Part shown: positions 1-64,000 of the stretch, in pieces
How the letters are laid out: the number at the start of each line of letters is the position of its first letter
How positions within the stretch are numbered: the first letter of the stretch is position 1
Assembly: GCA_965218975.1 (NCBI GenBank)
Contig: OZ244717.1
Span: 448,001 to 512,000, forward strand
DNA length: 64,000 nucleotides
Direction of reading: 5' to 3'
DNA from: Candidatus Oxydemutatoraceae bacterium
GTDB lineage: Bacteria > Pseudomonadota > Gammaproteobacteria > Poriferisulfidales > Oxydemutatoraceae
The notes under the pieces: generated by a model
The model's database searches: none
What the model was told of the DNA's origin: nothing
Seen by the model: only the letters and a program-made list of their open reading frames with translations
Made by a program: the position numbers and the translations under genes

Positions 1-324
1 GAAATGATTCTTGACATAGGTCCGCGCAGTTGTAGAGCAATTGCAGAGAATATTCGACAAGCGGCAACAATACTGTGGAACGGTCCTTTGGGTCTGTTTG
101 AAGAGCCGTCATTTATGGCGGGCACACGATGCGTAGCGCAAGCAATTGCGGAAAGTGGCGCTTATTCAATTGCAGGAGGCGGCGATACCTTAGCAGCAAT
201 CGATCAACTGAATCTGGCACAGGAAGTTTCGTATATTTCAACCGGCGGCGGGGCCTTTCTTGAATTTGTTGAAGGCAAGCCGCTTCTTGCCGTTGCAGCA
301 TTAAGCGAGCATGTTATCCAATGA
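1..324 (+). CDS. pgk: Phosphoglycerate kinase, C-terminal part (truncated by window edge)
   Basis: [38 protein letters not shown] motifs. Confidence 0.95.
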
Positions 325-1787
325 CGGAATTTAGCAAAGGAAAAGCGCCACGGCAAACGAAGATTATTGTAACTCTAGGGCCTGCCACAGATGATCCGGC
401 AGTGATTGAAGCGTTGGTCCATGCGGGCATTGATGCGGTGCGAATTAATTTTTCACATGGCGATGCGGAAGAGCATCTTGCTCGTGCGCGCATAGCTAGG
501 GATATGTCCAAGCGGGCGAAATATCATCTCGGATTGATTGGCGATTTACAGGGACCGAAGATTCGGATAGAGCGATTTGTCGAGGGGAAAGTACTGTTAA
601 AAGCCGGTCAACAGTTTGTTTTGGATGCGGGGATGGACCAGAATGCCGGAACTGCCGCCGGCGTGGGTTTGACTTACACTGATTTGTGCAAAGATATCCG
701 CAGCGGAGATGTTTTATTGGTTGACGACGGTCGGGTTGAGTTGCTTGTTTTATCGTCGGATGAAGAACGGATTGTTACCAAAGTGCGGCATGATTCGGTG
801 TTGTCAAGCAATAAAGGCCTCAACCGCAGGGGCGGCGGTTTATCCGCGCCGACTATCACGCAAAAAGATCACAAAGATATTCAGCTTGCCGCAAAGATGG
901 GTATTGATTACTTAGCCGTTTCTTTTCCAAAAAGCGCCGACGATATTTTATGTTCAAAAAAACTCTTGGAAGAAGCGGGTTGCGATGCCGGCATCATTGC
1001 AAAAATTGAACGTGCCGAGGCATTGGATGCAATTGATGAAATTATTGAAGTATCCGACGGCATTATGATCGCGCGCGGCGACCTGAATCTTGAAATCGGT
1101 GATGCCGCTTTGATTGCGGTACAAAAACGATTGATAAGGCTGGCTCGCAAGGAGCAAAAAATCGTGATTACCGCGACCGAGATGATGCAATCAATGATCG
1201 AAAATCCACGTCCGACGCGTGCTGAAATATCAGATGTCGCGAATGCGGTTCTTGATGGTACTGATGCTGTGATGTTGTCGGGTGAAACCGCGATCGGGAA
1301 GCATCCGGTTACTGCCGTTAAGACAATGAGTAGGATTTGCTACGGTGCTGAGCAGAGCGACTATCATCAATCCGGCGTTGAAGATATAAACCAAATTCCC
1401 CACCGCATTGATCAAGCAATTGCAATGGCGGCAATTCGTACCGGTAGAGATTTGCAAGCAACGGCGATTGCGGCGCTAACCGAGTCAGGTTCTTCGGCAT
1501 TATGGATGTCGCGGGTGCGTTCGTCAATTCCAATTTATGCGCTAACGCGGCATATAAAAACCTGTCGCAAAGTGACTTTGTATCGAGGTGTGTACCCTGG
1601 CGACTTGAACAGTTTGAATAAGCGGCATACACAGATCAATCGTGAGGTGATTGAGACTCTGCTTCGCTGTAAAGCGGCAGAAGACGGCGATTTAATCGTC
1701 ATCACCAAAGGCGATTTAATCGGAGTGCACGGCGGTACCAACGCAATGAAGGTTCTACGAGTCGACAATTTGCAAGAGAGAATCTAA
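321..1787 (+). CDS. pyk: Pyruvate kinase
   Basis: [43 protein letters not shown]. Confidence 0.96.
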
Positions 1788-1806
1788 ATACTTACCGTTT
1801 TATTAC

Positions 1807-2274
1807 TTACTCAAGAAGACTTCTCAGCATCCATGCATTTTTTTCATGCGCGGTCATGCGTTGTGTCAGTAAATCAACGGTCGGTTCATCATTTGCTTCT
1901 ATAGCGATAGGCAAGCTTTTGCGAGCGGTTTTAATTACCGCTTCCTGCCCGCTGATCAGCTGATTAATCATTGCTTTAGCATTGGGAACACGGGTTTCCT
2001 CCTTGATACTGGTCAATTTACTGAATTGTTGATAAGAACCGGGGGCCGCTACCCCTAAAGCGCGAATTCTTTCGGCAATTTGATCAACTGCCATGGCAAG
2101 TTCGTTGTATTCCTCCTCAAATAAAAGATGCAGCGTGTTGAACATAGGGCCAGTAACATTCCAGTGGAAGTTATGCGTTTTTAAATAGAGGGTATAGGAA
2201 TCGGCGAGTAAGTGAGCAAGCTGTTGAGCGATGCCTTTACGTTGTTTTTCTGGTATGCCAATATTGATTTTCAT
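1807..2274 (-). CDS. dps: Dps family DNA-protection/ferritin-like protein
   Basis: [36 protein letters not shown]. Confidence 0.93.
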
Positions 2275-2353
2275 AGTTGTTTTTCTATAAGCTTGTTGTC
2301 CGAATTTAAGTTTTGATAGTATATATCATTAGTAGTATATATCAATTCAAGTG

Positions 2354-2626
2354 TGCACGATGCCACCCTAAATAGGATTTTTGAAGTGCTTCGAGGGAAG
2401 CGTTCGACAGTAACATTCGGATCGGTGCTTTCTGTCCGCTGCCGACATGAGGACGGTGTAGCTTATACCAGGCTAAATACTCCCATAATCGGTCATTGAA
2501 TGCTTCCGTATCAGTGAATAGCAGGTCTTCCGCATGATCGATACACTCTTCTTGGACCGTACGGTTGAAGCGTTTAATGTGCGCATTCATTTTCGGATAC
2601 TTGGGATAGGTCAGCCACTGCTCATT
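2354..2626 (-). mobile_element. IS481-family remnant (transposase C-terminus plus element end), NOT interrupted by the 98-bp element
   Basis: YPKYPKMNAHIKRFNRTVQEE...NDRLWEYLAWYKLHRPH; end TGCACGATGCCACCC matches TGTACGATGCCACCC ends elsewhere in the window. Confidence 0.85.
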
Positions 2627-2758
2627 GAAACTCACTGCCGCTACGCTCGCGCCGGATGACCGCCAAAACTGCATTTTAGCTTTTGTTCTCCGGAAAGCTT
2701 CAAGGCAATAATAGTCATAAATCCTGCATAGCTTATAACGGCCACAAATACCGGCTAT

Positions 2759-3306
2759 TCACCTCCACCTCGCTCTCATCGCAGACACTTCCCGCGCAGA
2801 AAAGAAATGTTGCGTGTGTTTATGGTTGCATATTTGATCTATATATTCAGGGGAGAACTTAATTCTTTGTTTCATTTCCTGGTTAAACCATTCCAGCGAT
2901 CGCGTTATTCTATGTTTGGTCCGCCGTTTCCACACGCTGATGTCTGTGGAAGGCGTACTTCCCCTTTTATTCCTCTCTGGAATCATAAAGAAGAATACAG
3001 CCGACAAGGCTCTCTCAATCGGATTTCGCACCAAACTGATCAAGTAGTATGTATCGGAATAAACAAACACTTTTTTCGGGTCCATAATTCTTTGAAAATC
3101 ATGTGCTTGCGCTACTGTGATTAGCTTTGTATGACTTAAAGATCTTTTAATGATATGAGGATTGACGTCGAACCGGCTTTTGGTACCGTATAGACAATGA
3201 TTGAGCTATGATTGAATATTTTACAAATAGCCCTGAATATCCGGGGCCTCCATGGTCGTAATACATTTTTAAGTACTTTAATGCCCGAGTTGTGTGAAAA
3301 AAACAT
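2759..3306 (-). pseudogene. Frameshifted sulfotransferase-like gene
   Basis: IVYTVPKAGSTS (5'-PSB-like) and SLVRNPIERALS (3'-PB-like) motifs lie in two frames with a shift near 3136. Confidence 0.6.
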
Positions 3307-3326
3307 ATAAGCCAAACAGTTATATA

Positions 3327-4112
3327 TTAAACGAGTGCCGTTTCGGCGGAAAATTCTGCAACGACCGGTACGTGGTCGGAAGGACGCTCCCAAACGCGCG
3401 GTTCTCGATCGATATATGCTTGCTTGCACTTACGTGTTAGCACGCCACTGGCCAGAATTAAGTCTATTCTCATCCCTTCGTTGCGCCGATAAGCGCCACC
3501 GCGATAATCCCACCAGCTGAACGTTTTAGGTGGCTGTCGGAATAAGCGAAACGTATCCGTGAGCCCTAAACCCATCATCTGTTTTAACGCATCGCGCTCG
3601 GGTTTGCTGCATAAAATTTTTCCCTGCCAAAGAGCCGGGTCATACACATCTTCATCAGCCGGTGTAATATTGAAGTCCCCTACAATCACTGTTTGCCGGT
3701 ATCGTCTTAGTTCTCTTTTGATCCACGCGGTCACGTGTTGTAACCATTCCAGCTTTGCAGCATATTTATCCGAACCCACTTCGCCGCCATTGATTACATA
3801 CAAGTTAATTATACGTACACCTCTTACAGTTGCCGCTAAAGTACGTTTTTGTGTCGTATCAATTCCTGATGGCAATCGCTCAACTTCGTCCGGCGGTTGA
3901 CAGCACAATAGAGCAACTCCATTGTAAGTCTTCTGCCCGGAATAAACGGCATGATAGCCTGCCTCACGAACTGCTTCGATAGGAAATTCCTCGTCGATAA
4001 CTTTAGTTTCCTGCAATGCCAGCACATGCGGTGTTGCTAACTTAAGCCAATCCAATACATGCGGTAGACGCACACGCAATGAATTGACGTTCCATGAAGC
4101 GATTTTCACCAA
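3327..4112 (-). CDS. xthA: Exodeoxyribonuclease III
   Basis: KIASWNVNSLR, LQETK, GQKTYNGVA, GDFNI, WWDYR, RIDLIL, PSDHVPV. Confidence 0.95.
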   Translation of the reverse strand: MVKIASWNVNSLRVRLPHVLDWLKLATPHVLALQETKVIDEEFPIEAVREAGYHAVYSGQKTYNGVALLCCQPPDEVERLPSGIDTTQKRTLAATVRGVRIINLYVINGGEVGSDKYAAKLEWLQHVTAWIKRELRRYRQTVIVGDFNITPADEDVYDPALWQGKILCSKPERDALKQMMGLGLTDTFRLFRQPPKTFSWWDYRGGAYRRNEGMRIDLILASGVLTRKCKQAYIDREPRVWERPSDHVPVVAEFSAETALV

Positions 4113-4116
4113 ACAG

Positions 4117-6564
<2,448 letters not shown>

Positions 6565-6575
6565 TTACTAATAAT

Positions 6576-7273
6576 TGTACGATTCCACCTTAAATGGGAT
6601 TTTTGAAGGGCTTCGGGGGAAACGTTCGGCAGTAACATTCGGATCGGTGCTTTCTGTCCGTTGCCGGCATGAGAGCGGTGCAGGGTGAGACGCGCCACTG
6701 AAAACCGATCGGTTTTCAGTGGCGAACGACCCAACAAGGACGTCGGGGCTGGCGCTCATTGACAGAACCGAGTCTCGTTATGAACGACAGGCACTTTGCT
6801 AGATTGCGGCAGTACCGACACTATACACACCAGGGTCAGGCGCAGGAATGCGGCTGCGTTGCGGCTGTTACAGCGATTGGTTGCTACTGCTATTGCCATT
6901 CAGGTATAGACATCAATGGCCGTTAAGACGTAGCGGCGCACTCCGTGCTGATCACGCACAATCGTATCCAGGGCGATGCAATGCCCTGGATACTGTGCTT
7001 TGAAGTGTTTCGGCTTGCGTGCCCTGCAACGGCGCTTAAACGGTCGTTTTGTTTGTCCTTTGGCATTCAGCCGCTGCGGAATACAGCGCATTTTATCCGG
7101 CGCATCTGCGGTCAGGCGCTTTGCCGCGGTCATGCAAGGCGCTGAGCCCAGTGCGGCAATAACGTTAGCGCCAGCGGTACAAAGTGTTGCAACCGACCTT
7201 GAATGCGTTATAGAGCATCATGTTTTTGTTGAGCCATTGTGTTCATAATAGCTTCTATTTTTGAAGTGTACAT
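6576..7273 (-). mobile_element. IS481-family deletion derivative carrying one 98-bp element
   Basis: TGTACGATTCCACC end at 6576; transposase blocks ADAPDKMR...CIALDTIVR and MNTMAQQK start; element at 6683-6781. Confidence 0.85.
6683..6800 (+). repeat. 98-bp structured element (99-bp variant) plus short tail
   Basis: GGGTGAGACGCGCC...GAAAACCGATCGGTTTTC...TTGACAGAACCGAGTCTCGTTAT. Confidence 0.92.
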
Positions 7274-7500
7274 ATCCAGTACATTACCGGGTTTTTTTGG
7301 GTTGTTTGGGACCAACATTTGACACGGCGACTGTTAACCTAATCCGGCTGTAGTGCGATTGATATAGCTGGCAGTGACTACCGTACAACTCCAAAGCCGC
7401 GAGTCCACATCAATCACGTTCAGGATATAACGGCATGCCCTAGAAAGTATTTGTTGATATATATTCAGCATATAGAGAGTGAAAAGATGGTTTTCTAAAT

Positions 7501-7516
7501 TGTTTCACGTGAAACA
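7501..7516. promoter_or_regulatory. parS centromere-like site
   Basis: Perfect TGTTTCACGTGAAACA palindrome, the canonical ParB site, near dnaA and parAB. Confidence 0.92.
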
Positions 7517-7570
7517 ATATCCGCTGATAGATTCGACTGGGCTTATTTAACCGGATTCCCTATTATAAGG

Positions 7571-8111
7571 TGTATTAGATCCATAACATTTGGTACTCCG
7601 GGTGGTGAGTCAGGAGCGATTGTATCGGGAGATTGCAACCCCAGTGAATGATGGGGCGTTGGGTGTTGTAAAACACCGGCCATTGCGCCAATTCCCAATC
7701 AAAACAGAGGCCACATCAATGAACAGGAGCCTCTCGCAAAGAGCTGCGCGGTTGTCCGTGAATGATTCCTGCAAGCTACGGTTGAAGCGCTCGACGTGCG
7801 CGTTCATCTTTGGCGACTTCGGATAGGTCCACCAGTGGGTGGTCCGGCGCTGTTTCAACTCGGTCTCGAAGTCCTTCATAAACTCCGAGCCGTTGTCGGA
7901 CAAGATATAGCCGATCGGTTTCGGCACCAGTTCTGCCTTATCGCAGGCAGCGGCCATGCCATGGCTTTCCTGGAAGGTGAGAATTTTGAGTCTTTGTTTT
8001 GCATCGTAAGTCATAGTATCCCAACTATGCCTAATTTCAGCAACCCGGTAAAATCCCCGGATTCGATAGCCTATATGTCAGATTTGCAAGGCTTCTGAGC
8101 TTATGTATACA
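7571..8111 (-). mobile_element. Degraded IS481-family element of a second subfamily (ends approximate)
   Basis: ILSDNGSEF, WTYPKSPKMNAHVERFNRSLQESF, with internal deletions. Confidence 0.75.
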
Positions 8112-8185
8112 CAAAAGATATGTGACTCTTAACTGCGGTTATTTATCATGTTCTGTATCTAATTGTTCTTATATGTAGCTATCTT

Positions 8186-9298
8186 TTAGACCTGGGTCGG
8201 CATAATAATGTTTTTAGTCGCATCTGTGTTCTCTTCACGAATTTGCGCTCCGCTATTACTATCCCTATATTCAAAATAGAATTTTTCACTTTCGGTTACC
8301 GTTAACACGTCTAATAAATATTGTGCATTAAAAGCAATTTGAAACTCCGTACCTTCATAGTTAATCTCTTGTTCAACCTCTGCTTTTTCCCCCTCCTTAT
8401 TCTGTGTAACTGCAAGGAGTCTGTGCTTACTAAAATCCAAACGGACATTCGAGGTCCTATCTTCTCTAATTACACATGCAGCTTCCAGTGTTCGACGAAA
8501 TATTGCTGTATCAATCAGTACTGTCTCAGTAAACTTTTGAGGGATTACTCGCTGATAATCCGGATATTCTGCTTCGATCAACTGCGCTGTAATTGTTATA
8601 TTCTTATATGTTACGCATATTTGTCGCTCCGATATCTTTATTTTTGCGCTGTCATCATCTTTACTGTCAAGAAGCTTCTGTAACTCTAAAACAACTTTTC
8701 GCGGAAGAATCACTTGTCTATTACTATCATTTCCTGCTATCGCTTTTGGGAGCTGGCAAAGCGCTAAACGGTGTCCATCTGTCGCAACTACCGTCACTTC
8801 TTCCTGGTCCACAGACAATAAAGCACCATTTAAGTAATAGCGTGAATCATTTTGAGCCATAGCGTGAGAAATTTTCTCTATCAGATATTTCATATCGCCG
8901 GACTTTACTACCACCTCCATAGCATCTTCAGCACTCTTTTGTTTTGGAAACTCATCTGCCGATATTGTATTTAGCAGATAGTTCTGCTTTTCAATTTGCA
9001 GCATCACATTTTGTTGATTATTACTGAGAGAAACCCGAGCATCTTTAGGACTATTCCGACAAGCGTCCAATAATTTTTGGCCTGAGACCAAAACAGGCGA
9101 GTTTTCTTCTAATGAAACATCACTAACAAACCACCGAATTTCAATTAGGTGATCTGTCGCTGTTAAAACACATCCTCCGGATGGGGCTGCTTCAATCAGA
9201 ATCATGCTTAGGGATGTTAGCGTTTGGCGTCTCTCAATGATATTACAAAGTGTTGAAACAGCCGGCAAGAGAGCATTATTTGAAACAGAAAATTTCAT
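8186..9298 (-). CDS. dnaN: DNA polymerase III beta clamp
   Basis: LTATD, SRYYLNG, VATDGHRL, YPDYQRVIP, IAFNAQYLLDVL, IIMP; downstream of dnaA. Confidence 0.94.
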   Translation of the reverse strand: MKFSVSNNALLPAVSTLCNIIERRQTLTSLSMILIEAAPSGGCVLTATDHLIEIRWFVSDVSLEENSPVLVSGQKLLDACRNSPKDARVSLSNNQQNVMLQIEKQNYLLNTISADEFPKQKSAEDAMEVVVKSGDMKYLIEKISHAMAQNDSRYYLNGALLSVDQEEVTVVATDGHRLALCQLPKAIAGNDSNRQVILPRKVVLELQKLLDSKDDDSAKIKISERQICVTYKNITITAQLIEAEYPDYQRVIPQKFTETVLIDTAIFRRTLEAACVIREDRTSNVRLDFSKHRLLAVTQNKEGEKAEVEQEINYEGTEFQIAFNAQYLLDVLTVTESEKFYFEYRDSNSGAQIREENTDATKNIIMPTQV

Positions 9299-9532
9299 GT
9301 TTTTACCTTTCTTATTATTTATTATAAATTCTGAGAAGCTTTCTTATATTTATGATTATATGATGATTTCACTTGCCATTCACCGTTAGATTTATTTCTT
9401 ATCTATTGTCTTTCCGCGATTTTATCTATTTATTGTTTTGTGATTTACTTGTGGAAACAAGGCCTGTTTTTTGTTGACAGTTTTTCCATTATAGATAAGA
9501 TTAAGAATTCTATATTTTTTTCCACAGTTTAT
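9299..9532. promoter_or_regulatory. Probable oriC (dnaA-dnaN intergenic)
   Basis: Very AT-rich; DnaA-box consensus TTTTCCACA near 9518, degenerate TGTGGAAAC near 9450, 13-mer-like ATCTATTTATT near 9424. Confidence 0.6.
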
Positions 9533-10945
9533 CTACCGGTTCTCTTCCTGTTGTAATTTAAGTTTGATCTCCTTATATTTTTGGTGAAGATGCGAATCTG
9601 CTTTTAGTATCGCTTTAATTTTGCGACAGGCGTAAATTACAGTTGTATGATCACGTCCTCCAAAGGCGGCTCCAATCTCAGGGAGGCTTTTGTCAGTTAA
9701 TTTTTTGCAGAGGTACATTGCTATTTGTCGCGGTCTTACTAAAGAACGAGTTCGCCGTGGGCAGGATAAGTCTGCAGTACTGACCTGGAATGAACGTGCA
9801 GTTGCGTTCTGAATCTTTTCAATCGAAAAGAGCGTTTCATTGGGGGCAATTAAATCTGCAACCGCATTTTGTGCAAGAGCAAGGGTAATAGGGGCCTGCT
9901 GCTGGAATTCGCTACAGGCTTTTAACCGTTGCAGTGCTCCTTCAAGGGCACGAACAGTGTGAATTTTGTTTGAAATGTAGTTTGCTACTTCTTTTGGAAC
10001 AGAAAAGTTTTGTCGGCGGCCTTTCTGCTGCAAAATTGCAATTTTGGTTTCAAGTTCCGGAGGGCTGATGGATTGTAGAAGGCCGGAAGAGAAACGTGAG
10101 CGCAGGCGTTTTTCAATAAAACCCATTTCTTGCGGGTACATATCGCCAGCAAAAATTATTCGTTTGTTGAACTCAAATAGGGTGTTGAAAAGATGAAAGA
10201 ATTCTTCTTGACAATGCTTTTTATCTTTTAGCATCTGTACGTCATCAACAAGCAAAACATCAACGGTACGTAATCGTCTTCGTAAGGCCTCGATTTGCTC
10301 ATGGTTATTTTGGCGGCTACAAAGAGCTTTTACAACTTGTCGGACGAACAGAACAGAATGCAGATATAGCACTTTTACGTTGGGGTCTTGGCTGATAACC
10401 TTATTTCCAACAGCATGAAGCAAGTGTGTTTTTCCTAGGCCGACACCACCGCGGATGAAGAGTGGATTATATGAAGTCTGTCGATTCTGTGCTACTTCCT
10501 TTGCTGCGCTTAAAGCCATTTGGTTGGATGGTCCGGCAATGAAGTTTTCGAAGGAATAATTTGAGATTAATAAATCTTGCCAGTGAATGTTTCCGTACAC
10601 TGCAGCGTGTGTACGGCTGTTTGTTTGAGATGAGTTTATGCCTGGATGTTGTTCGGCGCATCCCTTCAGCGAAGTTGAGTCTGTGTAGCTTGAGCTTGAG
10701 CCGACTGCAAAAGAGAGGTGAATCTCTTGGTTAGTTAAGCTTTTTAAGGCGGCTTTAATTTGCGGTAAGAAACATTCTCTAATTTTATTTAGGACGAATT
10801 GGTTCGGAGCAAATAAGGTTAAACGGTTGTTATTTTCTCCTTTGAAATTTCCTACTGCTTGTAGCGGACGGATCCATGTATTGAGGTTTTCTTCCTCAAT
10901 ATTGTGAGAAAGTTCACCGACACATTGCTTCCAAAGATCAAACAT
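9533..10945 (-). CDS. dnaA: Chromosomal replication initiator DnaA
   Basis: TWIRPL, YNPLFIRGGVGLGKTHL, LLVDDVQ, RQIAMYL, IGAAFGGRDHTTV. Confidence 0.97.
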   Translation of the reverse strand: MFDLWKQCVGELSHNIEEENLNTWIRPLQAVGNFKGENNNRLTLFAPNQFVLNKIRECFLPQIKAALKSLTNQEIHLSFAVGSSSSYTDSTSLKGCAEQHPGINSSQTNSRTHAAVYGNIHWQDLLISNYSFENFIAGPSNQMALSAAKEVAQNRQTSYNPLFIRGGVGLGKTHLLHAVGNKVISQDPNVKVLYLHSVLFVRQVVKALCSRQNNHEQIEALRRRLRTVDVLLVDDVQMLKDKKHCQEEFFHLFNTLFEFNKRIIFAGDMYPQEMGFIEKRLRSRFSSGLLQSISPPELETKIAILQQKGRRQNFSVPKEVANYISNKIHTVRALEGALQRLKACSEFQQQAPITLALAQNAVADLIAPNETLFSIEKIQNATARSFQVSTADLSCPRRTRSLVRPRQIAMYLCKKLTDKSLPEIGAAFGGRDHTTVIYACRKIKAILKADSHLHQKYKEIKLKLQQEENR

Positions 10946-11167
10946 AAATGTAAAACTAGGTCTATTCGTTTACAACGAAGATTTTTTTGCGACTCTATTA
11001 GGGTAGAAAGTTTAGCCGATGTTTTGATTAAGAGTCGTTATGTAATAAAAAAGCAGCAGAAAATAAGAAAGAAAAAAACTTCAATTTTTATAACCGAAGC
11101 GACACTATAAAAAGGTGTTGATAAACCGAAAGTTTGTTTTGAACATTTTGTACAGGTACTGCTCACT

Positions 11168-11469
11168 GGCAGCAGTAAAGTCTTTGAGCTGATGAGACTG
11201 TTTTGTGTTTGTTGCCGGATTTTCGGCGGATTGTGCCGGATTATCGGCAAAGTGCCTGTCACCCATGACGAGACTTGGTTCTGTCAATGAGCACTAGACC
11301 CGACATCCTTGTCGGGTCGTTAGCCGCTGAAAACCGATCGGTTTTCCGGGCGCGTCTCACCCTGCACCGTCCTCATGCCGGCAACGGGCAGAAAGCACCG
11401 ATCCGAATGTTACTGCCGAACGCTTCCCTCGAAGCCCTTTAAAAATCCCATTTAGGGTGGCATCGTACA
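11168..11469 (+). mobile_element. Miniature IS481 derivative: transposase fragment, tail, 98-bp element (11265-11362), IS end
   Basis: Ends in GGGTGGCATCGTACA at 11469; element ATGACGAGAC...GTCTCACCC. Confidence 0.88.
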
Positions 11470-11474
11470 ACTAA

Positions 11475-11503
11475 TTGACAAAACGGTTAAAAAGTCATAT
11501 TTT
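11475..11503 (+). promoter_or_regulatory. Putative sigma70 promoter for rpmH
   Basis: TTGACA-17 bp-TATTTT upstream of the rpmH start. Confidence 0.45.
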
Positions 11504-11541
11504 ACCCCACAAGAGAGCGGTGAATTTTGATTGCATATCTA

Positions 11542-11676
11542 ATGAAAAGAACCTTTCAACCAAGCAAAGTTAAACGGAAACGGGCTCATGGATTTCGTGC
11601 ACGGATGCGTACCTGTAGCGGGCGTGCAATTCTAACTGCACGCCGGAGAAAGGGGCGGGCGCGCCTATCCGCATAG
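11542..11676 (+). CDS. rpmH: 50S ribosomal protein L34 (not in ORF track)
   Basis: Manual translation [44 protein letters not shown]. Confidence 0.97.
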
Positions 11677-11763
11677 CAGTCGTTAATTATTATTGTGTAC
11701 ATAGGTTATCGGGATGCCTACCCAAGTATGGAGCGATACCGACAAGCTATGTGATGTATCTGT

Positions 11764-12174
11764 GTGTCCGGTAGAGTGGCACACTTATTTCCTGCTTCAG
11801 CCTACCGGTTACGGAAACACAGAGAATTTGATCGAGTGCTATATAACTCACAATCAGTGCGGATTTCACACCGAACGGCTATTATTTATGCATGCCCGAA
11901 TGCTTATCAATACCCGCGGTTGGGAATAACAGTTTCGCGCAAAGCTGCAAAAAAAGCTGCCGCGCGTAATCGAATCAAGCGTCTTATCCGTGTCAGTTTC
12001 ATGCGGAACCGCCAACGCCTTCTGTGTGTTGACACAGTTGTGATTTGCCGGCACGGTAGCGCCACACGAACATCTGTCGAGTGGCTCCATACGCTTGAAC
12101 AAATGTGGATAAAAGTAGCGAAGGGAGTGCAACAGCAATGTGTGTTTCCGCCGCCGACAGGAAACAGTCTGTAA
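11764..12174 (+). CDS. rnpA: Ribonuclease P protein component
   Basis: RLRKHREF, PRLGITVSRK, AAARNRIKRLIR; synteny. Confidence 0.92.
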   Translation: MSGRVAHLFPASAYRLRKHREFDRVLYNSQSVRISHRTAIIYACPNAYQYPRLGITVSRKAAKKAAARNRIKRLIRVSFMRNRQRLLCVDTVVICRHGSATRTSVEWLHTLEQMWIKVAKGVQQQCVFPPPTGNSL

Positions 12175-12176
12175 TT

Positions 12177-13856
12177 ATGGATCAAGCACGGCCGCTTCTG
12201 TACGTTTCATTAGGGTTTGTATTGCTATTGTTGTGGCAAAGCTGGACAACGTTTACCGATCCCACACCGTCGCCGATCTCTCCGGTAACCCCATCCGATT
12301 CATCGAACAAACCACAGAAATTTCCTGAAGATTTACCGGCATCAGTAACATCCGAACAGCCGCGCCCCGCAGAATTAGAGCAAAACGTTACGCAGCAAGT
12401 TGATTCTCCGACAATAGAGGTACGGACGGATGTTTTATCCATGACTATCAGCACTCGTGGCGGTGATGTCATCCGTGCCGATTTAAGCAAGATACCTGTG
12501 CACCTCGGGGACCCGACCCCGTATCATTTGTTCCATTATGACGCTAAAGGCAGTTATTTGATGCAAGCGGGGCTGCTTCATGACCATTTGCCAGACATGT
12601 CCGGCACTTTGGCAGATTACGCCCCGTCGCATCACGCGAGATATAACAGCGCTTCGGCCCACTATCAAATGACCTCAGAGCAAGACGAACTACACATTCC
12701 GCTCGTTTGGCAAGGTCAAGGGATTGAGGTAAAAAAAGTATTTATATTTCGCCGAGGGAGATATTTAATTGATATTGAGCATTGGGTACGCAACAACCGG
12801 GAGCGCGCATGGGTCGGACGTCAATATACACAATTGCGCCGCAGCGACGAGGCGCCAGAAAATGAGAATCGGTTTCTCTATACATTCACGGGTGCAGCGT
12901 ACTATGACGGCACATACACCAAGCAAGGCTTTGCCGATATTGTAGAAGAACCAATGTCACAAGCAATACACGGCGGTTGGGCGGCAATGCTTGAACATTA
13001 CTTCGTTAGTGCCGTCGTCCCTGATCAAACACAGGCACATGATTATTATTCAAAAAGCGTTTCCGGCAATGCCGGTGCTGAGTATATCATCGGCATTCGT
13101 TCTCCGGCTTTGACTATCGCGCCCTGGCAGGAAGAGAGATTTCACACGCAATTGTACGTCGGACCGAAACTGCAGAGAAAGTTGGAACATATTGCACCTG
13201 GTCTCGAACTGACCACAGACTATGGTATTTTCACGGTAATTTCCAAACCATTATTTTGGCTGTTGGAGCGTATTTACCAATACTTAAGGAATTGGGGTTG
13301 GTCGATCATTATGTTGACGCTGTTAATTAAGTTGGTGTTTTATAAACTCTCGGAAGTTGGTTATCGTTCTATGGCACGAATGCGAAAATTTCAACCGCAA
13401 CTGACACGGCTACGCGAACGCTATAAAGATGACCGCCAACGAATGAATCAGGAAATGATGGGGCTTTATCGCAAAGAAAAAATTAATCCGCTTGGCGGAT
13501 GTTTTCCAATCTTAGTGCAAATTCCGGTTTTCATCGCGCTATATTGGGTTCTTTTAGAGAGCGTCGAGTTACGCCAAGCACCGTTCGTTCTCTGGATTCA
13601 AGACCTTTCCGCCAAAGACCCTTATTTTGTTTTACCGGTATTAATGGGAATCAGTATGTTTTTGCAAAACCGCTTAAATCCGACACCGCCGGATCCGATA
13701 CAAGCAAAAGTTATGATGTTCTTACCGTTCATTTTCACTGTCTTTTTTGCTTTCTTCCCTGCGGGGTTGGTACTGTACTGGCTTGCCAACAATGTGTTGT
13801 CCATCGCGCAACAATGGATGATTACGCGACGGATCGAGCGCGCCGTCGTCAGCTAG
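12177..13856 (+). CDS. yidC: Membrane protein insertase YidC
   Basis: NWGWSII, INPLGGCFPILVQIPVF, LWIQDLS, PAGLVLYW; start placed at MDQARP. Confidence 0.96.
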   Translation: MDQARPLLYVSLGFVLLLLWQSWTTFTDPTPSPISPVTPSDSSNKPQKFPEDLPASVTSEQPRPAELEQNVTQQVDSPTIEVRTDVLSMTISTRGGDVIRADLSKIPVHLGDPTPYHLFHYDAKGSYLMQAGLLHDHLPDMSGTLADYAPSHHARYNSASAHYQMTSEQDELHIPLVWQGQGIEVKKVFIFRRGRYLIDIEHWVRNNRERAWVGRQYTQLRRSDEAPENENRFLYTFTGAAYYDGTYTKQGFADIVEEPMSQAIHGGWAAMLEHYFVSAVVPDQTQAHDYYSKSVSGNAGAEYIIGIRSPALTIAPWQEERFHTQLYVGPKLQRKLEHIAPGLELTTDYGIFTVISKPLFWLLERIYQYLRNWGWSIIMLTLLIKLVFYKLSEVGYRSMARMRKFQPQLTRLRERYKDDRQRMNQEMMGLYRKEKINPLGGCFPILVQIPVFIALYWVLLESVELRQAPFVLWIQDLSAKDPYFVLPVLMGISMFLQNRLNPTPPDPIQAKVMMFLPFIFTVFFAFFPAGLVLYWLANNVLSIAQQWMITRRIERAVVS

Positions 13857-13868
13857 CGGAGATTTTCG

Positions 13869-15236
13869 GTGCGTTATGCATCAAACGACACAATTGCGGC
13901 AGTCGCCACCCCAGCCGGCAAAGGCGGGATTGGCATCATTCGAGTCAGCGGTTTATCGGCGGAGCCTCTTTTGCGACAAATCATTGGAAAGACTATTACG
14001 CCGCGCCGAGCATGTTTCACATGTTTTTTTGATCACGATCGCCAGGTTATTGACGAAGGTATCGTGTTATGGTTTAAAGGCCCGGCTAGTTTTACCGGTG
14101 AAGATCTGTTTGAATTGCATGCTCACGGCAGTCCGGTAGTGCTGGATTTGCTATTGCAAACATTGATCAAAGCCGGCGCGCGGTTGGCGCAGCCCGGTGA
14201 ATTTAGCCGGCGTGCATTTGAAAACAATAAGTACGATTTATCTCAGTTGGAAGCAGTTTCGGAACTGATTCACAGCACAGGCGTACAAGCCGCGCGTAGT
14301 GCGCAGCGTGTATTGCAGGGTGAATTTTCGGCGCGAATCCATGCGGTGGTTTCAGCGCTCCGTCACTTACGAGTATCGGTTGAGGCGGCAATAGATTTTG
14401 CCGATGAAGACATTGAACATGCGACAACAAAAGATTGGCAGGCACAGCTTCAAACTACTTGTGATCAGCTTACACAACTCCAACAATCCGCCACTGAAGG
14501 CGCGCGGTTAAGCGCCGGTGCGCAAGTTGTCATTATCGGCTGCCCGAACGTGGGTAAATCTAGCTTGTTGAATCGATTGGCACAATGTGATGCGGCAATT
14601 GTCAGTGATATCGCCGGTACCACCCGCGATGTTTTAACAACGGCAATATCCGTCAGAGGGTTGACGTTGTCAATCATGGATACCGCTGGGCTGCGTGACA
14701 AGAAGGCTGTAACAGGCGACCCAATCGAAAGAGAAGGTATGCGACGTGCTCGAGCGGCAATGGCGACGGCAGATGCAGCGCTTATTGTAATAGATGCAAG
14801 CATTGATTACTGCGGGCAAGAACGCACGCTGGCAAACGATCTTTCCGCTAGCGATGTCCCATGTTTATGGGTTTTAAATAAAATTGATTTGATTACGCCG
14901 ACACAACGCACCGCATTGCTTGAGAAGGTAAAAACGTGCACGGTTTTAGTCTCGGCAAAAACCGGTGCCGGGATAGGTGAACTAGGCCAACGTTTAATCA
15001 AGGAATTGGGATTGACGGATAGCTGCGAAGATACACTCATAGCTCGTCGTCGCCACTTGATAGCCTTAAATCAAGCAGCAACCCATCTGCGCGAAGCCAA
15101 AGGAGTCGTCAGCTCAAACGAGCTATTTGCCGAAGAGTTGCGTCTGGCTCAGACCGCACTTGAAATAATTACCGGCGAAACGAGCAACGAGGACCTGCTT
15201 GAGGAGATTTTTGCCACATTTTGCATAGGAAAGTGA
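13869..15236 (+). CDS. mnmE: tRNA modification GTPase MnmE
   Basis: DTIAAVATP, SFTGED, GCPNVGKSSLLN, GTTRD, DTAGLR, FCIGK. Confidence 0.96.
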   Translation: MRYASNDTIAAVATPAGKGGIGIIRVSGLSAEPLLRQIIGKTITPRRACFTCFFDHDRQVIDEGIVLWFKGPASFTGEDLFELHAHGSPVVLDLLLQTLIKAGARLAQPGEFSRRAFENNKYDLSQLEAVSELIHSTGVQAARSAQRVLQGEFSARIHAVVSALRHLRVSVEAAIDFADEDIEHATTKDWQAQLQTTCDQLTQLQQSATEGARLSAGAQVVIIGCPNVGKSSLLNRLAQCDAAIVSDIAGTTRDVLTTAISVRGLTLSIMDTAGLRDKKAVTGDPIEREGMRRARAAMATADAALIVIDASIDYCGQERTLANDLSASDVPCLWVLNKIDLITPTQRTALLEKVKTCTVLVSAKTGAGIGELGQRLIKELGLTDSCEDTLIARRRHLIALNQAATHLREAKGVVSSNELFAEELRLAQTALEIITGETSNEDLLEEIFATFCIGK

Positions 15237-15782
15237 ATGAGGCCCGCAAACGGGTACTTTGAGGGACACCGGTGATGAATACCTCGCTAGGTTATTCTTT
15301 ACAACTTCTTTCTAAAACCACTTTAAGCTCGTCCGCCAATTTAGGTACAGCCAAAACGGACAAGATGGTCGTCTAAATATAAGCTCCGACCTTGAAATTG
15401 GCACCCCGCCAAAGTTATATACTGCAGCACTAACTACCATATATACATGAGCTTGAATACGACCTGCAATGAAACCACCAAAATTCGGTTGCATTCGATG
15501 ATACGGCGGAATAGGTTGGACCGATCAATGGCCCCTATGTCATAGAGTATAGCCGATTCCGGAGGTACAAAGAGTGAATGAGCAAATAAAAACCCGGCCT
15601 CCCGATGTAGAACCTAATATAGGCCGGATTCAACAGATTGTTTGAGATCGCATTCCTGATGAGAACAAATCGGCGCGAAATTCATCCTGCCCAGAGAGAA
15701 AAGCAGCCCTCAACAGCAGCCTTGCTTTTCAAACTGGAGCGGATCGTATATACCGGCGTTGCGAGATTTACTGCGGTATCAA

Positions 15783-16250
15783 CTAAAGCCCTAACTCGGT
15801 TAAACCGGGATAATCATCCGGGCGCGGGCCCGGCTCCCATAAAAATTTTCGTTCGGATGCCTGGATCGGTACATCGTTGATACTGGCTTCACGTCGGCGC
15901 ATCAGACCTCGTTCGTCAAACTCCCAGTTTTCGTTCCCGTGTGCACGAAACCAGTTTCCGGAGTCGTCACGCCATTCGTATTGAAAACACACTGCAATGC
16001 GATCGTTCTGGTACGTCCAAAGTTCCTTGATCAGGTGATAGTCTAATTCATGTGCCCACTTGCGCTTTAGAAATGCGACAATCTCTTCGTGACCCTGGAA
16101 AAACTCGGCGCGGTTGCGCCAACGGCTGTCTTCAGTGTACGCTAGCGAGACCTTTTCCGGGTCGCACGAGTTCCATGCGTTTTCAGCCATTCGGACTTTC
16201 TGCGTGGCAGTCTCAAGAGTAAACGGTGGGAATGGAGGACGTTCAGACAT
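15783..16250 (-). CDS. DUF1348 / SnoaL-like (NTF2 fold) protein
   Basis: RPPFPPFT...[11 protein letters not shown]...WRNRAEF...GNENWEFD...[10 protein letters not shown]. Confidence 0.8.
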
Positions 16251-16388
16251 GATTTCGACTCCTTCTATTAAGTGCTGATCAGTACAGTATATACCAAATG
16301 GGACAAGAGTAATGAGATTGTACGTAACCGATATATACCGGAAAAGTCACAGTATAACTCGCGGTATAATACATTTTCGGCTTAAAAA

Positions 16389-18290
16389 ATGATGGTAAAG
16401 AAAAACACAGTTGAAGTGATCGTGGTTGGTGGCGGTCATGCCGGCGTTGAAGCAGCGCTTGCTTCGGCACGAGCGGGCGCACGTACGTTACTGCTTACAC
16501 ATGATATTGAAACGATCGGACAAATGAGCTGTAACCCGGCAATCGGAGGGCTGGGCAAAAGCCATTTAGTGCGTGAAATAGACGCACTCGGCGGGATTAT
16601 GGCTTGTGCCGCTGATGCAGCCGGAATTCATCTGCGGGTCTTAAACACACGCAAAGGCCCCGCGGTTCGTGCGACGCGTGCCCAAACTGACCGGCAATTA
16701 TATCGACAAGCAATTCGTCATGCGGTCGAGACCCAGCCGCGACTCCAAGTTTTCCAGCAATCAGTTGAGGATTTGATCATTGAAAACGAACAGATTAAAG
16801 GTGTGGAAACACAGATTGGCTTGCATTTTTATGCATCTGCGGTGGTATTGACAGTAGGAACGTTTCTCGGTGGTAAAATTTACGTCGGACAGAGCCATCG
16901 CCCCGGCGGTCGTGCCGGGAATCCGCCGGCAAACGCATTAGCGAAGCGATTGCGTGCATTGCCGTTTACTGTCGGGCGCTTAAAGACGGGAACACCGCCG
17001 CGCTTAGATGGTCGCAGTATTGATTTTTCAGCGCTCGCAGTGCAGTCCGGCGATATTCCGCGTCCAATGATGTCGTTTTTATCGCCGGAAAAGTATTATC
17101 CCGAACAAGTTCCGTGTTATTTGGCGCAAACGAATGCAGATACCCACGCTATTATTACTGCCGCGCTGGACCAATCGCCGATTTACAGCGGCGTGCTTGA
17201 AGCAAAAGGCCCGCGGTATTGCCCTTCGATTGAAGATAAAGTTGTGCGCTTTGCCGATAAACCTGCGCATCGAATTTTTCTTGAGCCGGAAGGTTTGCAG
17301 ACGCGCGAGCTTTATCCGAACGGCATTTCTACAAGTTTACCGTTTGATGTGCAGCAGCGATTTGTGCGCACCATTCGAGGTTTTGAAAAAGCGCATATTA
17401 CTCGTCCGGGGTATGCTATCGAATATGATTATTTTGACCCGCGCGGTTTGCAACGTGGTCTGCAAACGAAGTCGGTTGACGGGTTATTCTTTGCCGGACA
17501 GATTAACGGCACTACCGGTTATGAAGAGGCGGCGGCACAGGGTTTGCTTGCCGGAGTGAACGCCGCCCGCTATGCCGATCAAAAAGGGCTGTGGGTTCCC
17601 TTACGTGAAACTTCCTACCTCGGTGTATTAGTCGATGATCTGGTGACACAAGGAGTTAGCGAACCGTACCGGATGTTTACCAGCCGTGTTGAATATCGCC
17701 TGCTATTGCGCGAGGATAATGCCGACCTGCGCCTGACACCGATCGGGCGCGAACTCGGGTTGGTAAATGACGTTCGCTGGCAGGCATTTGAGTGCAAACG
17801 TAAAGCGGTCGCAAAGATACAAGATATGCTGCGTACCACGCAAATTTCGGTCACGCAAGCACTGCGGGAAGGAATTGTGCTTGATCAGTCATGTTCCGCC
17901 GAAACGTTATTGCGTCGTCCCGAAATGACTTGTGCTAAAGTGATGACGGCAGCAGGACTGACACTGTCGGATGTGACCGCCGAGGTGATTGAGCAAGTGG
18001 AAATTCAAGCGCGTTACGCAGGCTATATGCAGCGTCAGGCTGAAGAGATAAAACACCTGCACGCTCAAGAAAACCGACGTATTCCACCGAATTTCGGCTA
18101 CTGCGACATACCGGGTCTATCGAATGAATTGCGTGAAAAGTTGACACAAATTCAGCCGGAGACCATCGGTCAAGCAGGACGCATTCAAGGAATGACCCCA
18201 GCGGCGTTATCACTGCTTCTGATTCGGCTGAAAGCAATCGGAGATTGGCATCGAGACATATCGGAACCGGTGAAGCAACAATCGGCATGA
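16389..18290 (+). CDS. mnmG: tRNA uridine-5-carboxymethylaminomethyl modification enzyme
   Basis: [58 protein letters not shown]. Confidence 0.97.
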
Positions 18291-18760
18291 TACGGCAACG
18301 CTTTCTTATCTTTGTTTGTATGGTGAGTCTGATTTGCATACCAGCGCTGGTATCGGCATCCGTTCCAAGTTCCGACGGAGTATTCAACACGAAAAGCAAA
18401 TACAATGTTGCGGATACAGTCGAGCGGGCCAAGCGAATAATCCGGTATCACGGCTTTCGATTGCTCGGAGAAGTTAACCACGGCAAACGAGCTAAAAGTG
18501 TCGGCACGGCTCTTGCACCGACTCGCCTAATTGTTTTCGGCAATCCGCAAACAGACTCTAAGTTGATGCGGAAAAGCCGACTGATGGGATTGGATTTACC
18601 AATGAAGCTATTAATTTGGGAGGATGATGCCGGGATTGCTTGGGTCAGCTACAACAGTGCCGAGTATCTTGCCTTGCGACATCGTTTATCGCCCGATGCC
18701 GCCATTATTATCAAGACGGCAAAAGTTCTGCGCGAACTTGGTGCGGAAGTCGCAAAGTAA
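18287..18760 (+). CDS. DUF302-like exported protein
   Basis: Signal peptide; [20 protein letters not shown]; ATGA overlap with the mnmG stop. Confidence 0.7.
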
Positions 18761-19387
18761 GTGAGCCGACAAGCACAGAAACTACAGGCAGGACTGGAAC
18801 GACTCGGCATTGCGGCAAATGAAAGCCAAGTGCAACAGGCGCTGCAATGGTTGAACTTGTTAGAGCGGTGGAATCAAGCGTACAATTTGACCGCCATTCC
18901 CCGAGCACGGCGGATAGCGCAATTGGTCTGGATGAGTGTTGCGGCAATTCCGTATTTACATCCGACCCGGGTTTTAGATGTGGGTAGCGGCGCTGGGGTG
19001 CCGGGGATTGCGCTGGCAATTTTCGCCCCGCAATTTTCCTATACTCTGGTGGACAGTTGTTTTAAGAAAATACGATTTATGCGGCAGGCAGTGCTAGAAT
19101 TGAATCTATCTAACGTCGCTGTTCTGCATCAGAATATTGAGGCGCTGCCTGCCGAACGATTGTACGATACGATTATTTCCCGCGCGTTCACGGATATGCG
19201 GCGGTTTTTTGATGCGACTCAATGTTACGGGGCACGGCAGGCGCACTGGTTGACATTTAAAGGAGCAAGAAGCGGAGCGAAAGAAGCGGCATTGCTTTTG
19301 CAAGAGCAAATACAGTGCAGCACGTTTCCGCTTGCCGTCCCGGGATTGAACGTCGAAACCGTGTTATTGAAAATACAAACAACGTAA
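18761..19387 (+). CDS. rsmG: 16S rRNA m7G527 methyltransferase
   Basis: WNQAYNLTAI, LDVGSGAGVPGI, ISRAF. Confidence 0.93.
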   Translation: MSRQAQKLQAGLERLGIAANESQVQQALQWLNLLERWNQAYNLTAIPRARRIAQLVWMSVAAIPYLHPTRVLDVGSGAGVPGIALAIFAPQFSYTLVDSCFKKIRFMRQAVLELNLSNVAVLHQNIEALPAERLYDTIISRAFTDMRRFFDATQCYGARQAHWLTFKGARSGAKEAALLLQEQIQCSTFPLAVPGLNVETVLLKIQTT

Positions 19388-20160
19388 TGAGCAATATCTA
19401 TGCAATTACCAACCAAAAAGGCGGTGTTGGTAAAACGACGACCACAATCAATCTTGCCGCATCGCTTACTGCGACCGGGCAACGGGTATTGCTGATAGAC
19501 ATTGATCCGCAGGGTAACGCAACTATCGGCAGCGGAATTGATAAAAGCGCATTAGATGTAACCGTTACCGACTTGTTGTTGGCACAACGAGCGTCGCAGG
19601 ATGCAATTGTCCGTGCCGAATACGGCGGGTATGACGTCATTGGCGCCGATAGCATGCTTACGGTCGCTGAGGTTCGTCTGTTAGAAATGGATGAGCGCGA
19701 ATATCGGCTACGCAAAGTATTGTGGCCATTAACCGGGCGGTATACATTTATTTTGCTGGATTGTCCGCCGACATTAAGCACTTTGACAGTCAACGCGCTC
19801 GTTGCCGCCACCGGTATCATTATTCCGGTTCAGTGCGAGTACTATGCGCTGGAAGGGTTATCGTCATTACTGCAAACTATCCAACGAATCCGGGAAACGG
19901 TTAGCCCCGAACTGAAGATTGAAGGAGTATTACGCACCATGTTTGACCCGCGCAATAATTTGTCGCGTGATGTGTCGGAGCGTTTGCGTGAGCGTTTTGG
20001 CGACAGCTTATATCAGACGATTATACCGCGCAATGTCAGCCTTGCCGAAGCGCCAAGTCACGGAATGCCGACGTTGCAGTATGATAAACGCGCGCGAGGT
20101 GCGCAAGCCTATTTAATGTTGGCGGGTGAAATTTTGAGCCGTGCTGCCGCCACAAAATAA
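19387..20160 (+). CDS. parA: Chromosome partitioning ATPase ParA
   Basis: NQKGGVGKTTT, DIDPQGNAT, DCPP, PVQCEYYALEG, IPRNVSLAEAPSHG. Confidence 0.96.
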   Translation: MSNIYAITNQKGGVGKTTTTINLAASLTATGQRVLLIDIDPQGNATIGSGIDKSALDVTVTDLLLAQRASQDAIVRAEYGGYDVIGADSMLTVAEVRLLEMDEREYRLRKVLWPLTGRYTFILLDCPPTLSTLTVNALVAATGIIIPVQCEYYALEGLSSLLQTIQRIRETVSPELKIEGVLRTMFDPRNNLSRDVSERLRERFGDSLYQTIIPRNVSLAEAPSHGMPTLQYDKRARGAQAYLMLAGEILSRAAATK

Positions 20161-20175
20161 CGATTAAACGGAGGA

Positions 20176-21057
20176 GTGATGGCAAAACAACGTAAAGGTC
20201 TCGGCAATTTGGGCGTGGATGCCTTATTGTCGACCAAATCGCTTGAGACATACACCAAACCTTACAGCACATCAGATAGCTATGAGTTCACTTATCTGGG
20301 GGTCGAACGAATCCGTCCCAACCGCTACCAGCCGCGTATCCGTATAGATGAACAAGGATTGGAAGAATTGGCGCGGTCAATGCGAGAGCAAGGCTTGATT
20401 CAGCCGGTAGTCGTTCGCGCCCTTCCGGGTAAGCCCAACAATTATGAATTGATTACCGGTGAGCGACGCTGGCGCGCAGCGCAACGCATCGGATTGGAAC
20501 AAATCCCGGCGGTAATCCGACAGGCCGACGAGCAGCAAGCCGCTATATTGTCATTGGTTGAAAACATACAGCGTGCCGAACTAAATGCACTGGAAGAAGC
20601 AGCGGCACTACAGAATACTATCGAGCAGTTTTCTTTGACGCATGAAGCGGTGGCGGCTTTGATCGGACGTTCGCGAACGACAGTAACCAATTTGATTCGA
20701 CTACTGGAGCTAGATGACCGGGTACAGCAGTTGCTCAACGAAGGCATGCTTGAGATGGGGCACGCGCGCGTATTGTTGCGATTAAAGAAAAACAAGCAAG
20801 CGGCGGCGGCGCAGAAAATCGTGCAGCAAAAAATGACGGTACGTCAAACCGAAATATACGTCGCGCATTTGCTTAAAGGAAAACCGCCATCCCCAAAGAC
20901 AACGCGCGCTCCTGAGATCACCGCTTTGGAGCGTAAACTAACCGAACGGTTGAACACACCGGTACAAATTAAGCATCAGGAATCCGGCGGCGGAAAATTG
21001 ATAATTCGCTATACAAATTTAGCAGTGCTGGATGGGATTCTGGAAAAAATTCGCTGA
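20176..21057 (+). CDS. parB: Chromosome partitioning protein ParB
   Basis: PNRYQPR, GERRWRAA, LVENIQR, GRSRTTVTNLIRLL. Confidence 0.95.
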   Translation: MMAKQRKGLGNLGVDALLSTKSLETYTKPYSTSDSYEFTYLGVERIRPNRYQPRIRIDEQGLEELARSMREQGLIQPVVVRALPGKPNNYELITGERRWRAAQRIGLEQIPAVIRQADEQQAAILSLVENIQRAELNALEEAAALQNTIEQFSLTHEAVAALIGRSRTTVTNLIRLLELDDRVQQLLNEGMLEMGHARVLLRLKKNKQAAAAQKIVQQKMTVRQTEIYVAHLLKGKPPSPKTTRAPEITALERKLTERLNTPVQIKHQESGGGKLIIRYTNLAVLDGILEKIR

Positions 21058-21082
21058 ATATTTATATTGAAGAAGGGGAAGA

Positions 21083-22021
21083 ATGCGACTGTTTCGTAAT
21101 GGCGATGGTTTACATCGCGCCCAAGCCGCAAGTGCGGCGACAATCGGTGGGTTTGATGGAATGCATTGCGGCCATCAGGCGGTGTTTGCCAGACTACATG
21201 AAATCGCCGCCGCTAAAAAATTGCCGACAACGGTAATCCTTTTTGAACCGCTGCCGCATTCATTTTTCCATCAAAATACGGCACAACGGTTGGTTTCGTT
21301 ACGCGACCGTTTGGAATTTTTGCAGGCAGCGGGAGTGGACCAAGTCGTTTGTTTGTCATTTAATCAACGGCTTGCGACACGTTCGGCGCAAGAGTTCATT
21401 GATGACATTTTAGTGCGCGGATTAAAGATTCGCTGTTTATTAACCGGCGATGATTTTCGCTTTGGGAAAAATCGTGAAGGGAATTTTGCTTTGTTGCAAC
21501 AAACGGGTCAAAAATACCGATTCTGTGTTGAGCAAGTTCCGCCATTCGTTCAAGGAGAAAGACGGGTGAGTAGCACATGGATTCGTGAAGTGTTGGCCGC
21601 AGGTGATTTTACTATGGCGGCAAGGTTACTCGGGCGCGCATATACCATTACGGGACGAGTCGGTTACGGGGACGGAAGGGGTCGGCAATTGGGATTTCCC
21701 ACGGCCAACTTGATAACTGGCAAGTATCCCTTATCATTGCGCGGTGTATTTGTCGGCGAAGTGCGGGATCAATCATTATCCGAAGCCGCACCGGCAAAAC
21801 CATGTTTGTTAAATGCCGGATATCGTCCGACGTTCAATAAGCAAATATATCGCTTGGAAGTGCATATCATGAACTTTGAAAGTGATTTGTACGGGCATCA
21901 TCTGCAAGTCCGCCCGTTAAAAAAACTACGTGATGAAAAACGCTTTGACAATCATGCCGTACTGCAGGCAAATATGCGGCAGGATTTAGAACAAGCGATG
22001 GAGTTTTGGGCGGTTGGCTGA
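21083..22021 (+). CDS. ribF: Riboflavin kinase/FAD synthetase
   Basis: [36 protein letters not shown]. Confidence 0.95.
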
Positions 22022-24824
22022 TTACAAGGGCACCTTAAATCTACCGCGAACTGATTTTCCGATGCGAGCAAATCTTGCGCTACGAGAGCCGGAAATATTG
22101 CGGCGTTGGCAAGCAATGAAACTCTATGAAAGCTTGCGTCGAAAGCGTCGCGGAAAGCCGCAGTTTATTCTGCATGACGGCCCGCCGTATGCGAACGGTG
22201 ACATTCATATGGGTCATGCGGTGAATAAAATTCTAAAGGATATTGTCGTCAAAAGTCGTTTGCTTGACGGAATGGATGTGCCCTATGTGCCGGGATGGGA
22301 TTGTCATGGGCTTCCGGTCGAGATGGAAGTTGAAAAAACTCACGGCGCTCCGAAGTCCGCTGCGGATGCCAAACGATTTCGTCTTCAGTGTCGCGAATAT
22401 GCCGGCAAGCAAGTTACTGTGCAACGTGAGAATTTTATTCGCTTGGGGATTCTCGGTGATTGGGAGAATCCTTATTTGAGCATGGATTATCGGACCGAAG
22501 CAGATATTTTACGCACTCTTGGGCGGATCATTGACAACGGTTACTTCTATCGGAGTGCGCGTCCCGTCTATTGGTGCCCGGAGTGCGAATCATCGCTGGC
22601 GGAGGCAGAGGTAGATTATGCCGAAAAAGAATCCGTCGCAGTAGATGTTTTGTTTCGTGCGGCGAATGTTGAGGAGATGGCACGGCGCTTTGGGACCGCG
22701 CCCGATCAACCCATAGGAGTTGCGGTTTGGACAACGACACCGTGGACCCTGCCGGCCAATCGTGCAGTTGCACTTCATCCCGACTACGATTATGTTCTGG
22801 TAGATGTGCCTCAGGGCAGAGTTATTGTTGCGGCGCCGGTATTAAAGGCGTGGCTTGCGCGTTGTGTTATTAACGATCATCGGATTATCGCGCGATGTCG
22901 GGGCAAACAGCTGCAAGGGCATCGCTTGCAGCATCCGTTTTATGCGCGCGAGGTGCCCGTAGTACTTGCCGATTACATCACCTTGGATATCGGCAGCGGT
23001 GCGGTACACATTGCGCCTGCGCATGGCGAGGATGACTACCGCACCGGTCTTGTGTATCAGTTGGAGGTTGATAATCCGGTCGATTCGCGCGGAGTGTTTC
23101 TCCCGACGACTCCTCAGTTCGCCGGATTGCCGGTACGCAGTGTCCACACCGCGATCATTGAAGCATTAAAACAAAAAAATACATTATTGTTTACTCATCG
23201 GTATACGCATAGCTATCCGCACTGTTGGCGGCATAAAACGCCGATCATTTTCCGGGCCACCGCGCAATGGTTTTTGCAACTGAGTTCAAATAATAATACT
23301 GGCATGCAAAGTTTGCGTGAACAAGCCCTAAGCGTCTGTGAATCGGTATGTTGGACACCCGATTGGAGTCAGTCAAGAATGCGTAATATGCTTATTAACC
23401 GGCCTGATTGGTGCTTGTCGCGCCAGCGCAAATGGGGCGTGCCGATCGCGGTGCTTATTCACAAACGTACCCGCTTATTGCACCCGAAGACAAGCCAAAT
23501 CCTCGAACAGGTGGCGCAAAGGATTACGCAAGAGGGAGTTCAGGCATGGTTTGACTTATCCGCTGAAGATCTCATCGGTGATGAGGCCTCAGATTATGAA
23601 AAAGTATGTGACATTCTAGACGTATGGTTCGATTCGGGTTCGACATGTGCAAGCGTGTTGCGCACTCGCGAGGAATTGCAAGCACCGGCGGATTTGTATC
23701 TGGAAGGGTCGGACCAACACCGCGGATGGTTTCAGTCATCATTGCTGACATCGCTTGCGGCGTACCGTGAAGCGCCGTACCGCGGTGTTCTAACTCATGG
23801 ATTTACTGTGGACGCTGAGGGACGGAAGATGTCAAAGTCGCGCGGAAACGTTATTGCTCCGCAAAAAATTATTCGCACACTCGGTGCCGACACGCTACGC
23901 TTATGGGTTGCGGCATCCGATTTCGGCAATGAAATAACCGTTTCGGATGAAATCCTCAAGCGGACGACCGAAACATATCGCAGAATGCGCAATACGGCTC
24001 GTTTTTTATTGGGGAACTTGTTCGACTTTGATCCGGCTACGGATATGCTAGCGGTTGACCGATTGCTGTCGCTGGATTGGTGGGCATTGGATTGTGCCGC
24101 CAAGTTACAAGCGGAAATTCGGCAATATTACTCCGAGTATAAATTCCATCAGATTTACCAAGGTATTCATAACTTCTGTAACACTAAAATGGGCGGGTTT
24201 TATTTGGACATCATAAAAGATCGTTTATATACGACTCAGGCGAACGGACACATCCGCCGCTCGGCGCAGACGGCGATGTTTCATATTGTTCATGCGCTGG
24301 CACGTTGGTTAGCGCCGATTATGAGCTTTACCGCCGAAGAGATTTATCGTGCGATTCCCGGTGATATCGCCGACAGTGTTTTTTTCTGCGAGTGGTATCC
24401 TTTGCCATCGACAAGCAACGCCACGGGGCTATCGACAAGCGAATGGGAAACGATTATTGCGATGCGTGAACAGGTTGCCAAACATCTTGAGAAGCTTCGT
24501 ATCGAAAAGCAAATCGGTTCGCCGTTGGATGCAGAAATCACGTTGTTTTGTGATGATCAACGAAGACAAACTTTTGTCAAGCTGAAAGATGAATTACGCT
24601 TTGTGCTGATAACCTCGGCAGCGGAAATATCTTCGACCTGTCTGGCGGATTCATACCGGATTGACAGCGGGTTGTGGCTGAAAGCGGTCGCAAGCAAGGC
24701 GAAAAAATGCGTGCGGTGCTGGCACAAGCGGGATGAAGTCGGAACCATTGCACAATTCGCGGGTTTATGCTGGCGATGTCATGATAACGTCAACGGTGAC
24801 GGCGAGCAACGGTTCTATGCATAA
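22014..24824 (+). CDS. ileS: Isoleucine-tRNA ligase
   Basis: [41 protein letters not shown]-terminal Zn motif. Confidence 0.97.
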
Positions 24825-25284
24825 GTGGTTATGGTTATCTGCCGTTATCGTTGTGCTTGATCAGTGGAGTAAAGCAGTCGCCGCCGGGCAACTGATTCTA
24901 CATCAGCCGGTTGCCGTACTGCCGCAGCTGAATTTTATGCTGGTTTACAATGCGGGCGCATCGTTCGGATTTTTAAGTTCCGCAGGCGGCTGGCAACGCT
25001 GGTTTCTTATTACACTCGCCTTGGCGGTGAGCGGGTATTTGTATATGTGGCTGAAGAAGCTGACTGCCGAAGCGGTCATCATGGCGGCGGGAATTGCTTT
25101 GATTATCGGGGGGGCGATCGGGAATGTGATTGACCGCGTGGTTTATGGCTACGTTATTGACTTTATTGATATATACTACGGTGCTTACCATTGGCCGGTC
25201 TTTAATCTTGCCGATAGCGTAATTACACTAGGCGCCGTGATGATTGTAATGACAGCATTGTTTGATAGTAGGGTGACTTCATGA
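24817..25284 (+). CDS. lspA: Lipoprotein signal peptidase
   Basis: [36 protein letters not shown]. Confidence 0.95.
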
Positions 25285-26231
25285 TGGTTATCTTGGCGAA
25301 TCCCAGAGGATTTTGCGCCGGCGTAGACCGCGCGATTGAAATTGTTGAGCGTGCGGTGGCAATATTTGGGATGCCGGTTTATGTACGCCACGAAGTTGTG
25401 CACAACAAATATGTGGTTGCGCAACTACGTGACAAAGGCGTGGTGTTTGTCAAAGAGTTAGATGAGATTCCCGACGAAGCGGTAGTCATTTTTAGCGCGC
25501 ATGGTGTCGCGCCGCAGGTGCGGCATGATGCTGAGAAACGACGCCTGCGCGTGCTGGATGCCACCTGCCCGTTAGTAACAAAAGTACATTTGGAAGTGAT
25601 TCAATACGCTCGTCAAAGACGCGAAGTGATTTTGATCGGACACGCCGGGCATCCTGAAGTCTTGGGCACGATGGGACAATACTATGACCATATAGCGACC
25701 GAAGAAGGAAGGATGCGCCTAGTTGAGTCAATTGATGATGCTCAAACGCTACAAGTAAAGGAGCCTCAGCAGCTCGCGCTGGTTACGCAAACCACGTTGT
25801 CGGTTGATGATACGCGTGAAATTATCGCCGTACTGCAAGCACGGTTTCCACAAATGGTTGTGCCGCGCAAAAAGGATATTTGTTATGCCACGCAAAACCG
25901 CCAGGATGCGGTGAAGAAATTGACTGAAACATGCGATTTAATTTTAATTGTCGGTTCTCCGAATAGCTCTAACTCAAATCGATTACGCGAAATTGCCGCG
26001 CGTGAAAAGATTGAATCGTATCTGATTGAAAATGCGAAAGCCATCTCGCCCGCTTGGCTGAAGGGCAAGCGATGCATTGGTGTTTCAGCAGGAGCGTCGG
26101 CTCCTGAAACATTGTTGCTACAGGTTGTTGATACGCTCAAAGAACAAGGCGCCGACGACATTATTGAACAGGAAGGCACGATAGAAGATGTGACTTTTTC
26201 ATTGCCGCGCGTGTTACGTGCGGTCCTGTAA
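25281..26231 (+). CDS. ispH: HMBPP reductase
   Basis: [48 protein letters not shown]. Confidence 0.96.
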
Positions 26232-26440
26232 AAAAGTAATTGCGGCGATTTAATTTGGGGCTCATTTTCCCTCTGCTTGTATCGTTTCTGTTCTCATGCG
26301 AGTAAAGTAACGGAAGAACGAGAGATAATCAATCTTAAAAATCCGCTATAGCTATATATCGGTCACGCACAGAGATTTTCTTACAATATCGGAGATAGTG
26401 TATAATCTGTCGAGGATTTAACTGAGAAGAGAGAAATGCA

Positions 26441-27475
26441 ATGCCGCCAAAAATAGGAGGAGCGTCCCCTCCGGTACCTTTACCGGATTCACAATCAAGG
26501 GCTTCTCAGCATCAAACATCCGAGGTAACCGGCAGTCTTGGAGGTTTAAAAGTGAAAGTCGGAACAAACGATACCGGGTCGGGAGTTCCTAGCACTCACC
26601 TACTGCAGGGGTCTACGCACGGAGGATTGGGAAACGCGACCCTCGGCGCGGAACAATTTATTAATCGCCCCTCTGGCAACATCCGCCAAGGGGATACACG
26701 TAAGGCCGGTCGTTTGGCGCGTGTCGGGAGATTTTTATCTTGGATGAAACGAGGAATGGTGAAACACTTTTTTAAGCAGCGAAATAATGTGGCACAGCAT
26801 ACGCCGCAAGCAGGAAGCTTGTCTGCACCTACTCCGGCGGATATGACTGTGTTGTTTGCGCAAAGCGCACGCCAAGGAATTGATGCCACCAAGAATATTT
26901 TGAATCAACAGGTGGTAGGTGAGCAACACGATACCGCAGCGGTGCTAAATTTGTTGGTTGGCGGAGACGGAGGCTTGCGCCGTGCGATGACGGCATTGTT
27001 AAATATTTGCAAACATTTGAAACCGGAGCAATCTCCACCGGAATCTTTACCGGGAACTCCTGAACAGTGGCGGGCGCAGACCGAAGCAATATCGCAGATG
27101 GCGCAACAAATCGGGAGGGCCGAATTTAGTGAGAATGTGCAGGGAGAGTTTACTCAGTACGGCACTCCAAGTAACAACCCTTTCACTGCTGTCGCCGACC
27201 GCTACCCGCAACTGGATCATTCGGTACGAAATTGGCTTGCGGAAGGAGTTGACTTGCTTGATCAATTACTTACCGCTCAAGAACGGGCAGGCAAAGGCTT
27301 GCCGCCGTTAACAAGTAAAGAATTGGCTGAATTGAAAGAACAGGTTGAAAAATTTACTAATCCCGGGTTGCGTGACGGGCAAACTGAAACACCCGCCTTC
27401 ACATCGAAAATGGGAATGGACGATGCGGTTGAAAAGATCGATAAAGTTTATCAGGGTCATAAAACGCAGACGTGA
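26441..27475 (+). CDS. Hypothetical protein, candidate type III secreted effector
   Basis: S/P/T/Q/G-rich N-terminus, no signal peptide, directly upstream of a CesT-like chaperone. Confidence 0.55.
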   Translation: MPPKIGGASPPVPLPDSQSRASQHQTSEVTGSLGGLKVKVGTNDTGSGVPSTHLLQGSTHGGLGNATLGAEQFINRPSGNIRQGDTRKAGRLARVGRFLSWMKRGMVKHFFKQRNNVAQHTPQAGSLSAPTPADMTVLFAQSARQGIDATKNILNQQVVGEQHDTAAVLNLLVGGDGGLRRAMTALLNICKHLKPEQSPPESLPGTPEQWRAQTEAISQMAQQIGRAEFSENVQGEFTQYGTPSNNPFTAVADRYPQLDHSVRNWLAEGVDLLDQLLTAQERAGKGLPPLTSKELAELKEQVEKFTNPGLRDGQTETPAFTSKMGMDDAVEKIDKVYQGHKTQT

Positions 27476-27557
27476 GGAGCATCCGGTGAAACGTAGAGAT
27501 TATTAATCCGACGTAATATGTTAAAAATCAACCAAAAACTTGGGGAAAAGCGGCGCG

Positions 27558-28025
27558 ATGAGCAAATTTGAAACTCTATTGGAAGGGCTTTCTCTACAAA
27601 TAGGCATCCCTAAAGAACAGGTTTGCGGAGAGGGGCAGAGAACGGTCAATCTAATTTTTGATGAGAAAACCGGCGTGGAAATAAGCAATGATGCCGTCAA
27701 CGGAAAAATTCGCTTATCTTCCAAATTGTTTCAGGTGAATGATGAAGAGGATATGGGGGCAATCGCACTTTTGCTCACACAAGCAAATTTTGAGCAGAAA
27801 GGGCTTTACGGCGCACATCTTGCTATGAGCGAGGAAGGGCTGATTGTCTTAATGCGCCGTGTGTCTTTGCAATCGCTTAATGGCACCGCTTTCGGCGATC
27901 TGATAAAAGAGTTTGTTAATGCTGCGGCGCAGTGGTCGGATTCGGTCACGCTAATGTCTAAGCTATTGAAGTCTGATCTCAATCACACTGCCGGCGGAGA
28001 ATCGGAAGTGAGGATGAAGGTCTGA
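27558..28025 (+). CDS. CesT/Tir-family (class I) type III secretion chaperone
   Basis: About 155 aa, acidic; FETLLEGLSLQIGI, LLLTQANF, GAHLAMSEEGLIVLMRR, C-terminal helix FGDLIKEFVNAAAQW. Confidence 0.72.
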   Translation: MSKFETLLEGLSLQIGIPKEQVCGEGQRTVNLIFDEKTGVEISNDAVNGKIRLSSKLFQVNDEEDMGAIALLLTQANFEQKGLYGAHLAMSEEGLIVLMRRVSLQSLNGTAFGDLIKEFVNAAAQWSDSVTLMSKLLKSDLNHTAGGESEVRMKV

Positions 28026-28139
28026 TAGATACATGCAGTGGGTTGCATATCTTGGCAATTACATACGTAAATCGTATCTAGAGCGTTGATAATGTTGCAA
28101 TGAGATCGGAAGGCTTGGGTTCGGGCAAAAGTAAAATGG

Positions 28140-28823
28140 CCTGATTTCATCGCGTGCTAACCGCTATGTTTCCGGTCGTTTTCCTTATCTTCTCACAACT
28201 TCTCAGCACGCTTTGCATTCAGGACACGATTTCTTAACTTCGTAGGTTTTGGCTCGTAGGTGATTGAAATTACTGCCCTCATAATTCTCAGGGGCACTAC
28301 ATCACGGTGTTGTTTGCAACCCTATCGCACTCAGATTCCTCCAGGACGTAGCTTGCTCGGAAGTGGGCAACGGAGCTTCGTTCCATTTCAGGCCGACGCT
28401 ACGGTAGACCTTGTTGGCGTCTGCGCTCGCGCGGCTCGGCATCGCATACCGCTCCTATGTGTCGGTATGTACCAAGATGCTCAACTGCAAGGTGTCCAGC
28501 TCGCGCCGGGTCTGCTCCGTACTCATCGGGAAGCCCAGCGCCTTGAGCCGCTTGGCGCAGCTGCTGCGAGCAGCAGAAGGCCATGTAGCAGATCACAATG
28601 TGCGCGCGGATGCGTCGCGCCTTCCAGTGAAAGATCAGGCGGATGCGCAGGTCATGCTTGTTGGTGCGAAAGCAATGTTCTACTTCCCATAACTGGCGAT
28701 ATTGCAACAGCAACTCCTGCGGTGCCATCTCCTTCGTTGCCGTGCGCGAGGATTGCGTGCAGACCGTCCCAACGCGCCGCATTCGCCACCTTGACCGTAT
28801 CAATCTCGACCCGGCCCGGTGCA
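28140..28823 (-). mobile_element. IS1634-family transposase C-terminal remnant (left boundary approximate)
   Basis: ARWDGLHAIL, YRQLWEVEHCFRTNKHDLRIR, FHW...RIRAHIVICYMAF. Confidence 0.8.
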
Positions 28824-28900
28824 GGGTGAGACGCGTCCGGAAACCTGTCTGCGTGCACTGCACAGGCAGGACCGATCGGTTTTCCGAGCGCGTCTCACCC
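28824..28900. repeat. Two partial 98-bp-element ends in inverted orientation (77-bp foldback)
   Basis: GGGTGAGACGCGTCCGGAAACC...ACCGATCGGTTTTCCGAGCGCGTCTCACCC. Confidence 0.85.
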
Positions 28901-29359
28901 TGACAGACGGTGGTAGCGAGTTTCAAGGACAGTTTGCACAGCTCATCCGGGAGTCACCCGGAATTGAGCAGTGGCTAACTTATCCCAAGTGTCCGAAAAT
29001 GAACGCGCACATCAAGCGTTTTAACCGTACGGTCCAGGAGGATTGTGTTGATCATGCGGAAGACCTGCTATTCACCGATACGGAAGCATTCAATGACCGG
29101 TTATGAAACCGTTTTGTGTTTGTTGCCGGATTTTCGGCAAAGTGCTTATCGTCCATGGCGAGACTTGGTTCTATGAATGAACCCCGGCCCCGACGTCCTT
29201 GTCGGGTCGTTCGCCGCTGAAAACCGATCGCTTTTCCGGGCGCGTCTCACCTTGCACCGCCCTCATGCCGGCAACGGACAGAAAGCACCGATCCGAATGT
29301 TACTGCCGAACGCTTCTCCCGAAGCGCTTCAAAAATCCCATTTAGGGTGGCATCGTACA
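28901..29359 (+). mobile_element. IS481 remnant: block TDGGSEF...NDRL, 98-bp element (29155-29252), IS end
   Basis: LTDGGSEFQGQF...KMNAHIKRFNRT; ends in GGCATCGTACA at 29359. Confidence 0.88.
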
Positions 29360-29596
29360 GACCCTTGTGCGAGCTGGACAAGAAAGTTTATGATGCGACC
29401 GAACCGAAGGAGGAAACCGTTAATCCATGAAACCCGAACCGACGTGTGTCAACTAATCTTTATAATTCCCCACCGATTGGTCGGGTAACCATTTTCGTTA
29501 TAATATAAAAGGTTTCTTAATCAATTCCCTGTTTGTCGCATTTGCACCTTCCGCTGGAGTGCATATTCATTTCGACAGGGCAACCCGGCATATGCT

Positions 29597-30502
29597 ATGA
29601 ATGTCAATATACATCCGTTACTGCACGGCAAATATTCGTCCGGAACATATACGGTTGTTTCCGGTTTGCAGGGAACGAATAAACTGATTGAATGGATCAA
29701 GCGGGGAGAATTTCGGAATTTTGAGCGAGGCCAATTTATTATTTCAAATAAAGGTCATCGTTCTTCTAATGTAAAGGTTGTTTATGCTTTTTTTCTGCCG
29801 CACTATCCGGCCAAGTTGGTAATGAAAAGAAAAATTGTTAAGAGGATTAGGAGAATTAGAACATTGTATAACTATTTGTCGGGGAACCCTGCCCGCAGAG
29901 CATTTTTCGCCTCTTGCCTGTTTTTTGATAGAGGTATTTCAGTGCCGCGTCCTTTGGCATATTGGACTTTTCGGCATGGCTGGAAGAAAGGGTTTATCAC
30001 GGGCAATTATTTTTTATACGAATACCAGCACGGCGAGACAATTGGCAGCATCATAAAATGTTTAAGGCGATGCGGAAGAAAAGAAGATATCCATCAATGG
30101 CATTGCAAAATTTTTTCTTTTATCAAACTGGTCCATCTTGCCGGTCTTCGTCACGGTGACATGCATGGCGGTAATTTTATCGTCAGCGCTCCGCAGCAAA
30201 CCGGATGTTTTCCTGATATAAAACTTGCATCAATGTGTTTAATTGATATGGATTATGCCAAACGATCCAAACGTTGGCATACTCTAGTACCTGCAGTGAA
30301 AATATTTTTTGATTTCAAAGACTTAGCAAAAAATTTTACTACAGAGTATGACAAGGTTGTTTCACTGTTGCGAGTCTATTTTGGCAGAGAGCCGACCGAT
30401 TATGACCTATGGTTACTGAGATTCTGGGAAAGCGGCGGCATACGTATTCGGAAAAGATTAAGGTGGCGGATTATGAAGTGGCGCAAACATGGCGGAGATT
30501 AG
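29597..30502 (+). CDS. LPS/Kdo-kinase-like (WaaP/InaA-type) protein, copy 1
   Basis: LVMKR, GISVPRPLAY, LRHGDMHGGNF, LIDMD. Confidence 0.72.
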   Translation: MNVNIHPLLHGKYSSGTYTVVSGLQGTNKLIEWIKRGEFRNFERGQFIISNKGHRSSNVKVVYAFFLPHYPAKLVMKRKIVKRIRRIRTLYNYLSGNPARRAFFASCLFFDRGISVPRPLAYWTFRHGWKKGFITGNYFLYEYQHGETIGSIIKCLRRCGRKEDIHQWHCKIFSFIKLVHLAGLRHGDMHGGNFIVSAPQQTGCFPDIKLASMCLIDMDYAKRSKRWHTLVPAVKIFFDFKDLAKNFTTEYDKVVSLLRVYFGREPTDYDLWLLRFWESGGIRIRKRLRWRIMKWRKHGGD

Positions 30503-30546
30503 CCGCGTAGCATGCCAGACTTTTTCGAGGCAACCCGGCATATGCT

Positions 30547-31473
30547 ATGAATGTCAATATACATCCGTTACTGCACGGCAAATATTCGTCCGGAACATAT
30601 ACGGTCGTTTCCGGCTTGCAAGAAAAGAATAAACTGATTGAATGGATCAAGCGGGGAGAATTTCGCGAATTTGAGCAAGATCAATTTAAGATTTCGTTCC
30701 TGTATAGTCCTCATAATACCATTTATGCTTTTTTTCTTCCGTATCATCCGACTAAGTTGGTAATGAAAAGAAACATAGTTAATCCTCGTTCTCTTTTGCT
30801 TAGGAGGATTCAAGTATGGTTTAATTGTTTGCTGGGGACATATGCACGCAGGGCATTTGTTGGTTCTTATCTGTTACACAACAAAGGAATTTCAACGCCG
30901 CGTCCTTTGGCATATTGGACTTTTCGGCATGGCTGGAAGAAATGGTTTATCACGGGCAATTATTTTTTATACGAATATCAAAACGGTGAGAAAATTGAGG
31001 AGATCAGGAGGCGAGCCGCTCAAGATGATCAATATCAATATATCAATCAATTGTATTGCAAAATGTTCGCTTTTATCAAACAGATTCATATTGCCGGTCT
31101 TCGCCACGGTGACCCGCATGCCGGCAATTTTCTCGTCAGCGTTCCGCAAGGAACCGAAAGCTTGCCTGATATCAAACTTGCGTCGCTGTGTTTACTTGAT
31201 AACGATAAAGCCGAACGAGCTAAACGTTGGCATATTCGAGTACCTGCGGTGAAACATTTTTTTGATTTTGACGACTTGGCGAGAGCGATTCCGAAGAAAT
31301 ATACTGCGATTGTTTCACCGTTACGAGTCTATCTCGGCAGAGAGCCAACCGGTTATGACCTATGGTTACTGAGATTCTGGGAAAGCGGCGGCATACGTAT
31401 TCGGAAAAGATTAAGGTGGCGGATTATGGAGTGGTACAAACAAAGAAAGAAGCGCAAGCATGGCAGAGATTGA
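30547..31473 (+). CDS. LPS/Kdo-kinase-like protein, copy 2 (tandem paralog)
   Basis: Same N- and C-termini as copy 1; LRHGDPHAGNF, LLDND. Confidence 0.72.
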   Translation: MNVNIHPLLHGKYSSGTYTVVSGLQEKNKLIEWIKRGEFREFEQDQFKISFLYSPHNTIYAFFLPYHPTKLVMKRNIVNPRSLLLRRIQVWFNCLLGTYARRAFVGSYLLHNKGISTPRPLAYWTFRHGWKKWFITGNYFLYEYQNGEKIEEIRRRAAQDDQYQYINQLYCKMFAFIKQIHIAGLRHGDPHAGNFLVSVPQGTESLPDIKLASLCLLDNDKAERAKRWHIRVPAVKHFFDFDDLARAIPKKYTAIVSPLRVYLGREPTGYDLWLLRFWESGGIRIRKRLRWRIMEWYKQRKKRKHGRD

Positions 31474-31776
31474 CCGCGTAGTATGCCGAAGCATGCCGGA
31501 CCTTCTCTTCATAAAAGGAAAAGGAATCTTTGTTATAGCGTTCTTGCTCCGATCAAGCAGGCGGAGAGGTTTCGCTTCCGGGTTTGCGCACGAACAGAGG
31601 AAATAGAAAGCGGATTAAGGCGATTTGGAACGAATTGATTGCGGATATGCACAGAACGCTTAAACGCGGGTTGTTCGGTGAGTAAGATTGTTGTGTATAG
31701 TGTTAGATACGTTATGGGGCAAATACCTGGAATCTTAGGAAGTTAAGCGCTATTTGACAGATGTTCATCTTCTGAA

Positions 31777-32189
31777 ATGACTAATAAAAAAAACAGGCAT
31801 TGCCGTCGTTCCCGAATTGCGCAGAAGACATTTCGTCGTATTACACGCTATTTTGCCCCGGATTTCTCAGCTTCCGATGCCGACTCGCTTGACCGGAATC
31901 AGTATACACTCTATTAACACGATGTGTATTAAAATTCGCCAACGTGTCACAGAAGAATGCGTACAACTTCCGTGTCTTGTCGGTCGGCTTGAGGTAGATG
32001 AATCGTACTTTGACCCTAAGCGTATTCGGGGCAAACGAGGACGCGGAGCAGGTAGTAAAATAATCGTGTTCGGAGTGTTATAAACGTAACGGCCGGGGCT
32101 ATACGGAAATTGTGCCTGATATTCGTAAACGTACGTTGCAAACAGTGATTCGGGGGAAAGTGAGTTTGGAAAGAATCATTCATTCTGAC
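31777..32189 (+). pseudogene. IS1595-family transposase remnant, truncated by IS481
   Basis: EVDESYF...RGKRGRGAG.KIIVFGVL, IIHSD; frameshifts and stops. Confidence 0.8.
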
Positions 32190-32912
32190 TGTACGATGCC
32201 ACCCTAAAAGGGATTTTTGAAGAGATTCTGGGGAAACGTTCGGCAGTAACATTCGGATCGGTGCTTTCTGTCCGTTGCCGGGTGAGACGCGCCCGGAAAA
32301 CCGAGCGGTTTTCAGCGGCGAACGACCCGACAAGGACGTCGGGGCTGGTGCTCATTAACAGAACCAAGTCTCGTCATGGATGACAAACACTTTGCCGAAC
32401 ATTCGCCAGCAAATACAAAATGGTTTCATCAACTCAAAGATTTTACTGCTGCCGAGATTCGAATGAGCTTGGCGCAGGGTGAGACGCGCCCGGGAAACCG
32501 ATCGGTTTTCAGCAGCGAACGACCCGACAAGGACGTCGGGGCTGGTGATCATTGACAGAACCAAGTCTCGTTATGGACGACAGGCACTTTGCTGACAATC
32601 CGCCGACGCCTTTTGCGCGGCGCTTTGGTGCGGTCATGCAATGCACTGAGTCCAATGCGGCGATAACGTCGGCGCCAGCGGTACAAAAAGTACTGCAACC
32701 GACTTTGAATGCGTTCGGGAGTTACATCCCTCCCAAAATGAGGGCGGCATATTTCTGTTGAAGCTTGAGTGCTCATGAGCCTCCATTTTTGAAGCAAAAT
32801 TGGCTCATCTAGAAACCTTTGATGCGGTGTTGTAGCCGATTTGTGCTGATATTGCATATCGGCCACCTTTTTATTGACGTCCAAGAATCCGGTATGTGTC
32901 CGGACACGTACA
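32190..32912 (-). mobile_element. IS481 derivative with two 98-bp elements (32280-32377, 32477-32574)
   Basis: TGTACGATGCC at 32190, ...ACGTACA at 32912; blocks LYRWRRRY...KAPRKRRRR and LRQAHSNLGSSKIFELMKPFC. Confidence 0.86.
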
Positions 32913-32925
32913 GAGCAAAAACGGC

Positions 32926-33240
32926 TTATTTAATTACTACTTCGCTGCTGCCGGAATTATCCTGATTATCCACCCAAGACAGTTTAACAGTGTCGCCTGC
33001 CGCGGCGCCCGTGAAAGTGAAGGAGACAAAAGGGTTTTGTGAAACACCGGTTCCCCAATAAGCATCAAATACCAACTTGCCTTTGTGCTCAGCCGACACA
33101 CGCCGAATAAAATGCGCCGGGATTATATTGCCGCTGTCGTCTTTGCGCCGTCCGGTTTCCATCGGGTGGCTAATCAGCGCTTTAATGGTGGTTTCCCCAT
33201 CTTTCAACTTTGCCCGCATTCGAATATTTTTGTTTGCCAT
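32926..33240 (-). CDS. soxZ: Sulfur-oxidation carrier SoxZ
   Basis: ISHPMETGRRKD, IPAHFI, GVSQNPF, WVDN. Confidence 0.93.
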   Translation of the reverse strand: MANKNIRMRAKLKDGETTIKALISHPMETGRRKDDSGNIIPAHFIRRVSAEHKGKLVFDAYWGTGVSQNPFVSFTFTGAAAGDTVKLSWVDNQDNSGSSEVVIK

Positions 33241-33260
33241 CGCTTCCGCTCAATTATTGC

Positions 33261-33704
33261 TTAACCGCAACCTCCCGCGGTAACCTGCACTTTACGGCGA
33301 GCACTGTAAAATTTACCATCCGCCTTGACTAAAGCAATGATGTCGGAAGTTTCACGGACTTTCACATTGACTGCAACTTCAGGCTTGTTATACTCGGTGA
33401 ACATAAATCGCGATGTCAAAGGGACAGGATTTTTTTCGACCAGAATGTTAATCATGTCAACTTTATCAAGGCTTGTTTTGACTCCGACACGTACCTGGCC
33501 GCCATTTTCGGCCACTCGCGGCACTTCAAGCTCCACATCAGATTCACTAATGCCGGCGCCGCCGGTAATGTCGGCAATGGTTTTATCCAGCTCGGTTATT
33601 GAAAAAATCGCCTTCGGCCAATCGGCGTAAGCTGGCAGCGAGAAAAAACTGACAGCCGCCCAACCGACAACGCGGCTTAAAAAATTTCTGCGACACGGAT
33701 TCAT
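33261..33704 (-). CDS. soxY: Sulfur-oxidation carrier SoxY
   Basis: Tat motif RRNFL, AENG, KNPVP, C-terminal VTAGGCG. Confidence 0.94.
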   Translation of the reverse strand: MNPCRRNFLSRVVGWAAVSFFSLPAYADWPKAIFSITELDKTIADITGGAGISESDVELEVPRVAENGGQVRVGVKTSLDKVDMINILVEKNPVPLTSRFMFTEYNKPEVAVNVKVRETSDIIALVKADGKFYSARRKVQVTAGGCG

Positions 33705-33799
33705 TGTTTTTCCAACCTCCGGCTTCCGCAATGTTTGAGTGTATCAATGAATTGTACTATGTTAGCATCATTATTTAATCATTCAAAGGTTTTGGCAAA

Positions 33800-33958
33800 A
33801 TGTTTTGTGAAAATAATCATAGCCGATTGTATCCGGCAATGATGCTTATTGCGTTGCTTAGCGCCGCTTGCGGCAATCGGGGGGATCTTTATTTGCCGGA
33901 TGAACAGAATCGTAAAGTTACCGAATCCGGCATATCACAGTCACAAGCGGCAGAATAG
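33800..33958 (+). CDS. lptM: LptM/YifL-like small lipoprotein (not in ORF track)
   Basis: Manual translation ...LLSAA-CGNRGDLYLP (lipobox plus CGxxGxLYLP), upstream of lysA. Confidence 0.8.
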   Translation: MFCENNHSRLYPAMMLIALLSAACGNRGDLYLPDEQNRKVTESGISQSQAAE

Positions 33959-33962
33959 CACG

Positions 33963-35207
33963 ATGATGCTGATAGATAGGCAAGACGGGAAAGGGTTGCG
34001 ATTGGAGAGTGTCCCGTTGTATACGATTGCCGACCGTTTCGGCACTCCGACATACGTCTATTCCGGCGCAACATTCGAGCAAAACTGGCGCGCATTCGAT
34101 AGCGCATTATATGGGCGAGCGCATTCGGTTTGTTATGCGGTGAAAGCGTGTTCAAACATTGCATTACTACAGCTATTGGCAAAACTTGGCAGCGGTTTCG
34201 ACATTGTTTCCGGCGGTGAATTGGAGCGAGTGCGGCGTGTCGGCGGCGATCTCAACAAAGTGGTTTTTTCGGGAGTCGGCAAGTTGCCGCATGAAATTGA
34301 AAATGCGTTACGTTCAAATATTCGTTGTTTAAATGTGGAGTCATCCGCTGAATTAAAAGCTGTCGAGCAAACGGCGGAGCGGCTAGGAGGTGTCGCACCG
34401 GTTGCCTTGCGAATTAATCCCGATGTCGCTATCGATACGCACCGCTATATTGCGACCGGCTTCGGTGAAAGTAAGTTCGGGGTGTCGCCGGGGCAGGCTC
34501 GAGATATGTATCGCCGGATTGCCGGTAGCAACGTATTGCAAGCGGTCGGTATCGGTTGCCACATCGGTTCGCAGATCACCACAACCGAACCGTTCGCTCA
34601 AGCGGCTAAATTATTGATTGAACTTGCCGATGAATTGGTTGCGGACGGACTTCCTCTGCAACACATTGATTTTGGCGGCGGATTCGCAGCAGGCGATGGT
34701 ACATTAAGTGCGCATGAGTATATGCAAGTGTTGACGGATGCAATCGGCGACCGCCCATGGGAAGTACTGATTGAGCCGGGACGTTCGATCAGCGGCACGG
34801 CCGGGCTATTGTTGACGCAAGTGATCTATTTGAAGAAGAACGGACGGAAAAAATTTGCGGTGGTGGACGCAGCCATGAACGACTTAATTCGTCCGGCGTT
34901 GTATCAAGCAAAGCACTCATTAGTAGAAGTTCGCGAGCATATCGGACTTGCTCACGACGAGTGGGACATTGTCGGGGCGGTGTGCGAAAGCGGCGACTTT
35001 ATCGCACATGATTGCCGGTTGAGAATTAAGGAAGGTGATTTGCTTGCAGTGTTAACAGCGGGCGCATACGGATTTTCTATGGCGGGCAACTACAATTCAA
35101 GGCCGCGTGCTGCCGAAGTATTGGTTGACGGCGAACAATTTCATTTGATCCGCACCCGTGAAACAGTAACCGATTTAATGGCGAACGAATTTCTGCTTGA
35201 CGAATGA
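33963..35207 (+). CDS. lysA: Diaminopimelate decarboxylase
   Basis: YAVKAC, FDIVSGGEL, SKFG, CHIGSQ, EPGRS, CESGD, YNSRPRAAEV. Confidence 0.95.
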   Translation: MMLIDRQDGKGLRLESVPLYTIADRFGTPTYVYSGATFEQNWRAFDSALYGRAHSVCYAVKACSNIALLQLLAKLGSGFDIVSGGELERVRRVGGDLNKVVFSGVGKLPHEIENALRSNIRCLNVESSAELKAVEQTAERLGGVAPVALRINPDVAIDTHRYIATGFGESKFGVSPGQARDMYRRIAGSNVLQAVGIGCHIGSQITTTEPFAQAAKLLIELADELVADGLPLQHIDFGGGFAAGDGTLSAHEYMQVLTDAIGDRPWEVLIEPGRSISGTAGLLLTQVIYLKKNGRKKFAVVDAAMNDLIRPALYQAKHSLVEVREHIGLAHDEWDIVGAVCESGDFIAHDCRLRIKEGDLLAVLTAGAYGFSMAGNYNSRPRAAEVLVDGEQFHLIRTRETVTDLMANEFLLDE

Positions 35208-35226
35208 ACCCGTAATTAAGGATGAT

Positions 35227-35550
35227 TTAATCGGCAGTAAAAGTCGTTTGCGAAATGTTGCCGGATGTGTCGATATCGACTCGGGTTACTTGCGGCATTC
35301 GTTTTAGAATATAAGCGGCGGCAAGCTCCGCTAGCGAGTGATTTTCTTGAAGGATAGCTGTTAGTATGCGATCGGCGGCAATCTGACAACGTTGCAGGGT
35401 ATTCGGGCACTCAACCCACCGCCGGCTCATTTGCCGACCGCGATTTAGATTGCGGTCGATATCGGAGAAGAAATCTTCCGCCTCCTCAAGCAAGGTATCG
35501 GTGACTTCAATCCGATAAAGCGACCCATCAATGGCGACTGTTAATAGCAA
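35227..35550 (-). CDS. Hypothetical protein
   Basis: Compact, protein-like ORF co-oriented with the next gene. Confidence 0.65.
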   Translation of the reverse strand: MLLTVAIDGSLYRIEVTDTLLEEAEDFFSDIDRNLNRGRQMSRRWVECPNTLQRCQIAADRILTAILQENHSLAELAAAYILKRMPQVTRVDIDTSGNISQTTFTAD

Positions 35551-35643
35551 GCTTGTTTTTGACCGGCCGAAACAACTTTTATCTATGTCCGATACTGAGA
35601 CTATGGTTGAAGGGAAGCGGCTGTTTTCAGATTAAAGCGTAGA

Positions 35644-35844
35644 TTAACGTTTTGAACCGATTTCTTTGTGTGCGTCTTCGATGATTTCCATTGCGATTTT
35701 CATACAATCCTCACGATATCCGGCGAGCACAGACTCATCCTCAGGTGTGAAGTAATCTTTCATAGAAACCCCTGCCTCGTGCTCTTTCAAAATGAATTTT
35801 TTTTGCATTTCTATCAGTCTTTTAATTTTTTCCTGCTTAGTCAT
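35644..35844 (-). CDS. Small hypothetical protein
   Basis: 66-aa charged helical ORF with upstream AAGG. Confidence 0.65.
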   Translation of the reverse strand: MTKQEKIKRLIEMQKKFILKEHEAGVSMKDYFTPEDESVLAGYREDCMKIAMEIIEDAHKEIGSKR

Positions 35845-36021
35845 TTCTTCACCTTACAAGTACCTGAATTGATCCGTTGATTAAGGACGTTTAGCGCATT
35901 GTCGGTTGTAAGACTAACCGAAGTAACCGAACATTTCCAATATTCCTGATTAGATAGCGCATGATTACAGGTATGTCGTCCCGCGCGACGGATAAGATAT
36001 AATAGCGTCTTTTATTTCAGC

Positions 36022-36098
36022 GGGCGTGTAGCTCAGTTGGTTAGAGCACCGTCTTCACATGGCGGGGGTCGCTGGTTCGAGTCCGGCCATGCCCACCA
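36022..36098 (+). tRNA. tRNA-Val (CAC)
   Basis: GGGCGTG/CATGCCC acceptor stem, TAGCTCAG D arm, loop TTCACAT, GGTTCGAGTCC, encoded CCA. Confidence 0.95.
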
Positions 36099-36216
36099 CA
36101 ACCTAAGCTTCTCGGCTTTCGAGAACTAACCCGTGGACGGCACAGAGTGCCGCCCGCTGATTTTGCGGCGTACGTCTTGTGAGAATGATAAGCCGAATTC
36201 TTTTGATACGAAACAG

Positions 36217-36470
36217 CTAATCAACCCCATCCACAAACGTTTCAACAAACGCTTTAATCCGGTCAATAATACGTTCTGTGATTATACGGCGCTCCTTAAT
36301 CTTCGGGCGTATATACATGATGTCAATCACGTCATCTCGCAACGGCGTCTTCTCCGTGAACAGATAATCATCAATCACTTCCCGCAACCTGTTAACGTCT
36401 AGCCCTTCATCCTCGCTTAAAGCCTGAATGGCCTTGTGCTTTTCTTCAGTCCAGTAGCCTTCAAAAGCGA
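36217..36470 (-). pseudogene. C-terminal fragment resembling type I restriction subunit HsdR
   Basis: EGLDVNRLREVIDDYLF...RPKIKERR...RIIDRIKAFVETF resembles EcoR124I-type C-termini; cut off by an IS end at 36471. Confidence 0.6.
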
Positions 36471-36568
36471 TGTATAGTGCCAGATACATATGGGACTCAC
36501 GGCACGACTCGAAAAGGTGACCGATATGCAATATCAGCATATCGGCCACCGCATCAAATGTTTCTGAG
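36471..36568 (+). mobile_element. Solo IS481 left end (about 100 bp)
   Basis: TGTATAGTGCCAGATACAT..., near reverse complement of 38770-38862. Confidence 0.8.
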
Positions 36569-37135
36569 CTTATGCACATGCTATCGGCAAGATGGGATGG
36601 ATTGACAAACTCTTTGATGCTGTCAAAGGGGGCAATGGATAACCCATCCGACAACTCGATTTCCTGATCTAGACGTAATCCACGAAAAACGGAAATATGG
36701 TAACCGGTGAACCGACGTCTTTCCTCCGGTGCCAGAAATTCTTCCAGTCTTGATGCTACATCATTGAGGTCTTTACCCTTCGTGCAACTCATTAGCCCCG
36801 CAACGATATCGGTCAAACTTACGCACGCACCCACATTTTCGATGTGAACATTAAGTTCATCTGTTTTGGACGAGGACTCCAAGACGTGTTTTAGGACAGG
36901 GTGTTCGCGCAGGACCTTTTTAACCGCATTCAATGCCAAGAAAAGAGGTCCGTAGTGAGTCCTATAGTAAAGAGACTCTTTGTTGGCACGCATTATTATA
37001 TATAGAATAACGACGGCTGGAAAAAGGGTGTACGATGCCACCCTAAATGGGATTTTTGAAGGGCTTCGGGGGAAACGTTCGGCAGTAACATTCGGATCGG
37101 TGCTTTCTGTCCGTTGTCGGCATGAGGACGGTGCA

Positions 37136-37331
37136 GGGTGAGACGCGTCCGGAAAACCGATCGGTTTTCAGCGGCGAACGACCCGACAAGGATGTCGGGG
37201 CTGGAGATCATTGACAGAACCAAGTCTCGTCATGGGTGAGACGCGCCCGGAAAACCAATTGGTTTTCAGCGGTGAACGACCCGACAAGGATGTCGGGGCT
37301 GGCGCTCATTGACAGAACCAAGTCGCGTCAT
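37136..37331 (+). repeat. Tandem array, 2 x 98 bp
   Basis: Units start at 37136 and 37234; tail to about 37404. Confidence 0.95.
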
Positions 37332-37606
37332 GGATGACAGGCACTTTGCCGACAATCCGGCACAATCCGCCGACAACACGCCAACAAACACAAAACGGTT
37401 TCATAACCGGTCATTGAATGCTTCCGTATCGGCGAATAGCAGGTCTTCCGCATGATCGATACAATCTTCTTGGACGGTGCGGTTGAAGCGCACGATGTGC
37501 GCGTTCATTTTTGGACACTTGGGATAGGTCAGCCACTGTTCAATCACGGATGATTTCCGGATGAGCCGGGCAAACTGTCCTTGAAACTCGCTCCTGCCGT
37601 CCGTCA

Positions 37607-37900
37607 GGGTGAGACGCGCCCGGAAAACCGATCGGTTTTCAGCGGCGAACAACTCGACAAGGACGTCGGGGCTGGCGCTCATTGACAGAACCAAGTCTCG
37701 TCATGGGTGAGACGCGCCCGGAAAACCAATTGGTTTTCAGCGGCGAACGATCCGACAAGGATGTCGGGGCTGGGGCTTGTTGACAGAACCCAGTCGCGTC
37801 ATGGGTGAGACGCGCCCGGAAAACCAATTGGTTTTCAGCGGTGAACGACCCGACAAGGATGTCGGGGCTGGGGCTTGTTGACAGAACCCAGTCGCGTCAT
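37607..37900 (+). repeat. Tandem array, 3 x 98 bp
   Basis: Units start at 37607, 37705, 37803; tail to about 37926. Confidence 0.95.
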
Positions 37901-38236
37901 GGATGACAGGCACTTTGCCGAAATTCTGCCAGGCGCAGGAATGCGGCTGTGTTGCGGCTGTTACAGCGGTTGGTTGCCACTGCTATTGCCATTCGGGTAT
38001 AGATATTGATGGCCGTTAAGACGTAGCGGCGCACTCCGTGCTGATAACGCACAATCGTATCCAGGGCGATACAATGCCCCCGGATACTGTGCTTTGAAGT
38101 GTTTCGGCTTGCGTGCCCTGCAACGGCGCTTAAACGGTCGTTTTGTTTGTCCTTTGGCATTCAGCCGCTGCGGAATACAGCGCATTTTATCCGGCGCATC
38201 TGCGATCAGGCGCGCAATCGTGCGGACACTCGGGCA

Positions 38237-38530
38237 GGGTGAGACGCGCCCGGAAAACCAATTGGTTTTCAGCGGCGAACGATCCGACAAGGATGTCGGG
38301 GCTGGGGCTTGTTGACAGAACCAAGTCGCGTCATGGGTGAGACGCGCCCGGAAAACCGATCGGTTTTCAGCGGCGAACGACTCGACAAGGACGTCGGGGC
38401 TGGCTCTCATTGACAGAACCAAGTCTCGTCATGGGGGAGACGCGCCCGGAAAACCAATTGGTTTTCAGCGGCGAACGACCCGACAAGGATGTCGGGGCTG
38501 GGGCTTGTTGACAGAACCAAGTCTCGTCAT
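38237..38530 (+). repeat. Tandem array, 3 x 98 bp
   Basis: Units start at 38237, 38335, 38433; tail to about 38558. Confidence 0.95.
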
Positions 38531-39144
38531 GGACGACAGGCACTTTGCTGACAATCCGCTGGCGCCTCTTACGCGGCGCTTTGCCGCGATCATGTAAGGC
38601 GCTGAGGCCAGTGTGGCGATAACGCCGACGCCAGCGGTACAAAGTACTGCGACCGATCTTGAATGCGTTCGGGAGTTACAACCCTCCCAAAATAATAGGG
38701 CATCATATTTCTGTTGAGCCGTTGTGTTCATAATAACCTCTATTTTTGAAGCAAAATTGGCTCATATAGAAACCTTTGATGCGGTGGCCGATGTACTGAT
38801 ATTGCATATCGGTTACCTTTTTGAGTCGTGCCGTGAATCCCACATGTATCTGGCACTGTACAAAGGGTCGGAAAACGTTGCTCGTCGCTTAGCGAGTTCG
38901 CCCACCCCTATTTTAATGATATCTAGCTCAGAGATGTAATCCATTTCAGTCTCTGCCAGCGAAGAAAGAGATTGAGCCAAACGTTTAACCCAATCGGATG
39001 CCGAAAAATGATGCTGTACCATAGTTAAGAACTTATCCTATTACATCTGATTGCGTCAATGTCTTAGATGTTAAGGATATGTAGTATAGCCAAGTCGCTA
39101 TCCAACAACACAGCGTGTAATATGCGACGAATCCGTACAAATTC

Positions 39145-39170
39145 CTTGACTTTAGTTAAAGTGCCCATAT
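39145..39170 (+). promoter_or_regulatory. Putative sigma32 promoter of groESL
   Basis: CTTGAC-13 bp-CCCATAT, close to the CTTGAA...CCCCAT consensus. Confidence 0.65.
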
Positions 39171-39250
39171 TATTGTATGCACGATGGAAGCGCCAAAGGT
39201 GCTTTATCTCGTTAAATCACTGATTCGTAAACAAACGTTAGGAGTATTAT

Positions 39251-39538
39251 ATGAAACTTCGTCCCTTATATGACCGTGTAGTCGTTAGGCGTATGGAAGA
39301 GGAGCGGACAAGTCCCGGCGGTATCGTGATACCGGACAACGCCACCGAGAAACCCATGCGTGGTGAAATTATCTCACTAGGAACCGGCAAACTGATGGAT
39401 AATGGGGAAGTCCGCCCGCCCGCTATTAAAGCAGGCGATATAGTTCTGTTTGGGAAATATTCCGGAACAGAAGTCAAAATTGATGATCAAGAACTGGTTG
39501 TAATGCGTGAAGACGACATTATGGCAGTGATTGAGTAA
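39251..39538 (+). CDS. groES: Co-chaperonin GroES
   Basis: [35 protein letters not shown]. Confidence 0.97.
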
Positions 39539-39573
39539 CTAAGAAGTAACTTTAAATTAAATAGGGAAATTAA

Positions 39574-41229
<1,656 letters not shown>

Positions 41230-41343
41230 GCAGCCTAGATGCTACATCTACCGCTGAGTTGAGTGTTTCGACCGGAACCGACGACAGTCGTTGCCGATGG
41301 TGTCCGACTGGCCGCAAGGTTCAGTATGAGCAGGATAGGGATA

Positions 41344-41385
41344 CGGGGTATTTAGAGGCAATTCGATATTGCTTCTAATACCCCG
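41344..41385. terminator. Strong hairpin between convergent groEL and fxsA
   Basis: CGGGGTATT(T)AGAGGCAAT...ATTGCTTCTAATACCCCG; no clear U-tract. Confidence 0.4.
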
Positions 41386-41685
41386 GTGAAAAAGAAATCG
41401 GAGATGCGGTAGAGGTTCTCTAACAAAGTGTCGGATAGGTCTGCTAAATACACTTTTTCTCGTCCGATACGTCTTACATACATAAAATCCGCATTCGTAT
41501 CAGCAGTTTGTAAAAACGTAGCCCGGCACACACTGCCTTTGGTTCATTGCAAAGTGCGCACGGCGAATGAGCGAATATCAACTCGTTCGGAGCAAGCATT
41601 GCGGTGCAAAGCGCGGGCTTTTTGCGGAGACGGTTTAGATTTTTTCGTTTAAAAATGAATCCGTCCGCGTTATTGATAATAACTT

Positions 41686-42114
41686 TCAATCATTGTCGTC
41701 ATGTCGACGAAAAGTGCCCTCGATGTCGCGTCCTTTGCGACCGCTTTCTCGGGTAAACTCACGATCGAGATCGAGACCGTTTTTTACCATAAGGCGAATC
41801 AACCACATTCGACTGATCCGTAATAAACATAGAAACCCGATCAAGTCGGTTATAAAGCCGGGCACCAATAGCAATCCTCCGCCGATCAGCAGTAACAATC
41901 TTTCCAATAGCTCAAAAGCCAACAGTTCGCCGCGTGCTTGCACGGCTTGAAAGTGCATAAATGTATCAAGCCCTTGCGCCTTTAACATGCCGATGCCGAT
42001 TATGGCGGTTAAGAGAACCAAAAAAATCGTTGCCCAAACGCCTATCATTGAGCCGACCTCAATTAAGACAACGATTTCTATCAGCGGTGCAAGGATTAGC
42101 AGGAAAATTAACAT
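41686..42114 (-). CDS. fxsA: FxsA family membrane protein
   Basis: PLIEIVVLIEVG, GGLLLVPGFITDLIG. Confidence 0.9.
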   Translation of the reverse strand: MLIFLLILAPLIEIVVLIEVGSMIGVWATIFLVLLTAIIGIGMLKAQGLDTFMHFQAVQARGELLAFELLERLLLLIGGGLLLVPGFITDLIGFLCLLRISRMWLIRLMVKNGLDLDREFTRESGRKGRDIEGTFRRHDDND

Positions 42115-42192
42115 AGCATGAAAGCGCCTAATAACGAATAGTGATAGCGTTATATAATAATGCAGTTAGATCAACTTTTCAGGAAAAGACTT

Positions 42193-42525
42193 ATGCCGAA
42201 GGAGTCATTGTTACTTGTCCAAACAAGCTTGCCCGATGATGCGGCGGCGGCAAAGCTTGCCGCCGCGTTGATTGAAAAGCGCCTTGCTGCTTGTGCGCAA
42301 ATTGCCGGACCGGTTGAGTCGGTATATCGTTGGCAGGGTGCGGTTGAAAAACAACGGGAATTTCTATTGACGGTAAAGACCTGCCGGGAAAATTGTCAAC
42401 ATGTGATGACTTTTCTTATTAAACATCATCCTTATACCACTCCCGAAGTCATTGCAATCCCTATTGGCATGGTGAACGACGCCTATCTGAATTGGGCAAT
42501 AGGCGAATGCGGTTCATCTCAGTAA
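42193..42525 (+). CDS. cutA: Divalent-cation tolerance protein CutA
   Basis: RLAACAQI, SVYRWQG, HHPYTTPEV. Confidence 0.92.
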   Translation: MPKESLLLVQTSLPDDAAAAKLAAALIEKRLAACAQIAGPVESVYRWQGAVEKQREFLLTVKTCRENCQHVMTFLIKHHPYTTPEVIAIPIGMVNDAYLNWAIGECGSSQ

Positions 42526-42533
42526 GGAACGTA

Positions 42534-44345
42534 ATGAGACGCCCGGCAATATATCTGTCCAATGCGATTACCGCTTTAGTATTTGCAACATTTCTGAGCG
42601 GATTTCTGCCCGCAGTACAAGCGGTTTCTCCGTTGGAATCTTTGCTTGATGCTCATCAGGAGGACCCTTTACCGCCTGATGAAGCTTTTCAATTGCAGCT
42701 AAGCCGCTCTGCCGAAAATAAAGGCTACATTGCGCAATGGACGATTGCCGACGGTTATTATCTGTACCGCGAAAAGATGAATATTAGCGCTGCCGGACAG
42801 CTTGCGGTAATGGACAAGCCGATAGGAAATACGATTACCGATGAGTTTTTTGGCACCACTCAGATTTTTCGACATCAAGTGCAAGTGCCGTTTCGGTTGA
42901 CTGCCATCAATGAAACGATTGAGGTGCGCTACCAAGGCTGCGCCGATTTGGGTATTTGTTATCCGCCGATCGTCAAGCAGATTGCTTACTCAGACATTGT
43001 CGCCGTGACGTCGAACGGATTATCGCCGCCGTTTTCAGCATTACCCGCTTCCGAACAGACGCAAATTGCCGAACGGATCAGCGGGCAATCTCTATTTCTA
43101 ATCGTTATCGGGTTTCTCGGAGCGGGTTTGCTATTGGCATTTACGCCGTGCGTTTTACCGATGGTGCCGATCGTTTCAGGCATGATCACTAGCAGCAGAC
43201 ATTTATCGACTTATCGCGCTTTCATGCTGACACTATTTTATGTGCTGGCAATGGCGTTGACGTATGCGGTTGCCGGTGTATTGGTGGGATTGAGCGGCGC
43301 TAATCTGCAAATTTGGGTCCAAACGCCCGCGGTTATCGGCGTATTTGTCGCAATTTTTGTGTTGTTGTCATTATCAATGTTTGGCCTTTACCCTATACGG
43401 ATTCCGGCGGTTATTCAGAACCGTTTCAGTCAGGCCGGTAATGAACAAAAAGGCAGCATGTTTGGCGCGATGATAATGGGAAGCGCGTCGGCGTTGATTG
43501 TCGGACCCTGCGTGACGCCGCCATTGGTCGGCACATTATTATTTATTGCGCAAACCGGCAGCGCGGTTATAGGTGGCGTTGCGTTATTTAGCTTAGGTAT
43601 CGGTATGGGCATCCCATTACTTGCAGTCGGCGCTTCGCTAGGGAAATGGGTGCCTAAGCCAGGCCCTTTGCTCGACCGCATCAATGTGCTGTTCGGAGTA
43701 TTATTACTTGCGGTGGCGATTTGGCTATTGGACCGAGTTATCCCGCCCATAGCGACTCAGCTTCTCGCGGGTATTTTATTGGTATTGGCGGCGATTCACT
43801 TTTTATCAGCCAAGCAAGAACGGGGCGCTGGATTGTACGCTTGGCGCGGACTAGGCACGGCGATGATTATTTATGGCGTGATGTTATTGGCCGGCGTGGC
43901 GGCGGGAGGATCGAGTTTTATTGCACCGCTAAAGCCTTTTGTACAAAACGGTCGGCATATCGAACAGGTCCTCGCATTCACTAGAGTGGAAGATTTTGCC
44001 GAATTACAGCGGCATTTGCATGCGGCGGCACAGACGGGACAACCGGTAATGTTTGATTTTTATGCCGACTGGTGCGTAACTTGCAAGGAAATGGAAGCGT
44101 TCACTTTTAATCAAGCTAAAGTTCAGGAAGCATTAGCGCCTTTTGTCGTATTGCAGGCGGACGTTACACAGAATACTGCTGAAAATCGCTTGCTGCTCAA
44201 ACATTTCGATGTTTTTGGACCGCCTGCGATACTGTTTTTCGATCGCGATGGTCAAGAATTGCGCCAAGCGCGTCTCGTCGGTTTTGTTTCGGCGGAAAAA
44301 TTTATCGCGCACCTCGCACTGCTACAAGCGACTCAAACAAGTTGA
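42534..44345 (+). CDS. dsbD: Thiol:disulfide interchange protein DsbD
   Basis: QGCADLGICYPP, FTPCVLPM, GPCVTPP, FYADWCVTCK. Confidence 0.95.
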   Translation: MRRPAIYLSNAITALVFATFLSGFLPAVQAVSPLESLLDAHQEDPLPPDEAFQLQLSRSAENKGYIAQWTIADGYYLYREKMNISAAGQLAVMDKPIGNTITDEFFGTTQIFRHQVQVPFRLTAINETIEVRYQGCADLGICYPPIVKQIAYSDIVAVTSNGLSPPFSALPASEQTQIAERISGQSLFLIVIGFLGAGLLLAFTPCVLPMVPIVSGMITSSRHLSTYRAFMLTLFYVLAMALTYAVAGVLVGLSGANLQIWVQTPAVIGVFVAIFVLLSLSMFGLYPIRIPAVIQNRFSQAGNEQKGSMFGAMIMGSASALIVGPCVTPPLVGTLLFIAQTGSAVIGGVALFSLGIGMGIPLLAVGASLGKWVPKPGPLLDRINVLFGVLLLAVAIWLLDRVIPPIATQLLAGILLVLAAIHFLSAKQERGAGLYAWRGLGTAMIIYGVMLLAGVAAGGSSFIAPLKPFVQNGRHIEQVLAFTRVEDFAELQRHLHAAAQTGQPVMFDFYADWCVTCKEMEAFTFNQAKVQEALAPFVVLQADVTQNTAENRLLLKHFDVFGPPAILFFDRDGQELRQARLVGFVSAEKFIAHLALLQATQTS

Positions 44346-44902
44346 TGTGGCGTAGTTATACCTTGCTGGGCTTTGCACTAATTGCCGCAATCGGCGCTTT
44401 TTCAGCTTATGTCTTGCGACACTCCGGAATGATACCGTCAGCGCGGGAATCCCAACAAGAAAACGTGATCGGGCAGGTTATGCCGGCTTTCCGGCTAAAT
44501 AATCTTGCCGGAGAAACCATTGCATCAAACACTTGGCAAGGTAAAGTAGCGCTGATTAACTTTTGGGCTTCATGGTGTCCGCCATGCCGTCGTGAAATAC
44601 CTGCTTTTGCAGAAGTGCATGAATTTTATCGGGATCAAGGGTTTGAGGTTATAGGAATCGCAGTTGACCAGCGCGAACCTGTCATTGATTTTCTATCGGG
44701 AATGCCGCAAGTGCGTTATTTACAATTAATTGGGTTTGACGAAGCGATCGCCATCGGTCATCAGTTAGGTAACCAAAGCGGGGGACTGCCGTATAGTATT
44801 GTTGTTGACCGCAAGGGCGTAATTCGCTACGTCAAAAAAGGCGAGTTGAGCAAAAGCGCTTTATTAAATGTAATCGAGCCACTGCTGGGAAAAACCGGCT
44901 AG
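44342..44902 (+). CDS. TlpA-like thioredoxin
   Basis: N-terminal TM segment, INFWASWCPPCRREIP. Confidence 0.88.
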   Translation: MMWRSYTLLGFALIAAIGAFSAYVLRHSGMIPSARESQQENVIGQVMPAFRLNNLAGETIASNTWQGKVALINFWASWCPPCRREIPAFAEVHEFYRDQGFEVIGIAVDQREPVIDFLSGMPQVRYLQLIGFDEAIAIGHQLGNQSGGLPYSIVVDRKGVIRYVKKGELSKSALLNVIEPLLGKTG

Positions 44903-44930
44903 CTAATATCGAAAATATACGGAGCGGGCA

Positions 44931-46508
44931 GTGGCACAGGAAATGATGCGACCGGCAGTGTCGTTTTTCAGCATGACGTTGATCTCGCGCGTCTTCGGCT
45001 ATATTCGCGATGCCGTCATTATGATTTTTTTTGGCGCCGGAGGATTAACCGACGCATTTCTGGTCGCATTCCGTTTGCCGAATTTCCTGCGGCGTTTGTT
45101 TGCCGAGGGCGCGTTTTCGCAAGCATTTGTGCCGGTGCTGGCAGAATATCAAAAGCAAAATCCCGCAGAAATGCAAACATTCATCAATTGTGCCGCTGGC
45201 AGCTTGGGTGCGGTGTTGTTGGTATTGTCGGCGCTTGGCATGATCGGTGCACCATTGCTGATTCTTGTTATCGCCCCGGGGTTTAGTAACGATGCGGCGC
45301 AAATAACGCTATCGGCCGATTTATTGAGAATTATGTTCCCTTATATTATTTTTGTTTCATTGACGGCATTGATTGCAGGTATATTGAACGTGTATGGGTA
45401 TTTTGCAATTCCGGCGCTCACACCGGCGTTGCTTAATTTGTCGTTGATTGCCGCGACATTATGGCTCGCCCCGATTATGCAACAGCCGATTACTGCACTC
45501 GCATGGGGGGTGTTAATTGCAGGAAGCGCACAATTGTTATTGCAGTGGGTCACGCTCAAGCGTATCGGTCTTCATTTTAAGCTGATTTGGGGGTTTTATA
45601 ATGACGGAGTGCGGCGGGTTTTGCGTTTGATGTTGCCGACAGTATTGGGCGCGTCGGTGATACAGATTAATTTATTGATTGATACTATCATTGCGTCTTT
45701 TCTGGCAGCGGGAAGTATTAGTTGGTTGTATATTTCCGAACGGTTTGTCGGGTTGCCAATCGGTTTATTCGGTGTTGCTATCGCTACCGTATTATTGACG
45801 AGACTCTCGACACATTTTTCAACAGATAATCGTTCGGCATTTTGCGAAGCGCTAAGTTGGGGCAGCAGTATCGGTTGGTTATTGGCAATGCCTTGTGTCG
45901 TCGGTTTGACAGCGCTTGCCGAACCGATTCTAATATCGCTGGTGCAGTACCGTGCATTTTCTGCCGATGATACGGCAATGGCGCGGTTGAGTCTGATCGC
46001 TTATGCGACAGGTCTGCCCGCTTTTATTTTAGTCAAAATATTAAATGCAGGGTTTTTCTCACGACAAAATACTCGCCTGCCGGTGCGTACCGCACTGTCC
46101 GCTATGGCGGCGAATCTGATCATGAATTTGCTATTTGTTTGGTTGTGGAAGAAATCCGGCCAACCCGGCGCCCATGCCGGATTGGCATTGGCAACAAGCC
46201 TCGCTTCATGGTTAAACTACGCACTTCTTTATCATGCCTTAAAAAAAGAAGGGTATCAGATTATACTGCCGCAATCCTTGCTGGCAAAAGCCGTGATTGC
46301 TTGTGCAATAATGGGGTTCGTTTTACTCGGATTGTTATCTGTTACCCCTTCTTGGAACGATGCAATGGCGGTGCAACGCCTCTCCGCTCTTGGCGGGTTG
46401 ATGCTGATCGGGTTTGTCGTTTATGTATTGACATTACGGTTATTCGGAATACGTGCGCGGCAGTTAACGGCAATAGGAAAGATAAGTCGGGAGAGTAGTA
46501 ATGGATGA
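44931..46508 (+). CDS. murJ: Lipid II flippase MurJ
   Basis: SRVFGYIRD, DAFLVAFRLPNFLRRLFAEGAFSQAFVP. Confidence 0.95.
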   Translation: MAQEMMRPAVSFFSMTLISRVFGYIRDAVIMIFFGAGGLTDAFLVAFRLPNFLRRLFAEGAFSQAFVPVLAEYQKQNPAEMQTFINCAAGSLGAVLLVLSALGMIGAPLLILVIAPGFSNDAAQITLSADLLRIMFPYIIFVSLTALIAGILNVYGYFAIPALTPALLNLSLIAATLWLAPIMQQPITALAWGVLIAGSAQLLLQWVTLKRIGLHFKLIWGFYNDGVRRVLRLMLPTVLGASVIQINLLIDTIIASFLAAGSISWLYISERFVGLPIGLFGVAIATVLLTRLSTHFSTDNRSAFCEALSWGSSIGWLLAMPCVVGLTALAEPILISLVQYRAFSADDTAMARLSLIAYATGLPAFILVKILNAGFFSRQNTRLPVRTALSAMAANLIMNLLFVWLWKKSGQPGAHAGLALATSLASWLNYALLYHALKKEGYQIILPQSLLAKAVIACAIMGFVLLGLLSVTPSWNDAMAVQRLSALGGLMLIGFVVYVLTLRLFGIRARQLTAIGKISRESSNG

Positions 46509-46695
46509 CAGACAAGACAAACCTAATATCGCCCTCATTGGGGTTGGTACTCTCTTTGCCTCTATGGTGCTTGGCGGGTTTATTCTCGGCTACGCTATAG
46601 ATGTTTGGATTGATACGAACCCGTGGTTTATGTTAGGATTCGGCTTTTTTGGGCTTTTAGGCGGCATATTAAAAGCTCATAAACTATTGACTTGA
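46501..46695 (+). CDS. AtpZ/AtpI-like small membrane protein
   Basis: GYAIDVWIDTNPWF; first gene of the atp cluster. Confidence 0.75.
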   Translation: MDDRQDKPNIALIGVGTLFASMVLGGFILGYAIDVWIDTNPWFMLGFGFFGLLGGILKAHKLLT

Positions 46696-46707
46696 GTCAA
46701 CCTAACT

Positions 46708-47920
<1,213 letters not shown>

Positions 47921-47940
47921 TACTTTAATAGGAGAGTTGA

Positions 47941-48222
<282 letters not shown>

Positions 48223-48272
48223 CTACCTATCTGTAATCGCTCATTATCAGCCCCGTTAACTAAGAGAGCAAA

Positions 48273-48743
48273 ATGAATATCACCGCTACACTGCTTGCCC
48301 AGGTCGCTGCCTTTGTACTGCTGATCTGGATGGTGAACCGCTTACTGTGGACACCGCTAATCACCGCGCTGGAAAATCGCCGCAAGCAAATTTCCGAAGG
48401 TTTGTCAGCGGCGGAGGAAGGGAAAGAAAGCCTTGCCCAAGCACAGACGCAAGCCGGCAAGATTGAAAACCAAGCTCGAAGTAAAGCCGCAAAGATTATT
48501 ACAAACGCCGAAAAACGCGCCGCGGAGATTATTGATGAAGCAAAATCAGCCGCGCAACAAGAAGCCGAAAGAATTCATCACTCGGCGCAAACGGAAATTG
48601 ATCGAAACATCGCTCAAGCAAAAGAATCTCTGCGTGCTGAAGTGTCGACACTTGCCATGCTCGGCGCCAAGCAGATACTGCGCAAAGAGGTGGATGCTGA
48701 TATACATAGTGCGGCGCTTAAAGAGTTGGAAGATCAACTGTAG
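48273..48743 (+). CDS. atpF: ATP synthase F0 subunit b
   Basis: MNITATLLAQ, TM segment plus coiled coil. Confidence 0.95.
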   Translation: MNITATLLAQVAAFVLLIWMVNRLLWTPLITALENRRKQISEGLSAAEEGKESLAQAQTQAGKIENQARSKAAKIITNAEKRAAEIIDEAKSAAQQEAERIHHSAQTEIDRNIAQAKESLRAEVSTLAMLGAKQILRKEVDADIHSAALKELEDQL

Positions 48744-48752
48744 ATATTTCCG

Positions 48753-49292
48753 ATGTCCGAACCAATGACAATTGCCCGGCCCTATGCCCGTGCCGCATTT
48801 GAAATTGCCGACAGTGAAAAGCGGATTAGCCAATGGTCCGAATTTTTGCGGATACTCGGGCAAATTACCCAACAACCCGTTATCGCACGAATGATCGGTA
48901 ATCCGATGATTGACGGTGATACCGTTGCCGAAGTGTTGTGTTGCGGCTTTAGTGCCGGTTTGACTCCACGGCAAGGGAACTTCATACGTCTGCTGGCGGA
49001 TGCACGACGGCTGATGTTTACCTCTCGCATTGCCGAATTATTTGCCGACTATCAAGCGTCCGCCGAACAAACCATCAACGTCAACATTACTAGCGCGCAG
49101 CCGCTGACCGAAGAACAAACAACGATATTACAACAAGCGCTGCAACATCGTCTTAACCGACGAATTGTAGCGCGGCAACATACAGATGAGACACTGCTTG
49201 GCGGTGCCGTTATCCGTGCGGGCGATCAAGTGATTGATGGCTCGTTTAAGACCAAACTGGAAAAACTTTCCGCAGAACTCGCACATGAATAA
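48753..49292 (+). CDS. atpH: ATP synthase delta subunit
   Basis: TIARPYARAAF, LLGGAVIRAGDQVIDGS. Confidence 0.95.
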   Translation: MSEPMTIARPYARAAFEIADSEKRISQWSEFLRILGQITQQPVIARMIGNPMIDGDTVAEVLCCGFSAGLTPRQGNFIRLLADARRLMFTSRIAELFADYQASAEQTINVNITSAQPLTEEQTTILQQALQHRLNRRIVARQHTDETLLGGAVIRAGDQVIDGSFKTKLEKLSAELAHE

Positions 49293-49305
49293 TGAGGATT
49301 AAGCG

Positions 49306-50847
49306 ATGCAACTGAATGCAACCGAGATTAGTGATTTAATTAAGAAGAAAATTAAGAGTTTTCAAGCGCCTGCCGAAACACGCACGCAAGGAACAGTGAT
49401 CGGACTGACCGACGGTATCGTTCGAATCCATGGTCTGCGCGACGTAATGTACGGCGAGATGATTCAATTCGGCGACGATTTATTCGGCATGGCATTGAAC
49501 CTTGAACGTGACTCAGTCGGCGCCGTGGTACTGGGTAATTACCAAAATTTGACTGAAGGCGATACATGCTATTGCACTGGTAAAATACTTGAAGTGCCGG
49601 TCGGGCCTGTGCTTGAAGGGCGTGTGGTCGATGCTTTGGGTAATCCGATTGACGGTAAAGGGTCAATCGGCGCGAAACAAACCTTGCCGGTCGAACAAGT
49701 GGCGCCGGGAGTGATTACCCGGGTATCAGTTTCGCAACCGGTGCAAACCGGACTGAAAGCAATTGACTCTATGGTGCCGATCGGACGCGGGCAACGCGAA
49801 TTGATTATCGGTGACAGACAAGTCGGAAAAACTGCCGTCGCGATCGATACGATCATCAACCAAAAAGGCGGCAACCTAAAATGTATCTATGTCGCGGTCG
49901 GACAAAAGCAATCCTCTGTTGCCGGCGTTGTACGTAAGCTCGAAGAACACAGCGCGATGGAACACACGATTGTCGTTGCCGCAAGCGCTTCCGATCCGGC
50001 GCCGATGCAATTTTTGGCGCCGTTCGCAGGCTGCGCGATGGGTGAATACTATCGCGATTCCGGACAAGACGCATTAATCGTTTATGATGATTTGACTAAA
50101 CAAGCATGGGCATATCGCCAGATTTCACTACTTCTACGTCGTCCGCCGGGTCGCGAGGCATATCCCGGCGACATATTTTATTTGCACTCGCGCTTGCTTG
50201 AGCGCGCCGCACGCGTTAATGAATCGTATGTTGAGAAAGCCACCGGCGGTAAAGTGAAAGGACGCACCGGTTCTTTGACGGCGCTTCCCATTATCGAGAC
50301 TCAAGCGGGCGATGTGTCGGCATTTGTGCCGACCAATGTGATTTCTATCACCGACGGTCAAATTTTCCTTGAAACCGACTTGTTCAATTCGGGGTTCCGC
50401 CCGGCAATGAACGCCGGTCTGTCGGTGTCGCGCGTCGGCGGGGCGGCTCAAACAAATATTATTAAAAAGCTCGGTGGCGGGATACGGTTGGCGCTGGCGC
50501 AATATCGCGAACTAGCGGCATTCTCGCAGTTTGCGTCTGATCTCGATGAACAGACGCGTAAGCAGTTGGAGCGCGGCGAGCGGATTATGGAATTGATGAA
50601 ACAAAGACAATATTCGCCGTTATCAATCGCAGCAACGGCAGCCTCCTTGTTTGTCGCCGATAAGGGTTATTTAGACGACGTTGAAACGAGTAAAGTCGGT
50701 GCGTTTGAAAATGCCATGCATTCTTTCATGCGCGGCGAGCATCAGGAGCTAATGAATCAAATCAATGAAAATGCCGATTATAACGACGCTATTGAAGCGC
50801 AGTTGAAAGCCGCGGTTGAAAAATTCAAAACCGGCGGTTCATGGTAA
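49306..50847 (+). CDS. atpA: ATP synthase alpha subunit
   Basis: [29 protein letters not shown]. Confidence 0.98.
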
Positions 50848-50888
50848 ATATTTAATTGCGAATTTTAACTAAGAGGAAACCATAATAA

Positions 50889-51752
50889 ATGGCGGGCGAA
50901 AAAGAAATCCGTTCAAAGATTGCCAGCGTTAAGAACACGCAAAAGATCACAAAAGCGATGGAGATGGTAGCGGCAAGTAAAATGCGTCGGGCGCAGGAGC
51001 GCATGGCGGCGAGCCGTCCGTATGCCGAGAAAATCCGTGAGGCAATCGGGCACGTTGCCAACGCGCAAGCGGAGTATCAACATTCTTACCTGATTCGACG
51101 CGAGCCGGTTAAAAGTGTCGGATTCGTCGTGGTTTCGACCGACCGCGGATTATGCGGCGGCTTGAATGTCAATATTATGAAAACAGGAATGGCGGCGATG
51201 CGAGAATGGCTGGACCGGAAAGTTAAAGTTACGGTTACAGCCATTGGCAATAAAGCGGCGGGATTTTACCGCCGGTTCGGCAATCTGGTTTCGGAGACTG
51301 CCCATCTTGGCGATACCCCGCGGCTTGACGATGTGGTCGGCGCTATTAAGACAATGTTGGATGCTTATGATAACGAGGAAATTGATCGCCTATTCTTGGT
51401 AGAAAATAAATTTGTCAATACGATGATACAAAAACCGAGAACGATACAATTGTTGCCGGCCGAGCCATCGGTATCCGAGGAAGTTGCCGGCGGACGCTGG
51501 GATTATATTTATGAGCCCGAAGCGGCGCCGGTATTGGATACAATGCTTAAACGCTACATTGAATCACAAATTTACCAAGCGGTGATTGAAAACGTTGCCT
51601 GTGAAATGGCAGCACGGATGGTTGCAATGAAAAGCGCGTCGGAAAATGCCGGCGAGCTGATTTCCGATTTGCAACTGGTATACAACAAAGCGCGCCAAGC
51701 GGCAATTACTCAAGAGCTTTCCGAGATTGTCGGCGGCGCGGCGGCAGTATAA
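50889..51752 (+). CDS. atpG: ATP synthase gamma subunit
   Basis: [32 protein letters not shown]. Confidence 0.97.
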
Positions 51753-51768
51753 ACACCAGCCTATTTGA

Positions 51769-53160
<1,392 letters not shown>

Positions 53161-53165
53161 GATTT

Positions 53166-53588
53166 ATGTCCACGATAGCTGTTCGCATTGTCAGCGCCGA
53201 GCAAGAAATTTTCAGCGGTGATGTTAGCGCCGTGTTTGCTTCGGCGGAAATGGGGGAAGTGGGTATCTTCCCGCAGCACGCACCCTTGTTGACTCGTTTG
53301 CGTCCCGGCAATGTGAGGATACAGCGCGAAGGCGAAGAGGAAGAACATTTTTTTGTCTCGGGCGGTATTCTTGAAGTGCAACCGAATATAGTGACCGTAC
53401 TTGCCGATACGGTCTTGCGTGGTGACGATTTGGACGAAGCGCGTGCCGAAGAAGCGCGTCAGCGTGCCGAAGAAGCATTGCAGTCTAAGATGACCGAGCA
53501 GGAAACTGCCAAAGCAATGGCGGAACTTGCTCAAGCTGCCGCGCAACTGCGGATGATTGAAGAGTTGCGCAAGATGCGACGGAGGTAA
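53166..53588 (+). CDS. atpC: ATP synthase epsilon subunit
   Basis: [23 protein letters not shown]. Confidence 0.96.
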
Positions 53589-53756
53589 CTAATGTCTGCT
53601 CAAACTCCGGTGTACGTACCCAATACATTCCGGATGTTTTTAGGGCTGCTGGGGGCGCGCAATCCGGTATGGGGATTGTTCCCTATAAACCGGCATACAC
53701 TCGGTGCAGCCTACAGCAGTGCGCATTTGAGCCTATACTTACGGTATGATAGCACT

Positions 53757-54044
53757 ATGCAGATTAAAAACTTCATCACACCCTTGTTTGCGGGAATCGC
53801 CTGGCTGGTCGGCATAATCCTGTTTGCTCAACTTCTGAGCGGGACATTTGAAACCCGCAGTTGCACCACCGCTTGTGTACAAACGCTTTACTGGATAGCA
53901 TTGGTTGTCGCGGGGACCGGTTGGCTGCTCGGAGCGGTCCTTCTGCCAAAAATGCGTAACGCAGTAACGATAATCAGCATGGCGGCATTAACCGGTCTGT
54001 TGGGAATTTTTGTTGTAATGATGTTTATCGGAACATTTCTTTAG
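53757..54044 (+). CDS. Small membrane protein
   Basis: Three hydrophobic segments from MQIKNF, CxxxC in a loop. Confidence 0.55.
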   Translation: MQIKNFITPLFAGIAWLVGIILFAQLLSGTFETRSCTTACVQTLYWIALVVAGTGWLLGAVLLPKMRNAVTIISMAALTGLLGIFVVMMFIGTFL

Positions 54045-54067
54045 ATCGTGGTTTTTTTACTTCCGGT

Positions 54068-56140
54068 CTAAACTTCGGCATACTTCGTCGCTGCCCCTAA
54101 CCACCGAGTGATCAACTTGTCGGTAATCTCGGGTTGCGATTGTGCTAATTGTTCGGCAAGACTACGCACAACGCTTAATTGCGCCATATCGCGCGCCAAG
54201 TCGGCAATCCGAAAATTCACCTCTCCCGTCTGCCGCGTACCCAACACTTCGCCCGGACCGCGGATTCGCATATCTTCCTGCGCTACCTCAAAACCATCGT
54301 TCGTACGTTTCATCACATCCAAGCGTCGCCTTGCTGTCGGTGATAAAGGCACCGAATACATCAACACACAGCTAGCTTGCCGCTGATTGCGACCGACCCG
54401 TCCACGCAATTGATGTAATTGTGCCAAACCGAATCGTTCGGCATTTTCAATAATCATCAAACCGGCATTCGGCACATCAACACCGACTTCAATAATCGTT
54501 GTTGCTACTAGCAAACTGATTTCGCCTTGTTTGAATGCTGCCAGCGCTGCCTCGCGCTCTGCCGGCTTTGTTTGTCCGTGAATCATCTGTGCGGTGACTT
54601 CAGGCATTTCATGTTGCAATAACTGATAGGTTTGTTCGGCGGTTTGATACTGCAGCTTTTCTGATTCCTTAATCAACGGGCAAACCCAAAAAGCCTGCCA
54701 TCCTTGCAGACAGGCGTTACGCACTCGCTCAATCACTTCGTCGCGCCGAGTATCCGCAATCGCAACCGTTTTCACTGCTTGTCTCCCCGGCGGCAGTTCA
54801 TCAATTACCGAATAATCAAAATCAGCGTACATGGTCATCGCCAAACTGCGCGGAATGGGCGTTGCTGTCATAATCAATTGATGAGGATGGGTATCGCCGT
54901 GTTCGCCTTTTTGCTTAAACGCCAACCGCTGATGCACACCAAAACGATGTTGTTCATCCACTACTAATAATGCCAGCGCGGCAAACTCAACTTGTTTTTG
55001 AAACAAAGCGTGCGTGCCAACTACAATATTCGCTTCACCATTGCGAATTTGACGGCGGGAGGCCCGTACCGATGCCGTTTTCTGCTTGCTAGTGAGCAGG
55101 CAAACGCGGAAACCTAAATCATTCAGCAATGAATGTAAATTTTGATAATGCTGCTCGGCAAGAATTTCGGTCGGCGCCATCAACGCTGCTTGTTTATCGT
55201 TTGCAACCGCTGCCAGCATCGCTGCCACCGCAACCAACGTCTTGCCTGAGCCGACATCCCCTTGCACTAAACGTACCATCGGTTCGGCATGAGATAAATC
55301 GGAGAATATTTCACCGACTACCCTTTGTTGCGCATTGGTTAGATGAAACGGCAGATTTTTCTGTAAGCGGTTAAACAAACCTCTCGGAGCACTGAGAGCA
55401 ATAGCTTTTTGCCGTTTAACATTTCTGCACAAGCGACGTAAACCCAGCGTGTGCGCGAGCATTTCTTCAAGCGCCAACCGTTTTTGTGCCGGATGTTCAC
55501 CAGCTTGCAGAAGTTCAATGTCGGCATCGGCGGGCGGACGATGGATATAACGAATCGCCTCTTTCAATGAGGCTTGTGACGTAAACTGCACTAGTATATT
55601 CTGCGGCAACAGCTCTTCAAGATTATTATCATCGTGTCGCAACCAATTCAATGCCAAATCGGTAAACTTACGCCAGCTGAACTGATTAATACCTTCAATA
55701 GTCGGGTAGACCGGCATATATGCCGGCTCATAATCGGTATCGCCGGTATTGACAAACCGATATTCCGGATGAATCATTTCTAAGCCTTTTTTTGTCCGCC
55801 GCGCTGTGCCAAAACAACGCAGAAACCGTCCGACTCCCAAGGTGGCTTGCTGTGCTTTTGAAAAATAGAAGAACTTAAGCTCCAAACACCCGGTTTTATC
55901 ACAAATACGCACGACCAATGTCCGCCGTCCACGGTATACGACTTGGACATGCTCAATCGTCCCCCTTACCAGAGTGTCGTGATGCGTGGGCAGGCTGGCG
56001 ATGGAATAAACGCGCGTTCGGTCTTGATAGCGAAAAGGAAAATGAAACAGTAAATCCTCAATCGTGCGAATCCCTAATTTGCCCAACTTCTCCGCAACCC
56101 GAACGCCAATCCCGTGCAGTTGTGTAACCGATACGCTCAT
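54068..56140 (-). CDS. recG: ATP-dependent DNA helicase RecG
   Basis: QGDVGSGKT, DEQHRFG, MTATPIPR, QLHQLRGRVGR. Confidence 0.97.
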   Translation of the reverse strand: MSVSVTQLHGIGVRVAEKLGKLGIRTIEDLLFHFPFRYQDRTRVYSIASLPTHHDTLVRGTIEHVQVVYRGRRTLVVRICDKTGCLELKFFYFSKAQQATLGVGRFLRCFGTARRTKKGLEMIHPEYRFVNTGDTDYEPAYMPVYPTIEGINQFSWRKFTDLALNWLRHDDNNLEELLPQNILVQFTSQASLKEAIRYIHRPPADADIELLQAGEHPAQKRLALEEMLAHTLGLRRLCRNVKRQKAIALSAPRGLFNRLQKNLPFHLTNAQQRVVGEIFSDLSHAEPMVRLVQGDVGSGKTLVAVAAMLAAVANDKQAALMAPTEILAEQHYQNLHSLLNDLGFRVCLLTSKQKTASVRASRRQIRNGEANIVVGTHALFQKQVEFAALALLVVDEQHRFGVHQRLAFKQKGEHGDTHPHQLIMTATPIPRSLAMTMYADFDYSVIDELPPGRQAVKTVAIADTRRDEVIERVRNACLQGWQAFWVCPLIKESEKLQYQTAEQTYQLLQHEMPEVTAQMIHGQTKPAEREAALAAFKQGEISLLVATTIIEVGVDVPNAGLMIIENAERFGLAQLHQLRGRVGRNQRQASCVLMYSVPLSPTARRRLDVMKRTNDGFEVAQEDMRIRGPGEVLGTRQTGEVNFRIADLARDMAQLSVVRSLAEQLAQSQPEITDKLITRWLGAATKYAEV

Positions 56141-56163
56141 TGAAACACGTCTGTTTAGTTAAG

Positions 56164-56553
56164 TTATTCGCGATCAACCACCATAATGGCATCTATTTCA
56201 ACTTGCGCGCCTTTTGGTAGAGCCGCAACTTCCACCACCGCGCGTGCCGGATAAGGCGCGCTAAAATGCTCTGCCATAATCATATTTACTGACGGAAAAT
56301 GGGTCAGGTCGGTTAGATAAATATGCATCTTTACAATGTTGTCGAAACAACCGCCGGCAGCGTGCGCCACTGCTTCCAAGTTGCAAAAAACCTGGTGTGT
56401 CTGGGCGTCAATGCCACCGTCAATCAGTTCCATAGTCGTCGGTACCAAAGGAATTTGACCGGATAAATAAACGGTATCGCCGCTTCGCACCGCTTGTGAG
56501 TAAGTTCCGATCGCTTGCGGCGCGTCGGTGGTTTGAATAATCGTCTTGCTCAT
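56164..56553 (-). CDS. ridA: RidA/YjgF family enamine deaminase
   Basis: [28 protein letters not shown]. Confidence 0.92.
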
Positions 56554-56621
56554 GCCAGTATTTTCAGAGTAAGCCGTTTCAGGACAGTACGGATTTGCGA
56601 ATTATAGTATAAAAGCGCTTA

Positions 56622-58787
56622 CTATACACGCATAACGCGGATGCTCTGCGAAAGATTATGAATTTTACGGATGATTTTTGCCAAATGGTCACGGTTTTTT
56701 ACCGCAATAACAAAAGTGAGCGCAACCAATCCGCTGGCGCGATTGTCAATCGTGATGTTTTCAATATTAGACCCCAACCGTGCAATCTGCCCGGCGATAA
56801 CGGCAAGCATGCCACGTTTGTGCTGCACAATGACTCGTATAGATGCCTGATACTCAACATCGGTCGCGCGCGGCGACCATTCCAGAAACAGACGACCATG
56901 TCTGTTGTCGGCGCTTGTCGACATGTTTGAGCATTCATTGCGATGTATCACCAACCCTTTGCCCGGATTCATATTGCCAAAAATTCTATCCCCAGGAATC
57001 GGGTAACAACATTTCGCATACGTCACTACCATTCCCTCAGTGCCTTTGATGGCAAGCGCCGACGTAGAGGCGCTTGATGCAGCACTATGCGCTATTTTTT
57101 CACCGAGTAATCGTCGTGTGACCAATGCCGACATCTGTTTGCCCAAACCGATTTCTTGAAACAGTTCATCGGGCTTGTTCCATCCAAACTCGATTAGCAA
57201 TCGGTTAAACGCTTGCGGAGCAAGTGTTGCAAGGTTGCTACCGTAAGCCTTCAAAGATTGCTCAAGTAGCGTTTTGCCCAACTCAATCGCGGCATCGGTG
57301 TGCAGTTGTTTTAAGTGACGCCGAATGGCAACCCGTGCTTTTGGAGTGACGGCAAAACTTAGCCATTGCGGTTTGGCTTGGATAAATCCTCCGTTGGTCA
57401 AAATTTCCACCGTTTGCCCTGTACGCAATTCTTGGCTGATGCAGCAAGCTTTTTTATTAATCAATGCCGCAGTGCAGCCCAAACCGATGTCGGTGTGAAC
57501 AGCGAACGCGAAATCCAACATCGTCGCGCCGCGCGGCAGAGTAATGATCTTCCCCTTCGGAGTGAATACATACACCTCGTCGTCAAACAAGCTACCTTTG
57601 AACTGCTCCATAAACTCTTCGGCTCCGTCGTCATCCTGCATATCAATCAATCCCTGCACCCACTCACGCGCTTTAATATGCTCGGACGCAACCGTCGTGA
57701 TATTACTACCGTCGGTCTTATACAACACATGCGCGGCAATGCCCTGTTCGGCAACGGCATTCATATCATACGTACGGATTTGCACTTCCAGAGGGATGCC
57801 GTGCGGACCAAAGAGCACCGTATGTAACGATTGATAACCGTTTGGTTTCGGAATCGCAATGTAATCCTTGAAACACCCCGGTTTGGGACGGTACAAATTA
57901 TGTACCAATCCGAGAATACGATAGCAGTTATCAACGTTTGTCGTCTTGATACGTATCGCCATGATATCCATAATCTGCGAGAAGGACAGTTGCTTTTCGC
58001 GCATTTTTCGATAGATGCTGTACACATCTTTGCGGCGGTTAAAAATCTCATGCTGAATATGATGCAGATTGAGTATCTCGGTGATGTGCCGACATACCTT
58101 CGTCATGTCATCCTGATATTTATCAATGTTTTTATTAATCGCTACAGTTAAAACGCGATGGCGTAACGGATACAAGTTGACAAATCCCAACTCCTCCAAC
58201 TCACGGCGCACTCGATCTATGCCTAAGCGTTGAGCAATCGGCGCGTAAATTCCCAATGTTTCGCGCGCGACATTACAGCGACTCCGGTGTGTCTTATATT
58301 CCAGCGTACGCATGTTATGCAGGCGATCGGCAAGTTTTACAAGAATCACTCGCAAATCTTTTGTCATCGCCAATAGCATTTTCTGAAAGCTTTCGGCTTG
58401 CCCGATTTTTCTCTGCTGCGAGCCTAAATGTTCAATTTTGCTAACCCCGTCAACGATGTCGGCAACTTGCGTGCCGAACATCCCAACGATTTCATCTTTA
58501 CAAACTTTAGTATCTTCTAACACATCGTGCAATAAACCCGCAATGATGGCAGCGGCATCCAACTTTAATTCGGCAATGACTCGCGCGACCTGCAAGGGGT
58601 GAGAAATATACGGTTCACCTGATAAACGCAACTGTCCCGAATGCGCTTGCGCGCTGAATTGATAAGCGTGTTCAATATCAGCGATATCTTGCACGGATAG
58701 ATACGACAACTGTGCATAAAAATCTTGCGGGAGACGGTCGGGGACGACCTGATCTACGGTTGCTGCATGCCCTGCCCGCAATTCCAT
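56622..58787 (-). CDS. spoT: Bifunctional (p)ppGpp synthetase/hydrolase
   Basis: HSGQLRLSGEPYISHP, LHDVLED, KLADRLHNMRT, KPNGYQSLHT, TGS and ACT domains. Confidence 0.96.
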   Translation of the reverse strand: MELRAGHAATVDQVVPDRLPQDFYAQLSYLSVQDIADIEHAYQFSAQAHSGQLRLSGEPYISHPLQVARVIAELKLDAAAIIAGLLHDVLEDTKVCKDEIVGMFGTQVADIVDGVSKIEHLGSQQRKIGQAESFQKMLLAMTKDLRVILVKLADRLHNMRTLEYKTHRSRCNVARETLGIYAPIAQRLGIDRVRRELEELGFVNLYPLRHRVLTVAINKNIDKYQDDMTKVCRHITEILNLHHIQHEIFNRRKDVYSIYRKMREKQLSFSQIMDIMAIRIKTTNVDNCYRILGLVHNLYRPKPGCFKDYIAIPKPNGYQSLHTVLFGPHGIPLEVQIRTYDMNAVAEQGIAAHVLYKTDGSNITTVASEHIKAREWVQGLIDMQDDDGAEEFMEQFKGSLFDDEVYVFTPKGKIITLPRGATMLDFAFAVHTDIGLGCTAALINKKACCISQELRTGQTVEILTNGGFIQAKPQWLSFAVTPKARVAIRRHLKQLHTDAAIELGKTLLEQSLKAYGSNLATLAPQAFNRLLIEFGWNKPDELFQEIGLGKQMSALVTRRLLGEKIAHSAASSASTSALAIKGTEGMVVTYAKCCYPIPGDRIFGNMNPGKGLVIHRNECSNMSTSADNRHGRLFLEWSPRATDVEYQASIRVIVQHKRGMLAVIAGQIARLGSNIENITIDNRASGLVALTFVIAVKNRDHLAKIIRKIHNLSQSIRVMRV

Positions 58788-58855
58788 TGCAAGTTATTGA
58801 GCGGGCGGTCCCGTGCGCTTTGCCCAGATTGCATGGTTAAAAAGACACAACCGCT

Positions 58856-59527
58856 TCATGCGTTTTTTTCTTCGTCTGCTGCCTGAGAAATCGTGTCCAA
58901 ATTTAAATCCGCCATGTTTTCCATCGCTTCGGCAGTCTGAGCATTTATTTCGTCACTATCCGTTTCAGGCTGTTGGGCTTCTTCTTCGCTTTGCAGGCTT
59001 TCAAGGCTGACAATTCTTGGATTATAAGCTGCGTCTTTAGAGGTTGTTTTATCCTCGGAAATGTCTGTCTCATTCGTATTATTACCGAACATTCTATTCG
59101 GCACATCTTCATTATCATCATCCGATGATGCGCTTTCCGCACCTTCGGTGCCTTCAGGCAACATCACCTCATTCGCTGCACCTTCTGCTATGCCTTCGTT
59201 GAAGTTTGCTCTCAAATTGCCGACTTCCATACCGGGGACGGCGACCGCACCGGGCCGCATGTTGATGTCATTAGCCAGCAGTCCGGCTAAACTTTTTCCA
59301 GACCCGGCGAGAGTCGGTTCAATCAACGGTTCATTCAACACGCTCTCGTCAACTTTGCCTTCGGCAATTTCGCGTAGGGAGACAACGGTTGTTTTGTGCT
59401 TATCCGACGACTCGATACGCGCCTCGGAGCCGGTGTGTAACAGTCGTGCACGGTGGCTAGCAATCCGCACCAGTTGAAAATGGTTTTTAATTTTCTGAAG
59501 ACAATCTTCTACAGTAATACGCGCCAT
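58856..59527 (-). CDS. rpoZ: RNA polymerase omega subunit with long acidic C-terminal extension
   Basis: MARITVEDC...RARLL...TVVSLREIAEG; upstream of spoT. Confidence 0.9.
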   Translation of the reverse strand: MARITVEDCLQKIKNHFQLVRIASHRARLLHTGSEARIESSDKHKTTVVSLREIAEGKVDESVLNEPLIEPTLAGSGKSLAGLLANDINMRPGAVAVPGMEVGNLRANFNEGIAEGAANEVMLPEGTEGAESASSDDDNEDVPNRMFGNNTNETDISEDKTTSKDAAYNPRIVSLESLQSEEEAQQPETDSDEINAQTAEAMENMADLNLDTISQAADEEKNA

Positions 59528-59930
59528 CTGGTTGTGACTCAAGTTAAGTTAAACGGGGCACTATTATATAAAGCTCTAGCAGTTTCGTCCACTAATTGTA
59601 TGACGATGACTCCTGCCTGCCTTCGTTATTCGCCTCTGTCGGCATGACCGACGGAATAGCCGCATTGCATGAGAGTGTTGTAAACAAGCGATCACATACA
59701 AGGAACCGGCATTTTGAAATGACCCGCGTCTGCCGGATTCATCCCGCTACGCCGACAATCACTATCGGCACACTGGCTTTAAAGAATCCTTGACACGGAT
59801 GAGTGCTACAACCGCATAATCCGTACAAGCCTATACACAAACTAACGCGCTGAAAATCAAGCCATCATTATGCTCTATTGCGTATTACCGCTGCAATGAA
59901 CCGGTAAAATCGGATCGGATGGCTTAAGCT

Positions 59931-60674
59931 TTAGTACATCAACTCAACCCGCCGATTCATTTTATGTGCTCGTTCACTGTTACCTTGATGCAGCGGACGT
60001 TCTTCACCATAGCTAACCGTTACGATCTGAGATGGGGAAACTCCCATTTCTTCAAGGATGTCCGCCACCATCCGAGCGCGTTGCAGGCCCAGCCGTTTGT
60101 TATATTCTCGCGATGCCACGCTGTCGGTATGCCCTTCAATAGTTACAATCAAGTCGGGATTTTTCTGTAAATAAGCGGCATGCGCCTCCAACAGATGCAT
60201 CCCCGCGGAGCCAGTCCGAGCTTTCTTATAATCAAACTGCACAATATTATTGTTCGGTTGCCCGCCACTTGCTTCTTGGAGACGACCGGCGGCTTGCTTA
60301 CCTTTCATTGCTGTCTCTGTAGGACGACGTGTCGGCGGCATCGCTTCTTCATCCGCCATCTGACCATCGTAGTTAAGGCGGCGAGGGGACTCCTCTGACG
60401 TTTCTTTTTTGGCACTCACCACTTCACGATACAATTCATTGCCATCCTCATCAACGTACACATAAACGATCTCTTCCACACCTTCTCCTGAAAACTCGTC
60501 CTCTTCCAATCCATTTTCCACTTCTATTTCGTCATCAAATACAATTTCTTTGACTTCTTCCTCATCGTCAAAAAACCAATCCCATGATTTTGAACTACAG
60601 CCAGTCAGCGCTAAAACGATAATTAAAGCGAGTAATAAAGGTTTGTATAAAGTCATGCTCGTTTCCCCTTTCAT
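59931..60674 (-). CDS. Pal/OmpA-family lipoprotein with acidic linker
   Basis: Lipobox LTGC; IEGHTD, YNKRLGLQRA, VSYGEERP, NRRVEL. Confidence 0.85.
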   Translation of the reverse strand: MKGETSMTLYKPLLLALIIVLALTGCSSKSWDWFFDDEEEVKEIVFDDEIEVENGLEEDEFSGEGVEEIVYVYVDEDGNELYREVVSAKKETSEESPRRLNYDGQMADEEAMPPTRRPTETAMKGKQAAGRLQEASGGQPNNNIVQFDYKKARTGSAGMHLLEAHAAYLQKNPDLIVTIEGHTDSVASREYNKRLGLQRARMVADILEEMGVSPSQIVTVSYGEERPLHQGNSERAHKMNRRVELMY

Positions 60675-60856
60675 TTTTTCCTTGGCAGCACCGCATCGGT
60701 CCTATTCTTAGGATCATATTTATTTGCGATGAACTTGCGTAACCGCCATTTCACATCTAGCCCGATTGTTTGCAACTATTCATTCAGGGCGCATCGCTTT
60801 GCCCCGGAATTATTTTTTATGTTTCATGCGCATTCGGCGCTTCCACGCAAATCCGA

Positions 60857-61354
60857 TTAATTCCCGCATTTACCTTCGCCGCACTTACCTTCTTTATCTT
60901 TTTTCATTTCACTTCCACCGCATTTACCTTCTTTATCTTTTTTCATTTCACTTCCACCGCATTTACCTTCTTTATCTTTTTTCATTTCACTTCCACCGCA
61001 TTTACCTTCGCCGCACTTACCTTCTTTATCTTTTTTCATTTCACTTCCACCGCATTTACCTTCGCCGCACTTACCTTCTTTATCTTTTTTCATTTCACTT
61101 CCACCGCATTTACCTTCGCCGCACTTGCCTTCTTTATCTTTTTTCATTTCACTTCCACCGCATTTACCTTCGCCGCATTTACCTTCCATGCTTTTCTTCA
61201 TTGAATGGTTGTCGGCCAATTGCATATAACCGGAAGAGAGCTCTTGCATTTCAAAAGGGGATTGTTCGGCATTCATATTCGCGGATAATGTTCCCGCAAT
61301 CACAGTTGAAACAATGGCGACAGACGCCTTGAGTTTAAATTTTTTGTGCTCCAT
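60857..61354 (-). CDS. EGKCG-repeat exported protein (HvfA-like RiPP precursor)
   Basis: Signal peptide, SPFEMQELSSGYM, 12 EGKCG motifs. Confidence 0.85.
   Translation of the reverse strand: MEHKKFKLKASVAIVSTVIAGTLSANMNAEQSPFEMQELSSGYMQLADNHSMKKSMEGKCGEGKCGGSEMKKDKEGKCGEGKCGGSEMKKDKEGKCGEGKCGGSEMKKDKEGKCGEGKCGGSEMKKDKEGKCGGSEMKKDKEGKCGGSEMKKDKEGKCGEGKCGN
60862..61190. repeat. Coding tandem repeat of 54-bp and 39-bp units
   Basis: Near-identical units encoding MKKDKEGKCG(EGKCG)GSE. Confidence 0.92.
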
Positions 61355-61744
61355 TTTTTCCTCGCTTAAAGAAGTTACGTCAACTTTCGCGCAGTATAAT
61401 GCACTTTAATGTTTATTTCCATAATTTTATAGTATGGACCGGAACAATTTTGGTAGTTTCACACTCGCAATTTCGCTTCGTGGCGGTAGTATACGGCTTA
61501 ATACGCTACGGACAATGCGAATGGTGTGATGGGCGCGCGCTGCCCTGGACACAATCAGCGACAGCGCGCTGTTTTTCGGCAATTGTTCCCCGTTCTCAAA
61601 ACTCGAATTAAAAACTCAATGTTCGCACGCGCCGTACCGAACGGCATATATTATAAAGATGCCTTTTTTATCCGCATCTTTGCAACTTCAGCGATTATGC
61701 TCTCCTATTGAAACTCCACATCCCGAATGTCTTAACGATCGCAA

Positions 61745-63016
61745 TCAACGAGTCGCTGCTTTGTGTATTTGTCGCCGCAAATCCGCAACTTTTCCAACTA
61801 CCACTCGTGGCGGCACTTCGGTAAAATCCCGGCGCGGTTCGAGCGGTATATTTTTCGAGTGTGTCATCATGTGAGACTTCCAATCTTCACTTGCAAACTC
61901 GCGTCTCGGATTAAAGTTGACCCAGCGCCGATAATGGCCGGCATTGTTAATCACCACAGGATAAAAAGTTTGGACGTAGTGGCATGTGCGAAAATGCGCC
62001 GGAAACAATTCCAGCAGACCGGCATTTTTCGGAAGCATCATGCTAAGACCAAGCCCCGCACCATGCATTCCTATCAATATGTCAGTCTCATGAACCAAAC
62101 GCAATTGGTCGCTCATTGGCAAGTCTTCCAAAAAATGCTCTTTAACTTCGGCATCAAGAAATTTCTTGCGTAAGGCCGCGACAATTTCATCCGCATTGCT
62201 AATTTTTCTGGATACAAAGTTTGTATACGTAGTACGCACTTTGTAATCACGGCGCAACACCAAAGTGATCTTGCCGACCCTGCTACTGCGGTCCCTTAAT
62301 TTAATCCCGAAAGCAAGCGCTAGGCATTGACGTGTTTGCTCTATCACATCGCCTTGTTGCCATATGAACCGATCATACTGCACAAGCCTCAACTTGCGAA
62401 AGAAACATTTACCGCGCATACCCTCAATATGCTTTACATCAAACACCTTAGTGATCAAAGTGCCCACTTCCGTATGCATCTTGCTTCCTTGGAAAAGCAG
62501 CAGTCCGGTATGAATAGGGATATTGAAACTTGTAAAACAATGCACTAAATAGGTGAGTTCGCGCAGCACAATAGCGGGGTTTGCCCGTGCGGCTTGAGGC
62601 GGACACAGAAACACATTTTTTTCAGAAGTGGATTCGGCGGCGGCAGGCATCGGCGCCATTGTTTGCCGCCATTTGTTAAAATCGAAAACCTGCGTGAGTT
62701 TTGTGGCCGAAGGACTAATTCTGTCGCCTATACGCATAAAAGATTCTGCAAAAACTGTCTCTTTGCCGACCCTTTTACACAAATCGAAATCCACCAGCAC
62801 ATTTTCGCACTGTAATAGATGCCCTTCCTTTTTAACCGCACCGTTAAATCTTTGACAAGGAGAAACGTCACAACCAACTATCCTTTTATTTTTGCGACCA
62901 TACAAGCTTTGTTTAACGATCGGACGCACCACTCGATTATCAAATCCGGTCATGAACACTGCGATCCAATAAAACAAAATATGCATCGATAGCAATTTGA
63001 CGTATTGCCAATACAA
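61745..63016 (-). CDS. Glycosyltransferase family 61 (DUF563) protein
   Basis: RKISNADEI, LPMSDQLRLVHETDILIGMHGAGL...LLELFP. Confidence 0.8.
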   Translation of the reverse strand: MYWQYVKLLSMHILFYWIAVFMTGFDNRVVRPIVKQSLYGRKNKRIVGCDVSPCQRFNGAVKKEGHLLQCENVLVDFDLCKRVGKETVFAESFMRIGDRISPSATKLTQVFDFNKWRQTMAPMPAAAESTSEKNVFLCPPQAARANPAIVLRELTYLVHCFTSFNIPIHTGLLLFQGSKMHTEVGTLITKVFDVKHIEGMRGKCFFRKLRLVQYDRFIWQQGDVIEQTRQCLALAFGIKLRDRSSRVGKITLVLRRDYKVRTTYTNFVSRKISNADEIVAALRKKFLDAEVKEHFLEDLPMSDQLRLVHETDILIGMHGAGLGLSMMLPKNAGLLELFPAHFRTCHYVQTFYPVVINNAGHYRRWVNFNPRREFASEDWKSHMMTHSKNIPLEPRRDFTEVPPRVVVGKVADLRRQIHKAATR

Positions 63017-63350
63017 TTTATTTACTTCCTTAGTAACGCTTAGTGTAACAAAAGCGTCGGTAGAAAAATCTTGCTTCCAATACAGATTAATCGTATGGCT
63101 GCGAATTATAATCCGCCGATTGGTTAAATCTCCGATAAGCCCGTCTGATTGACAAAAGTTCCATTATCAATGAATTCTTCTTGCAGGAGTTCCGACATTT
63201 GAAAGTATTTGAGTCACTTACCTGTATATTAGTTTATATTATATTGTGTAATCTCGGTTTAGCAATCGAATAGAATTCGAATTTTTATTTAATATTTTCA
63301 GTTAAATCCTCTTAAATTCTTGCATCTTTCAGAAAACAAGCCTAAAATCT

Positions 63351-63812
63351 ATGAACATGTCGGAAATACTTTTATTAAACGGACCTAATCTTAATTTACT
63401 CGGTCAACGTGAACCTGAAGTCTATGGGTGCGACACGCTGTCAGACGTTATCCGCCGGTCGCGAGATACGGCAAGGCTGGCAGGATTGACGCTGACCGAC
63501 TTTCAAACCAATAGTGAAAGCGAATTGATTCAGCGAATTCAGGCAGTGCTGAGCGATGATACTAATTTCATTATTTTCAACCCTGGTGCATTGACGCATA
63601 CAAGTATTGCTCTGCGTGATGCGCTGCTGGCTGTTGACACTCCGTTTGTCGAAGTGCATCTATCCAATGTGTTTGCGCGGGAGGGATTTCGGCAACGTTC
63701 TTATCTGTCCGATATCGCCGTAGGTGTCGTATCCGGTTTGGGCGTGAACGGTTATCTGGCGGCAATCTCTTTTGCGGCACAATACTTGCGGCAAAAAAGC
63801 CAAGGGACCTAA
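63351..63812 (+). CDS. aroQ: Type II 3-dehydroquinate dehydratase
   Basis: LNGPNLNLLGQREPEVYG, NPGALTHTS, EVHLSNV. Confidence 0.96.
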   Translation: MNMSEILLLNGPNLNLLGQREPEVYGCDTLSDVIRRSRDTARLAGLTLTDFQTNSESELIQRIQAVLSDDTNFIIFNPGALTHTSIALRDALLAVDTPFVEVHLSNVFAREGFRQRSYLSDIAVGVVSGLGVNGYLAAISFAAQYLRQKSQGT

Positions 63813-64000
63813 ATGGATATTCGCAAAGTTAAAAAATTGATAGAAATGCTTCAAGACGCACCCGATATCGGTGAAATAGAAGTGCGTGAAGGCGAAGAAT
63901 CGGTGCGTTTAACGCGCACCCCTAAAACACCGAGCGTGCCAATGCCGCAACAAGTTCAAATTCCCACGCCGGCTGCGACAAAACCGGCGCCTACGGCGGG
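63813..64000 (+). CDS. accB: Biotin carboxyl carrier protein, N-terminal part (truncated)
   Basis: MDIRKVKKLIEML...EIEVREGEESVRL; follows aroQ. Confidence 0.92.
   Translation, partial: MDIRKVKKLIEMLQDAPDIGEIEVREGEESVRLTRTPKTPSVPMPQQVQIPTPAATKPAPTA

What the first reader, a model, noticed from the sequence alone, without database searches (positions are those of the whole stretch)
37029..38862. Candidate new system: a 98-bp structured mini-element that repeatedly invades transposase genes
Seen directly: an IS481 element with both termini and an AAGGG duplication has its transposase cut into collinear blocks by arrays of 2, 3 and 3 copies of a 98-bp unit. All 13 full units and both partial ends in the window lie in transposase remnants, none in other DNA. 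Four distinct sites in one roughly 1-kb gene are occupied, all in the same orientation. The unit has three hairpins (TGAC-G-AGA/TCTGTCA; CCCGAC/GTCGGG; the 18-bp palindrome GAAAACCGATCGGTTTTC), no terminal inverted repeats and no TSD. It matches no REP, ERIC, MITE, attC or CRISPR repeat that I recognise. Inference: a non-autonomous hyperparasite, or a host-encoded transposon-inactivation mechanism, mobilised in trans by an enzyme outside this window.
Basis: partly seen in the sequence, partly recalled or inferred. Interest (0 to 1): 0.92.

Follow-up and report, generated by a model that had tools for sequence, protein, structure and literature searches.

The report
Satellite repeat riding dead IS481 copies
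A 98-base hairpin-rich repeat, found only in this bacterial lineage, sits in short tandem arrays inside almost every decayed copy of one family of jumping genes, most likely as a passenger that multiplied with them.

Summary
Window 37029-38862 is an IS481-family element with both ends and a 5-bp duplication. Its transposase (minus strand) is broken by arrays of 2, 3 and 3 copies of a 98-bp unit.

Genome-wide there are 323 unit hits in 191 arrays. 184 of 191 arrays lie within 300 bp of IS481-derived DNA, which covers only 3.1% of the genome. 181 have the same orientation relative to the IS and 3 the opposite.

The "repeated invader" reading is not shown:
- Every array ends in a conserved tail.
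- At each occupied site, array plus tail replaces IS sequence (22, 39 and about 132 bp).
- The right joints are chimeras that carry pieces of another part of the IS, and the same odd joint is shared by 33 copies.
- Units carry the same private mutation load as the IS backbone and show no structural or coding constraint.
- Arrays at different sites of one IS copy share their architecture.
- No Y1 HUH, reverse transcriptase, IS110-type or TnpB gene was found, and no intact IS481 transposase.

Best reading (0.55): a lineage-specific minisatellite with a tail that entered an IS481 copy. It spread with the IS and was reshuffled by slippage, unequal recombination and microhomology deletions. A defined-end mobile mini-element is not excluded (0.22).

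The parts
37024..37028 (.). Left copy of the 5-bp target duplication (AAGGG) of the IS
   Evidence: Read directly; the same five bases follow the other end.
37029..37135 (-). IS block b1. It holds the terminal inverted repeat and the last codons of the transposase, which runs into the end of the IS.
   Evidence: Ends aligned. There are 96 hits of this block in the genome, 64 of them full length. Empty copies keep the reading frame across site 1.
37136..37331 (+). Array 1: two 98-bp units at site 1
   Evidence: The same junction, from the end of b1 into unit base 1, is seen in 54 copies.
37332..37404 (+). Tail 1. It consists of the conserved tail head, a short-period C/A-rich stretch, and a last 14 nt identical to a stretch of the IS segment that normally lies at site 3.
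   Evidence: The tail-to-b2 joint is shared by 33 copies.
37405..37606 (-). IS block b2, the C-terminal part of the catalytic domain of the transposase
   Evidence: ORF fragments; blastn copies.
37607..37900 (+). Array 2: three units at site 2
   Evidence: The junction from the end of b2 into a unit is seen in 28 copies; 3 copies are empty at this site.
37901..37932 (+). Tail 2: the tail head fused to about 10 nt of the site-3 IS segment. Array plus tail replace 39 bp of IS sequence.
   Evidence: Filled and empty copies compared.
37933..38236 (-). IS block b3, the N-terminal part of the catalytic domain
38237..38530 (+). Array 3: three units at site 3. The first unit, 38237-38334, served as the reference unit.
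   Evidence: The junction from the end of b3 into a unit is seen in 17 copies.
38531..38562 (+). Tail 3: a truncated tail joined to b4 through a short overlap. Array plus tail replace about 132 bp of IS sequence.
38563..38862 (-). IS block b4: the helix-turn-helix N-terminus of the transposase, its start, and the other terminal inverted repeat
38863..38867 (.). Right copy of the 5-bp target duplication
36217..39022 (-). Host open reading frame split by the IS. Its parts are 38863-39022 and 36217-37028.
   Evidence: ORFs. Function not examined.
6576..7266 (+). Another copy of the IS: b1, one unit, b3, b4. The b3-to-b4 joint carries no array, but IS sequence is deleted there.
11192..11469 (-). 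Short derivative: b1, one unit and a tail only
28871..29359 (-). Copy with b1, one unit, tail, b2 and a 30-nt partial unit
32190..32872 (+). Copy in which a unit follows b1 at position 92 rather than 107. It is followed by a linker made of tail plus an IS segment, a second unit, and b4.
2354..2624 (+). IS remnant with site 1 empty (b1 joined to b2 through the native 22 bp)

Best explanation
The 98-bp unit and its tail form a lineage-specific minisatellite that is cargo of a now defunct IS481-family insertion sequence. It is not an independent invader.

Proposed history:
1. One array, a few units plus tail, came to lie inside the transposase gene of an IS copy. The site-3 region is the likely place. 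This step is inferred, and the origin of the unit is unknown.
2. The array-bearing, non-autonomous IS was multiplied by transposases supplied by then-intact copies.
3. The roughly 95 copies then exchanged and reshaped their arrays. Unit number changed by replication slippage and unequal crossing-over. Recombination between arrays produced copies that lack internal IS blocks, and also higher-order repeats.
4. Deletions or template switches across nested or tandem IS copies moved arrays to new positions in the same orientation. These events used 1-9 nt of overlap and were often anchored at the three G that begin the unit. Each cost some IS sequence and carried along pieces of the donor's flank.

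The family is now dead, and the units decay neutrally.

Shown here: distribution, orientation, joint anatomy, shared joints, equal age, lack of constraint, lack of candidate enzymes.

Inferred: the order of events, and trans-mobilisation in the past.
For: Distribution:
- 184 of 191 arrays lie within 300 bp of IS481-derived DNA, which makes up 3.13% of the genome. 181 have the same orientation and 3 the opposite.
- Of the 7 unplaced arrays, 6 lie in multi-array clusters that begin with an IS end.

Joint anatomy:
- Filled sites replace 22, 39 and about 132 bp of IS sequence.
- The right joints at sites 1 and 2, and in a second IS subfamily, carry 8-26 nt or more of the IS segment that natively lies at site 3.
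- The chimeric tail-to-b2 joint is shared by 33 copies, and the b1-to-unit joint by 54.
- Left joints inside b1 fall at positions 31-32, 40, 65, 86, 90 and 107-109. At positions 32, 40, 65 and 90 the native b1 has a run of G at or within 2 nt of the joint, matching the unit's first bases.
- Truncated first units also exist, as deletions would give.

Age and constraint:
- Private-variant load is 1.45% for units, against 2.15% for b1, 1.31% for b2 and 1.57% for b4.
- Pairwise divergence is 6.4% for the first unit at site 1 and 6.2% for b1.
- There are no site-specific unit lineages. Same site between copies differs by 6.2-9.4%; different sites within one copy differ by 6.0%.
- Stems do not carry fewer variants than other columns, and compensated pairs are few: 5, 1 and 2.
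- The 21-codon frame shows no coding constraint.

Array architecture: it is concordant within an IS copy in 34 of 39 pairs, and 2 of 5000 shuffles reach this.

Modular derivatives:
- Higher-order repeats of units, tail and IS segment occur with a period of 316 bp.
- The 108-bp variant is a unit plus the first six tail bases plus three flank bases.

Enzymes: no intact transposase, and no Y1 HUH, reverse transcriptase, IS110-type or TnpB gene.
Against: - The left boundary is exactly unit base 1 in about a dozen different flanking contexts, spread over three IS481 subfamilies and both orientations. Random deletions would not obviously favour that point.
- One subfamily (3 copies) carries units plus tail in the opposite orientation. 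By my reading of the frame, little or no target sequence is lost there; no empty copy of that subfamily was compared. This looks like a real insertion.
- One array, at genome 393302-393465, lies between two ordinary genes with no IS sequence beside it.
- Only 5 of 36 complete elements keep an exact 5-bp duplication, so transposition of array-bearing copies is not directly shown.
- The origin of the unit and the first entry into an IS remain unexplained. No progenitor was found in the genome.
Confidence: 0.55

Rival explanations
1. The units plus tail are, or were, a true non-autonomous mobile element with a defined 5' end. It copies itself into IS481 DNA by a one-ended process: rolling-circle-like or template-switch 'patch' insertion. 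The process starts exactly at unit base 1 and stops at variable points in the tail or in the donor's flank. It joins through a few bases of overlap and often deletes target DNA. The enzyme is lost or of an unknown kind.
For: - The left end is constant in about a dozen contexts, while the right end varies and carries donor flank.
- It is present in three IS481 subfamilies, once inverted and, by my reading, with little or no target loss.
- A solitary intergenic copy exists.
- Empty alleles exist for each of the three main sites.
- Arrays usually begin with the same unit type, as if a multi-unit block were the thing copied.
Against: - No Y1 HUH, reverse transcriptase, IS110-type or TnpB gene in a genome that is 99.4% complete.
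- Units are as old as the IS backbone and decay without constraint.
- Joints are shared by tens of copies.
- Array architecture is concordant within an IS copy.
- Truncated first units exist.
- Confinement to IS DNA follows trivially if the IS is the vehicle.
Confidence: 0.22
2. The units serve a function. Possibilities are a structured RNA, a protein-binding palindrome array, or a 21-residue basic peptide encoded on the transposase strand. On this reading the units are kept in IS copies by selection, for example to silence or regulate the transposase.
For: - The unit folds better than shuffles.
- The central palindrome exists in two forms that both keep perfect symmetry: 146 and 79 of 236 units, with 11 mixed.
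- The 21-codon frame is intact in 220 of 236 units.
Against: - Rare variants are spread evenly over stems, loops and other columns.
- The ratio of non-synonymous to synonymous rare variants is 143 to 47, against 127 to 53 possible.
- The two symmetric bases cannot pair in a hairpin, because the loop would be 2 nt. One correcting event in a founder unit explains them.
- There is no Rfam match.
Confidence: 0.08
3. A host-encoded mechanism writes the units into transposase genes to inactivate them.
For: There is only the pattern itself: nearly all arrays lie in IS481 remnants, and no intact transposase is left.
Against: - No candidate gene was found.
- Joints are irregular and shared by descent.
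- 35 of 126 IS-A fragment clusters carry no unit.
- Units are as old as the IS copies.
- Relatives with intact IS481 elements carry no units.
Confidence: 0.03
4. Assembly artefact: the arrays result from collapsed or misjoined repeats.
For: The region is highly repetitive, and no listed contig spans the whole element.
Against: - Contigs of run X1 bridge both unique-flank-to-IS joints with 0 differences.
- Runs X5, X6 and X8, from other studies, hold contigs across block-to-unit and unit-to-tail joints.
- The same architecture recurs at about 90 loci of a single-contig genome.
- Unit counts within a given array are not verified by long reads.
Confidence: 0.02

Closest known systems
BrickBuilt MITE of Porphyromonas gingivalis, a minisatellite inside a MITE (PMC4596501; abstract and outline read)
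   Same: It is a bacterial, species-limited, non-autonomous element. It is built as leader, tandem repeats without spacers, then tail, with variable repeat number and many copies per genome.
   Different: BrickBuilt repeats are 23 nt, against 98 nt hairpin-rich units here. By its abstract it is always intergenic and occurs 19 times in one strain. Here the arrays sit inside transposase genes of one IS family at several positions, about 190 arrays in all, and the vehicle's ends are those of an identifiable IS481 element.
BOX elements of Streptococcus pneumoniae
   Same: Modular head, variable number of a tandem middle module, then tail; strong predicted secondary structure; no coding capacity.
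   Different: BOX modules are shorter and intergenic, and are thought to be moved through their own terminal repeats. No link to one IS family is known to me. There is no sequence relation (Rfam, which I recall may not hold BOX, gave nothing).
REP/BIME repeats mobilised by RAYT, and IS200/IS605 palindrome-associated elements (the RAYT paper PMC2817692 was seen only as a listing with the start of its abstract; the rest is recalled)
   Same: Hairpin-rich; no terminal inverted repeats; no target duplication; clustered, mosaic arrays; one-orientation behaviour.
   Different: No Y1 HUH gene in this genome. REPs are 20-40 nt and extragenic. There is no constant target word here, and target sequence is lost at the joints.
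Satellite-like arrays carried by Helentron/DINE-1 elements of animals (PMC7492417 and PMC4067079; listing and start of abstract only)
   Same: Short tandem arrays are dispersed through a genome because a non-autonomous transposon carries them. Array length varies between copies.
   Different: These are eukaryotic rolling-circle elements, whereas here the vehicle is a bacterial DDE-type IS481. No rolling-circle gene was found (with a silent control).
Rickettsia palindromic elements (recalled)
   Same: Palindromic repeats of about 100 nt found inside genes of a host-restricted bacterium.
   Different: Those elements insert in frame and are translated within many different genes. The unit here is 98 nt, not a multiple of three. 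It breaks the gene and is confined to one IS family.

Membership tests
IS481 family insertion sequence (the vehicle) | DDE (rve) transposase closest to the IS481 model | tested here: met
   On a 182-aa fragment, NF033577 scores 75.3 bits and E 5e-21, against 36.8 bits for IS3. This is below the whole-protein cut-off of 224 because only a fragment is left. Pfam rve scores 24.5 bits, below its cut-off of 32.6. Full-length homologues of 330-390 aa carry rve domains.
IS481 family insertion sequence (the vehicle) | Terminal inverted repeats and a short direct target duplication | tested here: met
   10 of the first 12 end bases are identical. There is a 5-bp duplication at the focal copy. Only 5 of 36 complete copies genome-wide keep an exact duplication.
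IS481 family insertion sequence (the vehicle) | Intact transposase gene (autonomous element) | tested here: not met
   No open frame of 150 aa or more spans the gene. The best rve match in the genome is 34.7 bits on a fragment. The 90 matches to the core in this genome cover it only in pieces, apart from the query's own place; the longest other match covers residues 16-181 with an internal stop.
MITE or other non-autonomous IS derivative carrying an internal minisatellite (BrickBuilt-like) | Ends of a known IS, no working transposase, internal tandem repeats with head and tail modules, many copies | tested here: met
   Module maps of 133 clusters were made, 91 of which hold both IS blocks and units. 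Short b1-units-b4 forms of 378-930 bp exist.
MITE or other non-autonomous IS derivative carrying an internal minisatellite (BrickBuilt-like) | Evidence that the array-bearing form itself transposed | tested here: inconclusive
   Five array-bearing copies have exact 5-bp duplications, one of them only 663 bp long. In-situ deletion after insertion cannot be excluded.
IS200/IS605-type palindrome-associated element or REP/RAYT system | Y1 HUH transposase in the genome | tested here: not met
   PF01797 gives 0 matches in a genome 99.4% complete; the control rang in 6 of 14 genomes. TnpB-type domain PF07282 gives 0 matches.
IS200/IS605-type palindrome-associated element or REP/RAYT system | Insertion next to a constant short target word without loss of target | tested here: not met
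   The bases before the unit vary: mostly CA, but also GC, GT, CC, AC, AA, AT and CT. Target sequence is lost at sites 1-3.
IS110/IS1111 (bridge or seek RNA guided) derivative | DEDD recombinase gene and one specific target | tested here: not met
   PF01548 gives 0 matches; the control rang in 7 of 14 genomes. There are many different joint contexts.
Group II intron, retron or other retroelement | Reverse transcriptase gene; intron or msr RNA model | tested here: not met
   PF00078 gives 0 matches. Rfam gives only a tRNA at gathering score, and two chance-level matches with E 3.8 and 4.3.
IS91/ISCR/Helitron-like rolling-circle element | Y2 HUH transposase | tested here: inconclusive
   PF04986 gives 0 matches, but the control rang in none of the 14 genomes, so the search is uninformative.
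CRISPR array or integron attC array | Repeats separated by unique spacers or cassettes | tested here: not met
   Units abut head to tail (92 joints) or are separated by a fixed 9-10 nt (33 joints). Where a longer stretch intervenes, it is tail plus IS sequence.

The most novel reading that the evidence does not exclude
The units plus tail are a new kind of bacterial mobile mini-element. It has one defined end and propagates as a copied patch into DNA of IS481-type transposons. It starts exactly at unit base 1, ends at variable points, co-transfers donor flank and joins by a few bases of overlap. That would make it a parasite of a transposon, moved by an enzyme of no recognised family or by the replication and repair machinery itself.
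Probability: 0.2. Interest if true: 0.8.

Novelty: new variant of a known kind. Interest (0 to 1): 0.45.

Why it matters
In this genome a structured 98-bp satellite (31 kb of units, 1.8% of the genome with tails) is confined to one dead transposon family and accompanies nearly all of its copies.

If the passive reading holds, it is an unusually clear bacterial case of a transposon-borne minisatellite. It records microhomology deletions and unequal recombination among about 95 dispersed copies, and so helps to show how transposon families decay in small genomes. The units would also make strain-typing markers.

If the active reading holds, it would be a transposon-specific hyperparasite with a one-ended copying mechanism not described in bacteria.

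Tried and rejected
Searches for the unit elsewhere, all without a hit:
- Exact pattern scans of genome contigs and metagenome contigs: 0 hits each.
- blastn of three units plus tail and flank (window 38237-38600) against 40 relatives, plasmids and phages: only the own genome matched.
- Looking for a progenitor in the genome with the units masked: only unit fragments and chance words.

Known RNA families: Rfam at gathering score and at E up to 10 gave nothing credible. ARAGORN found only tRNA-Val.

Coding and structural constraint: neither was found. I first took the paired change in the central palindrome for stem covariation. I rejected this because the two bases would close a 2-nt loop.

Site-specific unit lineages, and a correlation of unit divergence with backbone divergence: none (rho -0.14).

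A possible 'master' locus at genome 149-154 kb, where two inverted arrays flank about 3 kb. The flanking heads proved to be ends of a second IS481-like subfamily. The genes between them look like nucleotidyltransferase/HEPN-type and HNH-type genes, judged by eye from the translations and not tested. No recombinase was seen.

I noticed by eye that the tail head resembles the IS end. I did not test it, and it counts as a lead only.

No RNA holder was listed among the public runs, so expression could not be examined.

Supplementary files of papers were not consulted. None bears on a claim made here.

Not done: a tree of IS copies with array states mapped on it. The blocks are short and the copies recombine, so I judged it uninformative.
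Full report
**What is there**

Window 37029-38862 is an IS481-family insertion sequence.
- Its ends are inverted repeats, with 10 of the first 12 bases identical.
- It is flanked by a 5-bp duplication.
- It splits a host reading frame on the minus strand.
- Its transposase lies on the minus strand. A clean 182-aa fragment from another copy scores 75.3 bits on the IS481 model, against 36.8 on IS3. Full-length homologues of 330-390 aa are at most 52% identical.

The gene is interrupted by period-98 arrays of 2, 3 and 3 units. Their exact limits are 37136-37331, 37607-37900 and 38237-38530. The unit's palindrome core occurs 14 times in the window, against none in 100 shuffles. The unit folds into a closed three-hairpin structure better than shuffles, with z -3.1 as DNA and -2.6 and -2.9 as RNA.

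Each array is followed by a conserved tail. Its head matches 8 times in the window against 0.02 expected, and it follows the arrays genome-wide.

Copies elsewhere in the genome are empty at one or another site. Compared with them, array plus tail replace 22 bp (site 1), 39 bp (site 2) and about 132 bp (site 3) of IS sequence.

The right joints are chimeras:
- At site 1 the tail ends in 14 nt identical to a stretch of the site-3 segment, and joins block b2 through a 3-nt overlap.
- At site 2 the tail head is fused to about 10 nt of the same segment.
- At site 3 a truncated tail joins b4 through a short overlap.

**Genome-wide picture**

The window lies in a 2.081-Mb single-contig genome.
- A blastn search finds 332 unit hits, 323 after nested hits are removed. 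305 of the 323 are 90 nt or longer, and together the 323 hits cover 30,989 bp.
- They form 191 arrays: 108 single, 57 double, 19 triple and 7 longer, up to 7 units.
- IS481-derived DNA without units and tails covers 65,116 bp, or 3.13% of the genome. Yet 184 of 191 arrays lie within 300 bp of it, 181 in the same orientation relative to the IS and 3 in the opposite.
- Of the 7 unplaced arrays, 6 lie in clusters that start with an IS end. One, at genome 393302-393465, sits between two ordinary genes.
- Joint counts: b1 into a unit, 54 copies (site 1 empty in 6); b2 into a unit, 28 (empty in 3); b3 into a unit, 17; the chimeric tail-to-b2 joint, 33.
- A second IS481-like subfamily carries units at other positions. 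There the tail is followed by 26 nt or more of the first subfamily's site-3 segment.
- Three copies of a third variant carry units plus tail inverted. By my reading of the reading frame, little or no target sequence is lost.

No intact transposase is left.

The unit was found in 1 of 41 genomes searched among relatives, the window's own. It was also absent from two collection scans and from plasmids and phages. Relatives do have intact IS481-type genes, in 11 of 41 genomes counting the window's own, at 51% identity or less.

**Age and constraint**

- Units fall into two main types that differ at about ten columns.
- Private variants are as frequent in units (1.45%) as in IS blocks (2.15%, 1.31% and 1.57%).
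- Pairwise divergence of the first unit at site 1 (6.4%) equals that of b1 (6.2%).
- Units at the same site in different copies are no more alike than units at different sites.
- Rare variants are spread evenly over stems, loops and the rest, and compensated pairs are few.
- A 21-codon frame on the transposase strand is intact in 220 of 236 units, but it shows no excess of synonymous change.

The units therefore look as old as the IS burst, and they have drifted since.

**How the arrays relate to each other**

Arrays at different sites of one IS copy share their architecture: units either abut or are spaced by 9-10 nt. 34 of 39 pairs are concordant, and only 2 of 5000 shuffles reach this.

The 9-10 nt spacer is the first six tail bases plus three flank bases. 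It is a deletion derivative of the arrangement unit, tail, linker, unit.

Higher-order repeats of two units, a tail and a piece of IS recur with a period of 316 bp.

Left joints inside b1 lie at positions 31-32, 40, 65, 86, 90 and 107-109. At four of these classes the native sequence has a run of G at or within 2 nt of the joint, matching the three G that open the unit. Truncated first units also occur.

**Reading**

These features fit a passenger better than an invader. An array with its tail entered one IS copy. The array-bearing, non-autonomous IS then multiplied. The roughly 95 copies reshaped the arrays by slippage, unequal recombination and microhomology-mediated deletions or template switches among nested or adjacent copies. 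IS copies abutting one another in the same orientation are seen.

This reading explains several things at once:
- the confinement to IS DNA;
- the common orientation;
- the lost target sequence;
- the co-transferred IS fragments;
- the shared odd joints;
- the equal age of units and backbone;
- the within-copy concordance of array architecture.

It also needs no enzyme. None was found: Y1 HUH, reverse transcriptase, IS110-type and TnpB searches were all empty with working controls. The Y2 search was uninformative because its control was silent.

**What this reading does not explain**

- Unit base 1 is the exact boundary in about a dozen different contexts.
- One subfamily holds an inverted, apparently clean insertion.
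- One array stands alone between ordinary genes.
- The origin of the unit is unknown.

These points keep open a defined-end, one-ended copying element (probability 0.22).

**Reliability**

Contigs of run X1 bridge both unique-flank-to-IS joints without a difference. Runs of three other studies hold contigs across b2-to-unit, b3-to-unit and unit-to-tail joints, as well as empty-site alleles. Unit numbers in individual arrays are not verified by long reads.

**Comparison with known systems**

The nearest bacterial precedent I found is the BrickBuilt MITE with its internal 23-nt minisatellite and leader and tail modules (PMC4596501; abstract read). Pneumococcal BOX elements (recalled) share the modular plan.

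REP/RAYT, IS200/IS605, IS110 and retroelement memberships fail on a defining gene or on the joint anatomy.

I class the finding as a new variant of a known kind: a transposon-borne minisatellite. It is unusual for its unit size, for its position inside the transposase gene at several sites, and for its near-complete occupation of one IS family.

Noticed in passing
window 60857-61354 (minus strand): A 165-aa reading frame with a signal-like start and a tandemly repeated Cys/Gly/Lys-rich motif. The DNA periods are 15, 39, 54 and 93 bp. It lies next to an OmpA-like lipoprotein frame at 59931-60674.
   Followed up: partly
L013 (genome 146000-157000), arrays at genome 149159-149805 and 152984-153848: Two unit arrays in inverted orientation, each headed by the end of a second IS481-like subfamily, flank about 3 kb. 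By eye, the genes there are of nucleotidyltransferase/HEPN-like and HNH-like kinds, next to a 1018-aa helicase-like frame. The layout is like a composite transposon.
   Followed up: partly
window 7592-8130 (genome 455592 onward): A short internally deleted copy of the second IS481-like subfamily, without units. A fuller copy at genome 590148 (minus strand) carries two units plus tail.
   Followed up: partly
window 36217-39022 (minus strand): A host reading frame of unknown function is split by the focal IS. A further inverted fragment of the IS end lies at 36471-36565, inside the downstream part.
   Followed up: no
genome-wide, unit columns 24 and 27: The central palindrome exists in two perfectly symmetric versions (146 and 79 of 236 units, 11 mixed), although these two bases cannot pair in a hairpin. 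This suggests palindrome correction by template switching, or a dimeric binding site.
   Followed up: partly
genome 841276-842098 and 879555-880374: Two array-bearing IS copies have the same internal structure and the same 10-nt flanks on both sides. This is probably a segmental duplication rather than two insertions.
   Followed up: no
L020 (genome 391800-394800): This is the only array without IS sequence beside it. It lies between a repetitive surface-protein-like frame and a frame that I take by eye to be YaaA-like.
   Followed up: partly

What the first reader, a model, noticed from the sequence alone, without database searches (positions are those of the whole stretch)
37131..38560. Polar junctions: one fixed end at CCTG, one ragged end with microhomology and target loss
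In transposase sense the element ends ...GCGTCTCAC-CCTG at the A2 (CCTGCGCC), B (CCTGCCCG), C (CCTGAC) and D (CCTGCACC; CTTG at 29251) sites. The other end is a shared tail (...GGCAAAGTGCCTGTCATCC) of roughly 20-60 bp, truncated at different points and joined through short homologies such as GCGGATTG. Two known mechanisms give this pattern. IS91-type rolling-circle insertion fixes the ori end beside a tetranucleotide (CTTG/GTTC for IS91) and gives variable ends and tandem multimers. Target-primed reverse transcription could pair a target ending CAGG with an RNA ending CCC and give 5' truncation.
Basis: partly seen in the sequence, partly recalled or inferred. Interest (0 to 1): 0.85.

Follow-up and report, generated by a model that had tools for sequence, protein, structure and literature searches.

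The report
Polar 98-nt repeat colonising IS481 copies
A small self-folding 98-base repeat found only in this bacterium sits in tandem arrays inside the transposase gene of an IS481-type insertion sequence, always with one exact end and one variable end, and nothing in the genome looks able to move it.

Summary
Window 37029-38862 is one IS481-family insertion sequence, with its transposase on the minus strand. The gene is cut at three places by arrays of 2, 3 and 3 copies of a 98-nt unit, each followed by a shared tail of 71, 21 or 29 nt.

Genome-wide there are about 330 units in about 200 arrays, 2% of a 2.08 Mb genome. 93 of 99 unit-bearing loci lie in copies of this IS family.

The 5' end (GGGTGAGAC) is exact in 180 of 201 arrays. 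It abuts CA in 12 of 27 flank classes, and by my reading the unoccupied target starts with GG at 10 of 13 sites.

The 3' side ends at nested positions, several of them also ending in CA, or is shortened across 5-6 nt homologies. Target DNA is lost at the three window sites. One insertion elsewhere is clean, with no loss, no target duplication and no terminal inverted repeats.

Most copies spread with the IS and by recombination, so only about 20 sites look independent.

The junction pattern resembles one-ended rolling-circle (IS91/IS801-type) copying. However, this complete genome has no Y2, Y1, Rep or relaxase HUH gene and no reverse transcriptase. The mechanism is therefore inferred, not shown. 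The unit was not found in 40 relatives.

The parts
37029..38862 (-). One copy of an IS481-family insertion sequence (about 1.05 kb without inserts). Imperfect terminal inverted repeats TGTAC..TGCCA..TGGGATT. The transposase gene is broken by three arrays.
   Evidence: Homology to other copies stops at these coordinates. The uninterrupted middle part of a sister copy matches NF033577 IS481 family transposase at E 6.6e-21 (75 bits, below the curated cut-off because it is partial) and Pfam rve at E 3.3e-5.
37029..37135 (-). IS segment S0: right inverted repeat and C-terminal codons of the transposase, ending ...GGTGCA at the insertion point.
   Evidence: About 98 copies genome-wide. Empty copies continue with 22 nt that are missing here.
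37136..37331 (+). Array 1: two 98-nt units (first GATC-type, second AATT-type).
37332..37402 (+). Full-length tail (71 nt) ending ...AACACAAAACGGTTTC. The last C is shared with the IS.
37403..37606 (-). IS segment S1 (transposase catalytic C-terminal part), ending ...CCGTCA at the second insertion point.
37607..37900 (+). Array 2: three 98-nt units.
37901..37937 (+). Truncated tail (21 nt, 37901-37921) joined across GCCGA to the last 16 nt of module M (...AATTCTGCCAGGCGCA).
37938..38236 (-). IS segment S2 (transposase middle part), ending ...CTCGGGCA at the third insertion point.
38237..38530 (+). Array 3: three 98-nt units.
38531..38559 (+). Truncated tail (29 nt) joined to the IS across ATCCGC.
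38560..38862 (-). IS segment S3: transposase N-terminus (helix-turn-helix region), 5' leader and left inverted repeat.
32280..32595 (+). A second, internally deleted IS copy. One unit plus tail sits at a shifted left junction (...GTTGCC|GGG). Module M follows, then a second unit plus tail at ...GGCGCA|GGG.
28824..29252 (.). Two unit heads joined head to head (28824-28900), and a single unit plus tail on the minus strand (29132-29252).
11244..11362 (-). Single unit plus tail in another IS copy.
6683..6799 (+). Single unit plus short tail in another IS copy.

Best explanation
The arrays are copies of a lineage-specific, non-autonomous insertion element. It consists of one or more 98-nt units, then a tail of about 71 nt, and sometimes a further 21-50 nt module. 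The unit has a closing stem, a perfect 20-nt palindrome and a second hairpin.

The element entered an IS481-family insertion sequence at a few sites. It then multiplied mainly as a passenger of that IS, and by recombination and gene conversion among the roughly 95 IS copies.

The roughly 20 independent insertions are polar. The element's 5' end (GGGTGAGAC) is exact and is joined preferentially at CA|GG(G). The 3' side stops at one of several nested ends (...TTTGCC, ...CACAAAA(C), ...GGTTTCA, ...GGCGCA, ...TTATGCA), or has been shortened later across short homologies, often with loss of target DNA. There are no terminal inverted repeats and no target duplication.

I take this to be one-ended, single-strand copying of the IS91/IS801 rolling-circle kind. 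Copying would start at a fixed nick (CA|GGG), run through units, tail and flanking DNA, and end at secondary CA sites. The left junction re-creates the preferred target, which would explain tandem growth.

What is shown: the anatomy, the junction statistics, the one clean insertion, the spread with the IS and the lack of any candidate enzyme.
What is inferred: the nick, the single-stranded intermediate and the trans-acting enzyme, which must be lost or extrachromosomal.
For: - Abundance and location: 325 blastn hits in 197 arrays. By the token map there are 331 units, 41 kb or 2.0% of the genome, and 93 of 99 unit-bearing loci carry IS tokens.
- Exact 5' end: intact in 180 of 201 arrays.
- Left flank: 12 of 27 flank classes end in CA against a genome frequency of 0.064 (binomial p 3.5e-8).
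- Target start: by my inspection and the S0 sequence, the unoccupied target begins with GG at 10 of 13 sites where it can be read.
- Clean insertion in a divergent IS relative: the empty site reads ...ATCGGCA|GGGAGGG, and the filled site reads ...ATCGGCA|GGGTGAG..units..tail..CACAAAA|GGGAGGG.
- Defined far ends...GGTTTC is followed by about 6 unrelated contexts in 118 arrays. ...GGCGCA is followed by 3-4 contexts in 51 arrays. ...TTATGCA is followed by 3 contexts in 3 arrays.
- Module M travels with the element to other sites and forms higher-order tandems of period 197 or 316 nt.
- New left junctions at 6 or more positions of IS segment S0 all keep the unit's first base.
- Published parallel: one-ended IS801 fragments share the same ori end and stop at tetranucleotides like the target (PMC3189936, passages read).
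Against: - No enzyme candidate. There are no matches to Y2_Tnp, Zn_Tnp_IS91, Y1_Tnp, Rep_trans, Relaxase or TrwC in a one-contig genome that is 99.4% complete. The Y2_Tnp search was validated on the class. The Zn_Tnp_IS91 search rang in none of the 14 control genomes, so it is weak evidence.
- Many far ends do not end in CA: ...TTTGCC, ...ATCCGC, ...CACAAAA.
- 15 of 27 left flank classes do not end in CA.
- Target loss and microhomology are not typical of IS91 insertion.
- Adjacent units often belong to different subtypes, which a single rolling-circle pass would not give.
- The GG(G) overlap between target and element head fits an annealing step better than a nick guided by the upstream flank.
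- No similarity of the ends to the one IS91-family element I examined, from a distant relative.
- Independence of sites is limited, because many classes are variants of one another.
Confidence: 0.35

Rival explanations
1. No dedicated transposition machinery. A structure-prone repeat arose once or a few times inside the IS. It then spread by IS transposition, by homologous recombination or gene conversion among IS copies, and by replication template switching at short homologies. The folded unit would stall replication at its base and so fix one end.
For: - 93 of 99 loci lie in the IS family.
- Units in the same array or locus are closer to each other (5.3 and 5.7 differences) than to units elsewhere (8.3). 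Nearest neighbours are 9-17 times enriched locally.
- Nearest neighbours in other loci are not enriched for the same IS site: A 0.34 against 0.32 expected, B 0.11 against 0.15, C 0.08 against 0.06, D 0.21 against 0.16. This points to much exchange among arrays.
- Deletions across ATCCGC, GCCGA, AGCGGC and a 12-nt GGC(A/G)CTTTGCCG homology are seen.
- GG(G) overlap at most left junctions.
- No enzyme candidate.
Against: - The unit contains several other GG/GGGG runs, yet new left junctions use only its first three bases.
- About 7 insertions lie in unrelated DNA. One is a perfectly clean insertion with no loss or gain, which slippage does not readily give.
- Far ends such as ...GGTTTC recur in about 6 unrelated contexts.
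Confidence: 0.3
2. A SINE-like retroposon. A small RNA starts at GGGUGAG. It is one unit long, or longer by read-through into the tail and flank. It is reverse transcribed from a primer annealed by microhomology in its 3' part. The cDNA runs to the RNA's 5' end, and its ...CCC 3' end anneals to GGG at the target. End-to-end template jumping gives tandem units.
For: - Exact 5' end with a variable 3' end, short homologies and target deletions.
- GG(G) at the target side of 10 of 13 readable sites (my inspection).
- Mixed subtypes in neighbouring units.
- The unit folds as a closed three-hairpin structure on either strand, z -3.4 to -3.9.
Against: - No RVT_1 match in the genome, while the control search rang in 3 of 14 genomes.
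- No Rfam family matches the unit, even at E up to 1.
- No promoter-like site lies inside the arrays, and the upstream flanks differ.
- No compensatory changes beyond the shifted controls.
- No RNA data.
Confidence: 0.15
3. A DDE-type miniature element with TG...CA termini (TGAGAC...GCGCA or ...GTCA), inserted with a 3-bp GGG target duplication by an rve-type (IS481/IS3-like) transposase.
For: - If the element is taken to start at TGAGAC, it begins TG.
- Several of its ends are CA.
- The clean insertion is flanked by GGG on both sides.
- rve-type transposase genes are the most abundant in this genome.
Against: - There are no real terminal inverted repeats, only a 6-bp subterminal stem.
- The clean insertion ends ...CACAAAA, not CA.
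- The ends are unlike the IS481 inverted repeats.
- No longer element shares the head.
- No rve match lies in an open frame longer than 246 aa.
- Insertion is orientation-specific and usually removes target DNA.
Confidence: 0.08
4. Site-specific recombination of a circular form (junction ...CAAAAC|GGGTGAG or ...GGCGCA|GGGTGAG) with A|GGG-like target cores, carried out by a host tyrosine recombinase.
For: - Tandem junctions of full elements exist: 9-11 arrays follow ...CAAAAC.
- The clean insertion shares GGG at both junctions.
- Six Phage_integrase matches in the genome.
Against: - Two of the recombinase matches have full-length open frames. I take these to be XerC/XerD but did not test it. 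Two others look like N-terminally truncated phage-type integrases (my reading, not tested by a family search).
- Most insertions lose target DNA and have variable ends, which conservative recombination does not give.
- No Resolvase and no IS110-type enzyme.
Confidence: 0.05

Closest known systems
One-ended transposition products of IS91-family elements (IS801 'miniature sequences'; PMC3189936, passages read)
   Same: - One end is always the same and lies next to a short preferred flank.
- The other end varies and lies at short sequences like the target.
- Neighbouring DNA can be carried along.
- There are no inverted repeats and no target duplication.
- Fragments sit inside other insertion sequences.
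   Different: - No IS91-type (Y2 HUH) transposase in the genome, and no longer parent element carrying the same head.
- The preferred flank is only a dinucleotide (CA) plus GG on the target side.
- Target loss is frequent.
- The unit is a 98-nt self-folding module in tandem arrays, not a fragment of a transposase-bearing IS.
IS200/IS605-derived non-autonomous elements and REP/REPIN-RAYT systems (recalled; only the abstract of PMC3733652 on GTAG/CGTC-tagged REPs was seen, in the listing)
   Same: - Hairpin-rich small repeats without inverted-repeat ends or target duplications.
- Insertion next to a short conserved flank.
- Occurrence in clusters.
   Different: - No Y1 transposase or RAYT.
- The unit is larger than a REP.
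- Head-to-tail arrays with a common tail.
- Variable 3' ends and target loss.
- Almost exclusive residence inside one IS family.
Bacterial MITEs and mosaic intergenic repeats such as Correia elements, NIMEs, ERIC and RPEs (recalled, not tested)
   Same: - Abundant, short, structured, lineage-specific, non-coding repeats that can interrupt genes.
   Different: - No terminal inverted repeats and no target duplication.
- Polar junctions.
- Tandem growth.
- 94% of loci lie inside IS481-family copies rather than between genes.
SINEs and endonuclease-independent LINE-1 insertions of eukaryotes (recalled)
   Same: - A small structured unit without coding capacity.
- Insertions with microhomology, truncation at one end and target deletions.
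   Different: - No reverse transcriptase in the genome.
- The truncated end would be the RNA's 3' end, not its 5' end.
- No A-rich tail.

Membership tests
IS91/ISCR rolling-circle transposons (and their one-ended derivatives) | A Y2 HUH transposase available in the cell | tested here: not met
   PF04986 gave 0 matches in the genome. The same search matched 38 of the 200 other genomes of the class searched, 37 of them over the cut-off; this tally includes the unpublished G079 and G180. PF14319 gave 0 matches, but that search rang in no control genome.
IS91/ISCR rolling-circle transposons (and their one-ended derivatives) | A constant origin end placed next to a conserved short target sequence | tested here: met
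   The head is intact in 180 of 201 arrays. 12 of 27 flank classes end in CA, p 3.5e-8. The motif is weaker than a tetranucleotide.
IS91/ISCR rolling-circle transposons (and their one-ended derivatives) | A variable far end at sequences like the target, with capture of adjacent DNA | tested here: inconclusive
   The ends ...GGTTTCA...GGCGCA and ...TTATGCA each occur in 3 or more contexts, and modules M and N are carried along. Other ends (...TTTGCC...ATCCGC...CACAAAA) do not fit.
IS91/ISCR rolling-circle transposons (and their one-ended derivatives) | Sequence likeness of the ends to IS91-family ori/ter ends | tested here: inconclusive
   I looked at one family member, from a distant AT-rich relative (G181, 4 copies), and saw no likeness. 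There was no systematic comparison.
IS200/IS605-type elements, REP/RAYT | A Y1 HUH transposase or RAYT in the genome | tested here: not met
   PF01797 gave 0 matches; the control rang in 6 of 14 genomes.
IS200/IS605-type elements, REP/RAYT | Precise insertion 3' of a fixed tetra- or pentanucleotide with no change to the target | tested here: inconclusive
   One clean case. Sites A, B and C lose 22, 46 and about 80-120 nt.
Target-primed retroelements (SINE-like) | A reverse transcriptase available in the cell | tested here: not met
   PF00078 gave 0 matches; the control rang in 3 of 14 genomes.
Target-primed retroelements (SINE-like) | A transcript with defined ends that matches the unit | not testable with these tools
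   No run recorded as RNA was listed, and only assembled contigs were available.
MITE (DDE transposon derivative) | Terminal inverted repeats and a target-site duplication | tested here: not met
   There is only a 6-bp subterminal stem. The clean insertion has at most an ambiguous GGG.
MITE (DDE transposon derivative) | A parent IS with the same ends | tested here: not met
   The 9-mer from the unit head occurs only 8 times outside units, and none of these starts a longer element. The ends of the one other IS family I could delimit differ; the boundaries of four further repeat families were not resolved.
IS110/IS1111, serine-recombinase IS, TnpB-bearing IS | The family's enzyme in the genome | tested here: not met
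   PF01548, PF00239 and PF07282 each gave 0 matches, with positive controls.
IS481 family (the host element, not the repeat) | An rve-type DDE transposase matching the IS481 model, with terminal inverted repeats | tested here: met
   NF033577 at E 6.6e-21 on a 180-aa uninterrupted part, and rve at E 3.3e-5. Inverted repeats at 37029 and 38862. No copy has an open frame over 246 aa across the rve match.

The most novel reading that the evidence does not exclude
The repeat is a parasite of a parasite. It would be a structured element without an enzyme that specialises on IS481-family DNA: about 13 of about 20 independent sites lie in three subfamilies of that IS, although the IS makes up only 2-3% of the genome. 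It would enter during the IS's own replicative (copy-out) transposition, by a polar single-strand copy-in step that anneals its GGG head to the target. In doing so it has knocked out the transposase in essentially every copy.
Probability: 0.12. Interest if true: 0.85.

Novelty: new variant of a known kind. Interest (0 to 1): 0.55.

Why it matters
If the polar junctions reflect a real insertion mechanism, this is a bacterial non-autonomous element that behaves like a one-ended rolling-circle or copy-in element without any recognisable enzyme in its host. It has chosen another mobile element as its home and inactivated the transposase in roughly 95 copies.

That makes two questions testable: how small structured repeats move without their own enzyme, and whether such repeats can curb insertion-sequence expansions in shrinking genomes.

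If it is only recombination debris, it is still a clear example of how tandem structured repeats reshape an IS family.

Tried and rejected
- RNA families. The Rfam search of the window at gathering thresholds found only a tRNA at 36022-36095. At E up to 1 on 37000-38900 it found nothing.
- Exact head 23-mer in genome contigs. Three single hits in Rhizobium and Rhodobacter records, taken as chance.
- Metagenome and viral contigs. 0 hits for the head. One hit for a degenerate hairpin pattern, which lies inside a protein-coding stretch and is a chance match. My guess that the gene is a dihydroxy-acid dehydratase is from recall and was not tested.
- Public runs. 12 runs from 7 studies hold parts of the stretch, and none is recorded as RNA. 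All are kept as assembled contigs. Laying 4 of the 12 runs (X1, X5, X6, X8) showed only the multi-copy variants already seen in the genome, including the empty form of site A. It gave no information on circles, ends or activity.
- Tree of IS segment S1 (30 rows, 205 columns). 19 of 27 inner branches were unsupported. Empty copies (2 at site A, 3 at site B) were no more clustered than in shuffles. The tree cannot tell one insertion from many.
- Module M against the IS interval it replaces, and tail end plus M against all IS parts. No significant likeness: 177 of 2000, 219 of 2000 and 429 of 500 shuffles scored as well.
- Covariation. 86% of cells pair, against 32-57% in shifted controls. Compensatory changes (10 cells in 8 of 32 pairs) do not exceed the shifted controls, and six pairs of the third hairpin and closing stem are broken in most units. 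Only the central AATT/GATC switch keeps the 20-nt palindrome perfect.
- Age polarity within arrays. Nearest-neighbour distances of first and last units do not differ clearly (1.77 against 1.32, p 0.058).
- Locus at genome 149-154 kb, between two inverted arrays. It has ORFs that look like a nucleotidyltransferase/HEPN pair and an HNH protein (my reading, not tested). I saw no mobilising enzyme.
- DNA-uptake-sequence motifs were counted in order to place the organism. None is abundant.
- IS91-family element of a distant relative. Its ends are unlike the unit.
- Supplementary files of papers were not consulted.
Full report
**What is at the coordinates.**
Window 37131-38560 lies inside one copy of an insertion sequence spanning 37029-38862. 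Homology to the other copies stops at those two points. The ends are imperfect inverted repeats, TGTAC..TGCCA..TGGGATT.

The coding pieces on the minus strand are those of a DDE transposase..STLYRWRRRYRHTGLSALHDRGKAPRKRRQR....HCIALDTIVRYQHG....SEFQGQF..PKMNAHIVRFNRTVQE... A 180-aa uninterrupted stretch from a sister copy matches the NCBIfam IS481 family model at E 6.6e-21. The score of 75 bits is below the curated cut-off because the stretch is partial. It also matches Pfam rve at E 3.3e-5.

The gene is cut three times by arrays of a 98-nt unit lying on the plus strand, that is, antisense to the transposase:
- 37136-37331: 2 units
- 37607-37900: 3 units
- 38237-38530: 3 units

Each array is followed by the same tail, GGAYGACAGGCACTTTGCC..., of 71, 21 and 29 nt.

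**The observation.**
On the transposase strand the repeat ends ...GCGTCTCACCC|TG at all three sites, at 32477, and with one substitution at 29252.

- The first tail is complete (...AACACAAAACGGTTTC).
- The second is cut after 21 nt and joined across GCCGA to the last 16 nt of a further module, which I call M.

Target loss is real at all three sites:
- Site A (37136). Empty copies at four other loci read GGTGCAG-CTTATACCAGGCTAAATACTCC-CATAACCGG. Filled copies lack those 22 nt.
- Site B (37607). Three copies keep a 46-nt interval that completes the frame ..LAVLPPPVKYIL|TDGGSEF. The window copy lacks it.
- Site C (38237). In the token map I found no copy of the main IS with the interval intact. 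A divergent relative of the IS has about 26 codons there, between ..IREIRRLR and PSATTIGRLISD. A loss of about 80-120 nt is therefore inferred, not seen.

**Genome-wide picture.**
The genome is one contig of 2.081 Mb with 47.7% G+C. Its marker-gene completeness is 99.4%.

One unit plus the start of the tail gives 325 blastn hits in 197 arrays: 112 single, 58 double, 20 triple, and 7 arrays of four to seven units. Unit 12-mers are the most frequent 12-mers in the genome.

I tiled the genome with tokens for the IS segments (S0-S3), the unit (U), the tail (T) and module M. This gave 143 loci, and the typical order is S0 U.. T S1 U.. T M S2 U.. T S3.
- Units, tails and M cover 41 kb (2.0%). IS tokens cover 49 kb.
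- 93 of 99 loci with units also carry IS tokens.
- No rve match lies in an open frame longer than 246 aa, so I found no intact transposase of this family.

The unit was not found:
- in 40 relatives of the same family and order (0 of 40);
- beyond 3 chance single hits in one genome per species of GTDB;
- in JGI metagenome or IMG/VR contigs.

Contigs of public runs from 7 studies do hold parts of the stretch.

**The unit.**
On either strand, as RNA or DNA, the unit folds into a closing stem (GACGCG/CGCGTC) with three hairpins, z -3.4 to -3.9.

I checked the fold across 180 distinct 98-nt units.
- The closing stem, the first hairpin (a perfect 20-nt palindrome) and the second hairpin hold up.
- The third hairpin is broken in most units.
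- Compensatory changes do not exceed the shifted controls.
- The two main subtypes differ at the centre of the palindrome, CCAATTGG against CCGATCGG. That change keeps the dyad perfect at a place where a hairpin loop could not pair.

No Rfam family matches the unit.

**How independent are the junctions?**
Most are not independent. The left flanks fall into 27 classes. The big ones are the same IS sites seen in many IS copies: A 58, B 28, the M|U junction 22+7, C 15, and a shifted form of A 12.

All four combinations of filled and empty at sites A and B exist. A tree of the 205-nt segment between them is too poorly resolved to say whether each site was hit once or several times.

Units are more alike within an array or locus than between loci: 5.3 and 5.7 differences against 8.3. 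A unit's nearest relative in another locus is no more likely than chance to sit at the same IS site. So arrays exchange sequence freely, or were filled repeatedly.

Higher-order tandems [units-tail-M] with periods of 197 and 316 nt, and many IS copies lacking S1 or S2, show frequent recombination between arrays.

**What the independent junctions say.**
By my reading, about 20 sites look independent. About 13 of them lie in three subfamilies of the IS481-like element.

The 5' end:
- The head is intact in 180 of 201 arrays.
- 12 of 27 flank classes end in CA, against a genome frequency of 0.064 (p 3.5e-8).
- Where an unoccupied version can be read, the target begins with GG at 10 of 13 sites. 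This is my inspection and of the S0 sequence.
- Six or more different positions of IS segment S0 are joined to exactly the first base of the unit, although the unit has several internal GG or GGGG runs.

One insertion, in a divergent IS relative and in the opposite orientation to its transposase, is perfectly clean. The empty site reads ...ATCGGCA|GGGAGGGTTGAGC. The filled site reads ...ATCGGCA|GGGTGAG..units..tail..CACAAAA|GGGAGGGTTGAGC. There is no loss, no duplication beyond an ambiguous GGG, and there are no inverted repeats.

The 3' side stops at nested positions:
- ...TTTGCC: two contexts
- ...CACAAAA(C): the clean site and 9-11 head-to-tail junctions
- ...GGTTTC(A): 118 arrays, about six unrelated contexts
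- ...GGCGCA at the end of M: 51 arrays, 3-4 contexts
- ...TTATGCA at the end of another module: 3 arrays, 3 contexts

A 107-nt unit variant carries the first bases of the tail plus GCA before the next head.

First units of arrays are mostly of the GATC subtype (42 of 60). Last units are mostly of the AATT subtype (36 of 60). The arrays are related, so the p of 2.7e-8 overstates this.

**Mechanism.**
The pattern has these elements:
- an exact head placed at CA|GG(G);
- nested far ends, several at CA;
- downstream DNA carried along;
- tandem growth at a junction that re-creates the target;
- no inverted repeats and no duplication.

The closest match is one-ended rolling-circle transposition, as shown for IS801. 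Its fragments share the origin end and stop at tetranucleotides like the target (PMC3189936, passages read).

The enzyme is missing, however.
- HUH families with no match: Y2_Tnp, Zn_Tnp_IS91, Y1_Tnp, Rep_trans, Relaxase and TrwC.
- The Y2_Tnp search found matches in 38 of the 200 other genomes of the class searched, 37 of them over the cut-off, so it works. That tally includes the unpublished genomes G079 and G180.
- Also no match: reverse transcriptase, IS110-type enzyme, resolvase and TnpB.
- Tyrosine recombinases: two matches have full-length open frames, which I take to be XerC/XerD without testing. There are also truncated phage-type integrases.
- Other IS families exist. One is a 1.9-kb element with about 16-18 copies, whose ends are unlike the unit head.
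- No longer element carries the unit head.

I therefore give the rolling-circle-like reading 0.35. The other readings are:
- enzyme-free spread by template switching and recombination: 0.30
- a SINE-like cDNA route, which explains the GGG overlap and the mixed neighbouring units well but lacks a reverse transcriptase: 0.15
- a DDE-type reading: 0.08
- a recombinase reading: 0.05

**Verdict.**

The junction logic is IS91-like, but a defining feature, the transposase, was tested and not met. I therefore do not file the element as a member of that family.

It is a lineage-specific, non-autonomous, polar repeat that lives almost only inside IS481-family copies. It is a new variant of the known kind of small structured bacterial repeats, and its mechanism is open.

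Noticed in passing
window 36217-37041 (-) and 38770-38862 (+): The left-end region of the IS carries, on the strand opposite to the transposase, an open frame ..ETFDAVADVLILHIGYLFESCRESHMYLALY... The 274-aa ORF just left of this IS copy contains the same peptide. About 60 copies of that IS-end stretch exist, so annotated proteins here may be IS-end chimeras.
   Followed up: partly
window 28824-28900: Two unit heads joined head to head, with a 26-nt palindromic insert (CTGTCTGCGTGCACTGCACAGGCAGG) in the first hairpin. The same insert variant occurs at genome 405.4 kb, 416.8 kb and 1706.1 kb.
   Followed up: partly
window 60864-61188: A separate tandem-repeat region with periods of 15, 39, 54 and 93 nt (CCGCAYTTACCTTC...). 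It is unrelated to the 98-nt unit.
   Followed up: no
window 36022-36095 (+): A tRNA gene (Rfam, 63.9 bits) about 930 nt left of the IS copy.
   Followed up: no
genome C1:149159-153848 (L014): Two inverted arrays of a divergent unit subtype flank about 3.1 kb. The ORFs there look like a nucleotidyltransferase/HEPN-type pair, an HNH protein and a 244-aa protein. One ORF starts with the IS transposase's N-terminal peptide.
   Followed up: partly
genome C1:928220-986875 (+): A stop-free frame of 19,552 codons with internally repeated segments. Other ORFs group with it as a family of 14.
   Followed up: no
genome C1:880-2797 and 15-17 further copies: A second insertion sequence of about 1.9 kb with a 575-aa ORF and inverted repeats TCTTGACTTCGTAGGTTTTG. 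One of its copies carries a unit at ...GGTGCA|GGG, where empty copies read ...TTTGCA|GGGAAGC.
   Followed up: partly
genome C1:1034722-1035736: A 302-nt tandem repeat in which every copy holds a 3'-truncated unit (positions 1-69 or 1-79).
   Followed up: no
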